In this document: piece by piece, positions 1-60,657 of the stretch
Numbering within the stretch: position 1 is the first letter of the stretch
How the letters are laid out: each line of letters starts with the position of its first letter
The notes under the pieces: model-generated
Told to the model about the DNA's origin: nothing
The model's database searches: none
The model's input: the letters and a program-made list of their open reading frames with translations, nothing else
Assembly: GCA_964489875.1 (NCBI GenBank)
Contig: CAZAZW010000001.1
Coordinates: 116,062-176,718 of the forward strand
Direction: 5' to 3'
DNA length: 60,657 bases
From: an uncultured Gammaproteobacteria bacterium
Lineage (GTDB): Bacteria > Patescibacteriota > Microgenomatia > Daviesbacterales > UBA10151
Made by a program: the position numbers and the translations under genes

Positions 1-55
1 ATTTATTACGAAGTAACAAACTTGATTTATTACGAAGTAACAAACTTGATTTATT
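1..55. repeat. 24-bp tandem repeat (ATTTATTACGAAGTAACAAACTTG) x2 plus a partial third unit
   Basis: Positions 1-24 and 25-48 are identical and 49-55 begin a third unit. There are no spacers. It lies just downstream of the stop of the 57..1328 gene. Confidence 0.9.
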
Positions 56-56
56 T

Positions 57-1328
57 TTAAACATAGTCTCCACCAGATTTTCTGGGAAAATAACAGTAAA
101 TAAGGTATCCGGCAACACTGACAAATAAACTTTGGAATAAGCTCCTCGAAAGATTAAGATCAAGATTTATTCCAAGCAGCTGCCATAAACTAGACCCATT
201 ATATAGAAGAGGATTAAGAGGCGCAAACAACCCTATTGATAATGACTGCTCAAACAGAAGCACCGAACCCAAGAAACTAACTGCTATTACAAACATCAGG
301 AAGATATGTTTAAAATTGCTGCGAATAAGTTCGATAATTAAAAAGGGAGTAATCCATAGAAACCACTGAGGATGATAATGTGTAAATACAAAAAATAAAA
401 GCAGGATTATCAAAAATCTTTGCCATAAGTTTTCTGCTTTTTCTGCCTGATACAGGCAAATAAAATAAAACAGCCCAACTAAACTTAAGAATAAAATAAT
501 ACTTTCACCACCTGATACGGGAATTTGCGCATACAGGCTTTTCAAGGTTTGGTTTGCAACTAAAGCCGTTGACCTAAACCCGAAAGAGCCGATAAAAGGA
601 AGTATTGTCGCCAAATAAACCACCCCTCCTAAAAAAATAACCAATATGCGTTTGAGCCAGGTATTCAGAAGAAAAGCAAGCGGGGGAAGTAATAATAAAG
701 GATATATTTTAAATGATGCACCTAACCCTAAAAAAATGGCAGCCAGAAATACTCCTTTGTCAAGATTTGCTCTCCTGGTAATCATATATAGAGCAAGCAC
801 TACAAAAGTTGTGGGAATAATGTCAAATTGACCCATCATGTAAGTAGAATAAAGCACCCAGGGGTTAAAGATCCAAAAAGTAAATGCTAAAACTTTTTCT
901 TTTTTAGTAACAAATAAATTATATAGAAGGAATGATGTAGCAATATCGAAAGGTAGGTACGGAATTTTAAGTAAAATTAAGTACAAATATAGTCTTGCAT
1001 CTCCTAAAGTATCCTTAAAATCAAATAAGAACTTATTATGAAAACTTTGATCTGTCAAACCTGTCAATATCCAATTTATAGTTCCTATAGAAAAATATAC
1101 GGCAGGCGGATAGTTGAATAAGTCAACTGGGTACTTTTTTAAAAGTTCATTATCCCTATTTAAACTGTATGTATAATCATAAAAATTTGATACATTCCCT
1201 TTACCAATCACATAACCTGCCAGATCGAAATGCACAATATCCGGGTGAAATGTAACGGCCGACAAAACCAGCCTCAGTAAAATACCTATTAACAAAACAA
1301 AAATTAAAGGTTTTCTTAAAAAGCTCAT
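57..1328 (-). CDS. GT-C fold membrane glycosyltransferase (GT87/PIG-M/DUF2029-like)
   Basis: Multi-TM protein with an acidic first loop (FHPDI), FNYPP, KIPYLPFD, FNP...GQFD, K-YP and HPQW motifs. Confidence 0.75.
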   Translation of the reverse strand: MSFLRKPLIFVLLIGILLRLVLSAVTFHPDIVHFDLAGYVIGKGNVSNFYDYTYSLNRDNELLKKYPVDLFNYPPAVYFSIGTINWILTGLTDQSFHNKFLFDFKDTLGDARLYLYLILLKIPYLPFDIATSFLLYNLFVTKKEKVLAFTFWIFNPWVLYSTYMMGQFDIIPTTFVVLALYMITRRANLDKGVFLAAIFLGLGASFKIYPLLLLPPLAFLLNTWLKRILVIFLGGVVYLATILPFIGSFGFRSTALVANQTLKSLYAQIPVSGGESIILFLSLVGLFYFICLYQAEKAENLWQRFLIILLLFFVFTHYHPQWFLWITPFLIIELIRSNFKHIFLMFVIAVSFLGSVLLFEQSLSIGLFAPLNPLLYNGSSLWQLLGINLDLNLSRSLFQSLFVSVAGYLIYCYFPRKSGGDYV

Positions 1329-2968
1329 ATCAATACTACTATTAATGATACTAAAAAAGCCCCCAAAGAAACAAAGTTTAATAAATTCCTAAAACTTGTT
1401 TCTTTGAAGTAAATCTCTGCTTTGTGAAACCCCGCAGGCATTTGGATGATCACTTGTCCATATGGCTTTCCTGCCAAAACTTCTGCAGATTTCCCATCAA
1501 TTTTTGCCTGCCAACCAGGAAAATAGTATTTGCTTAAGTTAATTAAACTTTCTCTATCTGAATTATATTCGAATACTATCCTTAAATCATTTAATTTTTC
1601 AACTCTGTTTATTCCTTCGATAGGGAAAAGTAAAGGAAAATTTACATCCGGCCTTTTTTCAGTTGCTTTTGGCAGTCTTAAATATTCTTCTTGAGTTTTC
1701 TTATACTCTTCACTGGCAACAGGATAGGGGATATAGCGACTAAGAAAATAGTCATCTTTTCTGCCTAAAAAATCTTGTGGTCTAAAATAAATTAGTCCAG
1801 GTAAAACTATTATTAAAAGAGCAAATACTAAAAAATGCTTTTCAATTCTTAATTTATCAAACATTATTAATAGTAAAGGAATGAAAAAAGTTGTTAAAAT
1901 TAAAAATCTCCAGGGAAATTGGAAATAGGGTAGCTGCGGCAGGTTAATCCACAGAAAAACAGAGCGATGATTCATCAGAAAGATTGCTACTAGCGCGGCA
2001 CTTAAAGCCCAGGCAATCAATATTTTTTTCTGATTTTCTATCTTCTTCCATTTCAGTAAAAACAAGAAAGTTGCTGCTACCAAAATTAAAATATTGGCTG
2101 CACCCAAAAAGAAAGACATGCCGTCTCCCGGCCCGGGAACAGAACCACCATATCCCCAATAAGGCGTTATAAGTTGTAAAAAGGTGGGAAAATGATCAGC
2201 GAAATTAAATACCGTATCATATTTCATTAAGCTACTCTCCCTTAATGCAGGCAACCAAAAATAGCTGCTGACAAAAAGACCTAGAAAAACCATTGAAAAC
2301 GTTTTAACCAAATACGCCCATCGGGCCGGGTGAGAAAAAAACTGCAAAATAAACAGCAGTCCTACAAAAGGAAAAAACATATATGCTGTTATATTGTGCG
2401 ACAACACTAGGGAAGCCAGAGAAAGCGCACCAATCCCGATCCATTTGAGACTTTTATCCCGGTAAAGCTTAACAACTGATAAAACAATCAATGGCATAAA
2501 CATAAAGCTGACAATCTCCCCTATTGCGCCTCTGATATATAAATCTACTGCTCTATAGGGCGTATAAATATATAAAACTGCCCCGATTAAACTTAAACTA
2601 CTTCCTATAAATTGCCGAAGAAGCAAATACATAAATATCCCTGAAAGCGGAATACTGATAAAAAAAACAGCTTTTATGCTGTCTACAAATGACAGGCCTA
2701 AAAGATGAAAAGTCTCTCCCAAATAAAATGGCAGCGGAAAAACGAAATTAAATAAAGGATAACCAAATCCAAAGCTTAAATCCGGCACAAATCGGGGAGG
2801 AATTTGACCAGTCATTAACGTTTTATGAAACTCATATAACCAAGCTATATGGATATCATCGGATGCGCCGTAATACCCCGGGACAAATAAAGCCCAGCTA
2901 GCTGGAATCGATAACAAAAATATGGTAATAATCCAAAATTTACTTAAAAATTTTTCTAGTCTTTGCAT
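1325..2968 (-). CDS. GT-C membrane protein (YfhO / '6-pyruvoyl-tetrahydropterin synthase-related' membrane family)
   Basis: SDD acidic loop, RFVPDL-FGFGYPLFNF, YRAVDLYIRGA, QFPWRF and YFPGW motifs; paralog of the next two genes. Confidence 0.75.
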   Translation of the reverse strand: MQRLEKFLSKFWIITIFLLSIPASWALFVPGYYGASDDIHIAWLYEFHKTLMTGQIPPRFVPDLSFGFGYPLFNFVFPLPFYLGETFHLLGLSFVDSIKAVFFISIPLSGIFMYLLLRQFIGSSLSLIGAVLYIYTPYRAVDLYIRGAIGEIVSFMFMPLIVLSVVKLYRDKSLKWIGIGALSLASLVLSHNITAYMFFPFVGLLFILQFFSHPARWAYLVKTFSMVFLGLFVSSYFWLPALRESSLMKYDTVFNFADHFPTFLQLITPYWGYGGSVPGPGDGMSFFLGAANILILVAATFLFLLKWKKIENQKKILIAWALSAALVAIFLMNHRSVFLWINLPQLPYFQFPWRFLILTTFFIPLLLIMFDKLRIEKHFLVFALLIIVLPGLIYFRPQDFLGRKDDYFLSRYIPYPVASEEYKKTQEEYLRLPKATEKRPDVNFPLLFPIEGINRVEKLNDLRIVFEYNSDRESLINLSKYYFPGWQAKIDGKSAEVLAGKPYGQVIIQMPAGFHKAEIYFKETSFRNLLNFVSLGAFLVSLIVVLI

Positions 2969-4604
2969 AAAAAGTTAGGTAAAAGATAATTAGCAATGAT
3001 AAAAAAGAAATTGTGTTACTTGCAGTTCTAATAGGTGTATTTGTAAGCCTCCCTAAAATTAAATGCCTACCGGGTTGCAGACTTATGCTTATCCTTTTTA
3101 CGTAATTATCATTTGTGTGTTCAATCTCTTTTCCTGTTTCATAAACCTTCCAGTTTGGAAAATCCATTATGGGCATTTCTACTTTAGCAGTAGATGTAAC
3201 ATCTAAATCTAGTTTCCAACTATTAGATTTTTTCTCAAAACTTTTAATTTCTGCTTTTCCAGTTTCAATGATTGGTTTATCTGGCGCAGGCTCAAGGGGT
3301 TCTCCTGCCCCAACCGGTAAATAATCTAAAATCGATGCTTTCTGTTGCGTCTCCCAAGCTTTACCAGAAAGTTTTGCCTGATCTGTTAAATCAAAAATAA
3401 ATTCCTGGGGCTTAAAAAAATTCCAATTAAATAGTACTGTTATTATCATTAAAATAAAAGCAATCATTTTCCCTAAAGACTGTTTAAAACAGTAAACCAG
3501 GCATCCTCCTAAAAGCGATGTTGCAAAAATTGTCACAGCCAAAAATCTCCAGGGAAACTGTGCAAACCTTAAGATTCCAACTGCCTCCCAAATAAAAGCT
3601 GATTTATTGTGTGTCATAAAAATCGATAAAACAAAAATTAACAAGATAATTATGGAAAAAAACAAAAATTTTTTATCTTTACGTTTTAATAGCAGTAGCA
3701 GAGGTAGCGGGAAAAAAACCAAAATCCAATGCGGCCAACCTATCTGAAAAGATATCGTATCACTGGGTCCGGGAAATGATGCTCCATATCCCCAACTTCT
3801 ATCAAAAAGCAGTTGTGAAACTGTCGCAAAATGAGCTCGGAAGTCTAAATCAAACCTGACTAAATTATCTATTTGCACTAAATCCTTTTCAAAGTAGGCG
3901 GGTAAAGTGAAAAAAGCTGATAAACCTAAACCTAAAATAAATCCATAAACTATCCATCTGATATTTCCTGCTCCTTCCATAAAAAGCCAGTAGATAATCA
4001 TTAAAATTAAAAGAGGCAAAAAAAACAGAGTCATAATGGTATGACTGGTTAAGAAAGCCGCTAGAGAGACTGAAAAGAGAACTAAATATTTTCTAGATTG
4101 TTCTTTAATTAACTTTAAAGCAAAATATGCAACCAGAGGAATTATCGCAATCGCGAAACTTTCAGATACTGCTCCCCTCACATAAGTATCCAAAGCTCGG
4201 TAAGGGGCAAACATGTATAAAATTCCTGCAAAAAATCCTCCTGTTTTACCAAATATTTCTTTTGCTAAAAAGTACATTGCAATAGGCGCCAGGAGCAATG
4301 GAATAAAAAATAAAATCTTTGCAGAAATAATAAATGGCAGGAAAAAACTTAAAACTCCGCCAATATAATACGGCAGAGGATTGTAGTAGTTAAAAAGCGG
4401 ATAACCATTCCCATACCCCATATCCGGCACCCATCTACAAGGAATTTGCAAATCCTGCAGACAACGCCTCATCTCAAATATTCTCATTATTTGTAAATCA
4501 TCATGGTGGGAAAAATATCCCTGTAGAAAAAGCGGCCATACAGTAAATGATGACAATATTAAGATTATAGAGATTGGCCAATGTTTAAGTAGAATGTTTT
4601 TCAT
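2940..4604 (-). CDS. GT-C membrane protein (YfhO-like), paralog 2
   Basis: HDD loop, RWVPDMGYGNGYPLF, YRALDTYVRGA, QFPWRF and FPNW motifs. Confidence 0.75.
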   Translation of the reverse strand: MKNILLKHWPISIILILSSFTVWPLFLQGYFSHHDDLQIMRIFEMRRCLQDLQIPCRWVPDMGYGNGYPLFNYYNPLPYYIGGVLSFFLPFIISAKILFFIPLLLAPIAMYFLAKEIFGKTGGFFAGILYMFAPYRALDTYVRGAVSESFAIAIIPLVAYFALKLIKEQSRKYLVLFSVSLAAFLTSHTIMTLFFLPLLILMIIYWLFMEGAGNIRWIVYGFILGLGLSAFFTLPAYFEKDLVQIDNLVRFDLDFRAHFATVSQLLFDRSWGYGASFPGPSDTISFQIGWPHWILVFFPLPLLLLLKRKDKKFLFFSIIILLIFVLSIFMTHNKSAFIWEAVGILRFAQFPWRFLAVTIFATSLLGGCLVYCFKQSLGKMIAFILMIITVLFNWNFFKPQEFIFDLTDQAKLSGKAWETQQKASILDYLPVGAGEPLEPAPDKPIIETGKAEIKSFEKKSNSWKLDLDVTSTAKVEMPIMDFPNWKVYETGKEIEHTNDNYVKRISISLQPGRHLILGRLTNTPIRTASNTISFLSLLIIFYLTFYAKTRKIFK

Positions 4605-6312
4605 TTCTTAAAAGCTTAAAGGATAATCCGGTAACAATCAAAATACTTACCAGACTTATTATATTACTTATACTTCTTACCGGCGTATCAAAGAGTTTGG
4701 CTTCAATCTCATGCCTCCCCTTTTCAATATTGAAAGTAATCAGTCCAAAACAATATTCCTGCTTTCTACAATCATCATGCCAGAATTCCACCTTTTTTCG
4801 GTCAACAGTAACTTCCATACCGGGGAAGTCAAATAAAGGCAGCCGTATGGTGGCATTTTCCTTGACTTCTATATCCCCTTTTTGATAATTACTGCCTTTT
4901 TTGTAAGCTATGAATTCCGCTTTTCCGTCTAAAACCTCCGGCAAATCTGGTGCTTTGTGATTGGGAGGAAGCTTTGCGTATATCGGCAAGTAATCAAAAA
5001 TGCTGATCGTTAATTCTTTTTCCCAGAAAGGTCCGGAGAATTTATCCTTGTCAGAAATACCATACCACTCTCTAGGTTGAAAAAATTGGATATGCAATAT
5101 GGAAATTCCCAGCAAAATTAAAATCACAAATATTTTTGCAAAACGAATGTTGATTTGGCCAAGAAAAAAAGCTGTTGCTGAACCTAAAAAAGATAGCAGG
5201 AAAATACTATCAGTTAAAAATCTCCAGGGAAATTGCAGATATGAGAGTATCGGCAGTTTCTCCCAGATAAATGATGATTTCTGATGGATTAAAAACAAAA
5301 CTCCCAGTTCAACAACGGAAAATAATATTATCAGTATCGCTATATTTCTTTGCTTTTTTAAAAATACAAAGGATAAAAGAAATCCCAGTAAGGCAACAAC
5401 CCACTGAATTTGTCCTGTGGACAAAGTTAAATTATTATCCTGCCCAAATCCGGATGAACCGTATCCAAAGTTATTTGAAACAAATAATCTATAAAGTGAG
5501 ACAAAATGTTGTCTATAATCAAAATATCCACCTACCAAAGTTTCCAAATGTGCATATCTTGCTTCAAAAATTACAGGCAGAGTAAAAAAAGCTGCAAGCC
5601 CTATTCCTAAAACTCCCCCTAAAAATATTCTTGGGATAATTTTCCAACTCTTTTTTATAATCAATAAAGATAAACACCAAAATATCGCAAGCGGTACAAA
5701 AATAAGTGTCATCAAATTATGAGTTATCATGAGTCCGGCAATAGAAAGAGCAAAAAAAATCACATATTTTAGTTTTTGCTTACTTATCAATTGATAAATT
5801 GCCCAAAAGATTAAGGGAAAAAATACCAAACTCCAAAACTCACTTAAAGCCCCTCTGACATAAACCTCTAGGGCTTTATAGGGGATGTAGGTATATAACA
5901 TTGCTCCAAAAAAAGCAGGCAAAGAGGTGCTAAAGATATTTTTTTCTTTAGCTTCTCCGTCAAAAAAAGCCTTCAGAAAAATAAACATCGAAAGTGTTGA
6001 AAAAATATATCCCAAAATAAACAATATTTTGACTGAATCTATGATCTGAACACCAAACAAATGAAATAAAGCACCCAGATAATAGACGCTTGGCGGGTAA
6101 TACAAAAACTGAGGATAACCATATTGATAGCCCATATCTGGCACCCATCGGCAAGGAATTTGTAAATCCTGGAAGCACCTAAACATTTGATGAACCCTCA
6201 TGGCCTGTAAATCATCTTGCATAAAGAAAAAACCAGGCCTAATTAGCTGATAAAAAGTAGGAATGGTAAATATTAAAGTTAAAATTATCCAAAATTTATA
6301 TGAGCGCCACAT
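4585..6312 (-). CDS. GT-C membrane protein (YfhO-like), paralog 3
   Basis: QDD loop, RWVPDMGYQYGYP, YKALEVYVRGA, QFPWRF and FPG motifs. Confidence 0.75.
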   Translation of the reverse strand: MWRSYKFWIILTLIFTIPTFYQLIRPGFFFMQDDLQAMRVHQMFRCFQDLQIPCRWVPDMGYQYGYPQFLYYPPSVYYLGALFHLFGVQIIDSVKILFILGYIFSTLSMFIFLKAFFDGEAKEKNIFSTSLPAFFGAMLYTYIPYKALEVYVRGALSEFWSLVFFPLIFWAIYQLISKQKLKYVIFFALSIAGLMITHNLMTLIFVPLAIFWCLSLLIIKKSWKIIPRIFLGGVLGIGLAAFFTLPVIFEARYAHLETLVGGYFDYRQHFVSLYRLFVSNNFGYGSSGFGQDNNLTLSTGQIQWVVALLGFLLSFVFLKKQRNIAILIILFSVVELGVLFLIHQKSSFIWEKLPILSYLQFPWRFLTDSIFLLSFLGSATAFFLGQINIRFAKIFVILILLGISILHIQFFQPREWYGISDKDKFSGPFWEKELTISIFDYLPIYAKLPPNHKAPDLPEVLDGKAEFIAYKKGSNYQKGDIEVKENATIRLPLFDFPGMEVTVDRKKVEFWHDDCRKQEYCFGLITFNIEKGRHEIEAKLFDTPVRSISNIISLVSILIVTGLSFKLLRNEKHST

Positions 6313-6318
6313 GTGAAG

Positions 6319-7839
6319 TTATGGTAATACTTGATATAAAACTACAAAGTCTTGTGGGGAATTATCTAAAGGTTTAGACTTAGGGTATTCTTTTATCAAA
6401 ACTACATTATCTACGCTCCCTTCCAAATTACTTTTGTTGCCTAAAAGATAAGTTAAATTATCCTTAGCAGCATTTCTCAGCTCTGCCGATATTGTAGCTT
6501 TGCCACTAACTATTTGTATTTTCGATTTATCCAAGTAAATTTGTATCCCGTCAGGCAATGTCCCAAAAGAACCTTCTGTTCCTAAGACAATCTTTTTATC
6601 CTTACTTTCTTCTATAAGAAACTTGGCAATTTCCGCAAAGCCATATCCTGCTGTCCATTCCTCAAAATATCCCCTTCTTTCTTCTTTTGGCAGGGGCGCC
6701 TTACTAGGTGAAGTGAGTAATAGAAAATTAAAATATAAAGGAAGCGGCAGTAGCACTAGCAACATCAATACTACCGGAAAGCGTTTAATATAGGCAAGCC
6801 TGGGAAGAAGTTTTGTTACCCCAAATCCGGCCAAGATTAAAAGCAGAGGAATTGAGGATAAAAGATAGCGGGCTGTAAAAGTTTTTAAGAATGCCATATT
6901 CAAAAGTAAGGGAATGATCGCCCAAAGTAAAACTATTCCGCCCAACAGCGACGGCCCTCTAAAAGATTGTTGCCAGATTCCAAATAAGAGGTAAATTATT
7001 CCCATAATCACACTAAGTAAAATCGGCCAGGTCAAAAGCTTTGGGAACCAATCTGCTATATCGCGAAAATGAGGGATAAAAGGATCCAAAGGCCTGCCTA
7101 CAAGCTCCAGGGGAGAAAAAATATAATCAGCATTTCGTGAAGACAACAGATGAAAATTCGGCCCTAGTCTCAAAAAGTTATACATGACCAAGGCAATTAT
7201 AATTGCTACTACCCACAAAATTACCAGCTTTATTAAGGTATGACTCCCCCCCTTGTATTTAAATCCCATTATCGTCAGGGGAAGCAAAAATAGGTTTAAC
7301 ATCCCCGGGGTTTTTGTTAAGATTGCTCCACCAAGCAAGTAACCTAAAATCATTGAGGTATCAAGCCTCAAACTCGACGTTAGCCATATAGCAAAAAAGA
7401 CTATCCAAACTGTAAAGGCTGCCAACATGGAATCAACTAAGGCCATCCGGTCAAAAAAAACAGTGTAAGGAGTAATCACATAAAGCAAACTTGCCCAAAA
7501 AGCGCTACGTATATTAAAAACTCTCTTTGCCAAAAAAAATACTCCAATTAGCGTAAAAAAGCCGGAAACCACAGATAACAGCCTTCCTGCAAGAAGTGGA
7601 TCTTGTACAAACTTTAAAAAAGGGATCATGGCCCACATAAATAGCGGTGTTTTGCCATCAGATAAAGGTAAAAAACGTAGCGTTGACTCAGCTTTCATTA
7701 CTTGGGCCCATCTGATATAAATCGCCTCGTCGGCAAAGATAGGCTGTAAGGTTAAATTTGGTAATCTCAAAAGAAAATAGAATGCTACTAAGCCAACGAG
7801 AATCAATAGCTCTCTTCGATGTTTAACCAGATAATCCAC
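6319..7839 (-). CDS. ArnT/PMT_2-like GT-C glycosyltransferase
   Basis: FADEAIY acidic motif, DGKTPLF, GRLLS and FFDRMALVDS motifs; GTG start. Confidence 0.75.
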   Translation of the reverse strand: MDYLVKHRRELLILVGLVAFYFLLRLPNLTLQPIFADEAIYIRWAQVMKAESTLRFLPLSDGKTPLFMWAMIPFLKFVQDPLLAGRLLSVVSGFFTLIGVFFLAKRVFNIRSAFWASLLYVITPYTVFFDRMALVDSMLAAFTVWIVFFAIWLTSSLRLDTSMILGYLLGGAILTKTPGMLNLFLLPLTIMGFKYKGGSHTLIKLVILWVVAIIIALVMYNFLRLGPNFHLLSSRNADYIFSPLELVGRPLDPFIPHFRDIADWFPKLLTWPILLSVIMGIIYLLFGIWQQSFRGPSLLGGIVLLWAIIPLLLNMAFLKTFTARYLLSSIPLLLILAGFGVTKLLPRLAYIKRFPVVLMLLVLLPLPLYFNFLLLTSPSKAPLPKEERRGYFEEWTAGYGFAEIAKFLIEESKDKKIVLGTEGSFGTLPDGIQIYLDKSKIQIVSGKATISAELRNAAKDNLTYLLGNKSNLEGSVDNVVLIKEYPKSKPLDNSPQDFVVLYQVLP

Positions 7840-7845
7840 CTTAAC

Positions 7846-7854
7846 ATTATACCA
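7846..7854 (-). promoter_or_regulatory. Extended -10 (TGGTATAAT) 6 nt before the GTG start; likely leaderless promoter
   Basis: Perfect TGnTATAAT on the minus strand with a 6-nt spacer to GTG 7839. Confidence 0.7.
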
Positions 7855-7914
7855 ACTCCAAAGCCCTAATTGTCCAGATAGTTCATCTGTCTTTGTTAGA
7901 ATCTTGAAAAATAT

Positions 7915-8658
7915 TCAATATTTCCCTCTCAAGTCATTCCATCTGATCCGGAGCATATCGTAAATTGCTGCCATGGCGTCTTTCACTACCTGCACCCTTT
8001 CAGTATCTACATACTTCCACTCCACCGGCACCTCTGCGATTTTGAAACCATATTTTTTAGCAAGATATAACAGTTCCACATCAAATCCGGCATTAACTGC
8101 GCCGCCTTTAAAGTGTACTACTCCCCACTCATTTTTTATTTTAGGAATAATTTTATCAACTGAAACTTTACTAAATGCTTTAAATCCACATTGAGTATCT
8201 CTAAAAGGTAGTCCTAAAATTATGCCACGAAGTACTGCAAACGCCCAAGCAGATAATTTTCTAATTAGCGGTGCTCCAGCTCTACCACTCCTTGAGCCAA
8301 TCACAATATCAGCTCCTTCTTTAAATTCTGGCATAAACTTTTTAATCTGGGTTATTGGTGTTGCCTGATCCATATCTGTGAAAAGGACTATCTTACCCGA
8401 AGATTTCAGCATCCCTGTCATTACGGCGTCTGCCTTTCCACCATGAGAATTCTGGATTAGTTTAAATTTTTCGTTTTTTACAATATATTTTCTTATAAGT
8501 TCAACTGACTGATCTGAAGAGCCATCATCAACAATAATAACCTCAAAATTAAACCTTTGACCTTCCAAATAATCCCCTACCTCATCTAATACTCCCCTTT
8601 TAAGGTTCTTTTCTTCGTTATATGAAGGTATAACTACAGATATTTTTAACTGTTTCAT
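7915..8658 (-). CDS. GT2 dolichyl/polyprenyl-phosphate beta-glycosyltransferase (DPG synthase-like)
   Basis: VVIPSYNE, IVDDGSSD, GKADAV, FTDMD, DTQCGFKAF and FDVELL motifs. Confidence 0.85.
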   Translation of the reverse strand: MKQLKISVVIPSYNEEKNLKRGVLDEVGDYLEGQRFNFEVIIVDDGSSDQSVELIRKYIVKNEKFKLIQNSHGGKADAVMTGMLKSSGKIVLFTDMDQATPITQIKKFMPEFKEGADIVIGSRSGRAGAPLIRKLSAWAFAVLRGIILGLPFRDTQCGFKAFSKVSVDKIIPKIKNEWGVVHFKGGAVNAGFDVELLYLAKKYGFKIAEVPVEWKYVDTERVQVVKDAMAAIYDMLRIRWNDLRGKY

Positions 8659-10823
8659 GGTTTTCCCGATGGATTGTGTACTAATTTATAGATTTTCACC
8701 CCATAAAGATCTCTCTCCCATTCAATTTTTGACATACCAAAGGCGGCAATCTCATATTTGGCATTGTGGGTGGGATCACAAACGGGATCCTCACAAACTA
8801 CAAATAACTGATCAGTTTTATCAAAAGGAACTTGTTTTGGTTTATGACCATAAAGGTCTAAGTAAAATTGATAAGCAGAATCATAGTTGCTTTTGGCAAT
8901 TAAGGCAAAATTAAAATCCCGGCTGCCGGCTTCGTTAATCACGAATTTAGCAACATCCTGGGTTCTTTTCAACTGATTATTTGGAGAACTTAAAAGTGGA
9001 GTCTTTTGCAAATTAACCATTGTTAAAACTAGCAATAAAATTATTATTCCACCAGTTACCGCCCACTTCATTCTGCTTAATATCTTGTATCCATAAAAAA
9101 CAGATGCCCCTAAAAGAAGAAACGGCACCGGATTCATAAATCCTAAGTAATGATCATAAATATTTTGTTGGTAGAAGGTAAGTCCAAACAGTCCCACTAT
9201 CAACCAAACACCTAAAAGCATTTTGGGCCAGCTTGATAACTTATATATAAGCACCCCAAGAACTAAAATTGATACTACTATTGTCAAAAAAGAATTCTCA
9301 GCCGCTATATATCTCCCTATTAGATTATAGGAATAAAGAGAGGGTATTCTTGCCAAATTTGCCAGGATATCTGCCTTAACCGCACTGCCGCTACCTAGTA
9401 ACTCCGTAATTGCCCGGTAGTTTAAAAAGTTATGCCTCAAATCAAACCAAACAAGCGGAAACATGATCAGTGCAAAAGACAATATCCCCAACAAAGTTCC
9501 ACTAAACAATTTCTTCATCTTTAACTCTCTACTTCTTCTTAACAAAACCTCATACAACCAAACTATGCCGGCAATTGGCAATAAGATCGCTGCCAGATAA
9601 TGCATCTGCAAAGCTGCCCCTACTGCCAAACCGGTCAGAATAAGCCACAAAAAATTACTCGTTTGATGCAATTTATACAAACTGAATATACTGATTAATG
9701 CAAAAAACGGAGTCGGATTAGGATTCCATGAAGACCTGGAATAAATAATTGTTACCGGCGATATGGCATACAGATAAGCCGCTACTAACCCTGCCTGCCT
9801 GTTAAACCAACTTTTACCTAAGTAATAAATAATAGCAACTGTCATCACCCCCAATAAGGCATTCATTCCAGCGGCTGCCACCGGATTCAACCAAAAAACT
9901 GCCATGGGAGTAGCCATCATGTAATAATAAAGCGGGCCCAGATAAATATTTCCAACAGAGGTAGGAGGACCGACCAAAGGGAAATGATAATCAACTAACA
10001 TATTTTTAATGACAACAGCATCACGCCCCTCATCCCCTAGAAAAGTCATATACTCCGCTAGTCTATAAAACCTCAAAAATGTGGCCAGTGCTAATATGCC
10101 TATTAATAAAATAAATAAACTTTTTTGGTCTTTTAGTTTCCACCATAATCTTAAAAGATCCAGGAAGGATTTAATAATTACTCTTAAATTATTCCCTGTC
10201 GGTTTACCGGAGAGTCTCGGATAATGGTTGACCCCAACTTGACCAATCCTAAAACCCATTTTTTTAGCTTTAATTACCAATTCCGCATTGATCATGGCAC
10301 CTCTCTGAGATTCCAGGTGAGGTATTTTCTCCAATACCTCTTTGCGGACCATCTTAAAACCACAATCCACATCTTTTAAAGTCAGTCCAAAAAATGTCAG
10401 TAATGAGAGTTTCCAGCCTTTACCAAATAATCTTCGAAGGAATGAATCTTGCCGTTTTATCCTGTAACCTATTACTACATCGGCATCTTTAATCTTCTCC
10501 AACAACTTAGTAACCTCGGAAAAATCAAACTGTCCGTCTCCGTCGGTATAGACGATCGTGTCGTATCTTGCATTATAGAAACCGGATTTTAAAGCTTCTC
10601 CGTAACCTAAATTTTTAGCATGATGAATAACCCTAATATGGGGACTCTGCCGAACCAGCTGATCTGCAATCTCACCGGTTTTATCAGTCGAACCATCATC
10701 AATAATAATAATCTCGTATTTAAGCTTAAGCTTTTTTAATACTTCCTCTGCCTTTTTAACACCATCTTCAATATTACCCTCCTCATTTATGCAGGGAAAA
10801 AAGACAGATAAAGAGTTAATCAT
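8655..10823 (-). CDS. Fusion of an N-terminal GT2 (polyprenyl-phosphate glycosyltransferase) and a C-terminal GT-C (ArnT/PMT_2-like)
   Basis: The first ~230 aa have DDGSTD, YTDGDGQFD and DVDCGFK. The remainder has FLGDEGRD, GPLYYY, WNPN and many TM segments. Confidence 0.85.
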   Translation of the reverse strand: MINSLSVFFPCINEEGNIEDGVKKAEEVLKKLKLKYEIIIIDDGSTDKTGEIADQLVRQSPHIRVIHHAKNLGYGEALKSGFYNARYDTIVYTDGDGQFDFSEVTKLLEKIKDADVVIGYRIKRQDSFLRRLFGKGWKLSLLTFFGLTLKDVDCGFKMVRKEVLEKIPHLESQRGAMINAELVIKAKKMGFRIGQVGVNHYPRLSGKPTGNNLRVIIKSFLDLLRLWWKLKDQKSLFILLIGILALATFLRFYRLAEYMTFLGDEGRDAVVIKNMLVDYHFPLVGPPTSVGNIYLGPLYYYMMATPMAVFWLNPVAAAGMNALLGVMTVAIIYYLGKSWFNRQAGLVAAYLYAISPVTIIYSRSSWNPNPTPFFALISIFSLYKLHQTSNFLWLILTGLAVGAALQMHYLAAILLPIAGIVWLYEVLLRRSRELKMKKLFSGTLLGILSFALIMFPLVWFDLRHNFLNYRAITELLGSGSAVKADILANLARIPSLYSYNLIGRYIAAENSFLTIVVSILVLGVLIYKLSSWPKMLLGVWLIVGLFGLTFYQQNIYDHYLGFMNPVPFLLLGASVFYGYKILSRMKWAVTGGIIILLLVLTMVNLQKTPLLSSPNNQLKRTQDVAKFVINEAGSRDFNFALIAKSNYDSAYQFYLDLYGHKPKQVPFDKTDQLFVVCEDPVCDPTHNAKYEIAAFGMSKIEWERDLYGVKIYKLVHNPSGKP

Positions 10824-10870
10824 GAGTATGAGTGTAGCATAATATGGCGAATTTCTGCTATGATTTTAAT

Positions 10871-12040
10871 ATGGCGAAGTCAGTTAAAGACTGTATCTTA
10901 TTGGCATCTTTTACCCTAATTATTACGATTGCAATATGGCTACCTCATATTTTTGCACTTCCAAATTTATGGGGGCTAAATTTTCAATCAGGTTTCAATA
11001 CTATATACCGAAACTTTGATGGGCTAGAATATGTCATTATCGCCAAGACTTTTTATAATCCTGATTCAATAGCGCTACAACAACAATCTCTTCCGGCCAA
11101 TTATTTTGCCTCACATTTTCCCGGATATGCCGTACTAATTGCGCTTTTTGCTCCAATCTTAGGATACCTAAAATCAATGCTTTTTGTATCAGTTTTGTCC
11201 ACAATCCTCGCAACTGTAGCCTTTTACTTTTTAGTTAAAGATTTTAAATTAAGTAGTCATCCGCTTTTTTTGTCTTTTATTTTTTTAATTTTGCCTGCCA
11301 GATGGTTAATTGTGCATAGTGTTGGATCGTCAGAACCTACTTTTATTTTTTTCATTATTGCCGCCATATATTTTTTTATGAAATCCGAACAGTCGGGCCG
11401 GCTACCAAACATGCTTCTGGCAGGGATCTTTGGTTTGCTGGCTCAAATCACCAGGCCACCTGGAATATTGCTTTTTATTGCCCTTTCTTTATATGTCTTT
11501 TACAAACTCTATCTACAAAGCAACCTAACTGGATTCCAAAAAGCACTGGTAAACCACTTAAGATATTTTCCTCTGGTGTTAATTCCATTGGGACTGGTGG
11601 TAATATTCTATCTGTATAGCCAAACATACGGAGATTTTTGGGCCTATTTTAAAAGCGGAGATAATATTCACCTGACATTTCCACCTTTCCAGGTTTTTAA
11701 TAAATTCCAATACTGGGTAGGGGACATTTGGCTGGAAGATATTGTCTATATTTTCTTATTGGGATTTTTAGGAGGAGTAATGTTACTCAAACAGAAACTT
11801 TTTCCCTTAGCATTCTTTGTTTTAACTTACCTAACTGCCTCTACCTTAATTGCCCACCGGGACATCAGCCGCTACCTTTTACCGATTAGCCCTTTTATCT
11901 TAATTGCTTTTGAAAAAATCTTAGTAAGCCGTGAGTTTAAAATTATCCTACCCATAATACTTTTGGCAATATACTTTTATGCCCAAAATTTCATCCTGGC
12001 AAATACTGCCCCAATTCCTAATCTTGAAATGTTTAATTAA
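10871..12040 (+). CDS. GT-C mannosyltransferase-like (PIG-V-like) membrane protein
   Basis: NFDGLEY loop, HFPGY, SEPTF, TRPPG and RYLLP motifs. Start moved from 10844 to ATG 10871, which lies 6 nt after TGCTATGAT. Confidence 0.7.
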   Translation: MAKSVKDCILLASFTLIITIAIWLPHIFALPNLWGLNFQSGFNTIYRNFDGLEYVIIAKTFYNPDSIALQQQSLPANYFASHFPGYAVLIALFAPILGYLKSMLFVSVLSTILATVAFYFLVKDFKLSSHPLFLSFIFLILPARWLIVHSVGSSEPTFIFFIIAAIYFFMKSEQSGRLPNMLLAGIFGLLAQITRPPGILLFIALSLYVFYKLYLQSNLTGFQKALVNHLRYFPLVLIPLGLVVIFYLYSQTYGDFWAYFKSGDNIHLTFPPFQVFNKFQYWVGDIWLEDIVYIFLLGFLGGVMLLKQKLFPLAFFVLTYLTASTLIAHRDISRYLLPISPFILIAFEKILVSREFKIILPIILLAIYFYAQNFILANTAPIPNLEMFN

Positions 12041-13221
12041 TCCTTCTCTTTGCGCCAAGTAACAAAGTGGTTAACCGTAAAATTCCAAAGCATAACAGGG
12101 GGGATGGTAGCAAAAAAGTAAAAATTATTGTAAGCAACGGGGCGACCAAATATATACACCGATCCCTCTCCATAAGTTGAGTGTAAGAATTTAACTATCA
12201 GAACACCTAGCACTAATCCTCCTAAGCTAACTAAGTTAAAAATCCCCAGTTTCTGCCAAATATTTGTCTTAGTTTTTCGGTATCTAAATGTCCAGAAATT
12301 GTTCAAAATAAAATTATTAATGATTGCTATCTCTGTGGAAAAGCCTTTTGCAGTTGCCGGAGTTAACGCCAGCAAATTAATAAAGACCTTATAAAAAAAG
12401 AAGTCTACTATTGTCCCTACAAATCCTACCAAACCAAATTTTACTAACGTTTTAGCCCGGCGGGTTATATAAAAAAATCTAACATGAATACCTAGTTTAT
12501 TTAACAGCGCATCTATGGAATAGGTGATAACGTCATAGGTATAGTTAAAAACTTTATTCTTTGAATAACCTTCTAATCGATTTTTAAAAATTAGTGGTAC
12601 TTCTTTATATTTCGCTCCGGCGAGAATTGCCTCATGTAAAAAAGCCGGCTGCACAATAAAAGTCTGCTCTCTCCAGGGTAACCTCTCTAAATTAATCTTC
12701 TTGAAAAGCCCAGGAGTAAATGCTCTTGCAGAATTAGTAACTTCTTTAATGTTCCAAGGACCAACCATTAATCTAAAAACAAAGGAAGCTCCGTATGTAA
12801 AAATCCTTCTCATGAGGGATAATTGATTCTTGCCGCCACTAACAAATCTGGAACCTATTGCCAGAGAATACCCTTCCTCTATTGCTCTTACAAGTCTTAC
12901 TAACACATCAGGTGCTACCTGACCATCTGCATCAAGTTGAGCCAAAATATCCGGATGCAACTTCTCCAAAGCATACTGATGGCCTTTTATGAGTCCTGTT
13001 CCTAAACCCGGTTCTACTTTTATAAAATGTACCTTGTTATTTTTCTTGATAATTTTTTTCATAATCTCTTCTGTTCCGTCGGAAGACCTAATATCATCTG
13101 CAACAACAACATGTGTTTCGAAACCGGGTAAGTTTTTCTGTTGTTCAAAAACCTTTTCAATAGTATTTTGAACATTTGCTTTTTCGTTATAAGTAGGTAA
13201 AACTACTGTGACTCTTTTCAT
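12037..13221 (-). CDS. GT2 polyprenyl-phosphate glycosyltransferase with a C-terminal GtrA-like domain
   Basis: LPTYNE, LDADGQ and GSRF motifs. The C-terminus has KFGLVG...NNFILNNFWTF...WNFTVNHFVTW, the GtrA pattern. Confidence 0.8.
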   Translation of the reverse strand: MKRVTVVLPTYNEKANVQNTIEKVFEQQKNLPGFETHVVVADDIRSSDGTEEIMKKIIKKNNKVHFIKVEPGLGTGLIKGHQYALEKLHPDILAQLDADGQVAPDVLVRLVRAIEEGYSLAIGSRFVSGGKNQLSLMRRIFTYGASFVFRLMVGPWNIKEVTNSARAFTPGLFKKINLERLPWREQTFIVQPAFLHEAILAGAKYKEVPLIFKNRLEGYSKNKVFNYTYDVITYSIDALLNKLGIHVRFFYITRRAKTLVKFGLVGFVGTIVDFFFYKVFINLLALTPATAKGFSTEIAIINNFILNNFWTFRYRKTKTNIWQKLGIFNLVSLGGLVLGVLIVKFLHSTYGEGSVYIFGRPVAYNNFYFFATIPPVMLWNFTVNHFVTWRKEKD

Positions 13222-13231
13222 TGTTTAATAA

Positions 13232-13271
13232 CTTACTTCTGTAAATTACAAGAAGTAAGATTTTATCTTAC
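13232..13271. promoter_or_regulatory. Overlapping inverted repeats upstream of the GT2-GtrA gene
   Basis: CTTACTTCT-GTAA-A-TTAC-A-AGAAGTAAG at 13232-13259 and GTAAGAT-TTT-ATCTTAC at 13255-13271. Confidence 0.5.
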
Positions 13272-13318
13272 GATTATAATATTTGATAGATTTACTTTTT
13301 ACAATATCAAAAGATGAA

Positions 13319-14334
13319 TCAGGAGAATTTGGCGAGATCTGCATGGACCATAATTTTGACCAGATCCTTAAACTTTGTCTTTGGCTCGCATCCTAAAATC
13401 TTTTTGACTTTTGAGGCATCTCCCACCAAAGGACCTGTCTGCACCGGCGGAATAAAATGCGAATCAACTTCAACATAATCCTCATAGTTTAAACCTGCCA
13501 CACCAAAGGCTTCCGTAGCAAATTCCTTTACTGTGTGTACCTCTCCCGTGGCAACCACAAAATCATCGGCCTCGGTATGCTGCAGCATTTTCCACATTAT
13601 TTCTACATAATCAGGGGCATATCCCCAATCCCTCTTAGCGTCAAGGTCACCTAACTTTACCTTCCCGTTTTTAACAATCGGTTCACCTATTTCGTTTAAA
13701 GGAATGCCTTCTTTTTATTATTTTTGATACAAGCAACCGCTGCCGTAATTTTTCTGGTTACAAAATTTAAACCGCGTCTCGGGCTTTCATGATTAAATAA
13801 AATTCCGCAGGAAATAAATTGGGGTTGCTTTTTATCATGCCTGGCAATAACTGCCATTCTGTGTGCAAACTCTTTGGCTGCTGCGTAAGGATTAGCCGGC
13901 GCAAAAGGAGTATCTTCATTTTGCGGAATCTGTTTTGGGGCGCCGAACATCTCCGAAGTAGAAGCTTGATATATTCGCGCTTCCGGAACAATTATTTTTG
14001 CTCTTTCAAAAACATGCAAAGCTCCAATTCCGGTGACCGTAATTGCTCCCAGTTTATCTGAAAATGAAGCAAAAGGGGAAGACAGCGATGCCAGGTTATA
14101 TATTTCATCCGGCTTAAAATCTAAAAGCGCCAAAGCAATCGATTCCGGAGAATGCAAATCTCCGTAATAAATTTTGACTTCATCTTTAATTGCATTGGCA
14201 TTTCCAAAATCCAGCGCTGCATTTCTTCTGACAAATCCTGCAACTTCATACCCTTTATCCAGTAACAGTTCGCTCAAATATGAACCGTCTTGTCCAGAGA
14301 TACCTGTTATAAAAGCTTTTTTACTGTTTGCCAT
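13319..14334 (-). pseudogene. gmd: GDP-mannose 4,6-dehydratase, split by a 1-nt frameshift
   Basis: The N-terminal ORF has GISGQDGSYL, QASTSEMFG, PYAAAK and NHESPRRG-NFVTRKI. A second frame continues KLGDLDAKRDWGYAPDYV...DDFVVATGE. The span of 1016 nt is one base short of a multiple of 3. Confidence 0.9.
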
Positions 14335-14342
14335 TTTACCTA

Positions 14343-15242
14343 CTATAGCTGATTTCTTGATTGCTCGTCAATCTCTTTTTTAAAAAGCACCAAGCCTTCT
14401 TCAACTGTATGTAGTATTCCCTCCCCAAGTTCTCTCTCAAACTTCGTCGGATTTAACCAGGAAAACTTGAGTAATTTAGCCTTTTTGCCTTTATTATACT
14501 CATCAAAGCTTATGGAGTTTATCAGTGAATAGTTAAGCTTAAAAACTCTAGCAATTGTTTTAGCAAACTCTAAGGGGGTAACGCTATCTGTGCTGCTAAC
14601 GTGATAAAACCCGCTGGAGTTTGCCTCTACCATCAATTTCAAAGCGCCAGCAATATCAGACACAATAGTCGGGGTAACTCTTTGATCCTCAATTGCTTTG
14701 ATACTCTTACCTGCTTTTAACTCTTCCAGAAAAAACCGGGCAACATCTTTTTTAAGTTCATAGTAGGGGCTAAATGGCATACTGATTCTGACAATAGCGA
14801 CGGAGCATCCGCTTTCTAATACGAATTCTTCTCCGAAGAGTTTGGATACACCATACCAATTGATCGGATTTGGTTTGTCTTCCTCTGTGTAAGGACTCTC
14901 TGCTTTTGTGCCGTCAAAAACATACTCGGTTGAAATGTGAATTAATTTTTTATCAAACTCTTTACAAACCAAGGCTACATTTTTAGCTCCGACTGCATTG
15001 ATCAAATAACAAATACCTTCTCTGTCACCCTTTTGATTCTCTGCTTCTTCTACTTGTGTAAAAGCTGCAAAATTTATTATGGTATCCGGATTAAATTCTT
15101 GAGTAATTCTTGCAACAGCATCTTTGTTTAAGATGTCTACTTCTTTTGCCGTCGGAGATTTAATATCAAAGGTGTGATCATAATCTTTTATAAATCTAGA
15201 TCCAACCAAACCACTGCCACCAAGCACTAATATCTTTTTCAT
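14343..15242 (-). CDS. rmlD: dTDP-4-dehydrorhamnose reductase
   Basis: GGSGLVG, HISTEYVFDG and PNPINWYGVSK motifs. Confidence 0.9.
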   Translation of the reverse strand: MKKILVLGGSGLVGSRFIKDYDHTFDIKSPTAKEVDILNKDAVARITQEFNPDTIINFAAFTQVEEAENQKGDREGICYLINAVGAKNVALVCKEFDKKLIHISTEYVFDGTKAESPYTEEDKPNPINWYGVSKLFGEEFVLESGCSVAIVRISMPFSPYYELKKDVARFFLEELKAGKSIKAIEDQRVTPTIVSDIAGALKLMVEANSSGFYHVSSTDSVTPLEFAKTIARVFKLNYSLINSISFDEYNKGKKAKLLKFSWLNPTKFERELGEGILHTVEEGLVLFKKEIDEQSRNQL

Positions 15243-15784
15243 TTGAACTTTTCCGGGAATAAATCCCGGAGTCTAGGATTATTCTTATCCCTTTCGGAAA
15301 TAATCGGATTTTCCACTGGCCACTTGATATTTATATCCGGATCATCCCAAGCAATTGCTCTGGTATCAGTACCATCCCAATAAGCATCTACCAGATAAAT
15401 ATAATCCGCTGGTTGGTCACCTGTTACACAAAGTGAATTAGCCAGTCCGTTCGGGATAAAAAGCCCGATCCGGTTATTATCATCAACATTAAAAGTTTCT
15501 ACTTTGGCGAAAGTTGGAGAATCCGGCCTAATATCAACTATAGCAATAAAAACTTTCCCTGACACCGGGTAGATAATTTTATTCCACTCCTCAGCATGGA
15601 TTCCTCTAATCACTCCCTGCAGGGAGTGTGAATGGTTCATTTGTACTCCATCAAACTTCACTCCTGCCTCTCTTTCCAGCTCATCCTTATGAAATAATTC
15701 CCTAAAAAATCCCCGTTCATCCGAAAATATTAACCTTTCCAAGATTAACAGTCCTGGAATTGAGGTAGTTTTAATGTTTTGCAT
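15239..15784 (-). CDS. rmlC: dTDP-4-dehydrorhamnose 3,5-epimerase
   Basis: DERGFF, QMNHSHS-GVIRGIH, WDDPDINIKWP and ISERD motifs; start taken as ATG 15784. Confidence 0.9.
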   Translation of the reverse strand: MQNIKTTSIPGLLILERLIFSDERGFFRELFHKDELEREAGVKFDGVQMNHSHSLQGVIRGIHAEEWNKIIYPVSGKVFIAIVDIRPDSPTFAKVETFNVDDNNRIGLFIPNGLANSLCVTGDQPADYIYLVDAYWDGTDTRAIAWDDPDINIKWPVENPIISERDKNNPRLRDLFPEKFK

Positions 15785-16778
15785 AAGATTTTTGGGCCGC
15801 ACGGTCAACGTTTGGCCTTCCTTCTTTCAACGGTTTCCACCACCATTCATTTTCTTTAAACCAGCGAATAGTCTCTTCCAATGACTGATCGAATGTATGA
15901 TCCGGTTTCCATCCTAAATTACGGAGAGCAGTCCCGTCGTTAGCATAACGAAAATCATGTCCTAATCTATGCTCCACATATTCTATATAAGACTCATCTA
16001 AACCTAAAACCTCCAGGATTTTACGCGTTACCTCCAAGTTAGTTTTTTCCTCTCCTTGAACCAGGTAGGTCTCCCCCACTTTCCCCTTTTGCAATACCAA
16101 ATCTATTGCTTTTGCGTGATCTAAGACAAAAAGCCATTCCCTGATATTTTCTCCCCTTCCCATTAAAGGAACTTTTTTGCCTTCCAAAAGATTTGTTATG
16201 AATCTGGGAATCAATTTTTCAGGATCATGGTATGGTCCATAGTTATTTGCACAATTGGTAACAGTGATGGGTAATCCATAAGTTTCAAAAAAAGCTTTCA
16301 CCAAATGATCTGCTCCCGCTTTTGAAGCAGCATAAGGAGTTCTGGGTCCAAGCGGTGTTTCCGGGGTAAAGGGCGGATCATCAGGGCCTAAACTTCCATA
16401 CACTTCATCTGTTGAAACATGATGAAACCTTTTAACTTTTGCATCCATGGCAGCCTTCAATAAAACTGCAGTACCCAAGGTATTAGTCTTTACAAACTGC
16501 ATCGGGTCAATTATTGAACGGTCAACGTGCGACTCCGCTGCAAAATGCACCACTACTTCAATCCCTTCCATAGCTTGTTTAACCACATCGCCATCAGCAA
16601 TATCCCCTTTCACAAATTGATAATTAGGATTTTCCTCAATATCTTTCAAGCTTTCCAGATGTCCCGCATAAGTTAACGCATCAAGATTAACAATTTGATC
16701 CTCAGGATGAGATTTTAACCAATAATGGATAAAGTTGGAGCCAATAAACCCGGCTCCGCCTGTAACTAAAATCTTCAT
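15771..16778 (-). CDS. rmlB: dTDP-glucose 4,6-dehydratase
   Basis: GGAGFIGSN, HFAAESHVDRSI, VSTDEVYG, YAASKA and RLGHDFRY motifs. Confidence 0.95.
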   Translation of the reverse strand: MKILVTGGAGFIGSNFIHYWLKSHPEDQIVNLDALTYAGHLESLKDIEENPNYQFVKGDIADGDVVKQAMEGIEVVVHFAAESHVDRSIIDPMQFVKTNTLGTAVLLKAAMDAKVKRFHHVSTDEVYGSLGPDDPPFTPETPLGPRTPYAASKAGADHLVKAFFETYGLPITVTNCANNYGPYHDPEKLIPRFITNLLEGKKVPLMGRGENIREWLFVLDHAKAIDLVLQKGKVGETYLVQGEEKTNLEVTRKILEVLGLDESYIEYVEHRLGHDFRYANDGTALRNLGWKPDHTFDQSLEETIRWFKENEWWWKPLKEGRPNVDRAAQKSYAKH

Positions 16779-17509
16779 TTTGTTTCTTGGATTTTACCTT
16801 TTTTTGCCCAGTAGTTATTAGCCTGAAGTAAGGTATCAAAAGTGCCCGCATCCCACCAATAACCTTTTAGCTCACTCCAACTTAGTTGTCCTTTTTCTAC
16901 ATATCTATTATTTACATCCGTAATCTCCAACTCTCCCCGCCCTGAAGGTTTAATTTGGTCAATAAAATCAAACACCTGGTTATCATAAACATAAACCCCG
17001 GTCACCGCCCACTTAGAATCCGGGTTCTGTGGTTTTTCCGTAATCTTAATTATTTTTGAAGAGTCTTGCGGATCAAATGTGGCAATGCCAAAGCGCTCCG
17101 GATCCGAAACCTCTTTAAGAAAAAGCAAAGCCCCTTGTTTAAAATTCTGGATATCCTCTGTAATGTCTGCATCTGATGTATTATCTCCTAAAATTACTGT
17201 CACACTATCACCTTCCGCAAACTCCCTGGTTAAAGACAAAGCATCGGCAATTCCTCCTTCATTTTCCTGATAAGCATATTCTAAGTGTTTAATACCTAGC
17301 TCATGGCCATTTTTTAGGATAGACATAAAGTGTCCGCAGTGGGGTCCACCAGTCACCACCATTATATCTGTGATACCAGCTTTGACCAAAGTTTCGATCG
17401 GATAGAAAATCATCGGCTTGTTATAAACCGGTAAAAGATGTTTATTTGTTACTTTGGTTAGAGGATAAAGTCTCGTTCCTAAACCACCAGCCAGTATTAC
17501 GCCTTTCAT
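16775..17509 (-). CDS. rmlA: Glucose-1-phosphate thymidylyltransferase (short form)
   Basis: LAGGLGTRLYPLT, KHLLPVYNKPMI, EKP, SGRGELEITD and WWDAGTFD motifs. Confidence 0.9.
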   Translation of the reverse strand: MKGVILAGGLGTRLYPLTKVTNKHLLPVYNKPMIFYPIETLVKAGITDIMVVTGGPHCGHFMSILKNGHELGIKHLEYAYQENEGGIADALSLTREFAEGDSVTVILGDNTSDADITEDIQNFKQGALLFLKEVSDPERFGIATFDPQDSSKIIKITEKPQNPDSKWAVTGVYVYDNQVFDFIDQIKPSGRGELEITDVNNRYVEKGQLSWSELKGYWWDAGTFDTLLQANNYWAKKGKIQETK

Positions 17510-17519
17510 AATTTTCTCC

Positions 17520-17675
17520 TTAAATTATTACTCCAAAAATTAGTATTAAACTTAAAGCCGCAGTTAAAAGATACTCCAGGAGTACTTCCAAAGTCAAACT
17601 TTTATCTTTTTTATGATGCAGTATCGCCCATAAAAGATAGATTAATATACCGACTACCAATATTCTCAAAATCAT
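17520..17675 (-). CDS. Small two-TM membrane protein (51 aa)
   Basis: The ATG overlaps the CAP-gene stop (ATGA). Two hydrophobic helices flank HHKKD...LEYL. Confidence 0.65.
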   Translation of the reverse strand: MILRILVVGILIYLLWAILHHKKDKSLTLEVLLEYLLTAALSLILIFGVII

Positions 17676-18550
17676 AAGATAGCTCCTGGGCTGGCTAACC
17701 ACAAGCTGCCGGCTGTTAAAGAAAGTAATGCCATGTGAGCAATATTATGCGAACTAAGCCTGAAAACTCCTCTTTTCCTAAGTATCCATATATCAAGCGT
17801 TAACAAAACAGCAATTAAGAAAATTGCTGACAGACCGGCTACTTTAGACACTGTATAGGGGTTTATTACTACATTTGTACTTGGTTTAGACTCTACAGCA
17901 GCCAGTGTCAATGTAGGTTTATTTTTCAAATCCTCTGCCGGCACTGCAATTTGTTTCCCTTGAACCTCAATAGTCGGCTTAACTGCAATGTTTGGGGAAG
18001 TTGCGCCAAATTCCTGGACCACTAGAATTGTTTTTTGCCCGTTTAAAACTCCTTCCACTACCGCTATTCCGATATCTTTATATTTAGAGTTTAAAAGGTT
18101 ATCCCTGTGAGTCTGGGATGCCATCCAGGCAGCTACCACGGCTTCTGCAGAAGTGAAATTCTTTGCCAGATTCTCTCCGGCATAGGTAAACTTATAACCC
18201 GCCCCGGAAATAAAATCCCAAGGAGTTTTTCCGCTGGGAGCAAAATGAGCCCAATAATTTTCCTGGAACATGTTTTGGGCTTTGAGTTCTGCTGCCTGAT
18301 CCAGCGCTCCGTTTTCAGAAAGAGGGGAAAGTCCACTTTTTTGCCGCTCATTATTAGTCATCTCTATCAATCTCTTTGAATCGATGTTTCCGGCAATACC
18401 CAAAACTCCGGGTTTGGTATAACCTATGATAGAAAAACTGACCTGCAGCAAAATAAAAAGCAGGATATAAATTACCATTCCTTCCCAAGAAATTAAGTGG
18501 GCTTTTTTGTGAGTGTCTTTATGGGGTAAAATCCAATTTTGCCAGGCCAT
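17672..18550 (-). CDS. Membrane-anchored CAP/SCP-domain protein
   Basis: TNNERQ..GL..L, KAQNMFQENYWAH, AGENLA, WMASQTHRDN and DIGIAV motifs; TM segments at both ends. Confidence 0.85.
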   Translation of the reverse strand: MAWQNWILPHKDTHKKAHLISWEGMVIYILLFILLQVSFSIIGYTKPGVLGIAGNIDSKRLIEMTNNERQKSGLSPLSENGALDQAAELKAQNMFQENYWAHFAPSGKTPWDFISGAGYKFTYAGENLAKNFTSAEAVVAAWMASQTHRDNLLNSKYKDIGIAVVEGVLNGQKTILVVQEFGATSPNIAVKPTIEVQGKQIAVPAEDLKNKPTLTLAAVESKPSTNVVINPYTVSKVAGLSAIFLIAVLLTLDIWILRKRGVFRLSSHNIAHMALLSLTAGSLWLASPGAIL

Positions 18551-18622
18551 ATAGAAAGTATATCATTGTTAGTAAAAAACATTCACCAGTACCAAAATTA
18601 CGCAATTGCGAAAAAGTGGTAC

Positions 18623-18928
18623 CTAATAAATTAATTGTGTTTCGAACTTTTTACCGTTAACTGCAATCCCAAGGGCAAAGCCCAGAGCGTTTGCAACAGA
18701 AACCCCTACCCGAAGTCCGGTAAAAGATCCTGGCCCGGTCTCAATCTCTATTCCTTGAAGAGTTTTGAGTTCGTAGTTCGTAGTTCGTAGTAATTTCATA
18801 ATTAAAGGCAAAAGAGCTTGTGAACCGTATTCATTTTTCTCACTTAAACTCGCAATATTTTTCCCCTCTTTTTTCAAAGAAACTGCGACTGTTTTCTGAT
18901 TCCTAGTATTAATATAAAGAATTAACAT
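18623..18928 (-). CDS. tsaB: Short (N-terminal domain only) tRNA threonylcarbamoyladenosine biosynthesis protein TsaB
   Basis: LYINT and TGPGSFTGLRVG-SVANAL motifs; only 101 aa. Confidence 0.85.
   Translation of the reverse strand: MLILYINTRNQKTVAVSLKKEGKNIASLSEKNEYGSQALLPLIMKLLRTTNYELKTLQGIEIETGPGSFTGLRVGVSVANALGFALGIAVNGKKFETQLIY
18768..18791. repeat. (AGTTCGT)x3 heptamer repeat inside tsaB
   Basis: Read directly; encodes LRTTNYEL on the minus strand. Confidence 0.9.
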
Positions 18929-19823
18929 AATTTTTAATTTGCGATAATCTCATTTCCATAAGTTCAAAAATATTATATCTCCTACAAACATCTTCTAAAA
19001 CTAGTATATCAGCTTCTGTCAGTTTAATTTTTTGACTGGTTTTAGGATACATAATGGCTGCCGGGTTACTGACATGATCGAGACCTAGCGCATGACCTAA
19101 TTCATGAGCAATGGTATGAATTAACTCCGGTTTACTGATATTAAAATAAATTTCAATCCTGTTCTCCGGACCTTTAAAGATCCCCTCTTCCGGCCTTTCC
19201 TCTAAGGTATTATTGAAAGTGTTGATAGTTTGATTTAACTGCTTAACCTCTGCATTATAAGCATCAGCGGAAATATCTAAACTTTGAGCCATAGCATTTA
19301 AGCTATCCGCTTCTTTTTGTAAATCCTGCTGTTGCAAAGTTATTTTTGCGTATTCATCAGGGGGCGCACCGCCTAATCTATTCCAATATTCAATTTGGCT
19401 GTTTAAGTTGATTAATTTCTGCCTAAAATCCAGGGATAATCTTTTATATTCGCTCACTTGAGGATTAAGCGCTTGTCTGTCTGATTGAACTTTATTTTCT
19501 AATTGATTAATCTGGCTGGTTAAAGATTGCCTCTCGTCATAGATTAAATTAACACTTAAATCCCCTTTCGGATCATAGACAAATAAATCTTTATCTATAG
19601 CATTATTCCAAATTTGGGCAGCCTGATTAATATCTGTCATAAATTCATCCCTGGATAGACCAAACTTAGGATCCACACTGTCTACCCGGTAGTGTATCGG
19701 CTGATCACAAAATGAATAAGTAAGAAAGTTATCTAAAGATGTAATATTTAACTTACCTACAACAGCAAAACTGCCTATCGAAAGAACGGTAAAAAGAAAA
19801 ACAAACAAAATGACCTTTTTCAT
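18909..19823 (-). CDS. Matrixin-like (metzincin) zinc metalloprotease with an internal coiled coil
   Basis: HELGHALGLDH zinc motif, AIMYP Met-turn and an N-terminal TM/signal anchor. Confidence 0.85.
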   Translation of the reverse strand: MKKVILFVFLFTVLSIGSFAVVGKLNITSLDNFLTYSFCDQPIHYRVDSVDPKFGLSRDEFMTDINQAAQIWNNAIDKDLFVYDPKGDLSVNLIYDERQSLTSQINQLENKVQSDRQALNPQVSEYKRLSLDFRQKLINLNSQIEYWNRLGGAPPDEYAKITLQQQDLQKEADSLNAMAQSLDISADAYNAEVKQLNQTINTFNNTLEERPEEGIFKGPENRIEIYFNISKPELIHTIAHELGHALGLDHVSNPAAIMYPKTSQKIKLTEADILVLEDVCRRYNIFELMEMRLSQIKNYVNSLY

Positions 19824-19868
19824 TGGTCAATTTTAACATTTAAAGATAATTTGATACAATTCAACCAA

Positions 19869-19982
19869 TTGGAAAATCTAAAACCAGGAACCTACGTTTG
19901 CATGAATTGCAAAACATTCATCCCGGAAGAGGTTCTAAAAATCATCTCTGAAGGCCGCTTTGCCTCTATATTTAATAAATAA
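19869..19982 (+). CDS. Putative 37-aa CxxC peptide, possibly the 5' part of a frameshifted zinc-binding gene extending to 20095
   Basis: TTG start 8 nt after TGATACAAT; MENLKPGTYVCMNCKTFIPEEVLKIISEGRFASIFNK. Confidence 0.45.
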   Translation: MENLKPGTYVCMNCKTFIPEEVLKIISEGRFASIFNK

Positions 19983-20113
19983 CCAAATACTCCCTATACA
20001 CTTTTCAAATCGAGCTTTCCACCCTTGGGGTGGAATATGAGGGCACCTGCGGATTATGTACACTCTTGAACCTATTTCCATTATCTCTCAAGTAAGGAAT
20101 ATTTTGAAAAATA

Positions 20114-20149
20114 GAGATTGCCACAGCCACTTCGTGGCTTCGCAATGAC
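20114..20149. repeat. REP-like palindromic element
   Basis: GAGATTGCCAC-AGCCAC-TTC-GTGGCT-TCGCAATGAC has an inner 6-bp stem and an outer ATTGC/GCAAT stem. It shares AGATT...AATGAC ends with the element in secA. Confidence 0.7.
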
Positions 20150-20173
20150 GAGTTAATAAGTTATAATTTCCCC

Positions 20174-21265
20174 ATGGAAGAGATTCAGAATGGAGCACAC
20201 TCCCTGCTTCGCAGTAAACTAAAAGAATTAAAAGAGAGGTTTGAGAAAATTAGCCGGGCGATTGACCGGGATAAATTGCAGACTGAAATCCGGGAACTGG
20301 AAGCCCAAACTATGAAAGAGGGTTTTTGGGGAGACCGGGAGGGGGCCACCAAAATTTCCCAAGAGCTGGCTAACAAACAAAAAACCCTGGAGCAGCTGGA
20401 AAAATTAGGCAGCCGGATCCAGGATGCCCTGGAATTCTCAAATGATGCCTCCATGCAAACTGAACTGGAAACTGAACAGAAAGAAATTGAAAAACAGCTT
20501 GGATCTTTAGAACTGAAGTTATTTTTATCAAACCCTCATGACGAATCCGAAGCAATTATTTCCGTCCACTCGGGGGCAGGAGGGGTTGAGGCTATGGATT
20601 GGGCTGCCATGTTAGTCAGAATGTACCAGCGGTATTTTGAAAAAATGGATTGGAAATTTGAAGTTACTGATGAAAATCCGGGTGAGGAAGCAGGCATCAA
20701 AACAGTTTCCATGATTGTCCACGAACCTTTTGCCTTTGGCTACTTAAAAGGCGAGGCAGGAACCCATAGATTAGTCCGACAATCCCCTTTTAATGCGGAT
20801 AAACTGCGTCAAACTTCTTTTGCGCTGGTCGAAGTTTTACCGGTCATCGGTTCAGAGGAGGTAGAAATTAATGAAGGAGACATCGAATTTGAAGCTTTTA
20901 GAAGCGGCGGCGCAGGAGGACAAAATGTGAATAAAGTCTCCACTGCCGTCAGATTAAAACATATTCCCACAGGAATGACAGTTACCGCCCAAACTGAGCG
21001 GTCACAACTGCAAAATCGGGAAAATGCCATGAAACTTTTGATGGCCAAGCTTTGGGCCGGCAAAGAAGCAGAAGGTGCAGAGCTTAAAAAAGAGCTCAAA
21101 GGCACCGTCACCCAAGCCTCCTGGGGCACCCAAATCCGCTCTTATGTCCTGCACCCCTATCATATGGTTAAGGATTTACGAACAAATGTGGAAACTTCTA
21201 ATACAGAGGCTGTGTTAGATGGAGATTTGAATCAATTTATCGAAGCAGAGTTAAAGATGGGGTAG
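20174..21265 (+). CDS. prfB: Peptide chain release factor 2 (continuous ORF)
   Basis: [14 protein letters not shown] tripeptide (RQSPF) and [10 protein letters not shown] (GGQ) motifs. Confidence 0.95.
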
Positions 21266-21298
21266 ACAAATTACTTATGTTTTGGTTATTATACTAAT

Positions 21299-21724
21299 AT
21301 GGAAGAAAAGATCACCAAACCCCTGATAAGCGTCGAAAATCCCACACGGACCATCCTGGGTGTAGTGATTGCCGCGCTAGTCTTGGGAACTCTGACAGGG
21401 TATACACTCTCAACAAAAAATAAAGGTTCTAGTGTTTCTTCCCTAGTGGTAGGAAGCGCAAAGAGTGCCCAACAAGATACCCGAACCTTTAAGGATTTTG
21501 CCGAAGGCACTCTTAAAGCAAGACCGGAACCCAAAGATCCGTCTGAATATGTTGAAGGAACACATATGCTGATTCGAGAAGGAGCCGTTCCGGTTGCACT
21601 AACCTCATCTGTGGTAGATTTATCCCAATTTGAAGGCAAAAAAGTCAAGGTTTTTGGTGAAACCCAGAAAGCTTTTAAAGAAGGCTGGTTAATGGACGTC
21701 GGCAAAGTTGAAGAAGTTAAGTAA
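21299..21724 (+). CDS. Hypothetical membrane-anchored protein with a beta-rich C-terminal domain
   Basis: Single N-terminal TM; lies directly upstream of ftsEX with a promoter-like sequence before the ATG. Confidence 0.75.
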   Translation: MEEKITKPLISVENPTRTILGVVIAALVLGTLTGYTLSTKNKGSSVSSLVVGSAKSAQQDTRTFKDFAEGTLKARPEPKDPSEYVEGTHMLIREGAVPVALTSSVVDLSQFEGKKVKVFGETQKAFKEGWLMDVGKVEEVK

Positions 21725-21751
21725 TCGTCCACTACGACCTATATACTCGCT

Positions 21752-22426
21752 ATGATTCACTTTGAGAATATTTCAAAAAAGTTTGGCTCCACTTTTGCCT
21801 TAGAGGATATTTCACTCCAAATAAAACAAGGTGAATTTGTCTTTATCGTCGGACCGTCCGGTGCCGGAAAATCTACCATGCTTCGGATGCTAACAAGAGA
21901 GGTGTTACCTACTGACGGTAAAATTATGGTGGGGCATGAGGATATTACTAAAATTAAAGATGCTCATGTGCCGCATTTTCGAAGAAAAGTCGGGGTAGTC
22001 TTTCAGGATTTTAAGTTACTCGATGATAGAACAGTCTTTGAAAATGTGGCTTTAACCTTAGAGGTTCAGGATAAACCTGATCCGGAGATTTCCAAAATGG
22101 TGGAACACACCTTAAAATTGGTAGAGATTTGGGATAAAAGAAACCTTTTTCCCAGACAGCTGTCAGGAGGCGAAGCCCAAAGAACCGCTATTGCCAGAGC
22201 AATTGTAGGTAAACCGGATATAGTTTTGGCAGATGAACCAACCGGAGACTTGGATCCCAAAACTGCTTGGGGTGTAATCCAGCTTTTAAATGAAATTAAT
22301 TCCTGGGGTACCACTATCTTAATGGCCACCCACAACCAGGAAATCGTTAACACCTTAAAAAGAAGGGTCGTCAAAATTAAAGCCGGTAAAATAACCGGTG
22401 ATAATAAAGAGGGTAAATATGACTAG
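21752..22426 (+). CDS. ftsE: Cell division ATP-binding protein FtsE
   Basis: GPSGAGKST, VVFQDFKLL, LSGGE, ADEPTGDLDP and MATH motifs; followed by ftsX. Confidence 0.92.
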   Translation: MIHFENISKKFGSTFALEDISLQIKQGEFVFIVGPSGAGKSTMLRMLTREVLPTDGKIMVGHEDITKIKDAHVPHFRRKVGVVFQDFKLLDDRTVFENVALTLEVQDKPDPEISKMVEHTLKLVEIWDKRNLFPRQLSGGEAQRTAIARAIVGKPDIVLADEPTGDLDPKTAWGVIQLLNEINSWGTTILMATHNQEIVNTLKRRVVKIKAGKITGDNKEGKYD

Positions 22427-23291
22427 GGCAGTCGAATTCATGAAAAGAAATATCAGACGTACTCCTTTCCAGGCTTTAGCTGCTTTAATGATAATGTTTT
22501 TAACATTCTTGGCCCTGCAAACTTTTGTAATTTTGGCAGCCGGCTCACAAGCGGCGCTTCGTTATTTTGAATCTAAACCACAAGTAATTGCCTTTTTTAA
22601 AGACGGCACCACTGACCAAGACGTATCAGCTATAGAAAGCGCACTGAAACAAGAAGGCAGAGTCACAAAAACAAACTTTATCTCCCAAGAAGATGCCCTG
22701 GAAATCTACCGTGAGAAAAATAAAAATGATCCAATGCTCCTCGAACTTGTCACTGCCAATATCCTGCCGGCATCTTTGGAGGTCTCCACCCAGACACCCC
22801 AAGATTTACAACCAATTGCCGAGCTTCTAAAAAGAGAGCCTGTTGTATCTGAGGTAATAGTACCAGAGGACGTGGTGGCAACCCTCACTTCTGTTACTCA
22901 AATCATTAGGGTAGTAGGCGGAACAACTGTCGGATTTTTAATGGTTTTTGCCACGCTTGTCATTGTGATGATCATTGGCTTTAAAATCAGGTTAAAGAGA
23001 ACGGAAATAGAAATCATGCGGCTTTTGGGAGCATCATCTTCTTTTATCAGAACCCCCTTTATTTTAGAAGGATTATTTTATGCCGCGTCAGGCACTGTTT
23101 TAAGTTGGGCTATCAGTTACGGCTTGCTTTGGTATTTCACACCGTTTTTGCAGGGATATTTGGGAGAAGTGAAATTGCTGCCGGTTAACCCGCTGTTTAT
23201 GCTCTCTCTCCTCGGAGGAAGCTTAACTTTAGCTTGTTTTGTAGGAGGATTAGGATCATTTGTCGCTGTCAGACGATATTTAAAAATTTAA
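22398..23291 (+). CDS. ftsX: Cell division permease FtsX
   Basis: 4-TM layout, NILPASLEV, EIEIMRLLGAS..FIRTPFILEG. The true start is probably MTRA at 22419. Confidence 0.9.
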   Translation: MIIKRVNMTRAVEFMKRNIRRTPFQALAALMIMFLTFLALQTFVILAAGSQAALRYFESKPQVIAFFKDGTTDQDVSAIESALKQEGRVTKTNFISQEDALEIYREKNKNDPMLLELVTANILPASLEVSTQTPQDLQPIAELLKREPVVSEVIVPEDVVATLTSVTQIIRVVGGTTVGFLMVFATLVIVMIIGFKIRLKRTEIEIMRLLGASSSFIRTPFILEGLFYAASGTVLSWAISYGLLWYFTPFLQGYLGEVKLLPVNPLFMLSLLGGSLTLACFVGGLGSFVAVRRYLKI

Positions 23292-23305
23292 AGTGACTAC
23301 ATATC

Positions 23306-24493
23306 ATGAAAAAGTTTCTTGTCTCTTTGTTCTGTGCTTTGTCTTCCTTGCTCATACTACCAACTATCAACTATCAACTATCAACTATTCAAGCTCAGTC
23401 TCCAGATGAATTAACTAACCAACTCCGAGATAAACAAGCTGAAATTGCTAAGCTGGAAGCCCAACTGGCTGATACCCAAAAACAGGAAAAAACTCTAAAA
23501 TCCCAACTTAACCTAATCGATGGACAAACCAAAGTTACCACTTTAAAGATCGAAGAAACAAACTTAAAAATAGAGAAACTCGAAAGAGAAATTAATGATC
23601 TTTCTACCAGGATTGACAGAATCGGCGTTACCCTAAATAAGCTATCGGAAATTCTACTTACAAGAATCGTTCAAACTTATAAATACAGTAATGCCATGTC
23701 GGCAATTGATCTGCTTTTTTCCTCACATGGGTTTGCCAGCTTAATAGAAAAGCTTAAATATATCCAAGTCACCCAAGCCTATGACAAGAAGAAATTATAT
23801 GAGTTGCAAGCCACTAAACTTGCTTATAACGACCAAAAACAGGATAAAGAGACAAGGCAAACAGAGGCTGAAAAATTAAATAAGGATTTGGAAGTTTATA
23901 AATCTCAACTTGCCCAACAGAAGAAAGCTAAAGAGGAACTATTAACTGTTACAAAAAACGATGAGGCACGATATCAATCTTTAATAGCCCAACTTAAAGC
24001 TGATACGGATTCTATAAGACGGGCCTTAGGTCGTGCCGGTGTCAAGAAGGGTCCTGTGAAAAGAGGCGAGGTTATTGCTGTCGTAGGAAATTCCGGTTGC
24101 TCAACAGGACCACATTTACATTTTGAAGTCATGACTAATGCCAAGGTAGAAAATAACACTGTTGTTGGTCGTGAGAACAAAGTTGATCCAAAACCTTTTA
24201 TAGATTCGGGGCAATTTGAAAAACCCCTGGCAAGTTATGACGGTTCCGAGTGCGGATCATCTTGTAAAGTAGGGCAAATTAGCACTAAGTTTGGAGAGGT
24301 ATATTTCCTGGGAACACATTCCGGTTTGGATATAGCAGAATATGCCGGAACCCCCATCAGAGCCGTTGCAGATGGGGTGGCTTATGAATTTTCCGATTCA
24401 AGTGCGTGTTATTTAACCGGAACAGTAGGAAAAGGTGTGGTGATAGATCACGACAATAGTGACTTCGTAACTTTGTACTGGCATATCCCCTAG
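23306..24493 (+). CDS. Secreted coiled-coil protein with a circularly permuted M23 peptidase domain (EnvC/CwlO-like FtsEX partner)
   Basis: Signal peptide and long coiled coil; STGPHLHFEV comes before HSGLD...TLYWH. Confidence 0.85.
   Translation: MKKFLVSLFCALSSLLILPTINYQLSTIQAQSPDELTNQLRDKQAEIAKLEAQLADTQKQEKTLKSQLNLIDGQTKVTTLKIEETNLKIEKLEREINDLSTRIDRIGVTLNKLSEILLTRIVQTYKYSNAMSAIDLLFSSHGFASLIEKLKYIQVTQAYDKKKLYELQATKLAYNDQKQDKETRQTEAEKLNKDLEVYKSQLAQQKKAKEELLTVTKNDEARYQSLIAQLKADTDSIRRALGRAGVKKGPVKRGEVIAVVGNSGCSTGPHLHFEVMTNAKVENNTVVGRENKVDPKPFIDSGQFEKPLASYDGSECGSSCKVGQISTKFGEVYFLGTHSGLDIAEYAGTPIRAVADGVAYEFSDSSACYLTGTVGKGVVIDHDNSDFVTLYWHIP
23361..23388. repeat. (CAACTAT)x4 heptamer repeat inside the M23 gene
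   Basis: Read directly; encodes TINYQLSTI at the signal-peptide/mature junction. Confidence 0.9.
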
Positions 24494-24525
24494 CGCAAAG
24501 CGCCCCCTGTGATACTATTAGGTTA

Positions 24526-25719
24526 GTGAGAAGTAAATTAATTATTCTTACTTTATCTCTTCTGTTCTTTCGGGCAAGTCCTACCCTCGCTGCAGCACCC
24601 ATAATTAGTAATACACCATCAACAATCAACATTGATACAGAATTCTCTGTAACAACAACTATGAGTGGTTTATCAAATAATACAATCTATCGGTTAAGAA
24701 TTGCATTAGCTTCACCAGGAACTAACGACTACTTTGGTTCAACATTCAATGGGAGTAACTGGTACAACGGTCTCCCTTCACCAATCAATTATTCCAACTT
24801 TCTCTCTATCACAACGGATAACAATGGTTCTTGGTCGGGAACTATTCAAGGAAAAGTTGAATCCGCTGACCCGAATTTTTCTGGCACTTCGGCAACATAC
24901 GATCTAAAAGTAGCTCGGTACACTGAAACAGGAAGTTCTGCAACGTGGTCAAATATTCTCCAAATCACAGTTATTGCTCCATCTCCTTCACCATCGCCTA
25001 CCGTAACCCCTTTCCCGTCTCCCACCCCTTCCCCTGCTTCTTCAAATTCCGCCTCCGTGTTTACAATTAGCAATATACCTTCCCAAATAAATTCTGACCA
25101 ATCATTTACTGTCAGTATTAATCTTTCTATGCCTAATAACCAAAATATTGATTATTATTTAAAAGGAGCATTTAAGAAAGACGATGGCACCAGATATTTA
25201 GGGCTAACAAAAAAAGATTCAGAATGGATAGAGTACGGGGACGAATATTTAGACCAATACAAAATAACTACGGACTCCTCAGGCAATTGGAGTGGCAGTA
25301 TTGAGGTAAAACCTGATACACTTGATAATGATTATAAAGGATCCGGAGATTACATCTTTAAAGTCGGACGCTACACCAGCGCCGGATCCGGACCAACCTG
25401 GAGCAATGAAACGACAATTAAAATCAACGACTTAAATGGCTCCCCTCCTTCCAGTTCACCAACCCCGCAATCTACTTCAAAAGTCACCTCCTCTAATTCT
25501 CCTTCACCAATAATTTTTAAATCTCCCTCTCCAAAGTCTTCCTATCAAATCGCCTCTATTGCCGGTGTTGCCACTTCGGTTACACCTCAACCTGAAGTAG
25601 AAATAAAAAGCCAAAAGCAGATTAATCCTTTCCTTTGGGGTGGGTTGATTTTCATATTTGCCGGAGCAGGCTCAATAGGTTATATTTACTTAAAGAAAAA
25701 TGGCAGAATATCTTTCTAG
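24526..25719 (+). CDS. Surface protein with two homologous beta-sandwich-like domains, Ser/Pro/Thr linkers and a C-terminal TM anchor
   Basis: Signal peptide, internal duplication (ISN-PS-IN...ITTD--G-WSG-I...KV-RYT..G...TWSN), TM segment plus KK tail. Confidence 0.8.
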   Translation: MRSKLIILTLSLLFFRASPTLAAAPIISNTPSTINIDTEFSVTTTMSGLSNNTIYRLRIALASPGTNDYFGSTFNGSNWYNGLPSPINYSNFLSITTDNNGSWSGTIQGKVESADPNFSGTSATYDLKVARYTETGSSATWSNILQITVIAPSPSPSPTVTPFPSPTPSPASSNSASVFTISNIPSQINSDQSFTVSINLSMPNNQNIDYYLKGAFKKDDGTRYLGLTKKDSEWIEYGDEYLDQYKITTDSSGNWSGSIEVKPDTLDNDYKGSGDYIFKVGRYTSAGSGPTWSNETTIKINDLNGSPPSSSPTPQSTSKVTSSNSPSPIIFKSPSPKSSYQIASIAGVATSVTPQPEVEIKSQKQINPFLWGGLIFIFAGAGSIGYIYLKKNGRISF

Positions 25720-26113
25720 TTCGGAAAAACAGACAAAACAAATAGCAAGTCATCTCGCAAAGACGAGCAAAAATCATATCTTTGCTTTAAGCGGAGAACT
25801 GGGAGCCGGCAAAACTATTTTTGTGCAGGGATTTGCCAAAGGACTCGGCATTAAAGATAGAATCATCTCTCCTACTTTTGTGTTAATCCGCCAACACAAA
25901 ATTCCGGGTACTAACAAAACTCTTTATCATCTGGATTTATACAGACTGGAGGATACGGTAAACCCTAAAGAATTAGGTTTAGAAGAAATTTGGTCAGATC
26001 CGAATAATATTATTATAATTGAATGGGCAGAAAAAATAAAAGAATTGCCAAAAAATGCAATAAGGATTTCAATCCAAAAACAGGGAGACAACAGACTAAT
26101 TACTCTTTCCTAA
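25700..26113 (+). CDS. tsaE: tRNA threonylcarbamoyladenosine biosynthesis ATPase TsaE
   Basis: GELGAGKT, SPTF, HLDLYRL and IEWAEK motifs. Confidence 0.93.
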   Translation: MAEYLSSSEKQTKQIASHLAKTSKNHIFALSGELGAGKTIFVQGFAKGLGIKDRIISPTFVLIRQHKIPGTNKTLYHLDLYRLEDTVNPKELGLEEIWSDPNNIIIIEWAEKIKELPKNAIRISIQKQGDNRLITLS

Positions 26114-27641
26114 TCTCAACCTCAATTGGTCCTATCATTTGCTTATCAATAGTTACCCAATTATATTTAACTAAATCCCCTTCCCAACCAAAACGGGTAT
26201 AATTTCTATTGGGTTCTTTAATTAGAAAAACTAAATTTGAATTTTCTCTAATCCTTAGATCATCTTCAGTCGCTGAAAAGCTCTTTTTATTTGAGATATA
26301 TTCAAATTTCTCCGGGGCATATGCATAATCTATTGGCAAATAACCGAACTCTTTAAGTCCATACAACCAGATTAAATATTGGTAAGGATAATCTATAATT
26401 GAGGGCAGGTATGTATAAACTTTAAAGTTTTTGCCGTCCGCATATTTATAAACATAGTCTATAGCGGCAATTTCATTTTTATACAGTGAAGGATCCAGAT
26501 TAGGTTTTTTAGAATCGTTTAGAAAAAAGTTGCCAATATTGGCCAGTCCAAACCAAATTATTGAAATCGAAAGAGAAATAGAAAGCAACTTGCTGATCAC
26601 CCCTCCATCCATGAGTTTCTTAAGAAGATACGCCAGGAGTATCAACGAAGCCGCCATCTCTGCACCTAAATGCCAAGGGTTCACAGTAACAGGGATAATT
26701 AAATAACCTAAAAATGGCACAAAAATAAAAATTAGGCTTATTAATACCGACTTCTCTTTTTCTCTGGTCCTTATCAATCCAAGAACCATAATGGCTGAAA
26801 ATGCTACTATCATGCCAGCGAATAATTTATGGTTCATTAGTGTTGGCACAAATGTGTTAAAGAAACTTTCTGCAATAACCTGGATACGATTTAGGATATC
26901 TAATCCATTACCGGAGTTTTCTGAAAGATGTTTGAGTAATGCCCTGCTCATAATGAGTTGGTGCTTTAAGTCAAAAATAACCTGTGGCAGCAAGGTTAAA
27001 ATAAAAGCGCCAACTCCCATCCAAAACTCTTTTTGCTTTAATAACCTAGTATTTTTTGTCAAAATAACGCCGGCAAATATTATTATGGGAGTAAATACCC
27101 CAAAATTCATCTCGAGATTAAAAAATAATCCTGCCAAAAACCAGGTTGAAATTGCATAAATCCCTTTCCCTTTTTCTAAATATTGAACTAACAAATAGAT
27201 AAGTAATGGCGTAAGCAGCATAACCGGAGTTGGGTTAAAAGCATAAAGATTAGCTAAAACAATATGGTTTGAGGCAACCCAGATAGCACCTATCGGCAGT
27301 AACAAAAAACTACTCCATCTACTGACTAGTTTTAATAGGAAAAATCCACCAATTGCCCAAAGCGCTATTTGCAATAAAACTGCGCTATAAGGATCACCCT
27401 GTGAGACTATGTAACCGGTTGCCAAAAAATAATACCAAAAAGGTCCGCTGTATAACCCGTCTATGGCAGTTGTAGGACCTGTCAGCCGAAACTTACCCAG
27501 CTCAACCATTTCCCTAACATCCACAAAATCCCTGGCGCTGTCTATATTAAAAAGAAAATTGCCGTTTCCGGTTAATGCTAGCCTAAATAAAATTCCCACC
27601 AGCAAAATTATTCCAGTGGTTATCAAGAATTTAACTTTCAT
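26100..27641 (-). CDS. ArnT/PMT_2-like GT-C glycosyltransferase
   Basis: FNIDSARD, LTGPTT, GPFWYY and VNPWHL motifs; multi-TM. Confidence 0.75.
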   Translation of the reverse strand: MKVKFLITTGIILLVGILFRLALTGNGNFLFNIDSARDFVDVREMVELGKFRLTGPTTAIDGLYSGPFWYYFLATGYIVSQGDPYSAVLLQIALWAIGGFFLLKLVSRWSSFLLLPIGAIWVASNHIVLANLYAFNPTPVMLLTPLLIYLLVQYLEKGKGIYAISTWFLAGLFFNLEMNFGVFTPIIIFAGVILTKNTRLLKQKEFWMGVGAFILTLLPQVIFDLKHQLIMSRALLKHLSENSGNGLDILNRIQVIAESFFNTFVPTLMNHKLFAGMIVAFSAIMVLGLIRTREKEKSVLISLIFIFVPFLGYLIIPVTVNPWHLGAEMAASLILLAYLLKKLMDGGVISKLLSISLSISIIWFGLANIGNFFLNDSKKPNLDPSLYKNEIAAIDYVYKYADGKNFKVYTYLPSIIDYPYQYLIWLYGLKEFGYLPIDYAYAPEKFEYISNKKSFSATEDDLRIRENSNLVFLIKEPNRNYTRFGWEGDLVKYNWVTIDKQMIGPIEVEIRKE

Positions 27642-27674
27642 TAATTTAAAGATTATATGTTAAAATAATTTTCA

Positions 27675-28595
27675 ATGAAAGTTTTGGTAACGGGCGGAGC
27701 TGGATTCATCGGATCACATGTCAATAAATTATTGCTGGATCAGGGACATCAAGTTACTGCTGTTGACGATTTGTCAAAAGGCCATCGGGATTCAATCGAT
27801 TCAAGAGTAAACTTTCACCAAGTTAGCCTTGAGGATCAGCCGGAACTGGAAAAAATTCTTCCTGGTCACGGCGCCGTTATCCACATGGCTTCTTTTATAG
27901 AAGTAGGAGAGTCGGTTAAAAAACCTGTTGAGTTTGCGGAGAATAATATTGTCGCAACTGTAAAACTACTTGAGGCCATGAGAAATACTGGTATTAAAAA
28001 AGTGATTTTTTCTTCCAGTGCTTGTGTTTATGGCAGACCCACCAAAATACCCATTACCGAAAAAGATCTTCTAGGAGAGCAGGAAAATCCATATGGTATT
28101 ACCAAAGTGGCCATGGAGCAATTTTGCAAACTTTACCATACCCTATATCAGTTTGATGTAACTCTACTTCGCTATTTTAACCCTTATGGACCCGGAGAGC
28201 TCCATGAACCGGAAACTCATGCCATACCAAATTTTGTAAAAGCCGCCATTTCTAAACAACCCATTCCACTTTTCTGGAAAGGTGAGCAAATTAGGGATTT
28301 TATTTATATTGATGATTTAGCCCAGGCCCATGTCTTAGCTTTAAACTTAACAGGACTGCATATATATAATGTAGGCACCCAAACCGGAGTCAAAGTAATT
28401 GATGTAGTAAAGAAAATTTTTGAACTTGTGGGCTATGAAGTGCCGATTGATGATAAGGGTGAGCGGAAAGGGGATGTGCCGGGATTAGTTGCCTCCTCAG
28501 AAAAAATTCAACAAGAGCTTGGTTGGAAAGCAAAAGTAAAATTAGATGAAGGTCTACAAAAAACAATTGACTTCTTCAAAAACCACAATCCTTGA
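27675..28595 (+). CDS. galE: UDP-glucose 4-epimerase-like NAD-dependent epimerase
   Basis: GGAGFIGSH, EVGESVKKP, FSSSACVYG, PYGITK, LRYFNPYG and RDFIYIDDLA motifs. Confidence 0.8.
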   Translation: MKVLVTGGAGFIGSHVNKLLLDQGHQVTAVDDLSKGHRDSIDSRVNFHQVSLEDQPELEKILPGHGAVIHMASFIEVGESVKKPVEFAENNIVATVKLLEAMRNTGIKKVIFSSSACVYGRPTKIPITEKDLLGEQENPYGITKVAMEQFCKLYHTLYQFDVTLLRYFNPYGPGELHEPETHAIPNFVKAAISKQPIPLFWKGEQIRDFIYIDDLAQAHVLALNLTGLHIYNVGTQTGVKVIDVVKKIFELVGYEVPIDDKGERKGDVPGLVASSEKIQQELGWKAKVKLDEGLQKTIDFFKNHNP

Positions 28596-28596
28596 T

Positions 28597-29343
28597 TTAC
28601 TTACCACTGCTGCCTTTTTTCCAGGGGACTGAGGATAAAAAAGGATAAAACAGATCTTCTTTTTCCGGAATTTCAAAACTGTCATCAGGAGTCCTTGGAT
28701 TATATTCTTTGTCTGTAAACTCAACATATGGAACATCTGTAATAATTGCCAAGGGTTGACGCTCTGCCCCTTCCCCCATTTCTAATACTGCTGCACAGGC
28801 CAGGGAGTCCGGTATGTCAGTAGTTTCCATCTCAAATTTCCGGCCAAATAAATCTTTTGTCCCCCGATAATCCTTTAGCGGCTTAAATCCAAAATAGGAA
28901 ATTGCCATTCCTAAAACTCCTCTTCGCAAGGGTGTGACTCGGGAATCAGTTATAATAACTCCTAAATTTTTAAGCTGAAATTTTTTCTTTAAAAACTGCC
29001 AAATTTTTTTGGCTGAAAGTTCCGGATTTTTTGGCCAGAGAACGTAGTAACCGTCTGCATTACTTTCATCAATTCCGGCAGCTGCCACTAAAAGGTTATT
29101 TTTAATCGTGTACATAGTCAATTCGTTTGTTTTTCTTGGCAAGTATTTGTCCGCTTCTTTGGCAATCAGTTTATCTTTATTAATACTGCCCATGGGGATA
29201 CATCGTCCTTCCCCAATTGCCACCACCTTAGAAGTCACTGCCACCACTGAATTTTCTTTTAAGTTTTTAATTGCAGAAAGCAAATCCCACAAGTCATCTT
29301 TTGGCGGCAAAAATTTTCTCGTTTTAATTGCTCGAATTTTCAT
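28597..29343 (-). CDS. F420-0:gamma-glutamyl ligase (CofE)-like protein
   Basis: TSKVVAIGEGR, AAGIDESN, VIITDSRVTPLRRG and MGEGAERQPLAII motifs. Confidence 0.8.
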   Translation of the reverse strand: MKIRAIKTRKFLPPKDDLWDLLSAIKNLKENSVVAVTSKVVAIGEGRCIPMGSINKDKLIAKEADKYLPRKTNELTMYTIKNNLLVAAAGIDESNADGYYVLWPKNPELSAKKIWQFLKKKFQLKNLGVIITDSRVTPLRRGVLGMAISYFGFKPLKDYRGTKDLFGRKFEMETTDIPDSLACAAVLEMGEGAERQPLAIITDVPYVEFTDKEYNPRTPDDSFEIPEKEDLFYPFLSSVPWKKGSSGK

Positions 29344-29402
29344 ATGCGTAGTTTATCAACATCTGTTTGCACATTCAAATTACAACTGGTACTATTCTTA
29401 AA

Positions 29403-30875
29403 ATGCGTAGATCCCACTTATTAGTCCTGGCGTTAATTTTACTGGTTGGCCTATTTTTTAGATCTTACCAAGTCATTGAGCGGTTCGAGTTTGCTCACGA
29501 CGGAGATCTTTATTCCTGGATTGTTAAAGATATTGTGGTAAACCATCATTTCCGTTTAATTGGCCAGTTAACCTCTGCTCCCGGCATTTTTATCGGAGGT
29601 TTATTCTATTACCTGTTAATCCCCTTTTTCCTGATTACCAAAATGGATCCTGTTGGGGTAAATTTTTTCGCAATAATAATCGGTTTATCAAGCATTTTTA
29701 GTTTATATTTTGTCATGTCAAAATTATTTAAAACCGAAGTTGGACTGATCGCTGCCTCCCTATATGCAACTCTCATAACTACCATAAACGCTGACAGGTG
29801 GGTTGTTCCAACAATTACTACCAATCTTTGGGTTATTTGGTATCTCTACTCTATTCTTAAAATCGCCCGGGGTGATTACAGGGTCCTTCCTCTTTTAGGG
29901 ATACTAATCGGTTTAGTGTGGCATGTCCATATTGCCCTGGTTCCGGTATTAATTGCAGTCCCCGCTGCCATCTATTTTGCAAAAAAATTACCTAATATAA
30001 AACAGGTTGCCCAATTTTTTATTGCTCTTTTCGCAACTAGCTTACCGCTTCTGATATTTGAAGTTAGACACGGATTCGGACAAACCCAAAGCTTAATAAG
30101 CAATTTCACTACCCCTCAGGCAGGCGCAACAGGATTATACAAGCTTAATTTGGTTATAAATATGGCAGTTAACAATATAAGCGTCCTCTTTTTTACTCCG
30201 CAATCTTTAAATCAGACATTCAGTATATTTTTTGTTTTAATAATTATTCTTTTAGGATTTTTATTGATAAAAAGAAAGGTCCTGGCGAAAAAAGAGTTTC
30301 TGGTTTTGCTAATCTGGACTCTCGGAGTGATTGCCTTCTTTGGGTTTTCCGCCTCACCAATCTCCGAATACTATTTTTCCAACATCGGAATAATCTTTTT
30401 ATGTCTGGTCAGTCTTATTTTATATCTGACATTTAAATCCTCCCGCTTAGGTAAAGCTTTAGTAGTAGGCCTTTTGATGCTTATTCCCATTAAAAACGGC
30501 TATTTTGTAATTACAAACAATTACTATAACAAGGGATATATAGAGAAAAAAGCCGTTGTGAATTTTATAAAGGCGGACTCGGAAAATAGAGGTTTTCCCT
30601 GTATAGGCATAAGCTATATCACAGCAACAGGGGAGAATGTTGGTTTTAGATACTTTTTCTATTTAAACAACATGCACCTGGTACACCCTTCTTTTGATAT
30701 ACCTGTTTACAATATAGTTATCCCTGACGAACTCTCGGCAGGGGAGGTTAAACAAAAATTCGGCCACATCGGAATAATTCCACCAACAACGCTTCCATCA
30801 AAAGAAACTATACAGAAAACTTGCCAAACTCCAAATACAAATTTGACCGATTCCTTGTTCGGTTACGTTGAGTAA
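29403..30875 (+). CDS. ArnT/PMT_2-like GT-C glycosyltransferase
   Basis: FAHDGD, LIGQLTS, DRWVVPT, WHVH and SEYYF motifs. Start moved to ATG 29403, 7 nt after TGGTACTAT. Confidence 0.75.
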   Translation: MRRSHLLVLALILLVGLFFRSYQVIERFEFAHDGDLYSWIVKDIVVNHHFRLIGQLTSAPGIFIGGLFYYLLIPFFLITKMDPVGVNFFAIIIGLSSIFSLYFVMSKLFKTEVGLIAASLYATLITTINADRWVVPTITTNLWVIWYLYSILKIARGDYRVLPLLGILIGLVWHVHIALVPVLIAVPAAIYFAKKLPNIKQVAQFFIALFATSLPLLIFEVRHGFGQTQSLISNFTTPQAGATGLYKLNLVINMAVNNISVLFFTPQSLNQTFSIFFVLIIILLGFLLIKRKVLAKKEFLVLLIWTLGVIAFFGFSASPISEYYFSNIGIIFLCLVSLILYLTFKSSRLGKALVVGLLMLIPIKNGYFVITNNYYNKGYIEKKAVVNFIKADSENRGFPCIGISYITATGENVGFRYFFYLNNMHLVHPSFDIPVYNIVIPDELSAGEVKQKFGHIGIIPPTTLPSKETIQKTCQTPNTNLTDSLFGYVE

Positions 30876-30876
30876 C

Positions 30877-32205
30877 TTACAGTCTGTAACCGGTTTCGCC
30901 ATGGACTGCCAAATCCAAACCCTTAAGTTCCTCACTAAGGCTCACACGAAGATTTGTAATAATCTTTATGACCTTAAGTATTAGGTATGTCCCAAAGAAA
31001 GAGTATGCAGCGACAACCACCACTGCCAAAAGTTGTATTAAAACCTGTTGGGGATTGCCGAAAACTAAACCATTGCTTCCGGCAATATTGATAGCTTTCT
31101 CGGCAAACACCCCGGTTAAAACTGCGCCGGTGATCCCGCCCATTCCATGAGCTGCCCATACATCCAAAGTATCATCAATTTTGGTATGCAAAGTTCTAAA
31201 ATACAGGGCAAAATAGGTGATCACCCCGGCAAATATGCCAATGGCAATTGCAGCAATTGGCCCCACAAAACCACTGGCCGGAGTAATGGCCACCAGTCCG
31301 CAGACTGCTCCTGTGGCTGTAGCCAAGGCTGATGGCTTTTTATTCTGCGCCCAAGAGAGAAACATCCAAACCAAAGCTGCTGCCGCTGCAGCAGTATTAG
31401 TCACCACAAAAGCACTCACCGCCAAACCCGATGCTGTCAAGGCGCTTCCGGCATTGAAACCAAACCAGCCAAACCAGAGTAGACTGGCTCCTAACAAAAC
31501 TGTAGGGATATTGTTAGCTACAATCTGGTGACTGACATTTTTTCTTCTGCCCACCACGATGGCAGCAGCCAAAGCAGAAAAACCGGCCGTGATATGCACT
31601 ACTGTCCCGCCGGCAAAATCCAAAGCCCCCAAAGCGCGGAGCCAGCCGCCTGTCCCCCAAACCCAATGGGCGACCGGATCATAGATAAAAGTCGTCCAAG
31701 CCAAAACAAAAATAACCAAAGCCCGGAAACGGATCCGCTCCACAAATGCCCCGATAATTAGAGCCGGAGTAATAATGGCAAACATAGCCTGGAAAATCAT
31801 AAAGGCCAGTTGGGGAACAGTCGCGGCATACTCCGGATTGGGAGAATAGCCTACACCCGAAAGACCCAAGAAATTTAAAGACCCTATTAACCCGTTAATA
31901 TCGCTGCCAAAAACCAAGCTATACCCTAAAATTACCCACTGCAGACTAACTAAAGATAAAATCACTAAAGAATGTTTAATCACGGATACTACGTTCTTGC
32001 TCCGAACCATACCGCCGTAGAAAAATCCTACTGCCGGAGTCATCAACATAACCAGCGCAGCAGAGATTAATACCCAGGCGGTATCTCCGGCATTGATCGA
32101 GCCCAAATCCATAGCTCCTACAGGAAGATTCGCTACTTTAGTGGCAAGATACCCTGCTCCGAAACCAAACAAAATCAAAAGTAAGGTTAATTTTTTAAGA
32201 TTCAT
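30877..32205 (-). CDS. amtB: Ammonium transporter
   Basis: GDTAW, DFAGGTVVH, LLWFGWFGFNAGS and DDTLDVWAAHG motifs; both pore histidines present. Confidence 0.95.
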   Translation of the reverse strand: MNLKKLTLLLILFGFGAGYLATKVANLPVGAMDLGSINAGDTAWVLISAALVMLMTPAVGFFYGGMVRSKNVVSVIKHSLVILSLVSLQWVILGYSLVFGSDINGLIGSLNFLGLSGVGYSPNPEYAATVPQLAFMIFQAMFAIITPALIIGAFVERIRFRALVIFVLAWTTFIYDPVAHWVWGTGGWLRALGALDFAGGTVVHITAGFSALAAAIVVGRRKNVSHQIVANNIPTVLLGASLLWFGWFGFNAGSALTASGLAVSAFVVTNTAAAAAALVWMFLSWAQNKKPSALATATGAVCGLVAITPASGFVGPIAAIAIGIFAGVITYFALYFRTLHTKIDDTLDVWAAHGMGGITGAVLTGVFAEKAINIAGSNGLVFGNPQQVLIQLLAVVVVAAYSFFGTYLILKVIKIITNLRVSLSEELKGLDLAVHGETGYRL

Positions 32206-32206
32206 T

Positions 32207-33646
32207 TTAGAAATTGTTCCACAAAACCTGATTTGTAACTTCATGATGATAAATAATTTCCGATGTTTTAATTTTAGTCCCCAATTCTTTAGGGCTTCTA
32301 TCGGCGACTGCTTCTTTGAAGGATAAATATTTTTGTTTATTTTCTTCCCCTAAAATTTTTGCCATGAAATCACTTGATTTAAAAAGTCTAATTGCATCAT
32401 TGATGGTCCCAGGCAAAAATCGCGCCCTTTCCCTTTTATCCTCGGGGTGGTTCACCTTCTCGCCTTCCAGTCCGGTCTTTAAAATTGATAAAAGTACCAA
32501 GTATGGATTTGCGTCCGGGGCTACAGCTCTAACTTCTATCCTAGCAGTTTTCTCATTACCTACCGGGATCCTAATCATGGATCCTCTATCAATCGGGGAA
32601 ACATTAATTTGATTGGGTGCTTCAAAGTGCGGATCTAATCTTCTGTAGGCATTAACAGATGGATTAATCACCAGACAAATCTCCGGCGCATGGTTTAGCA
32701 ACCTGGAGATAAAATCCCAGGCAAAGACCGAAAGCCCATCCCGGCCGTTTTTTTGATAAAAAATATTTTTGCCCGCTTTTGCTAAGGAAAAGTTGGTATG
32801 CATTCCTGAACCATTTATTTGAGCGACAGGTTTTGGTAAAAAAGTGGCTGTCAAGCCTAAATTGTTTGCTACCTGCCTACAGACCAGTTTATACAGTTGA
32901 ATCTGGTCACAAGCTCTCACAACTTCCGTGTAACCGAAATTCAGTTCAAACTGTGAAGGAGCAACTTCCGGGTGATCCTTTTCGTTTTTAAAACCCATTG
33001 CCCGTTGTGCCTCTGCTGCGGCATCAATAAATCTCCTCAGTTTATCCAGGGGCAGTGAGTGGTAATAACCACCGGTGGAAATCAGCTTAAAGCCAATATC
33101 TTCATCAAAGCTTTGTTCAGCGCCCACCCCCTCTACCAGGAATCCTTCTGTCTCGGTGGCAGTATATGCTTTAATACTATCTTTTTGCTTAAGCTTCTGT
33201 GTATACAATTTTAACTGTCCCCGGAAATCAGATATATAAGGGGCTCTATCCCTGCCCAATACATCCGCAAACATGACTACCTTTCCTGAACCAAAGACAT
33301 CGGATGGAAGCCACATGATACTGGACCAGTCAACCTCAAGGCGTAAATCCGATTCATGCTGGGCAGTAAAGCCTCTAATTGATGAACCATCAAAAGTGAG
33401 ATTAGCGGCTGACTCCAAAAGATATTTCTTGTCATAATCTAGCATATGAAACCTACCTTCTATATCTGTAAAGCACAGCGTTACAGCTTTAATTCTTTTC
33501 TCTTTTTGTAAATAAAGACGGTATTGTATTTCCAAATCCCTTGGATCCTTAACCTGCTGAGCTTCTTTAGCTTTAAGATTCATGTCTTCAAGTTGCTCGT
33601 AGGGGATTTCTAAGAAGTTTTTTAAGTTGAGATTATTATCTAGCAT
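32207..33646 (-). CDS. glnA: Glutamine synthetase type I
   Basis: FDGSSIRGF, ETE, HPEVAPSQFE, NGSGMHTNFS, NAYRRL and RIEVR motifs. Start taken at ATG 33646; the ORF track gives 33664. Confidence 0.92.
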   Translation of the reverse strand: MLDNNLNLKNFLEIPYEQLEDMNLKAKEAQQVKDPRDLEIQYRLYLQKEKRIKAVTLCFTDIEGRFHMLDYDKKYLLESAANLTFDGSSIRGFTAQHESDLRLEVDWSSIMWLPSDVFGSGKVVMFADVLGRDRAPYISDFRGQLKLYTQKLKQKDSIKAYTATETEGFLVEGVGAEQSFDEDIGFKLISTGGYYHSLPLDKLRRFIDAAAEAQRAMGFKNEKDHPEVAPSQFELNFGYTEVVRACDQIQLYKLVCRQVANNLGLTATFLPKPVAQINGSGMHTNFSLAKAGKNIFYQKNGRDGLSVFAWDFISRLLNHAPEICLVINPSVNAYRRLDPHFEAPNQINVSPIDRGSMIRIPVGNEKTARIEVRAVAPDANPYLVLLSILKTGLEGEKVNHPEDKRERARFLPGTINDAIRLFKSSDFMAKILGEENKQKYLSFKEAVADRSPKELGTKIKTSEIIYHHEVTNQVLWNNF

Positions 33647-33709
33647 TAATATTAAAATTAACAATAAATAAGATAATTGTCAATATATTAATATTAATTA
33701 ATTACTTTT

Positions 33710-34537
33710 TTATACTAATTTGTTTAATGCTTGAGGTAAAATGGGTAACAGATCACTTGCTAACATCCCTGCATCACCAATCTTTTTTTTAACTAATTCA
33801 CCTGCCAACCCATGAATATATACTCCAACAGAAGCTGCGCTAAAACAGTCCAACCCCTGAGCCAGCATACCTGCGATTACCCCTGCCAAAATATCACCGG
33901 TACCGGCAGTAGCCAAAACCGGATTTGCAAAAGGGCTGATTTTTATTTCCCCAGAGGGGGAAGCAATCACGGTATTGGCCCCTTTTAAAAGAATTGTTTT
34001 ATTCCACTTCTCGGCAAAATATTGTGCGACATTAACTCTGTCAGATTGGATTTCTTTAATAGTTAAACCTGTTAACCTGGCCATTTCCCCCGGATGAGGA
34101 GTCAATATCACTTCATTACCCAGCTTTTTCCACCACTCCCCTCTTTTAGATAAAAGATTTAGCCCATCACCATCAAGCACTGCTGGTGGCAAATTGCTGC
34201 TTAGGAGATCCTCCATTACCTTTGCCGCTTGGCCACTTCGTCCTAAACCAGGACCAACCAGAAGCACGTCGTATTTGTTTACCTTTCCAACCGCTTCATC
34301 TGGTAATAGAAAAGTCACCTCAGGCAATTTCCGGGAGACTATTATCTTCACAGCATCTCCTGTAGCCAAAGTTACCAATCCGGCCCCCACCCGGTAGCAT
34401 GCAGCACAAGCTAAATAGGCTGCTCCCGGATAGTTTTCCGATCCGGCCACCACCAATACCTTTCCAAATGTTCCCTTATTAGCTTCTTTAGGTCTTGCCG
34501 GCAATCTTTTAGCTACCCACTCTTTAGATATAAACAT
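33710..34537 (-). CDS. nnrD: ADP-dependent NAD(P)H-hydrate dehydratase (stand-alone)
   Basis: NKGTFG, GPGLG, LDGDGL, LTPHPGEMARL, LKGANT and LATAGTGDILAG motifs. Confidence 0.92.
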   Translation of the reverse strand: MFISKEWVAKRLPARPKEANKGTFGKVLVVAGSENYPGAAYLACAACYRVGAGLVTLATGDAVKIIVSRKLPEVTFLLPDEAVGKVNKYDVLLVGPGLGRSGQAAKVMEDLLSSNLPPAVLDGDGLNLLSKRGEWWKKLGNEVILTPHPGEMARLTGLTIKEIQSDRVNVAQYFAEKWNKTILLKGANTVIASPSGEIKISPFANPVLATAGTGDILAGVIAGMLAQGLDCFSAASVGVYIHGLAGELVKKKIGDAGMLASDLLPILPQALNKLV

Positions 34538-34538
34538 C

Positions 34539-36029
34539 TCAACTACTAAACCCCCATAAAGGTAATAACTGGCGATCGCTTTTTTTACAAATATCTGGAT
34601 CTAACTTTTTTCCAGGAGGCGCAATTACTCCCAAATTGCCAAATTTTGCACTAATTTCTTTCTCAGAAATCTTCCAGGGGTTAACCACACTATAGACCGG
34701 TACATCATTACCTGAGGTAATTACTGGTAAATTAGTAAACCAGAATAAATATCTAAACCCGGTTGCTCCCCCTGGCTGCCCTTCAATGTGGTTAATGGCA
34801 ATACATTGATAGCCTTTACTACTGGCATCACTTTTAATATATTCTATTGCTTGTCTTTTATATAGAAATCCTGCCAGATCATCTTCTTTGTTAATAAACC
34901 ATATTACAGTTACTGCTAAATAACCTACTGACAATATTTCTAAAAATGGAAGTTTCTTAGAGATAACCTTAAGTTGACTTAAGAGAAGAGAAAGCACTAA
35001 GAATAGTATTACAAAAAGATTATTAAAATAATATTCTGTAATGATCCGTTTGGAGAAAAATTGACCCAGGAAAACAATTAAGAACCAAAAAGTAAAAAGA
35101 ATCATCTGATTTTTTGACAAGATTTGGCGATTCCATAAATAGAGAATTGCCAGCAGTAATAAAAATGGTAAAAGAATAGTTAACTCTGAAGGTAAACTAA
35201 TTACCGTATTGCTAAGGACAAATGCTCCGGCTAAGGATCTGCCCCCGGAATTTAGGACTTTGGTCAATCTATCTATGCCGGTCAAATGATCCTGGTCTTT
35301 ATACACCGCATTTAACAAATGTTGTGTCTGTTGAAAACCATGCCTTATTTCAAAAATCACAAAAGGCGAGGTTAAACCAAATAGCACTATTGCTGATATC
35401 ATTAAAGTTTTAAGACTTACCTGAAATTTATAGTTTTTTTTATCAGACAGCCAAAAAGCAACCGGCAACAAAATTAGTAGGGGTATGAAGGCTATATGAA
35501 CATGCCAAATTAAACCGATTAAAATACTCAAAGGAATTAGTATTTGAAGGTTACCCTTTAGAATCGATAGAAGAACATATAGAAACCAGACAGACCATAA
35601 AATTGTTGGCTGAGTCGGCACTACCCAGCGGTCTAAAAAAACGGCACCGGGAGAGACAGCATATAAAAACGACCCAATTAAACCGATGTTCTGATTGAAG
35701 AATTTACCAAAAACCCAATAAATACTGACAATAGTTGCTAAACTAACAATAGTAGTCACTAATGCGCCGCTTAAAGGATTCATATTAAAAAGAGCAAAGC
35801 TGACAGCAATTAGATAATAAAAGAGCGGACCGATAAAGACTCCGATAATACTGGTTTCTTGGCCTATTAACCTAAAATGGCCATCTATTAAAATATCTTT
35901 AGCAATCCAGGCAAAAAGATCCTGGTCATGACCCCAAGGATAAAATATTTCCAACTTATAAATCCTTAAAAATAAACCCAGCAGAAGAATTATTGGCAAA
36001 ATTATCTTGGATGAGTATAAATATTTCAT
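34539..36029 (-). CDS. ArnT/PMT_2-like GT-C glycosyltransferase (close paralog of 29403..30875)
   Basis: WGHDQD, LIGQETS, DRWVVPT, WHVH and TEYYF motifs. Confidence 0.75.
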   Translation of the reverse strand: MKYLYSSKIILPIILLLGLFLRIYKLEIFYPWGHDQDLFAWIAKDILIDGHFRLIGQETSIIGVFIGPLFYYLIAVSFALFNMNPLSGALVTTIVSLATIVSIYWVFGKFFNQNIGLIGSFLYAVSPGAVFLDRWVVPTQPTILWSVWFLYVLLSILKGNLQILIPLSILIGLIWHVHIAFIPLLILLPVAFWLSDKKNYKFQVSLKTLMISAIVLFGLTSPFVIFEIRHGFQQTQHLLNAVYKDQDHLTGIDRLTKVLNSGGRSLAGAFVLSNTVISLPSELTILLPFLLLLAILYLWNRQILSKNQMILFTFWFLIVFLGQFFSKRIITEYYFNNLFVILFLVLSLLLSQLKVISKKLPFLEILSVGYLAVTVIWFINKEDDLAGFLYKRQAIEYIKSDASSKGYQCIAINHIEGQPGGATGFRYLFWFTNLPVITSGNDVPVYSVVNPWKISEKEISAKFGNLGVIAPPGKKLDPDICKKSDRQLLPLWGFSS

Positions 36030-36041
36030 GCCTGCACTAGT

Positions 36042-37559
36042 TTATCTTAAAAATACACTGTCTAACAAGTAAGGGTTGGGGGCGACTTTTATTTCATCAT
36101 CGCTTAACCAATATTTTTCTACTTGAATAAAATCCCAGCGGAATATCTGATCCGGCTCCCTCTCAATTTTGATATCACTAATTCTCCAACTAATACTGTT
36201 TATATCCTGCCTATCTTTAGGTGGATCCACTTCAACTAAGTAGGTAAGTCTGCTCTTTGTGGATGAATAAGATTTAATGTCTGGAAAAAATCTTTTAGTA
36301 AAAGTAAAAGCATATCTTTGTTGATAAGCAAACCTATCCGGAGAAAAATTAAAGTATCCGAAATCCCCTTTGGCATCTTCAAAAACTGCCTTGGCAACTT
36401 GTAAATTAAAAGCCCAGCTGTGCGGGCCCCGTTGGTTAATATCTGTCTTAAAATCTAAAATTGCAGAAATTCCTGTATAAAAGTTAACTAAATAAAGAAT
36501 TATAAAAACCGGAATAAAAATTTCTTTTTTTATAATCTTATAGAAGGAACAAAAAATAATGATCGTTAAAGGAAGAAAAGGCCAAAAATAATTCCCTACA
36601 CCGCCGGAATAAAATAAAGAAATAACCCAAAAGCTTAAAAAAAGATACCCAAATAACCAATATGTTGTCTTCTGAAGGATACTCTTTTTTAAAACATAAA
36701 TAAATCCGCCAACAAAAAAGAGTGTATAAAAAACCGTAAAAAAGTTTTTTCCGGGTGATAGCTGGTCAAAAGAGTCAAAGATTAGGGCTTTGATACGATC
36801 ACCAGATATACTTAAGACATCTAGAGAAGCGTTTCCTTCCCGATTAACAAATTGTATTAGTGCATTCAATTGCAAACCATTATGCTTTATATCGAATATA
36901 ATAAAAGTAGAAAGAGGGATCAATAAAATAAAGTAGGAGAGAAAATGAAAAAGTCTCTTCTTTTTAACTAATAAATATCCTAAAAGGGCTGTAACTGCTA
37001 ACAGTATCGGAATCCCAAAAGCCATCTGGAATTGAATAATCAGACCTAGAATAAATAAAGAAAAAATTAAATATTTAACCTTAAGGCTAATAATGTATTG
37101 TTTAAACAACCAAAAAAATATTGGAAATAAAAATACCGCTCCATAAGGATTATAGAAATTTTTTAAGCCAATTGAAGGATTAACAATTGAATTAACAGAA
37201 AAAAGTAATACAGACAAAAGCGCTATCTTAACATCAAACAACTTTCTTGCTACTAAAAACACTATCCATAGAAAAATTATTGATAATCCCCACCAAAACC
37301 AACCAACAAGTATGGGATTTCCTCCGCTAATAAAAAAAGCCGGGAGGTTAATATAAAACCAAAGCGGGCCATGAAAAATACCCGGGATAGCGCCTGAACG
37401 GGGACCCAAAAGAGTAAGATGGCGATTTTCAACAATATCCTCCATTACCAAAAAATCCCGCGATACATCGACATCGTAGTGAATATCCCCTTGCAATAAC
37501 CAATAAGCGCTCAAAAATACATTAAAAACAATCAGGATTAGAAAAAATGTTCTGATCAT
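36042..37559 (-). CDS. ArnT/PMT_2-like GT-C glycosyltransferase
   Basis: DVDVSRD, LLGPRS, GPLWFY and YNPY motifs; multi-TM. Confidence 0.72.
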   Translation of the reverse strand: MIRTFFLILIVFNVFLSAYWLLQGDIHYDVDVSRDFLVMEDIVENRHLTLLGPRSGAIPGIFHGPLWFYINLPAFFISGGNPILVGWFWWGLSIIFLWIVFLVARKLFDVKIALLSVLLFSVNSIVNPSIGLKNFYNPYGAVFLFPIFFWLFKQYIISLKVKYLIFSLFILGLIIQFQMAFGIPILLAVTALLGYLLVKKKRLFHFLSYFILLIPLSTFIIFDIKHNGLQLNALIQFVNREGNASLDVLSISGDRIKALIFDSFDQLSPGKNFFTVFYTLFFVGGFIYVLKKSILQKTTYWLFGYLFLSFWVISLFYSGGVGNYFWPFLPLTIIIFCSFYKIIKKEIFIPVFIILYLVNFYTGISAILDFKTDINQRGPHSWAFNLQVAKAVFEDAKGDFGYFNFSPDRFAYQQRYAFTFTKRFFPDIKSYSSTKSRLTYLVEVDPPKDRQDINSISWRISDIKIEREPDQIFRWDFIQVEKYWLSDDEIKVAPNPYLLDSVFLR

Positions 37560-37594
37560 AACTCTATTATAATTATAGATGATATACTCTGTTT
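37560..37594. promoter_or_regulatory. Back-to-back divergent leaderless-type promoters
   Basis: Minus strand: TATAAT (37566-37571) 6 nt from ATG 37559. Plus strand: TGATATACT (37580-37588) 6 nt from ATG 37595. Confidence 0.65.
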
Positions 37595-38956
37595 ATGAAG
37601 CGCCTCTTCACCGTATCAATCTTATTAACACTCCCGCTTTTTTTCTATAAATTAGGACAAACTTCTTTAGTCAGTTGGGACGAGGCATGGTACGGCGAAA
37701 TTGCCAGAAATATTATAAAATCCGGTGATCTAATAAACTTAACCTGGAATAGTAGTCCTTATTTTGATCACCCTCCCACAGGATTTTGGTTAATGGCGGC
37801 GGCTTATAAACTGTTTGAAATCAATGAATTCTGGACTAGATTCCCTTCCGCCATAGCCGGCATTACCAGCATTATTTTACTTTATCTTTTAGGAAAAAAG
37901 CTCTTTAATCCCCTAGTTGGTATATCATCCGCCATAGCTTTATCTTCGGCAATTTGGTTTATTTTTAGATCCCGTTCAGGAAACCTGGATATTATTTTGA
38001 CCATGTTTTTTTTACTTACTTTTCTACTGGCAGTTAAAGCTCACGAAAATAAAAAATACCTTTACCCTTTCGTAATAAGTCTGTCCTTACTTTTTCTGAC
38101 AAAAACCATGGTGCCTTTGGCAATTGTCCCACCAATAATCTTAATCTTTTATAGAAACAAGCTATACAAATTGCGGGATTTAATACTTCCTACCCTATTA
38201 TTTTTTACCATTGCCGGAGGTTGGTTTGTCAGTCAAATAATACAGTATCCTAACATCATTCAAAATTATTTGGGAGTAGGGCTTAGGGGAGTAAACTTAC
38301 AGTCTAGCTATTCTGCCAATTTATTACTTACTAAAGATTATCTATACAATGGCATTGGCAGGTGGTTTTGGCCTGGGGTTTTATCATTAGGATTATCAAT
38401 ATTCCTGATGCAAAAAAAGTTCTTCATTTTATTAATATTTTTTGTTTCTTTTATCTTGCCAATAATTTTCTCCCCAAAAATACAAATTTGGCACCTTATA
38501 CCGCTTTTTCCAATTTTACTTTTAAGTTATTTTGGCTTTGTTTTTGCTTTTTTAGAAAAATATCTTCCTAGATGGAAGTATCAATTATACGGAGTTATTC
38601 TATTTTTCAGCGCTTTCATTTATGTAACCCAAATTAAAATGATTTGGTATCAGTTCATTGATATTCCGGCGTTTATTTCTGATGAAGCAATCCTCTCAAA
38701 AGAAGCTGGCAAATATTCCCAAAAGTTTATTGTGGACGGTGAATACAGACCGGCCGCATTATTTTATTCGGAGAAAGGTAGTATTACACAAGCGCCAAAA
38801 AAAGAAGAGGATTTTGTTTCTTTACTAAACAGTAAAGATAATTTTTTATTAATTACCAATAAATGGCGACTTGATAATGCGAAAATCCCACCTCAGAATT
38901 ACCAAATCCTCAAAGAGGACCGAGATAAAGTTTTAATTTTACACGCAATACAATGA
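37595..38956 (+). CDS. ArnT-like GT-C glycosyltransferase
   Basis: SWDEAWY, YFDHPP, FWTRFPSA, RSGNLD and LFLTK motifs. Confidence 0.82.
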   Translation: MKRLFTVSILLTLPLFFYKLGQTSLVSWDEAWYGEIARNIIKSGDLINLTWNSSPYFDHPPTGFWLMAAAYKLFEINEFWTRFPSAIAGITSIILLYLLGKKLFNPLVGISSAIALSSAIWFIFRSRSGNLDIILTMFFLLTFLLAVKAHENKKYLYPFVISLSLLFLTKTMVPLAIVPPIILIFYRNKLYKLRDLILPTLLFFTIAGGWFVSQIIQYPNIIQNYLGVGLRGVNLQSSYSANLLLTKDYLYNGIGRWFWPGVLSLGLSIFLMQKKFFILLIFFVSFILPIIFSPKIQIWHLIPLFPILLLSYFGFVFAFLEKYLPRWKYQLYGVILFFSAFIYVTQIKMIWYQFIDIPAFISDEAILSKEAGKYSQKFIVDGEYRPAALFYSEKGSITQAPKKEEDFVSLLNSKDNFLLITNKWRLDNAKIPPQNYQILKEDRDKVLILHAIQ

Positions 38957-38966
38957 ATTTTCTCTT

Positions 38967-41738
38967 TTAATTTGGGTAATGACACCTTTTGTATTTCCTA
39001 CCACTCCCACACCAACATGGATCGTTTCTGCCGATTTTTCCATGGGCTTTAGTTAATTGCCCTTGCTGTCCATAAGTTTCCTCGGCAATTACCTGTCCTC
39101 CCCTTTCGATAGTAACTTTAGTTTCACCATCACCTGACTGCAAAATCGGAGATGGAGCTTGCTCTTTGGAAACTTCACTATCCGGCCTTTCAATTTTGAC
39201 CTTAGCCCCAATTTCTCTAGCCTCAGTTGCAACACCAATTTCAATTTCCGGATGCTTTTCCTCAACTGCCACCGGCTGCTCGGAAACAGGAGCTTGTCCT
39301 TGTACTGCTACTTTATATATCCTGTGGACAATTTCATAATCTATCTCTATCATTAATTTTTCAAACAAATCAAACCCCTCTCTTTTGTATTCAATCAAAG
39401 GATCTCTTTGGGCATATCCCCGAAGGCCGATTCCGGAGCGCAGATCATCCATGGTATCCAAATGCTCAATCCACAAGGTATCAATGGTATTAAGATAAAC
39501 AAACACCTCCATTTGCCGGGCAACTTCTCCTCCTACTTGTTTCTCTCGCTGCTCGTAAAAATTAACGGAAAGATCAGTTAAAAATTTGATAATTTCATCG
39601 GTATTGGAGAATGCGGTAATCTTACCTTCTACCTCTTTCCGGCTATTGTCATCCAACGGGATAATGCTAATAAATTCTTCCGCTATTTTCTTAGCATCAA
39701 TTCCCTCTTCTGAGGAAATTATAACAACGTTGCTAACTTCCCGGCTTACTTTTTCCAGTATCTCTTCTTTGAGAGATAGATTCTTCTCCGCCAGCTGGCG
39801 GATCAGAATGACAGGAGAGGCTGTTTCCAAAACCTTTTTTCTCACTTCATAAATAATTTGCCTTTGCTGGTTCATCACGTCATCATATTCAACAGTGTGT
39901 TTCCTAATATCGAAGTTGTGACCTTCCACCTTCTTTTGAGCTCCTTCAATTGCTTTGGAAATTAAACCATGCTCAATCGGCACATCTTCCGGCATTTTCA
40001 GGAAATTCATTACTTTGGAAACCTGCTCCCCGCCAAAAATCCTCATCAAATCATCTTCCAAAGACACAAAAAACCTGGTCTCTCCAGGATCTCCCTGCCT
40101 ACCTGATCGGCCCCGCAGTTGATTATCTATCCTTCTTGATTCATGCCTTTCAGTCCCCACTACATATAAACCACCTAACTTATCAACATCTTTTGACAAA
40201 ATAATATCTACTCCCCGGCCTGCCATATTAGTAGCCACAGTGACGGCCCCTTTTTCTCCGGCGTGGGATATAATTTCCGCTTCTTTTTCGTGATTTTTGG
40301 CATTTAAAAGCGCATGGGATATCCCTTTTCGCTTTAGAAGATCAGAGAGAAATTCATTTTTATCAATAGCAGTAGTCCCAACCAAAACAGGTTGGCCCTT
40401 TTTATGCAATTCCTCTACCAAATTTGCTACAGCCGTATATTTAGCCGATTGAGTTTTATAAATGGTGTCCGGATGATCCGCTCTGACCATAGGGTTATTG
40501 GTGGGTATCACCACCACTTCCAGTTTATAAATTTTGTTAAATTCCTCAGCCTCAGTGGCTGCTGTTCCTGTCATTCCTGAAAGCTTTTTGTACATCCTGA
40601 AGTAATTTTGAAAAGAAATAGTTGCCAAAGTTTGTGACTCTTGTTGGATATGGACACCTTCTTTAGCCTCGATCGCCTGATGTAAACCCTCCGAATACCT
40701 TCTTCCTAACATCAGTCTGCCGGTAAATTCATCAACAATAATTACCTCCCCATCCTTAACCACATAATCCTTATCTTTTTGAAACAAGGTCCTGGCTTTT
40801 AGCGCTTCTTCCAGATGATGAAGAGTAGAAAAGTCCTTTTCATAAAGGTTATCTACACCCAACATTTTTTCGATCTTTAAAGTTCCATGCTCAGTTAAAT
40901 GGGCTGTTCTTTGTTTTTCATCAATGCTGTAGTCGGAAGGAGAAAGTGAATCTATTATTTTGGAAAACTGGTAATATTTTTCCGTCGCCTCCTGGGCGGG
41001 TTGAGAAATTATTAAAGGAGTTCTGGCTTCATCAATTAAAATGGAATCTACCTCGTCAACAACTGCAAAAAAGTGACCCCGCTGGGATTGGTCTGATAAT
41101 CGAAACACCATGTTATCCCGCAGGTAATCAAAACCAAATTCATTATTAGTGCCATAAGTAATATCTGCCTCATAAGCTTCCTTTCTGCTAATCGGACGCA
41201 GGTGCTGTAAACGGGAATCGTTGTGCGAAGTATCTTTGTGTTTGGGATCATAAATAAAAGCGCTGTCATGAACTATAGTGGCACAGCTTGCGCCGAGCGC
41301 ATAGTATATCGGTCCCATCCATCCGCAATCCCGCTGGGCCAAATAATCATTGACTGTCACTAGGTGTACACCTTTCCCGGCGACGGCATTTAAAAATAGC
41401 GCAGGCGTGGCTGACAGGGTTTTTCCTTCTCCGGTTTTTTGCTCAGCAATTCTTCCTTGGTGTAAAACAGTTGCCGCCATCATCTGGACATCAAAATGGC
41501 GCTGATTAATTACCCTTTTGGAGGCTTCCCTAACAAGAGCAAAGGCCTCAGGTAAAAGCTCATCCAAGCTTTTTCCTTTTTCATGTTCCCGCTTCAGCTT
41601 TTCAAAACTACCCTTAAGCTCTTTATCACTTAATTTTGCCACCTTTTTCTCAAAGTTGTTGATCGTCTCAACAATAACTTTAAGCTTTTGTATTTCTCTC
41701 TCGTTTGAATCAAGCAGTTTACCTAAAAAACCTAACAT
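38967..41738 (-). CDS. secA: Preprotein translocase subunit SecA
   Basis: QKTGEGKT, DEVDSILIDEARTPLII, TNMAGRGVDI, QLRGRSGRQGDPG and the C-terminal CWCGSGRKYKRCH. Start taken at ATG 41738. Confidence 0.97.
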   Translation of the reverse strand: MLGFLGKLLDSNEREIQKLKVIVETINNFEKKVAKLSDKELKGSFEKLKREHEKGKSLDELLPEAFALVREASKRVINQRHFDVQMMAATVLHQGRIAEQKTGEGKTLSATPALFLNAVAGKGVHLVTVNDYLAQRDCGWMGPIYYALGASCATIVHDSAFIYDPKHKDTSHNDSRLQHLRPISRKEAYEADITYGTNNEFGFDYLRDNMVFRLSDQSQRGHFFAVVDEVDSILIDEARTPLIISQPAQEATEKYYQFSKIIDSLSPSDYSIDEKQRTAHLTEHGTLKIEKMLGVDNLYEKDFSTLHHLEEALKARTLFQKDKDYVVKDGEVIIVDEFTGRLMLGRRYSEGLHQAIEAKEGVHIQQESQTLATISFQNYFRMYKKLSGMTGTAATEAEEFNKIYKLEVVVIPTNNPMVRADHPDTIYKTQSAKYTAVANLVEELHKKGQPVLVGTTAIDKNEFLSDLLKRKGISHALLNAKNHEKEAEIISHAGEKGAVTVATNMAGRGVDIILSKDVDKLGGLYVVGTERHESRRIDNQLRGRSGRQGDPGETRFFVSLEDDLMRIFGGEQVSKVMNFLKMPEDVPIEHGLISKAIEGAQKKVEGHNFDIRKHTVEYDDVMNQQRQIIYEVRKKVLETASPVILIRQLAEKNLSLKEEILEKVSREVSNVVIISSEEGIDAKKIAEEFISIIPLDDNSRKEVEGKITAFSNTDEIIKFLTDLSVNFYEQREKQVGGEVARQMEVFVYLNTIDTLWIEHLDTMDDLRSGIGLRGYAQRDPLIEYKREGFDLFEKLMIEIDYEIVHRIYKVAVQGQAPVSEQPVAVEEKHPEIEIGVATEAREIGAKVKIERPDSEVSKEQAPSPILQSGDGETKVTIERGGQVIAEETYGQQGQLTKAHGKIGRNDPCWCGSGRKYKRCHYPN
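39778..39812. repeat. REP/RPE-like palindromic element in frame within secA
   Basis: AGATTCTTC-TCCGCCAGCTGGCGGA-TCAGAATGAC contains a perfect 16-bp palindrome at 39787-39802. Confidence 0.8.
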
Positions 41739-41821
41739 AGTTTGTATATTATAGCCGCACATTGATACATTGACAATTTGCAACCGCTTTTATACACTAA
41801 AAATACTTAAAATCTGCCCTA

Positions 41822-43072
41822 ATGGACAATCAGAATAATCCAAATTTACCTAATAATCCGAACGTTCCTCCTGCTGATTCCCCACCTGACAATCCGACTC
41901 CTTTACCTAACACACCGACAACTCCCTCCTGGCCACCAGCAGACCCAATGCAAACAACACCTCCAACAGATCCAACACCCACACCTACAACTAACTTAGG
42001 TAGCAGCGGAGCTACTGATTCTAACCCCGGTTGGATTTCTGAGCTTCCCGCTGCACCGGCTTCTGAGCCTGTGGCCACCACTGAACCCACTCCTAATGCC
42101 TGGCCCCCATCTCAGCCTGATTCCTCTAGCATACCAACCAGTGCATGGCCTACTCCGACAGCTCCACCAACTTCCAGTCCAATCGGATCTGATTCAAGCT
42201 CTCCTGTGCCGGAACCAAACCCGCTTCAATCAGAGCCAGTCCCGGCTCCAACTCAGATCGAATCAGCTGGATCAGAACTAACCGTTCCTCAACCGGCTTC
42301 AGATACAGCTTCTATTGGGACCCCGATGGCCGAGTCGACACCAACCCAAGCAGCTGCTCAACCTGAGCCAACACTATCTCCAACAGAATCAATGCCTACA
42401 TTTACACCACCCATGCCGGATCAATCAACGCCTACTGAATCCCCTGCGCTACCCAATACTGCTGACAATGGGCTATCCCAACCACCCGCCTCTTCACCAT
42501 TGGATAATCCATGGGGATCACCACCTCAAGCTCCACCCATAGACCAACCTCAATCCCCCACTCAACCGAGTTGGACGAGTATTCCTACAAATCCTACTGA
42601 TGGCCCAACGAATACTCCGCCAACACCGCAGGAAGCTGCTCCGACAGACCTTTCTCATTTAATCTCCAACAACCAGACAGAACCAACTAATCAATCTGCT
42701 GAAAGCATAGCAGCTCCAACTACTTCCCCTGCGGCTCCGGAAGTACCAAAATTACCAACTGAAGCTCGCAAGGGGATACCTAAATGGCTGATCGGTTTAG
42801 GAGGAGGACTATTATTACTTGTGATTGGAGCCTCTGCTTATTTTATACTGGGAATTGGTCAACCTACTAAAACTACCAGTTTACCGGCAACTACAGTTCC
42901 AGAGGAAACTACACAAGTTAGACTACCTCCCCCAATTGCCACACCTGCTGCTCAGCCTTCACAACAACCTGCCAGTGGTTCTGCTAATTTTGGTGAGCTT
43001 GGAGGTAGCGGTGGCAATCAAAGTGCAACATCTGCTGCCGAACTCCTTCGTCAAAGACAACAAGGAATGTAA
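41822..43072 (+). CDS. Pro/Thr/Ser-rich low-complexity protein with one TM near the C-terminus
   Basis: About 320 aa P/T/S-rich region, then KWLIGLGGGLLLLVIGASAYFILGI. Confidence 0.8.
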   Translation: MDNQNNPNLPNNPNVPPADSPPDNPTPLPNTPTTPSWPPADPMQTTPPTDPTPTPTTNLGSSGATDSNPGWISELPAAPASEPVATTEPTPNAWPPSQPDSSSIPTSAWPTPTAPPTSSPIGSDSSSPVPEPNPLQSEPVPAPTQIESAGSELTVPQPASDTASIGTPMAESTPTQAAAQPEPTLSPTESMPTFTPPMPDQSTPTESPALPNTADNGLSQPPASSPLDNPWGSPPQAPPIDQPQSPTQPSWTSIPTNPTDGPTNTPPTPQEAAPTDLSHLISNNQTEPTNQSAESIAAPTTSPAAPEVPKLPTEARKGIPKWLIGLGGGLLLLVIGASAYFILGIGQPTKTTSLPATTVPEETTQVRLPPPIATPAAQPSQQPASGSANFGELGGSGGNQSATSAAELLRQRQQGM

Positions 43073-43342
43073 TTACTTTTCGTGTATATACTTTAACCAC
43101 AACTTCTTTATAAAGGGAGCTGAGAGTGTGGATAGCAGAAAAGCTATTGTAGGAACAATTGCTGTCTCCATCGGGTCAGGCGCGCCTACATAAAAGAAAA
43201 ATACTGCAACTACTACATAAGTTAAAACAGCCACCATAATTCTTCTTGTCCAGGATACTTCCCATGATTTCTCACGTTCTACTCTTTTATTTCTCTGTTT
43301 TATCAGGTTTATCTCTTTTTCCAAATCTTCAATTGTGGCCAT
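43073..43342 (-). CDS. Small hypothetical membrane protein
   Basis: Last gene of the lysS-HD-serS run; coiled N-terminus, WEVSWTRR, two TM segments. Confidence 0.75.
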   Translation of the reverse strand: MATIEDLEKEINLIKQRNKRVEREKSWEVSWTRRIMVAVLTYVVVAVFFFYVGAPDPMETAIVPTIAFLLSTLSAPFIKKLWLKYIHEK

Positions 43343-43345
43343 ATT

Positions 43346-44578
43346 TTACTTAAGGTTAATCTCGGAAAAACCGGTGTATTTTTGGAGTACTTCCGGAATT
43401 TTTACTGAACCGTCTTCCTGTTGAAAATTTTCCAAAATGGCAATTAAAATCCTGGGGGAAGCAATAGCAGTGTTATTTAAGGCATGACAATATTTTACCT
43501 GACCATCTTTGCTGCGATATTTAATCTTTAATCTTCTGGTTTGAAAATCCAAAACTATAGAATTTGAATGGGTTTCACCATAACCCTCTCGCCCCGGCAT
43601 CCAGGTTTCTATGTCATAAGTTAAAGCCGCTTTTTTACCCATATCTCGGGAGGATAAAATTACCACTTGATAGGGGAGACCAATCTCCTGCAAAATATCC
43701 TCACTATTATCCTGCAGTTCTTCAAAAAAGCCTAAGGATTCCTGCTCATCTGCTTCACATAAAACTACCTGTTCTACTTTGTAAAACTCATGTACCCTAT
43801 AGAGTCCCTTAGTATCTTTTCCGTAAGAGCCTATTTCTGTCCGGAAACAGGCTGACATTCCGACATATTTTTTAGGTAAATCATTTAGGTCAAATGTTTC
43901 ATCTGAGTGCATAGCCATTAAAGGAATCTCTGCAGTTCCTACCAGAAAATCTTCATCCCCCACTTTGTATGTATCTTCTTCATTCCAAGGAAATTGCCCG
44001 CCACCCAACAGTGCAAACCTTCTATTAATTACCGGTGGGACAACCGGCTGAAAACCTTTTTGGGTTAAGTGGTCAAATGCAAATTGTAAAACTGCCCAGT
44101 GCAGCCTAGCCCCTTCATTTTTTAAGTAATACCCCCGGAACCCTCCAACCTTTACTCCCCTATCAAAGTCGATAATATTTAAGAGTTTTCCCAGTTCTAT
44201 ATGGTCTTTAAGTTTAAAGGAAAACTCGGGCGGTTCCCCTTCTTTTCTGATAACTTTATTTTTGGATGCATCCCCAATTGGGACCTCGTCCAGTAAAATA
44301 TTGGGCATTAATAACATTAAACTTTGCCACTCCTGCTCAACCTCTTTTAACTTCTTCTCCAAACCATCCAATTCTTCTTTTACCTTTTTGCCGGCTTCAA
44401 TATCCCTGGCTTTAGCCGCTTCATTTCTTTTAGCCCGGAGTGTATCTCCTTTAGCAGTTAAATCTCTTCTCTCGCCGTCAAGTTTAAGTAATTTTTCCAA
44501 ACCTACATCAGCCTTTCTGGCTTCAATGGATTTTTTTACTTTTTCTAAATTGTCTTTAATATAATTAATATCTAACAT
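43346..44578 (-). CDS. serS: Serine--tRNA ligase
   Basis: MLDINYIK, GTAEIP, FRTEIGSYG-DTKGLYRVHEF and HALNNTAIA motifs. Start taken at ATG 44578. Confidence 0.96.
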   Translation of the reverse strand: MLDINYIKDNLEKVKKSIEARKADVGLEKLLKLDGERRDLTAKGDTLRAKRNEAAKARDIEAGKKVKEELDGLEKKLKEVEQEWQSLMLLMPNILLDEVPIGDASKNKVIRKEGEPPEFSFKLKDHIELGKLLNIIDFDRGVKVGGFRGYYLKNEGARLHWAVLQFAFDHLTQKGFQPVVPPVINRRFALLGGGQFPWNEEDTYKVGDEDFLVGTAEIPLMAMHSDETFDLNDLPKKYVGMSACFRTEIGSYGKDTKGLYRVHEFYKVEQVVLCEADEQESLGFFEELQDNSEDILQEIGLPYQVVILSSRDMGKKAALTYDIETWMPGREGYGETHSNSIVLDFQTRRLKIKYRSKDGQVKYCHALNNTAIASPRILIAILENFQQEDGSVKIPEVLQKYTGFSEINLK

Positions 44579-44579
44579 A

Positions 44580-45170
44580 TCATTTTTTTTGCCATTCTCT
44601 TCCGGGTTCCACTTCCCCACTTAAAATTAAATCAACAGCCTGCTTATGCCAGTCAAATTTTGTAATGTGGTAAACCCTCTTAAAATATTTTAACGCATCC
44701 TGTGCTCCCGGTACACCCTTGGCTTGAGCCAGCGCATCCAAATTATCAGCAGCCTTTACTAACCTGGCCTCTATAGATTGCCTATCGTTGTATTCTTCAA
44801 CCAGTTCTATTATTTCCTCTTTTGAATCAAGTCCTTCAACTAAAGCCTTCACCCCTTCTTCCTCAATATTTTTGAAAACCCCTCCGGCCATACCTTTAAC
44901 AAAAGTCCCCACATCCCCCACTATTGTTTCTCCCACATCATGGAAAAGCCCCATTTTTAAAACTTTCTCGGGGTCAATTTTAATTCCTTCTTTTTGTAAC
45001 TCCTTTGCCAAAAAATAAGCGAGCAGCGCTGTCACAAAAGAATGTGCTGCCACCGAATCTGCCTCATTCCTTTTAAACCCCAAGGCAATAAAGCCTTGCC
45101 TCGGCAACTCCTTTGCCCACTGCAAAGTTAGAAAAACTTTTAGTATTTTTTTTAGATCATTAACATTCAT
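44580..45170 (-). CDS. HD-domain hydrolase (YfbR/HDDC2-like 5'-deoxynucleotidase family)
   Basis: DSVAAHSF, LFHDVGETIVGD and VKAADNLD motifs; ATG overlaps the lysS stop. Confidence 0.8.
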   Translation of the reverse strand: MNVNDLKKILKVFLTLQWAKELPRQGFIALGFKRNEADSVAAHSFVTALLAYFLAKELQKEGIKIDPEKVLKMGLFHDVGETIVGDVGTFVKGMAGGVFKNIEEEGVKALVEGLDSKEEIIELVEEYNDRQSIEARLVKAADNLDALAQAKGVPGAQDALKYFKRVYHITKFDWHKQAVDLILSGEVEPGREWQKK

Positions 45171-46732
45171 TTTATAGCTTCCTGTAAACGCCTGATCACA
45201 TCTTCTTTTGGATACTGCAATAAAAACCAAGCCGCTTTTGGACCAAATTCCTTACCTATTAAGGTAATATAAATAGCAGAAAAAGCTTTCTTTGCATCAA
45301 CTTTTAACTTTTTAGTCAAATTATATAAAGCAAGCTGTAATTTTTCAGGATCATTATTTTTCTCGATCAAACCAATAGCTTGTTTGAGAAATTGCCTTTG
45401 CTCCGCAGTTAGCTCTTTGGCTTTTTCCGGCAAATCTTTACTTAAACTTAGACTAAATTCCTCTGGAGCATATTTTTCCAGCCAAATTTTTGCATACCTT
45501 GCTCTTTCATTGATTATCTTGATTTCTTCTTCTGATAACTTTCCATCATTTATTTCTTCATATTTTTTCAGGACATCAACATTAGGCATTTGGACATAAT
45601 TTACAACATCCCGAAATCTTGGCAGAAGAGTTTTTTCTTTAGGAGGCAATTTACCTATTTGAGACATCTCAAATGTTCTTACTAAATCCTGATCAGAATT
45701 TTCAATGTAGGCCCGGTAACATCTGTCATATTCATCAAAAAGATCAGGTATTGCCATGGTATCAACCGGATCAAATTCCACTGCTTGCCGAAAGTCAGTT
45801 CGGCAAAATAAAAACCTGCCAACCTCTAAAGGGAGCAAGTCGGTCAAATCCCGACCTCGGAGCCCCAAACCTTTTGATGAGGCCATCTTTTTACCGCCAA
45901 TTAAGAAAAACTCATAAGGCAAATTGTAAGGCTCATTAATCCGAAAAACTTCTTTAACAAGATCCTTAGCAATATCTCTTGACCCGCCGGCTGAGGAGTG
46001 ATCTTTACCCGCACCCTCTATAGTAATTCCCAGTACCATCCAATGCGCCGGCCAATCAACTTTCCAGGGTAGTTTCCCATTCCCCCCAAAAGGAGAAATC
46101 CTGCCAGTATAAGCACAACCCTCTGCCCATTTAACCATCTCTTTCTCACAGGTATAGGCAACAGTTTTGCCGTCCCAGCCGTGAACTCTGGTCGTACCCA
46201 ATTTGCCGCAGTTTTGACAGATTACTTGTAAAGGCAGCCAGCCTTTTTCTTTCTTTTTACTACCGCTAACTTTTTGATAAATATCCTGAATTTTGTCTGC
46301 ATTATCCAAGGCGATTTTAATCGCCTGATCAAATTTACCCTCGTGATATAAATCCCAGGAAGAATAATATTCTGGCTTTACCCCTAAGCTTTCCAGTACC
46401 CTTTTAAAATCATCAGCGAAGAAGTCTCCGAAAGAGGCAAAACCTTCTTTGGGAGAAGGAGCTTTTTTTAAAGGAAAACCTAAATATTTTGAGAAATCTT
46501 TTTCTAAATCCTCTGGTAATCCGTCAATTGGGTCAAAATCATTAATTACAAAACTAAAAGTTGCCTCCTGAACGCTATGTTTTAAAGCCTTATAGATTAG
46601 ATCATGAACCAATGGCCCTCTTAAAGAACCAATATGAGCAAAACCAGAAGGGGTAAACATATCATCCACCCAATATGGCTTGTACTTTTTTGAATCAATT
46701 ATTTCTTTTGCAACTCTATCAGCCCAATACAT
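45167..46732 (-). CDS. lysS: Class I lysine--tRNA ligase
   Basis: PSGFAHIGSLRG (HIGH), KLPWKVDWP, EGAGKDH, KMASSKG (KMSKS) and GPKAAWFL motifs. Confidence 0.93.
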   Translation of the reverse strand: MYWADRVAKEIIDSKKYKPYWVDDMFTPSGFAHIGSLRGPLVHDLIYKALKHSVQEATFSFVINDFDPIDGLPEDLEKDFSKYLGFPLKKAPSPKEGFASFGDFFADDFKRVLESLGVKPEYYSSWDLYHEGKFDQAIKIALDNADKIQDIYQKVSGSKKKEKGWLPLQVICQNCGKLGTTRVHGWDGKTVAYTCEKEMVKWAEGCAYTGRISPFGGNGKLPWKVDWPAHWMVLGITIEGAGKDHSSAGGSRDIAKDLVKEVFRINEPYNLPYEFFLIGGKKMASSKGLGLRGRDLTDLLPLEVGRFLFCRTDFRQAVEFDPVDTMAIPDLFDEYDRCYRAYIENSDQDLVRTFEMSQIGKLPPKEKTLLPRFRDVVNYVQMPNVDVLKKYEEINDGKLSEEEIKIINERARYAKIWLEKYAPEEFSLSLSKDLPEKAKELTAEQRQFLKQAIGLIEKNNDPEKLQLALYNLTKKLKVDAKKAFSAIYITLIGKEFGPKAAWFLLQYPKEDVIRRLQEAIK

Positions 46733-46786
46733 GAGTAGAGTATAACCTTACCCTGCAGTTTTGACAATGAAGAGTAGCCGTATATA

Positions 46787-47593
46787 TTACACTGTGGGAG
46801 ATTGCAACCCTACGATCGTACCATATCTTCCCAGTTCGGGTTCGGGTAATACAGGAAAAGATCTGCTTGGCCTATAACCATTCTCAAGTCTATCTACAAA
46901 TAGGCTCCATGAACGTTGACTGCCTGCACCACCTTGCGCTCGGAGGAATTCACTATTTACCAACAGGACCGGTTGAATATCACCCATAACAACATCCAGT
47001 TCCTTCAAATTATTAGCATTCATCGTTTCTCCGCTATCGACTATTACTACGGCCGCTTCGGCTAAACGACCAGCTAATTGCCCCTCCTCCTTACCAGTCA
47101 CTGTTCCTATAACCGGCATCTTTTTTTTATCTTCTACGTGCTTTAGAAAATACATCTTTGTGAGTGCCGGATAACTAGTGATTACTCTTTGTTTTTCCAA
47201 ATCTTCTACCTCTTGGTATGGCTTATCACTATTATCGTCCCCCTTTCTAACTAAGAGACTTAGTCTAATAGTTGGACTAAACAGAAAAAACCTAGCTATC
47301 GATTCCACTTTTGGAACTTCTCTCTCAGGTCGAGAAGCCGAATATTCGGCAAATAGCTCGCTCCCCACAAATCCAGCTGTAAAAAATCCTTGTTCTACCT
47401 GTCTAATAATATCTCTTTGATTTACAACAGTTAGATCTACCGGCAACTCCTCCACAGCCGCATGAAGACCACCATTTTGTTCCCAATGAAAATCAAAACC
47501 CTTATTACCAAGCATTCTTTCAATTGCAGGTCTTATATGCTTACCTGCTGGTATGGCTACTCCTGTTCGATCACGTTCTTTAATATTAACCAT
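46787..47593 (-). CDS. Divergent short-form ATP phosphoribosyltransferase (HisG)-like protein
   Basis: RDI, GFVG, RLSL, RVITSYP, GKEE and IVDSGETMNANNLKEL align to the HisG catalytic fold. Start taken at ATG 47593; the upstream extension in the ORF track is AT-rich intergenic DNA. Confidence 0.75.
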   Translation of the reverse strand: MVNIKERDRTGVAIPAGKHIRPAIERMLGNKGFDFHWEQNGGLHAAVEELPVDLTVVNQRDIIRQVEQGFFTAGFVGSELFAEYSASRPEREVPKVESIARFFLFSPTIRLSLLVRKGDDNSDKPYQEVEDLEKQRVITSYPALTKMYFLKHVEDKKKMPVIGTVTGKEEGQLAGRLAEAAVVIVDSGETMNANNLKELDVVMGDIQPVLLVNSEFLRAQGGAGSQRSWSLFVDRLENGYRPSRSFPVLPEPELGRYGTIVGLQSPTV

Positions 47594-47777
47594 AATTTTC
47601 TTACATATACAAATACCCCTAACATGTAGGGGAATTTTGCAATCATATTGTATCACAAGAATACTATAATACAAGATGCAAATTGCGTATATTATTGTAA
47701 GAATATTGTAAGAATTAAAACTTTTAATTAAACGGAGACTTGATAATATGCCTGAAATTATGCTATACTTCCGCACT

Positions 47778-48314
47778 ATGGGACTGCAAGAACTACAACC
47801 AGACTTAGAACGGATATACGATACTATTATTGCAAGGAGAGATCAGGTGCCTCAAGACCCGAAATCAACAACGATCAGATTATTAAACACCGGTTGGGTA
47901 TCCACAGCAGACCAAACAGTTGATACAGCAGGTAAACTAGTAAAACCTTTTAGTATTGGAGATAAATTAGTAGAAGAGGCATGTGAGGTTACAAAAGCAT
48001 TAAAAAGGGATGATATTACGCTTGAATCCTCACAGGCTATTTTCTATATAGAAGTTGGATTAGTAAAAGAGGGTTGGACTAACAATGATTTATTTAAATC
48101 AATTGATCAAGTTGCTGAAGAACAAACCTTAGCTGTTGTAGCACCAGATAAGGTGGCAGAACATGCGGGAGCTGCTGTTGCAAGAGTAGCGCTTGCAGGG
48201 GTAAGTGGAAATCGCGAATTACTACTACAACGCAGTGCGGAAGCTGTAATCGGACTAAATAGGTTTTGGGAAGCTAATGGTATTTCTCCTGCTGAAGTCG
48301 GCAAAAAAATATAA
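47778..48314 (+). CDS. Divergent phosphoribosyl-ATP pyrophosphohydrolase (HisE)-like protein with a degenerate tandem second copy
   Basis: LERIYDTIIARR...SxTxRLL..G...DKLVEEACEV...LES, then a second KVAEH...NRELLLQRSAE...GISPAEV unit. ATG 47778 is 8 nt after TGCTATACT. Confidence 0.7.
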   Translation: MGLQELQPDLERIYDTIIARRDQVPQDPKSTTIRLLNTGWVSTADQTVDTAGKLVKPFSIGDKLVEEACEVTKALKRDDITLESSQAIFYIEVGLVKEGWTNNDLFKSIDQVAEEQTLAVVAPDKVAEHAGAAVARVALAGVSGNRELLLQRSAEAVIGLNRFWEANGISPAEVGKKI

Positions 48315-48319
48315 AGCTA

Positions 48320-49675
48320 TTAAATTCGTGCATTCATCTTGTTTAAAGTTTTAGACAGCCGCTCAAAACTGTTTAAGTCAGCATTTTGCTTAATAAATTC
48401 TTCGGCCTCTTTATACGATCCTTTTTGCAGAAGATAAACCAATTTATACGTCATTTCTTCAATTTCAAAGAAAATTTTTGAAAAATTAGGCCAGGAAATA
48501 CCTGAATTTACTCCTAATGCGCCGTGAGACAGGTAGGAATTAAGGAGTAGGGAATTCCCAAGAATATGGTTTTGTTTGGAAGCATTCTCTTTGAAAAGCA
48601 ACCAGTCAGCTAGCATCCAGAGTATATGAATAATAATGATGGCCTCAAGATTATCTTGAGATAATGACCCCTTAACAACCAGGTGCTTACTGTGTTCTAT
48701 GCCTGATGCAAAACCATTAGCTTCATCCAGCGGGCCATATAATTCTTGCAGTCTTTCCCTTGCTGCTTCGAACCTGTGTAATTGTTTACCCAGCTCGTAA
48801 AGAAATATACACCAACGTGTTGCCTCTAAAAGTAATTCCCTGGAATATTTCGATGAGAACCTTTTTTCAAAAATAGTTTGAAAAATTGGGTAGTATAGCT
48901 TGTCAAATTTTAATCTGTATTGTGAGGTATAAATTATAGTTTTGGAACCATATTTTAAAGCTGCTGCCAAATCAGCCGGAAAGTGTTGTCCGGAGGAAAG
49001 CACATCTGCCGGATATCCTGATATTGCCGTAACAGTTTCAACAAATACACTTACTCCCTTTTTAGCGATATCTGTAGAATGATATTTTCCAGAACTTATT
49101 TTTGCTGAACTGTATAAAGTATCTTTGTGCTTTTCTGCAAGTTCTGTATGTTTCATATCTATAATTCCTACATGCGCCTGAAATGATCTTTTAATGAAAA
49201 GTGTCCTGTCCAAATGTCTTTCAAAAGGACCGATATTAAAATCTATTTTGGAATTTTTGACGCTTAACCATTGCCTATAAGCCTCTTCATAGCTACCATC
49301 AAGCATAGCTCTAGCTTGAGCTCTTAGATAAGACTTAAATGATTGATTTGTACAAACATCCGCAGCTTTTTCTATTTTTTTAGCTATAGGTTCCAAATAT
49401 TTGGCATAGTGGTTGTGATAGAAGATCGCCTCTAGGCTACCGTTTTTCTCTTCTATAAAAGTAAAGGGCGAAAGTATTTCAGGATTTTTTTTCGCGGCTT
49501 TCTCCAGCTGCGCCTTCGTAACTGTTCTAGGGTAAAAACCCTTTTCAAGCTGAAGTTTGTATAACCGAGAAATATCCTTTACTACCTCCTCAAGAATCTT
49601 AACTAAAGATTTATCCTCTTGGGATAAATTTGCGTAAATTTTTCTATCAATAGCAAACTTCCGATAAACCATCAT
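48320..49675 (-). CDS. Peptidase M49 (DPP-III)-like protein lacking the zinc ligands
   Basis: GFYP, LSPFT, IDFNIGPFE...KRSFQA match the family. The HExxH position reads YELGK and the EEAK position reads DEAN. Confidence 0.65.
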   Translation of the reverse strand: MMVYRKFAIDRKIYANLSQEDKSLVKILEEVVKDISRLYKLQLEKGFYPRTVTKAQLEKAAKKNPEILSPFTFIEEKNGSLEAIFYHNHYAKYLEPIAKKIEKAADVCTNQSFKSYLRAQARAMLDGSYEEAYRQWLSVKNSKIDFNIGPFERHLDRTLFIKRSFQAHVGIIDMKHTELAEKHKDTLYSSAKISSGKYHSTDIAKKGVSVFVETVTAISGYPADVLSSGQHFPADLAAALKYGSKTIIYTSQYRLKFDKLYYPIFQTIFEKRFSSKYSRELLLEATRWCIFLYELGKQLHRFEAARERLQELYGPLDEANGFASGIEHSKHLVVKGSLSQDNLEAIIIIHILWMLADWLLFKENASKQNHILGNSLLLNSYLSHGALGVNSGISWPNFSKIFFEIEEMTYKLVYLLQKGSYKEAEEFIKQNADLNSFERLSKTLNKMNARI

Positions 49676-50163
49676 TTTATCTCCAATACTTTACATTTAT
49701 ACTTTACAATTGGTGTTGTTACCTCAACTACTTCTCCTTTTTTGGCTCCAACCAAAGCCTGACCTAAAGGTGATTCATTAGAAATCCTTTTTTTGGAAGG
49801 GTCTGCCTCCACTCTTCCTACAATGGTAAACTCATCAACTCCGTCATCCATCTCTATTTTGACCGTGGAACCGATCACTACAAAATCTTCAGTATGTTGA
49901 TTATTGATAACTTTGGCACCCTTTAAAATATTTTCAAGTTCCGAGATACGGCTTTCTGTCATAGCCTGCTCTTCCAAAGCAGCATCATATTCGGAATTTT
50001 CAGCTAAGTCCCCATATTCCCTGGCCTGTTGAATCAGTTGCGCAACCTCAGCCCTCTTGGTATTTTTAAAAAATTCAAGCTCTGCTTTGACCTCAGCTAG
50101 GCCTTGAGCTGTTAAGTATACTTTTTTTCCTGCCCTATTTGGGCTCTCATTAATTTTAGTCAT
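49672..50163 (-). CDS. greA: Transcription elongation factor GreA
   Basis: AREYGDLAENSEYDAA, IGSTV, ISNESPLGQALVG motifs. Confidence 0.95.
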   Translation of the reverse strand: MTKINESPNRAGKKVYLTAQGLAEVKAELEFFKNTKRAEVAQLIQQAREYGDLAENSEYDAALEEQAMTESRISELENILKGAKVINNQHTEDFVVIGSTVKIEMDDGVDEFTIVGRVEADPSKKRISNESPLGQALVGAKKGEVVEVTTPIVKYKCKVLEIK

Positions 50164-50171
50164 ATAATAAA

Positions 50172-50239
50172 GCTTTCTCCCTTTGGGAAGAAAGCGATAA
50201 TTTGAGCAAATTCTACTCCGAATTATCCTGTAATGTCAA
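50172..50239 (-). promoter_or_regulatory. greA promoter and leader hairpin
   Basis: TTGACA (50234-50239), 18 nt, TAGAAT (50210-50215); hairpin at 50172-50195 followed by TTTATTAT-ATG. Confidence 0.6.
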
Positions 50240-50285
50240 ACGTTATTCAGTAATAAATCTAACAAACCTCACTCATAAGGTAAAA

Positions 50286-50294
50286 TGGTATAAT
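50286..50294 (+). promoter_or_regulatory. Extended -10 promoter of tRNA-Glu
   Basis: TGGTATAAT 8 nt before the tRNA 5' end. Confidence 0.65.
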
Positions 50295-50302
50295 TTGAGC
50301 AC

Positions 50303-50376
50303 GGCGCGTTCGTCTAGTGGCCTAGGACGTCGGATTCTCATTCCGAAAATCACGGGTTCAACTCCCGTACGCGCCA
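50303..50376 (+). tRNA. tRNA-Glu (anticodon CTC), CCA not encoded
   Basis: Acceptor stem GGCGCGT/ACGCGCC, D-arm GTCTAGTGGCCTAGGAC, anticodon arm TCGGA-TTCTCAT-TCCGA, T-loop GGTTCAACTCC. Confidence 0.95.
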
Positions 50377-50427
50377 CTTAAAGATAGGGTTGTGCAAAAA
50401 TTTTACTTCTGATACGCTGAATATACC

Positions 50428-51897
50428 ATGCAGCAAGAGGTTAAACCTAAAAAAACTCTCCATCTTAAGATAGTTCTTATTACTATTTTCGCCGCAGCTT
50501 CTCCGGCTTTACTGGGATTGTTTATTCAACTATCCGCTTTACTTTATTTTTTTGCAGCAATACTCAGTGCAGCTATAGCTACAATATTTTCATTCTGGAT
50601 CTTAAAGCCACTAGGTAATCTCATCAAAAGCACGGGTATTTTTTCTGATGGCAATCTTAACCATCGAATTGATATAAGGTCCGGCGATGAATTCGAAGAT
50701 GTTAGCAACTCATTTAACCTAATGGCAGAAAAACTTTCTAAAACTATTCAGAATCTGGAAAACGATCGGGCAATTGCTGTAGCAGAAAAGGATAAATTTA
50801 ATGAAATCCTTTCCTCTGTGATAGATGGTATTATTGCCTTAGATTTTAATAAAAACATTATCTTTTTAAATAAGGCTTCACAAGAGCTAACAGGTTTTAC
50901 TGAAGCAGAAGTCTATGGAAAACCAATAGATCAGCTTGTCCACCTATTTGCAGATCAGGATGAAATTTTATCCAAAACCTACTGCCAGGGAAATTTTAAC
51001 CAAACTGCTAAACTGATCGGCAAACAAGGCAAGCAAACAAAAATCAATTTAGTAACCACGGAGGTTAGTGGCGGCGTGCAAACCAACTTACATTGCATTC
51101 TCATATTACATGATTTATCCCGGGAGGAGGAACTGGAACAAATGAAGTTAGATTTTGTCTCTATGGCCTCTCATGAGCTAAAAACTCCTCTCACCAGTAT
51201 TGTAGGTTACTTATCCGTATTTTTAGATGAAAGCAGAAATAAAATTCCAAAAGAAAGTTTTGATCTCTTACATAAAGCATTCACCGCTGCTCAACAATTG
51301 CAAACCTTAATCCAAAATCTTCTTAATGTTAATAAAATAGAAAGGGAACAATTATCCGTTTCGCCCGAACCAACCGATTATCTTGCCATACTTTCTAAGA
51401 TAGTTGAGGATTTGCGGGGTCAAGCCACCCAAAAAAGCATTGTTCTTGCTTTAATTCCCCCAACAGAAAGCTTACCCAAAGTCCTTGCTGACCCAATTAG
51501 GTTAAGTGAGGTGGTTACAAACTTAGTAGCCAATGCCATAAATTATACAAATCCGGGCGGAAAAGTAGAAATTGCAACTGAAGTTTCTCCTGCCGAAGTC
51601 CAAACTGTTATTTCCGATACCGGCATCGGAATACCGAAGGAGGCGCTGCCACATCTTTTTAGTAAATTCTTTAGGGTGTCTAATAGACTGCAGCAGGCGA
51701 ATAAGGGAACAGGCTTAGGTCTATATATTGCCAAATCAATTATTGAAAAACTCCATGGTAGAATTTGGGTGGAGTCTGAGTTAGGAAAAGGCAGCAAATT
51801 CTACTTCACTTTGCCCATTGTCACCCAAAGCGCCGGTATTTTAAATACTACTAAATTTACCTCAGAAGCTTTACAATCCGGGACTTTAAATTATTAG
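50428..51897 (+). CDS. Sensor histidine kinase (TM-HAMP-PAS-HisKA-HATPase)
   Basis: DEFEDV-NSFN-M (HAMP), DGIIALD (PAS), SHELKTPLTSI, NAINY, DTGIGI and GTGLGL motifs. Confidence 0.92.
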   Translation: MQQEVKPKKTLHLKIVLITIFAAASPALLGLFIQLSALLYFFAAILSAAIATIFSFWILKPLGNLIKSTGIFSDGNLNHRIDIRSGDEFEDVSNSFNLMAEKLSKTIQNLENDRAIAVAEKDKFNEILSSVIDGIIALDFNKNIIFLNKASQELTGFTEAEVYGKPIDQLVHLFADQDEILSKTYCQGNFNQTAKLIGKQGKQTKINLVTTEVSGGVQTNLHCILILHDLSREEELEQMKLDFVSMASHELKTPLTSIVGYLSVFLDESRNKIPKESFDLLHKAFTAAQQLQTLIQNLLNVNKIEREQLSVSPEPTDYLAILSKIVEDLRGQATQKSIVLALIPPTESLPKVLADPIRLSEVVTNLVANAINYTNPGGKVEIATEVSPAEVQTVISDTGIGIPKEALPHLFSKFFRVSNRLQQANKGTGLGLYIAKSIIEKLHGRIWVESELGKGSKFYFTLPIVTQSAGILNTTKFTSEALQSGTLNY

Positions 51898-51921
51898 TAC
51901 AATACTATAGAATAGAATAAT

Positions 51922-52341
51922 ATGAATCCAACAGCCAAAAAAATTCTACTGGTAGAAGATGAAGACTTTATCAGAGAACTCTATACCAGACAACTTACAA
52001 AAGCCGGTTTCGCGGTTAAAAGCGCAGCTGATGGTCAAGCTGGTCTAGAAACTCTAAAGGCAGAAGTCTTTGATCTACTGCTTTTGGACATCATGTTACC
52101 GGGAATGAATGGTTTACAGCTTCTTCGCGAGTTTAAAACCCAAAATCCAACTTCCCCCATGATTACTATACTTTTAACAAACTTAGGTCAAGAAGCTGTT
52201 ATCAAAGAAGGGTTTGAACTGGGAGCCCAAGCTTATTTAATAAAAGCCTCTTATACTCCGGACCAGGTAGTTAATGAAGTCAAAAATGCACTTTTCGGCG
52301 GCGGCCAACCCACCCCTCCTCCAACCCCAACTTCTATATAA
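51922..52341 (+). CDS. Single-domain response regulator (receiver only)
   Basis: LLVEDE, LLLDIMLPGMNG, TN and IK motifs; no output domain; Pro-rich tail. Confidence 0.92.
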   Translation: MNPTAKKILLVEDEDFIRELYTRQLTKAGFAVKSAADGQAGLETLKAEVFDLLLLDIMLPGMNGLQLLREFKTQNPTSPMITILLTNLGQEAVIKEGFELGAQAYLIKASYTPDQVVNEVKNALFGGGQPTPPPTPTSI

Positions 52342-52369
52342 TAATTAACTAATCAGCTCGTCACAGTAC

Positions 52370-52414
52370 AAAAAAGTGCTCACACGGTTGAGACCGTTAA
52401 AAAATTCGGTGTGA
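52370..52414 (-). terminator. Putative intrinsic terminator of hppA
   Basis: TCACAC...GTGTGA stem with an inner ACGGT/ACCGT hairpin, followed by T6 on the minus strand. Confidence 0.4.
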
Positions 52415-52423
52415 AGAAAATAT

Positions 52424-54430
52424 CTATTTTAAGAATGGTACCAGAAGTAAAGCTACAATGTTTACTACCTTAATCATGGGATTAATGGCGGGACCGGCCG
52501 TATCCTTATACGGATCACCGACTGTATCACCTGTCACTGCAGCTTTGTGGGCATCAGAGCCTTTACCGCCAAATTTACCGGACTCAATATACTTTTTGGC
52601 ATTATCCCAGGCAGCGCCGCCGGTGGTCATAGAAACTGCTACAAAAATACCAGTCACTATTGATCCCACCAACATTCCACCTAAGGCCACCGGCCCCAAA
52701 ACAAATCCCACAATAACCGGAGCTAAAACCGGAATTAAAGCCGGGACTAACATTTGTTTTTGTGCCGAAGCGGTCACAATATCCACACATTTGGCATAAT
52801 CCGGCTTAGCCTTGCCCTCCATAATCCCCTTAATGGTTTTAAACTGCCTTCTGACTTCTTCCACAACCGCTCCACCTGCTTTACCCACCGCTTCCATGGC
52901 AAATGAAGCAAACAAGTAAGGAAGAGCACCACCGATAAAAAGCCCTACCAAAACTTTAGGATCGGACAAAGAAAAAGTAAGTTCTGAACCTTGAACAGAA
53001 AATTCCTGGGCGTAAGCTGTAAACAAAACCATAGCTGCCAACGCTGCAGAACCAATCGCGTAACCTTTCGTTACAGCCTTAGTAGTATTACCAACTGCAT
53101 CCAAAGGATCTGTGACACTACGAACTTTTGAGGGCAAATTTGCCATCTCGGCAATGCCACCAGCATTGTCAGTAATTGGCCCAAATGCATCTATTGCCAC
53201 CACAATCCCTGCTAAAGAAAGCATTGTCACACCAGCTAAAGCTATGCCATAAAGTCCTGCCAAAAGAAAGCTGGCTATGACTGCCCCGGAGATTAAAATT
53301 ATTGGCCAAAAAGTGGAACGCATAGATAGTGCCAACCCGGCAATAATATTAGTGGCATGGCCGGTCTTTGAAGCTAAACCTAAATTCTGGACAGGGGAGT
53401 ATTGTGTACCTGTGTAGTATTCGGTAATAAGAACCATACCTGCCGTTACCACTACCCCGATCAAAGATGCCAAATAAAGGTTAAAAACTGAAAATGCGCC
53501 ATTACCCTCCATTAAGCTTCCTGTTGCGGGATAAAACAAAATTACACAAAGCACGCCGGTCGCTATCATACCCCTGTAAAGGGCGTTCATAATATTTTTA
53601 CCGGTTAATTTAACAAATAGAGATCCTACGACTGATGCAAAAATCCCCAAAGATAAAATCAAAAGGGGGAAAGTAACTGCTGATCCGAATCCCGGAAAAA
53701 GCAGTTGGCCTAAAATCATGGCTGCAATAGCTGTCACAATATAAGTTTCAAAAATATCCGCTGCCATTCCGGCATCATCACCCACATTATCACCTACATT
53801 ATCAGCTATCACTGCCGGATTTCTCGGATCATCTTCCGGAATACCGGCTTCGATCTTACCCACCAAATCTGCCCCAACATCCGCACCTTTAGTAAATATC
53901 CCTCCACCGAGTCTCGCAAAAACAGAAATCAAAGACCCACCAAATCCCAATCCTATTAAAGATTTTAAATCTCCTCCAGTATACTGATAAAAACCATAAA
54001 CTGCTGCCAAGGCTAAGCCTACCACTAAAAATCCTGTCACTGCCCCACCTTTGTAAGCTAAGATAAAAGCCTCGGATAAACCTTTTTTGGCTTCCTCTGC
54101 AACTCGGACATTGGCCCGGACGGCCACACTCATACCAATAAATCCGGCTAAGGCGGAAAGCGTTGCTCCTATCAAAAATCCGACAGCGGTATTTTGACCT
54201 AAGGTAAAATAGATTAGGGCTGCTATGGCAATAGCAACCAATGCCACAACTTTATATTGCCTTTGTAAATATGCGCCGGCTCCGACTTGTATAGCTCCCG
54301 CAATCTCTTGCATTTTCTCGTCGCCGGAATCTTTCCTGAGGATTTCAACAATAAGCCACACGCCATAGAAAAGTGCAGCCGACACGCTGGCCCAGATAAT
54401 TAAATTTATATTATTTGTTATGAAGTCCAT
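52424..54430 (-). CDS. hppA: Membrane-bound proton-translocating pyrophosphatase
   Basis: [57 protein letters not shown] and [14 protein letters not shown] motifs. Confidence 0.95.
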
Positions 54431-54497
54431 GAAAATTTATTGAGGCAGTATCATAGAATTTACACAATAATTACCTATTTAGTCAAGCAGGAAATTT

Positions 54498-56921
54498 TTA
54501 AGCTATATAAACCGGAGGGGGGACCGGGAGTCTTTTGCGGGAAGCCGGTTGAGGAGGCCTGATTAAAGCAACTCGCAGTACATCATCCATGTGTTTGGCA
54601 AAAACAAACTTTAGATCTTTTTGCACAAAATCAGGAATGTCTTCCAAATCTTTTTCATTATCAGCCGGGGAAATTATTGTTTTTACTCCAGCCCTATGCG
54701 CTGCCAGAATTTTCTCTTTAAACCCGCCGATTTCTAAAACTCTGCCCCGAAGAGTCACTTCTCCGGTCATAGCTATTTCCTTATGTACCGGAATTTTAGT
54801 AAATGCCGAAACAATAGCAGTAGTTAAGGAAATACCGGCTGACGGACCATCTTTCGGGATCGCTCCTTCCGGAACATGGACATGCACGTCAACTTTTTGG
54901 AAGAACTTCTCCGGCAACCCAAGATCTGCCCAGTGTGATCTAACATAAGACATGGCTGCCTGGCCGGATTCTTTCATTACGTCCCCTAATTGCCCTGTCA
55001 AAATTAGGGTACCTTTTCCGGGCATTAAAGTAACTTCAATAAACAATACTTCCCCTCCCGCCTCTGTCACGGAAAGACCTGTCACCATTCCAATCTCATC
55101 TTCTTTTTCAGCCAAAATCGGCAAAAACTTAATAGGACCCAGGAATTTATGGATATCTTCAGGGGTTATGACAAATTTCTTAACCTTTCCATTACCTTCA
55201 GCTATTTTACGGGCTACTTTTCTGAGGACCGCTGAGGCCTCTCTTTCCAAACTTCTGACTCCGGCTTCCCGTGTATACTCCCTAATAATTGAATAAATTG
55301 CCTGATCTTCAAATTCAAGTTGCTTATCAGTCAACCCGTGATTTTGCAACTGTTTTGGCAGTAAGAATTTTTTGGCAATATGGAATTTCTCATCTTCTGT
55401 ATAACCCGGGTATCTAATAATTTCCAGCCTATCCCTAAGAGCCGGGGGGATAGTATCCAAAATATTGGCGGTGGTAATAAACATCACATTTGAAAGATCA
55501 TACGGCACTTCCAGATAATGATCGGAAAATCCTTCGTTTTGTTCCGGGTCCAGCGCTTCCAAAAGGGCTGCCGACGGGTCACCCCGGTAATCAGCCCCAA
55601 TTTTATCAATTTCATCCAGCATAAAAACCGGGTTCGTGGTAGCTGCCTGCTTGATTCCCTGAATTATCCTGCCCGGCATAGACCCAACATAGGTCCGTCT
55701 GTGTCCCCTAATTTCTGCCTCATCCCGAATCCCTCCCAAAGAAACTTTAACGAATTTACGGTTTAGGGCTCTCGCAATAGACTTACCGATAGAAGTTTTA
55801 CCAGTACCTGGTGGCCCCACAAAACAAAGGATTGGGCCTCTCATCTTACCGGCCAGTTTGTAAACAGCCAAATATTCCAGAATTCTTTCTTTGACTTTTT
55901 TGAGTCCATAGTGATCTTCTTCCAAGATACCTTCTGCTTTTTTTAGCTCAACCCTAGCACGTCTTTCCAATTTCCAAGGCAAATCCGTTAACCATTCCAA
56001 GTAATTCCTAATGTAACCTGCCTCCGGGTTGTAAGAGGACATTTTGGCAAGTCTCCCCAACTCTTTCTTGGCCCGTTCCAAAACCTCTTTTGGCATGCCG
56101 GCATTTTTAATTTTTAGCTCAAATTCCTTAATTTCCTGATGCTCCGTATCTGCGCCACCTAACTCTTCCTCGATGCTTTTCATTTGTTCACGCAATATGG
56201 CTTCTTTGGTCATTTTGGAAACCCGCTCCTGTGTTTGGGAAGAAATTTTCTGAGAAATTTCCAAAATCCTAATCTCTTTTGCCAAAAGTTCGGACAGCCG
56301 TTGCAACCGCTCAGCAGCAGAAACCATCTCTAAAATTTGTTGTTTATCTATAGTTTTAAAATCTATTGCCTGAGCAACAGAATTAACCAATTGGTTGGGA
56401 TCATCACTATAGGTAAAAAGTGACCAATTGGCAAAATTAGCTGAATCGAAGAAAGGATTGCCACCCAGCTCCAGAAAACGCTTGACTTGTTCCCTGACAG
56501 TTCTAACTTGTGCCTCTGTTTGCTCGCTTTTTTCGTAAAGCTCCGGAATTTCTTCTATTTCTGCCTCAAGATATGGATCAACTGTAGTAAAGTTTTTAAG
56601 ATAAACTCTGCTTAACCCTTCTGCCTGCAAAGTATATTCACCTTCAGGATTTTTAACCACCCTTCTTATCAAACACACTGTGCCAACTTTATAAAGATCT
56701 TTTTCGCTGGGATCCTCAATTTTGCTGTTTTTTTGGGTCACAAAAACAATTAACTTATCAGAATTCCATGCTATATCCAGAGCAGCTTTAGATTTTGGTC
56801 TGCCGGAGATAATAGGAACTGAATTGCCCGGAAAAATAACCGTATCGCGAAGGGGCCCCACAGGCATAGTTGGTTTAAGTTTTAGAGGTTCATTCAGGAT
56901 TGGTTTTACAAAATCTGCCAT
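54498..56921 (-). CDS. lon: ATP-dependent Lon protease
   Basis: [26 protein letters not shown] and PKDGPSAG motifs, plus the catalytic Lys region ([10 protein letters not shown]). Confidence 0.97.
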
Positions 56922-56959
56922 AGGTTTTTCCTATAATTAGCACTTTACTACTACAAGTG

Positions 56960-57493
56960 CTAAAAGTCAATACCCCTTTTTGCTAAAATCCCTTTCTGGT
57001 AAGGGTGTTTTATCTCCTTCATTTCCGTTACCAAATCCGCTAGCGCAATTAATTTCTTTGGCGCATGGTGGCCTGTTAATATTAAATCTAATCCCTTAGG
57101 TTTGTCAGTAATTAACATAACAACTTCTTTAAGTGGCAATAGCTTTGATGAAACTGCGCCTACTATCTCATCAGCTACCACAACATCCCATTTGTTAGAT
57201 TTTACTTCCCTTTTTAATAAGTTTAGTGTATCTAAAGCAGCTTTTTTATGTTCAGTAAGGGGCAGCTTATCCCCTAAAATTTTAACAAACCCCTTACCTC
57301 CCTGGATAAATTTAACAAAAGGAGACAGGAGTTTAACACCAGCAAGTTCACCTGTGTGCCATATTTTACCAAATTGTATTATTAAGCACTTTCTTTCATA
57401 CCCAACAGCCCTAAGCACTAAACCCAAAGCTGCAGTCGTCTTCCCTTTCCCTTCACCGGTATAAATAATAACCAACCCTTTCCCTTCATGCAT
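56960..57493 (-). CDS. cobO: Cob(I)alamin adenosyltransferase (CobA/CobO/BtuR type)
   Basis: YTGEGKGKTTAALG, DVVVADEI, LILTG, ADLVTEM..IKHPY..G..A.RGIDF motifs. Confidence 0.9.
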   Translation of the reverse strand: MHEGKGLVIIYTGEGKGKTTAALGLVLRAVGYERKCLIIQFGKIWHTGELAGVKLLSPFVKFIQGGKGFVKILGDKLPLTEHKKAALDTLNLLKREVKSNKWDVVVADEIVGAVSSKLLPLKEVVMLITDKPKGLDLILTGHHAPKKLIALADLVTEMKEIKHPYQKGILAKRGIDF

Positions 57494-57541
57494 GGGCTCA
57501 TTTTAACACAGGATAGAAGCTAAATATTCGGTCTAACAAAA

Positions 57542-60151
57542 TTAACACATGGAATACCCACAGGAATGACACTTTTTGCAGCCTTCTTCCATGACGAAGG
57601 AAGCGCTGCCGCATTCCGGGCATAAGTCTGCCTGAAGATGAGCTAGAGTATTCACCACCGGATCAGGACTTTCTGTCAGATTCAAAGGTAATGTTTCTAC
57701 AGACTCTTCACTTACAGAAGTCTCTGCCAAATCCTCAGCCAAAACTTTGGCAATAGCATCTGCCAGACTTTGCACCCGATTTTTCCCAAAACCTACAGAT
57801 GATGCCCCTCCAATCCCCCGCAGTTGCCCGACAATTTTTAAAGCCACTGCTTTCGGATCTGTCTCCTTTGCCCCTCTTGCTAACCGGAGAGACAAAGATA
57901 CTAACCTTCCCATCGCTTCCGCATCTGCCATAGTGTGCATTCCGGCCCGTCCCACAGTCACAAATACCTCAAAAGGTTGGCCACTCAAGTCTCTGTTTAC
58001 TGTAATAAAAGCCTCCCCCACTGGTGTCGAAACTTTATAAGTCCGACCCCGAAGAATCATCGGCCGCTCTGCTACCGGAGCTGCCGGATCTTCTTTGCTT
58101 TTGCTCAAACTCGAGGAAACATTTAAAACCTGGGTCGACTTGGAGCCATCCCGGTAAATTGTAATCCCATTGCAGCCCGTTTCATAAGCCATTTTGTAAG
58201 CCAGTGCCACATCGTCACGGGTAGCAGAGTTTGGTAGATTGATAGTTTTGGATACCCCATTATCAGTGTAAGCTTGAAAAGCTGCCTGCATTTTGACATG
58301 CCAGATTGGGTCAATTTCCTGAGCTGTCACAAAGACTCTTTGCCACTCCTCAGGTACGCCGGAAACACCAGTCACCGAACCGTGCTCTAAGACCTTAGCT
58401 GCCAAATCATCAGTATAAAAACCTTCCCGCTTGGCAATATCGGTAAATGTTTGATTGGCAATGGTTAAAATCCGATATTCATCCCCCTTGGCTTTGGCTT
58501 TGTGGATATAGGCCAGGGCAAATACCGGCTCAATCCCGGATGAACAATCACCGATGATAGAAATTGTACCTGTGGGAGCAATAGTGGTAATGGTGGAATT
58601 TCTGATTTTCTTTCTACCTACATAAGCCGCCGACTCGGGCCTATTTTTAAAAGCTTTTGCCTCATGGTCAGCATAAATGGAGCTCTGCCAGTTTGGGAAA
58701 GGACCACGAACGGTTGCCAGCTCCTCTGATTTTTTATGGCCTTCCTCATTTATAAATTTCATTATTTTTTCTGCCAGTTCCAGTGCCTCGTCAGAGTTAT
58801 ACGGAATTTTCAATTTAAAGAGCATATCGGCAAATCCCATCACCCCTAAACCAATTCTCCGGTTTTTGTGTACTTCATCATAAATTTGCTTTAGGGTAAA
58901 GGGATTGGTTTGGACTACATTATCCAAAAAGTGCACTGCCACTTGAGTCACCTTTCTTAAGCCTTCAAAGTCCACACCGGATCCATCTGCTAGAACAAAT
59001 TTGCCTAAATTAATAGAGCCCAGATTACAAGCATCCCAAGGGGCTAGTGGTTGCTCTCCGCATGGATTTGTACTTTCAATAGTTTCCAGCTTTGGGATAG
59101 GGTTGGCAGGGGAATCATTAATCCTGTCAATAAAGATCAGTCCCGGATCACCTGTTTTCCAGGCCCGTTCAATTATCTCATCAAAAACTTCCCGAGCATT
59201 AAGCTTTCCCACCACTTCTCCGCTAGGTGGAATAACCAATTCATAGTCGCTGCCTTCCTCTACTGCTTTCATAAACTTATCAGTGGCAGCCACAGAAATA
59301 TTAAAATTGGCAACTTGCTTATCCAAAAGTAAAGTCTTTACATAGTCTCTTGCGTCGTCATCTGGAAGAAGCGGAGCAATCCGCTCATATACCGGTTTAT
59401 TTAAATCATCTAACTCTGCCTTGCAGCGGATAAATTCCAGGATATCCGGGTGATCTACCCGCAAAATTCCCATGTTGGCTCCCCGCCTGGTACCACCCTG
59501 CTTAATTGATTCTGTCGCCGCGTTAAATACCCGAAGAAATGAAACAGGCCCGGATGCCACACCGCCGGTGGTATTGACAATACTGCCGGCCGGGCGAAGC
59601 CTCGAGAAAGCAAATCCGGTTCCCCCACCTGTTTGATGGATAAGCGCGGCATATTTTATCGAATCAAAGATTTCCGGCAGGGAATCCCCTACAGGGAGAA
59701 CAAAACAGGCTGAATATTGCAAACCGTTTTGCTTGCCTGCATTCATGATAGTAGGGGAATTAGGTAGAAATTCCTGGCGCACCATCATGGTATAAAAAGT
59801 CTTGGCTAACTCGGTAATATCTTTTGGCGATACCCCAAAATCAAAGTCCCCCGAGGCAATGTCATAGGCGATGTGCCAAAACCTCTCAGAGACAGTTTCA
59901 ACCACTTCTAAATTTCCGCCTTTTAACAGGTATCTTTCCTGTAAGATTTTATTAGAACTTTCGGAGAATGTGGGTTCCGGCAAACTAACTGGCATCTCAG
60001 GTATTTTCTTGTAACGGGACTTAAATCTTGTTTCAAAAGTCCGCCCATTTATCCCTAAATCAGTGATTCTATGTTCACCGTTGCTCTTTTTCGGCCTATT
60101 TCTTGGAACGGAAACAACTTGAGATATAGCTTTTGTTTTTTTGTTTTTCAT
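57542..60151 (-). CDS. nrdJ: Class II (adenosylcobalamin-dependent) ribonucleotide reductase with a C-terminal TSCPD-like/zinc-ribbon region
   Basis: PNSPT, SACFV, RRGANMG, TNPCGEQ, CNLGSINL, TIAPTGTIS, DNGVSKTIN, IYRDGS and CPEC...CHSCGYSMC motifs. Confidence 0.95.
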   Translation of the reverse strand: MKNKKTKAISQVVSVPRNRPKKSNGEHRITDLGINGRTFETRFKSRYKKIPEMPVSLPEPTFSESSNKILQERYLLKGGNLEVVETVSERFWHIAYDIASGDFDFGVSPKDITELAKTFYTMMVRQEFLPNSPTIMNAGKQNGLQYSACFVLPVGDSLPEIFDSIKYAALIHQTGGGTGFAFSRLRPAGSIVNTTGGVASGPVSFLRVFNAATESIKQGGTRRGANMGILRVDHPDILEFIRCKAELDDLNKPVYERIAPLLPDDDARDYVKTLLLDKQVANFNISVAATDKFMKAVEEGSDYELVIPPSGEVVGKLNAREVFDEIIERAWKTGDPGLIFIDRINDSPANPIPKLETIESTNPCGEQPLAPWDACNLGSINLGKFVLADGSGVDFEGLRKVTQVAVHFLDNVVQTNPFTLKQIYDEVHKNRRIGLGVMGFADMLFKLKIPYNSDEALELAEKIMKFINEEGHKKSEELATVRGPFPNWQSSIYADHEAKAFKNRPESAAYVGRKKIRNSTITTIAPTGTISIIGDCSSGIEPVFALAYIHKAKAKGDEYRILTIANQTFTDIAKREGFYTDDLAAKVLEHGSVTGVSGVPEEWQRVFVTAQEIDPIWHVKMQAAFQAYTDNGVSKTINLPNSATRDDVALAYKMAYETGCNGITIYRDGSKSTQVLNVSSSLSKSKEDPAAPVAERPMILRGRTYKVSTPVGEAFITVNRDLSGQPFEVFVTVGRAGMHTMADAEAMGRLVSLSLRLARGAKETDPKAVALKIVGQLRGIGGASSVGFGKNRVQSLADAIAKVLAEDLAETSVSEESVETLPLNLTESPDPVVNTLAHLQADLCPECGSASFVMEEGCKKCHSCGYSMC

Positions 60152-60475
60152 CGTAGTGTGTCTATCTCCCTTTTAAAATCTTTTGGGTCAGAAAAGGTAC
60201 GATATACGCTGGCAAACCGCAAATAGGCAATTGAGTCTATTTTCTTTAGTTCTGACAGAACCCATTTCCCCAGATCCTGGGAAGGGATTTCCTGCAAGCG
60301 CTTCTCCCGAATCCGGCCCTCTATTCTATCAAGTATATTCGGAACCTTGTCAATCCCCGGTAAAACGGTTGGCGCACTTTAAACACTCGCGCCGCCTTCT
60401 GATTTCTCCACGGCTATCGACCGATCTTTTATCAACAACTTTGCTTAAATTACTTTGACAAAACGGGCATTTCAC
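60148..60475 (-). pseudogene. nrdR: Transcriptional repressor NrdR with an internal deletion and frameshift
   Basis: GTG-KCPFC...SKVVDKR...[15 protein letters not shown] is followed by GD-stop. The other frame reads PGIDKV...IAYLRFASVYRTF...DTLR-stop, overlapping the nrdJ ATG. Confidence 0.9.
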
Positions 60476-60519
60476 AAAACTAATTGTAGCATAGCATGTT
60501 GATATCTTGAAGTGTCAAT

Positions 60520-60535
60520 ATACAATATATTGTGT
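60520..60535. promoter_or_regulatory. NrdR box
   Basis: ATACAATATATTGTGT matches the acaCwAtATaTwGtgt consensus upstream of nrdR-nrdJ. Confidence 0.8.
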
Positions 60536-60538
60536 GAT

Positions 60539-60655
60539 TTATTGGATAACCACTTTTTGCATCACGTCTCCGATAGCTATCTTTTCTACCACATCCATTC
60601 CGCCGGTGACAGCGCCAAAAATAGTGTAGTTAGGGGGTAGCGGAGTATCTTTTTT
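60539..60655 (-). CDS. Cyclophilin-type peptidyl-prolyl isomerase, C-terminal fragment (runs off the window)
   Basis: KKDTPLPPNYTIFGAVTGGMDVVEKIAIGDVMQKVVIQ-stop. Confidence 0.8.
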   Translation of the reverse strand, partial: KKDTPLPPNYTIFGAVTGGMDVVEKIAIGDVMQKVVIQ

Positions 60656-60657
60656 TA

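Follow-up and report, generated by a model that had tools for sequence, protein, structure and literature searches.

Why would a bacterium retain descendants of hisG and hisE when it has no histidine pathway for them to serve? The question is raised by a locus in a groundwater Candidatus Daviesbacteria genome of 0.89 Mb, lying in a stretch of 60,657 nucleotides that was analysed as a whole and is here called the window. A sequence-only reading had proposed that the two genes form one orphan system, repurposed to make and turn over a phosphoribosylated nucleotide. As that reading had described, both genes are intact and are read head-to-head from an AT-rich spacer (Table 1). The start of the HisG-like gene was placed at the ATG at 47593 instead of the GTG at 47776, since the homologues are 253-296 aa long and open with MVVNSRERDR..., and that of the HisE-like gene at the ATG at 47778, which gives a length shared with six homologues.

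Table 1. Features of the locus, with positions in the window.
Feature	Position	Strand	Basis
Class I lysyl-tRNA synthetase, lysS	45167..46732	minus	Pfam tRNA-synt_1f, E 1e-88
-10-like element of lysS, about 7-8 nt before the ATG	46767..46739	minus	promoter-like site
HisG-like protein, 268 aa	46787..47593	minus	Pfam HisG, TIGR00070, AF2, PDB folds
Divergent spacer, 184 bp, AT-rich (27.7% GC; window 39%)	47594..47777		sequence composition
Leader hairpin CCCCUACAUGUUAGGGG, 6-bp stem, 5-nt loop	47616..47632	minus	sequence folding
Extended -10 element of the HisG-like gene, TTGTGATACAAT = TGnTACAAT	47647..47658	minus	consensus match
Promoter-like site of the HisE-like gene, TTGATA-18-TATACT with TG	47740..47769	plus	consensus; block conserved in alignment A3
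HisE-derived protein, 178 aa	47778..48314	plus	NCBIfam, phmmer, AF2, Foldseek, alignment A2
DPP3/M49-like protein, 451 aa, without HExxH zinc motif	48320..49675	minus	phmmer, synteny

Genomic context of the locus

The two genes occupy a slot within an array of housekeeping genes (greA, DPP3-like gene, slot, lysS, HD, serS); the locus is inherited vertically and is no mobile island. The DPP3-like gene, which overlaps greA by 4 nt, and lysS are the conserved upstream and downstream neighbours of the slot, which across most of the order is empty or taken by other genes, and the HisG-like gene is always found between these two neighbours. No Pfam match was obtained for the DPP3-like protein; its phmmer matches were 6eom (E 2e-25) and 5zum, and the HEISH of 6eom aligns with FLYEL. 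Membership of the HisG-like gene in a lysS operon was rejected, because lysS has its own conserved -10 element, with GGTATACT conserved upstream of lysS in other loci, and because the leader hairpin accompanies the HisG-like gene only.

The proposal that the pair might serve in defence found nothing to tie it to the locus. PADLOC gave no match for the HisG-like, HisE-like, DPP3-like or HD proteins, and PHROGs gave no meaningful match at the locus, which is syntenic housekeeping DNA; a defence or phage origin was therefore rejected.

Search for a histidine pathway

The window holds no other his genes, as had been noted before, and the whole assembly adds only one HisF/HisH pair, which lies within a nonulosonic-acid/LPS sugar cluster, adjoins an N-acetyl-sugar amidotransferase-like gene and accounts for the sole His_biosynth match. 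The Pfam models for HisI and HisD (PRA-CH and Histidinol_dh) had no match in the window or the whole assembly, and tblastn of the whole assembly with the complete his operon of the related genome G007 did not find HisD, HisB or HisA. Since tblastn finds one HisRS only, the genome has no HisZ. A histidine pathway elsewhere in the genome was therefore rejected, and the HisG-like and HisE-like genes are true orphans, as proposed, in a genome that does encode a PRPP synthetase. The HisG-like protein was also considered as a replacement for a missing type I phosphoribosyltransferase, which was rejected because genomes with the HisG-like gene have 3-5 Pribosyltran matches, the same as their relatives.

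The genome is only 83.6% complete, and the two genes might thus serve ordinary histidine biosynthesis, with the remaining his genes in the unassembled 16% or with their products supplied by a host. We regard this as very improbable. Complete relatives likewise show no histidine pathway, and HisI and HisE are both lacking from the same-clade genomes G094 and G095 (100% complete) and G068 (97%). Moreover, HisG needs HisZ or an ACT domain for activation or histidine feedback, whereas the HisG-like protein has neither, and its active-site residues are non-canonical.

The HisG-like protein has the fold of a short-form ATP phosphoribosyltransferase

Homology to the HisG family is clear from the match to Pfam PF01634 (E 5e-18, 66 bits; cut-off 25.5), and the score against TIGR00070 (74.2 bits) falls just below the NCBIfam cut-off of 75.75 for an equivalog, i.e., a protein of the same function. 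In the AF2 model (pLDDT 82) a short-form ATP phosphoribosyltransferase (ATP-PRT) catalytic core leads into a single C-terminal helix at residues 223-238, beyond which residues 244-268 form a disordered tail, and all 50 of the 50 best PDB fold matches were ATP-PRTs, among the top ones 5ubh (TM 0.85 on target). No HisG_C/ACT domain was matched by Pfam. The HisG-like protein is thus a short-form ATP-PRT-fold protein, by both homology and fold, which has neither of the regulatory modules of HisG, the HisZ partner or HisG_C.

The best sequence and fold matches were the long-form HisG of Campylobacter jejuni (4yb6/5ub9) and E. coli (1h3d), with a phmmer E of 1e-11, a Foldseek E of 3e-18 and 25% identity, but the HisG-like protein is without their C-terminal histidine-binding regulatory domain and differs from them at the same active-site positions as from the short form. 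With the short-form HisGS of Psychrobacter arcticus (5m8h), Lactococcus lactis (1z7m) and Thermotoga (1usy) it shares the two-domain core without ACT (TM 0.79-0.83 on target), the catalytic Glu, the S/T-G-x-T phosphate loop and TxYP. Unlike HisGS, it belongs to a genome without HisZ and his pathway, has replacements at the positions aligned with the clamp Arg, Asp72, Cys109, Asp183 and the QKSGR loop, and adds the C-terminal helix, the disordered tail and a promoter and hairpin of its own.

Replacement of active-site residues

A comparison of 34 derived-clade sequences with 64 canonical HisG sequences revealed that K16, R19, R41, R58, D72, C109 and D183 are lost throughout the derived clade. 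The canonical set (QKSGR loop, R41/R58, D72, C109, S-V-E170, D183-x-x-S-[ST]-G-x-T) is accordingly incomplete in the HisG-like protein, where the Lys/Arg of the N-terminal QKSGR loop are gone and positions 41 and 58, which align with the pyrophosphate-clamping arginines, are both replaced. Retained in the clade are E170 (the catalytic or ribose-binding Glu), the TxYP motif, N194 and the phosphate loop S/T187-G188-x-T/A190. The derived members have in turn a new invariant set, K18/H19, N40-G41..H44, R116, K168-E169 and D186, and the motifs GKEEG, VIVDxG, NG..H, R110 and R116 are invariant in the clade. The intermediate clade retains R58, D72 and C109, yet it already has [KG]EE and A183, while R116 and D186 are additions in derived members. 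Judging from these alignments, replacement was stepwise and charge-conserving, and the active site appears to have been systematically rebuilt, as opposed to randomly decayed.

In Psychrobacter HisG, the Arg32/Arg56-type pyrophosphate clamps and the ribose-binding Asp matter for catalysis (PMC9734150), and the loss of the clamping Arg residues makes it less certain that the HisG-like protein takes part in making or turning over a phosphoribosyl nucleotide. It could instead be a non-catalytic pseudoenzyme, one that uses the periplasmic-binding-protein-like HisG fold to sense a ligand or to act as a regulatory subunit, responding to, e.g., PRPP, AMP, ATP or histidine status, with the HisE-like protein an unrelated house-cleaning enzyme. 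The seven canonical residues lost, a fast evolution that is typical of pseudoenzymes and the occurrence of the HisG-like gene without HisE in most genomes all fit such a role, as does the precedent of HisZ, a catalytically dead HisRS paralogue in the same pathway (PMC9734150). HisZ is an in-pathway example of an enzyme paralogue in a non-catalytic, ligand-sensing role, but the likeness is one of analogy, as the HisG-like protein is of a different fold and shares no homology with it. However, the lost charges seem to have been replaced one for one in the same cleft (K18, H19, H44, R116, K168, E169, D186), and the catalytic Glu and phosphate loop are invariant, a pattern that suggests a remodelled working site and not a dead one; nor was a partner protein identified. 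On balance we consider a pseudoenzyme somewhat unlikely.

The HisE-like protein

No Pfam match at E <= 1 was found for the 178-aa protein, although orthologues at 56-61% identity give weak PF01503 matches. The NCBIfam PR-ATP diphosphatase models match residues 58-107 and 122-176 (E 1e-6 to 5e-7) at scores below the family thresholds (TIGR03188, 28.8 bits vs 42.7; NF001613, 29.7 vs 120). Phmmer recovered the HisE structures 1yxb and 1y6x, and the AF2 model (pLDDT 93) had one meaningful PDB match, Mycobacterium tuberculosis HisE 1y6x (Foldseek prob 1.00, TM 0.79 on target). Homology to HisE is hence weaker than the homology of its neighbour to HisG, yet real.

Common to the HisE-like protein and HisE/PRA-PH of M. 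tuberculosis (1y6x) and Streptomyces (1yxb) is a four-helix MazG-like core, in which the S-T-T..L and EExxE...ExxQ motifs are retained; these correspond to the N-terminal S-x-T..L and the EExxE...E-x-S-Q-L/I-x-Y of actinobacterial-type HisE. The glutamates of the metal-binding core, E66, E67, E70 and E83, are invariant in the family and Q86 is nearly so (alignment A2). The earlier claim that both proteins deviate at conserved residues thus holds for the HisG-like protein and only in part for the HisE-like one, whose EExxE...ExxQ motif matches actinobacterial HisE. In format the protein does depart from HisE, which is usually of about 90-110 aa or fused as HisIE, with hisI: it is about twice that size, has no adjoining hisI, carries a 20-aa insertion that forms a beta-hairpin (about residues 40-58) and has at its C-terminus a helical hairpin (123-166), a second HisE half-repeat in degenerate form. 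These features make it probably a fused pseudo-dimer.

Promoters and leader hairpin in the divergent spacer

The TGTG-TA-AAT columns of the extended -10 element upstream of the HisG-like gene are invariant across six loci (alignment A3), and the same element is also present in HisG-like loci without HisE. About 14 nt past it begins the leader hairpin, which ends 22 nt upstream of the ATG and has no second copy in the genome. All 11 clade A or intermediate HisG-like genes examined are preceded by a hairpin at the equivalent position, with differing stems (CCCCTA/TAGGGG, CCCCC/GGGGG, CCCTATC/GATAGGG, CTCTAC/GTAGAG, CTCCC/GGGAG), whereas other genes that occupy the slot have none upstream. Since the place is the same and the stems differ across the 11 loci, compensatory changes are implied, as compared by single-sequence folds, the MAFFT/RNAalifold alignment having left the hairpins out of register. 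A riboswitch, T-box or other known RNA in the spacer was rejected, as Rfam gave no match at E <= 1 between 46000 and 49000. The promoter-like site of the HisE-like gene is of a type no commoner than in shuffled sequences and is weak by itself; 8 nt separate it from the ATG, so that the mRNA would be leaderless or near-leaderless.

Distribution and selection

The HisG-like clade was found only in Microgenomates/Daviesbacteria. Among 1.84 billion representatives, about 17 clusters matched at E < 1e-30, the next following at 1e-21, and the clade profile reaches no more than 899 proteins at E <= 1e-3, which places the clade far from most HisG. The tree joins the derived clade (SH-aLRT 99) and the intermediate clade (99) as sisters, and both stand apart from all canonical HisG. 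The literature searched held no paper tying HisG to CPR/Patescibacteria or describing a "HisG-like" phosphoribosyltransferase, in line with the earlier view of the clade as undescribed. We take the HisG-like protein to be a real, hitherto undescribed variant of ATP phosphoribosyltransferase, for which a HisE partner is optional.

The ORFs of both genes are uninterrupted across genera whose copies share 42-66% identity, and neither stop codons nor frameshifts were found in about 40 HisG-like clade sequences from several genera. One apparent exception, G068, where two overlapping matches resembled a frameshifted pseudogene, was rejected as such because it has an intact 284-aa ORF (Pfam HisG E 4e-25). 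The dN/dS was 0.25-0.54 for the HisG-like gene, 0.12-0.40 for the HisE-like gene and 3-5 times lower than that of the HisG-like gene, at 0.04-0.16, for neighbouring genes, indicating that the HisG-like gene is no pseudogene but a gene under real, if relaxed, constraint. A dN/dS near 1, which the sequence-only reading had named as evidence for decaying pseudogenes, was thus not observed in either gene.

These values bear on the possibility that both genes are remnants of a lost histidine operon, drifting to loss and without present function. Complete his operons persist in about 13 genomes of this order, which makes it probable that their ancestor possessed one, and G084 keeps a canonical HisE-HisG-HisRS remnant without HisI; the raised dN/dS and the patchy distribution, most of the order having lost the genes, would also agree with such a history. 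We nevertheless find it improbable, since dN/dS is well below 1 in uninterrupted genes with invariant motifs, and both the promoter and the hairpin, with its compensatory changes, have been conserved. Dead genes are, moreover, not expected to persist long in CPR genomes of ~1 Mb, and the divergent order cannot come from simple deletion within a his operon in which, as in G007, hisG...hisIE are co-directional.

Association of the two genes

The proposal that the two genes constitute one system was weakened by their distribution. Eight species genomes of the order carry a HisG-like gene, but a HisE-like gene accompanies it in only two, the other six being without HisE of any type. In addition, a HisE-like orthologue of 73% identity (P0022) is encoded without HisG immediately after dCTP deaminase-ThyA-DHFR and ahead of rpsB, where the DCD-ThyA-DHFR-rpsB locus of the window genome has an empty gap of ~700 bp. 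The HisE-like protein is hence an optional accessory of the HisG-like protein and no required subunit.

The genes could even be unrelated neighbours, the HisE-like protein being a MazG-type (d)NTP pyrophosphohydrolase of nucleotide housekeeping, which might for instance supply thymidylate synthesis with dUMP or dCMP made from dUTP or dCTP, and one that merely landed in a variable slot by the HisG-like gene. Although the P0022 locus and the corresponding gap, the variability of the slot across the order and the many HisG-like genomes without HisE are what this would predict, 10 of the 11 HisE-like contexts recovered have the gene in opposite orientation between the DPP3-like and HisG-like genes or, on two short contigs ending there, beside the DPP3-like gene. 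The divergent layout also recurs with two HisE forms, a 178-189-aa tandem and a 112-aa canonical PRA-PH, the latter in L003 at the same divergent position beside a HisG-like protein of only 42% identity. As furthermore the nearest relatives of the HisE-like protein in sequence and fold are HisE and not dUTPases or MazG, we judge a chance association unlikely.

Possible functions

With no histidine synthesis to serve, a substrate pocket that appears rebuilt and a conserved control element of its own, the HisG-like protein probably does a new job. The best explanation, which we hold tentatively and with somewhat less than even confidence, is that the HisG-like and HisE-like genes descend from hisG and hisE and have been kept for a new purpose in one Candidatus Daviesbacteria sub-lineage without histidine pathway. 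Counted against it were the absence of the residues aligned with the Arg32/Arg56-type clamps and the ribose-binding Asp, a dN/dS 3-5 times that of the neighbours together with the low identity of the N-terminal codons given below, the lack of HisE in six of eight HisG-like genomes alongside an orthologue in a dTMP-synthesis operon, and a slot that is otherwise filled, or empty, in most of the order.

Under this repurposing, the HisG-like gene would be transcribed alone from the extended -10 promoter, through the 5' hairpin, a candidate regulatory or stabilising element, and would encode a protein of short-form ATP-PRT fold that is functional and has a remodelled substrate cleft. The protein may still bind a 5-phosphoribosyl ligand (PRPP or a phosphoribosyl nucleotide) and Mg2+, and could then either move the ribosyl group onto a non-ATP acceptor or sense the ligand. 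In histidine biosynthesis, HisE pulls the HisG reaction forward by pyrophosphate cleavage of the nucleotide product. In the lineage of the window, the divergent HisE-derived protein would be a putative pyrophosphohydrolase with metal-binding glutamates, now fused as a pseudo-dimer, and where present it would most likely pull a reversible transfer forward in the same manner. In a more specific version, the HisG-like protein would be an active phosphoribosyltransferase that uses PRPP and a new acceptor and, in lineages with the fused HisE-like protein, would make together with it a novel phosphoribosylated nucleotide or metabolite of CPR bacteria, under control of the leader hairpin; as a whole, this seems to us unlikely.

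To our knowledge, every characterised ATP phosphoribosyltransferase serves one pathway, and we know of no ATP-PRT-fold member with a described non-histidine role, nor did the literature searched contain one. With the pathway lost, the active site apparently rebuilt stepwise with conservation of charge, and a private promoter and hairpin kept, the HisG-like clade may be seen as a natural experiment in the re-use of a committed-step enzyme. If active, the HisG-like protein would represent a new phosphoribosyl-transfer reaction in the very sparse metabolism of CPR bacteria; if a pseudoenzyme, it would mirror HisZ, a synthetase paralogue that regulates HisG, here with a HisG paralogue in another role.

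Sequence divergence within the HisG-like gene

The spacer is 96-99% identical to that of the close strain L042, whereas the adjoining HisG-like coding sequence is only 64-69% identical. Recombination and rapid evolution in place were both considered for this block. The N-terminal 165 codons are 51% identical between strains, compared to 94-96% for the flanking genes, and dS in the 64-69% block (47100-47600) is 0.65-0.74 vs 0.2-0.3 elsewhere, which favours an allele imported by recombination. The same 47100-47600 region is also the fastest-evolving one between L042 and L043.

Two intact genes related to hisG and hisE

Two intact genes occupy 46787-48314 on opposite strands, and the AT-rich spacer noted between them on first reading was confirmed. 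As listed, the minus-strand ORF starts at GTG 47776 and encodes 329 aa; since its homologues are 253-296 aa long and start at the counterpart of ATG 47593, the real HisG-like product is the 268-aa protein P0001. The HisE-like protein starts at ATG 47778, and its length is shared by 6/9 homologues.

Features of the HisG-like/HisE-like locus and its neighbours
Feature	Position	Strand	Details
lysS	45167-46732	-	class I LysRS; downstream neighbour of the HisG-like gene
HisG-like gene	46787-47593	-	268 aa (P0001)
Divergent spacer	47594-47777		184 bp; 27.7% GC vs 39% across the window
Leader hairpin	47632..47616	-	CCCCUACAUGUUAGGGG; about 14 nt after the -10; at 11/11 loci
Extended -10 element	47655..47647	-	TGnTAYAAT; consensus at 11/11 loci
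HisE-like gene	47778-48314	+	178 aa
DPP3/M49-like gene	48320-49675	-	451 aa; phmmer 6eom, E 2e-25

P0001 is a genuine HisG homologue, as Pfam, phmmer and fold matches agree. It matched PF01634 (E 5e-18), scored slightly below the cut-off of the NCBIfam hisG equivalog (74.2 bits vs 75.75), and retrieved by phmmer the ATP phosphoribosyltransferase (ATP-PRT) structures of Campylobacter, Vibrio, Lactococcus and E. coli. Each of the top 50 PDB matches of its AlphaFold model (pLDDT 82, pTM 0.77) was an ATP-PRT, and the target-normalised TM-score rose to 0.85 against the C. jejuni catalytic core. An ACT-like HisG_C domain was not found in P0001, the C-terminus of which is a single helix (223-238) followed by a disordered tail.

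Despite the lack of a Pfam match, the evidence points to the 178-aa protein being HisE-related, as the sequence-only reading had proposed. NCBIfam PR-ATP diphosphatase models matched residues 58-107 and 122-176 (E 1e-6 and 5e-7), and phmmer matched HisE of Streptomyces and M. tuberculosis across EEAxEV...E-S-S-Q-A-I-F-Y, the actinobacterial form of the HisE motif. The all-alpha AlphaFold model (pLDDT 93) had M. tuberculosis HisE 1y6x as its sole meaningful PDB match (prob 1.00, TM 0.79 on target, 101 columns). It thus has a HisE core with a beta-hairpin insertion of 20 residues and, at the C-terminus, a helical hairpin; the latter is a degenerate second HisE half-repeat, so the protein is probably a fused pseudo-dimer.

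Histidine pathway genes in the genome and the order

The window is C1:116062-176718 of its genome (891-kb assembly, 8 contigs, 83.6% complete), and an orthologue belonging to this genus is assigned to Candidatus Daviesbacteria. The genome had no match to Pfam PRA-CH (HisI) or Histidinol_dh (HisD), for which all 14 control genomes were positive. A tblastn search with the full his operon of the related genome G007 did not find HisD, HisB or HisA and gave only one HisRS, hence no HisZ. The sole His_biosynth-family match (C1:9718-10401) belongs to a HisF/HisH pair, and PRPP synthetase is encoded. HisI and HisE were also missing from relatives with the HisG-like gene (G094 and G095, 100% complete; G068, 97%), so incompleteness is not the explanation. 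The HisG-like and HisE-like genes are true orphans, and the suspicion raised from the window held for the whole assembly. Ordinary histidine synthesis by these two homologues is extremely improbable. Our literature search found no description of an orphan HisG in CPR.

The HisF/HisH pair (C1:9688-11177, outside the window) lies inside a nonulosonic-acid/LPS sugar cluster and adjoins an N-acetyl-sugar amidotransferase-like gene; HisF/HisH paralogues beside such genes are a known non-histidine use.

Among 96 species genomes of the order, some HisG was present in 27, HisI in 15 and PRA-PH in 16, with true his operons in about 13. Some genomes that lack HisI carry a second kind of orphan (L040, G084:C22; L036, G047:C3; L039, G036:C10): a long-form HisG that has the HisG_C domain and sits directly upstream of the histidyl-tRNA synthetase gene. 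The gene order is HisE-HisG-HisRS in G084; G047 and G036 have HisG-NYN-HisRS-like. A tRNA-His(GUG) gene stands immediately beside HisG in G007, with its full his operon (L021, 2158-2229), and in G036, with an orphan HisG (L022, 2813-2886).

A distinct clade with a rebuilt active site

Searching 5.8 billion proteins by word index recovered 16 clade members, and among 1.84 billion representatives a profile search gave 17 at E < 1e-30, the next at 1e-21, and only 899 in total at E < 1e-3. Maximum-likelihood analysis placed the derived clade (clade A; 24 rows, SH-aLRT 99) as sister to a small intermediate clade (6 rows, 99), both separate from all canonical HisG, including that of Daviesbacteria his operons.

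Deviation at conserved residues was borne out for the HisG-like protein when 34 members of the clade were set against 64 canonical sequences. Both groups share E170, S/T187-G188-x-T/A190, N194, R110 and T139-x-Y-P.

Residue replacements in the derived HisG-like clade
HisG position	Canonical	Derived clade
16	K	D/A
18	G	K
19	R	H/N
41	R	G
44	variable	H
58	R	N/K/H/G
72	D	variable
109	C	L/V/I
116	P	R
168-169	S-V	K-E
183	D	V
186	S	D/N

The intermediate clade retains R58, D72, C109 and P116 and already carries G-H-N, N-G..H, [KG]-E-E and A183, indicating stepwise replacement. For the positive and negative charges that were lost, new ones have arisen within the same cleft. The departing pyrophosphate is stabilised in Psychrobacter HisGS by Arg56 and Arg32 (PMC9734150), which, as mapped by alignment, would correspond to the arginines lost here. 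The orphan long-form HisG proteins of G047 and G036 already carry G-E-E, V183 and D/E186.

The best-supported reading, still tentative, is that P0001 may be a functional, repurposed protein of ATP-PRT fold, which would retain binding of a 5-phosphoribosyl ligand with an altered acceptor or a sensing role, assisted in some lineages by a HisE-derived pyrophosphohydrolase. A pure pseudoenzyme seems rather unlikely. The suggested role in defence was not borne out, as PADLOC and PHROGs gave no matches at the locus. Type I PRT counts, which are not reduced in carriers of the HisG-like gene, spoke against a stand-in for a missing type I PRT.

Selection and a mosaic block

Against the close strain on contig L042, greA, DPP3-like and HisE-like proteins were 94-96% identical (dN/dS 0.10-0.12) and the HisG-like protein 66% (0.48). 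DNA identity fell to 0.64-0.69 only inside 47100-47600 (HisG-like codons 1-165), compared with 0.90-0.99 on both sides and 96-99% in the adjoining spacer. Within this block dS was 0.65-0.74 over a background of 0.2-0.3, making import of a diverged allele by recombination likely; the alternative suggested is very fast evolution, and between L042 and L043 the N-terminal part was again the fastest-evolving (omega 0.48). Other pairs gave dN/dS of 0.25-0.44 for HisG-like, 0.21-0.36 for HisE-like and 0.04-0.16 for neighbouring genes. Both are under purifying selection, clearly weaker than that on their housekeeping neighbours, and neither is a pseudogene: no stop codons or frameshifts occurred in any member examined, and decay with dN/dS near 1 was not observed. 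A drifting relic, to which the relaxed constraint could be ascribed, is improbable beside these intact frames.

An optional partnership

Eight genomes carry a clade A or intermediate HisG-like gene (G000, G077, G093, G094, G095, G048, G011, G068), yet only G000 and G077 also have the tandem HisE-like gene, HisE being undetected by Pfam or family profile in the other six. On metagenomic contigs the HisE-like gene is almost invariably found in opposite orientation, flanked by the DPP3-like and HisG-like genes. A canonical HisE of 112 aa takes this divergent position in a lineage whose HisG-like protein shares just 42% identity, which argues for an old association. The pairing first proposed is therefore recurrent but optional, not obligate. 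That the two are unrelated neighbours, the HisE-like protein being a nucleotide house-cleaning or dTMP-pathway enzyme, would fit the six HisE-less genomes better than the recurring position, and we consider it unlikely.

The HisE-like orthologue P0022 (73% identity; L046, logan SRR22388350 contig, 458-3041) is encoded by the final gene of a dCTP deaminase-ThyA-DHFR cluster that precedes rpsB, a context hinting that it may act in deoxynucleotide metabolism; at the same locus of the window's genome its position is an empty stretch of ~700 bp.

Putative promoter, leader and slot

The -10 element and hairpin were found upstream of all 11 clade A/intermediate HisG-like loci checked, HisE-less ones included. 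Stems vary with compensatory changes (CCCCTA/TAGGGG, CCCCC/GGGGG, CCCTATC/GATAGGG, CTCTAC/GTAGAG, CTCCC/GGGAG), and the genome has a single copy of the motif, which was not found upstream of alternative slot occupants; no Rfam family matched the 5' element or spacer. A conserved -10 of its own precedes the lysS ATG by about 8 nt, so the HisG-like gene seems to form a transcription unit apart from lysS, with a 5' element that belongs to it alone.

All HisG-like members examined share one slot in a run of housekeeping genes (H+-PPase, response regulator, histidine kinase, greA, DPP3-like, [slot], lysS, HD (YfbR-like), serS, secA), of which greA-DPP3(-like)-[slot]-lysS is kept across the order. 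Elsewhere nothing lies in the slot, or its place is taken by a second DPP3 paralogue or by a protein of ~280 aa that weakly resembles GNAT; the latter (L082 2819-3676, L084 580-1410, L083 2840-3709, in genomes without HisG-like) had a weak GNAT match (E 1e-3 to 4e-3) or none.

The DPP3-like gene overlaps greA by 4 nt, and the HExxH zinc motif of its product is replaced (HEISH aligns with FLYEL); the product could be a pseudo-peptidase coupled to GreA. Orthologues of at least 50% identity occur in 13/96 genomes, and a ~33% form beside greA in about 40 more. The lysS position holds class I LysRS in G000, G077, G094, G011 and G014 and class II in L003, G095, G093, G048, G068, L043 and L047, with the same leaderless -10 element. 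This exchange, observed at the window lysS and loci L003, L029, L030, L033, L043 and L047, is a non-orthologous displacement in place, seen even where two strains have flanking genes that are ~93% identical.
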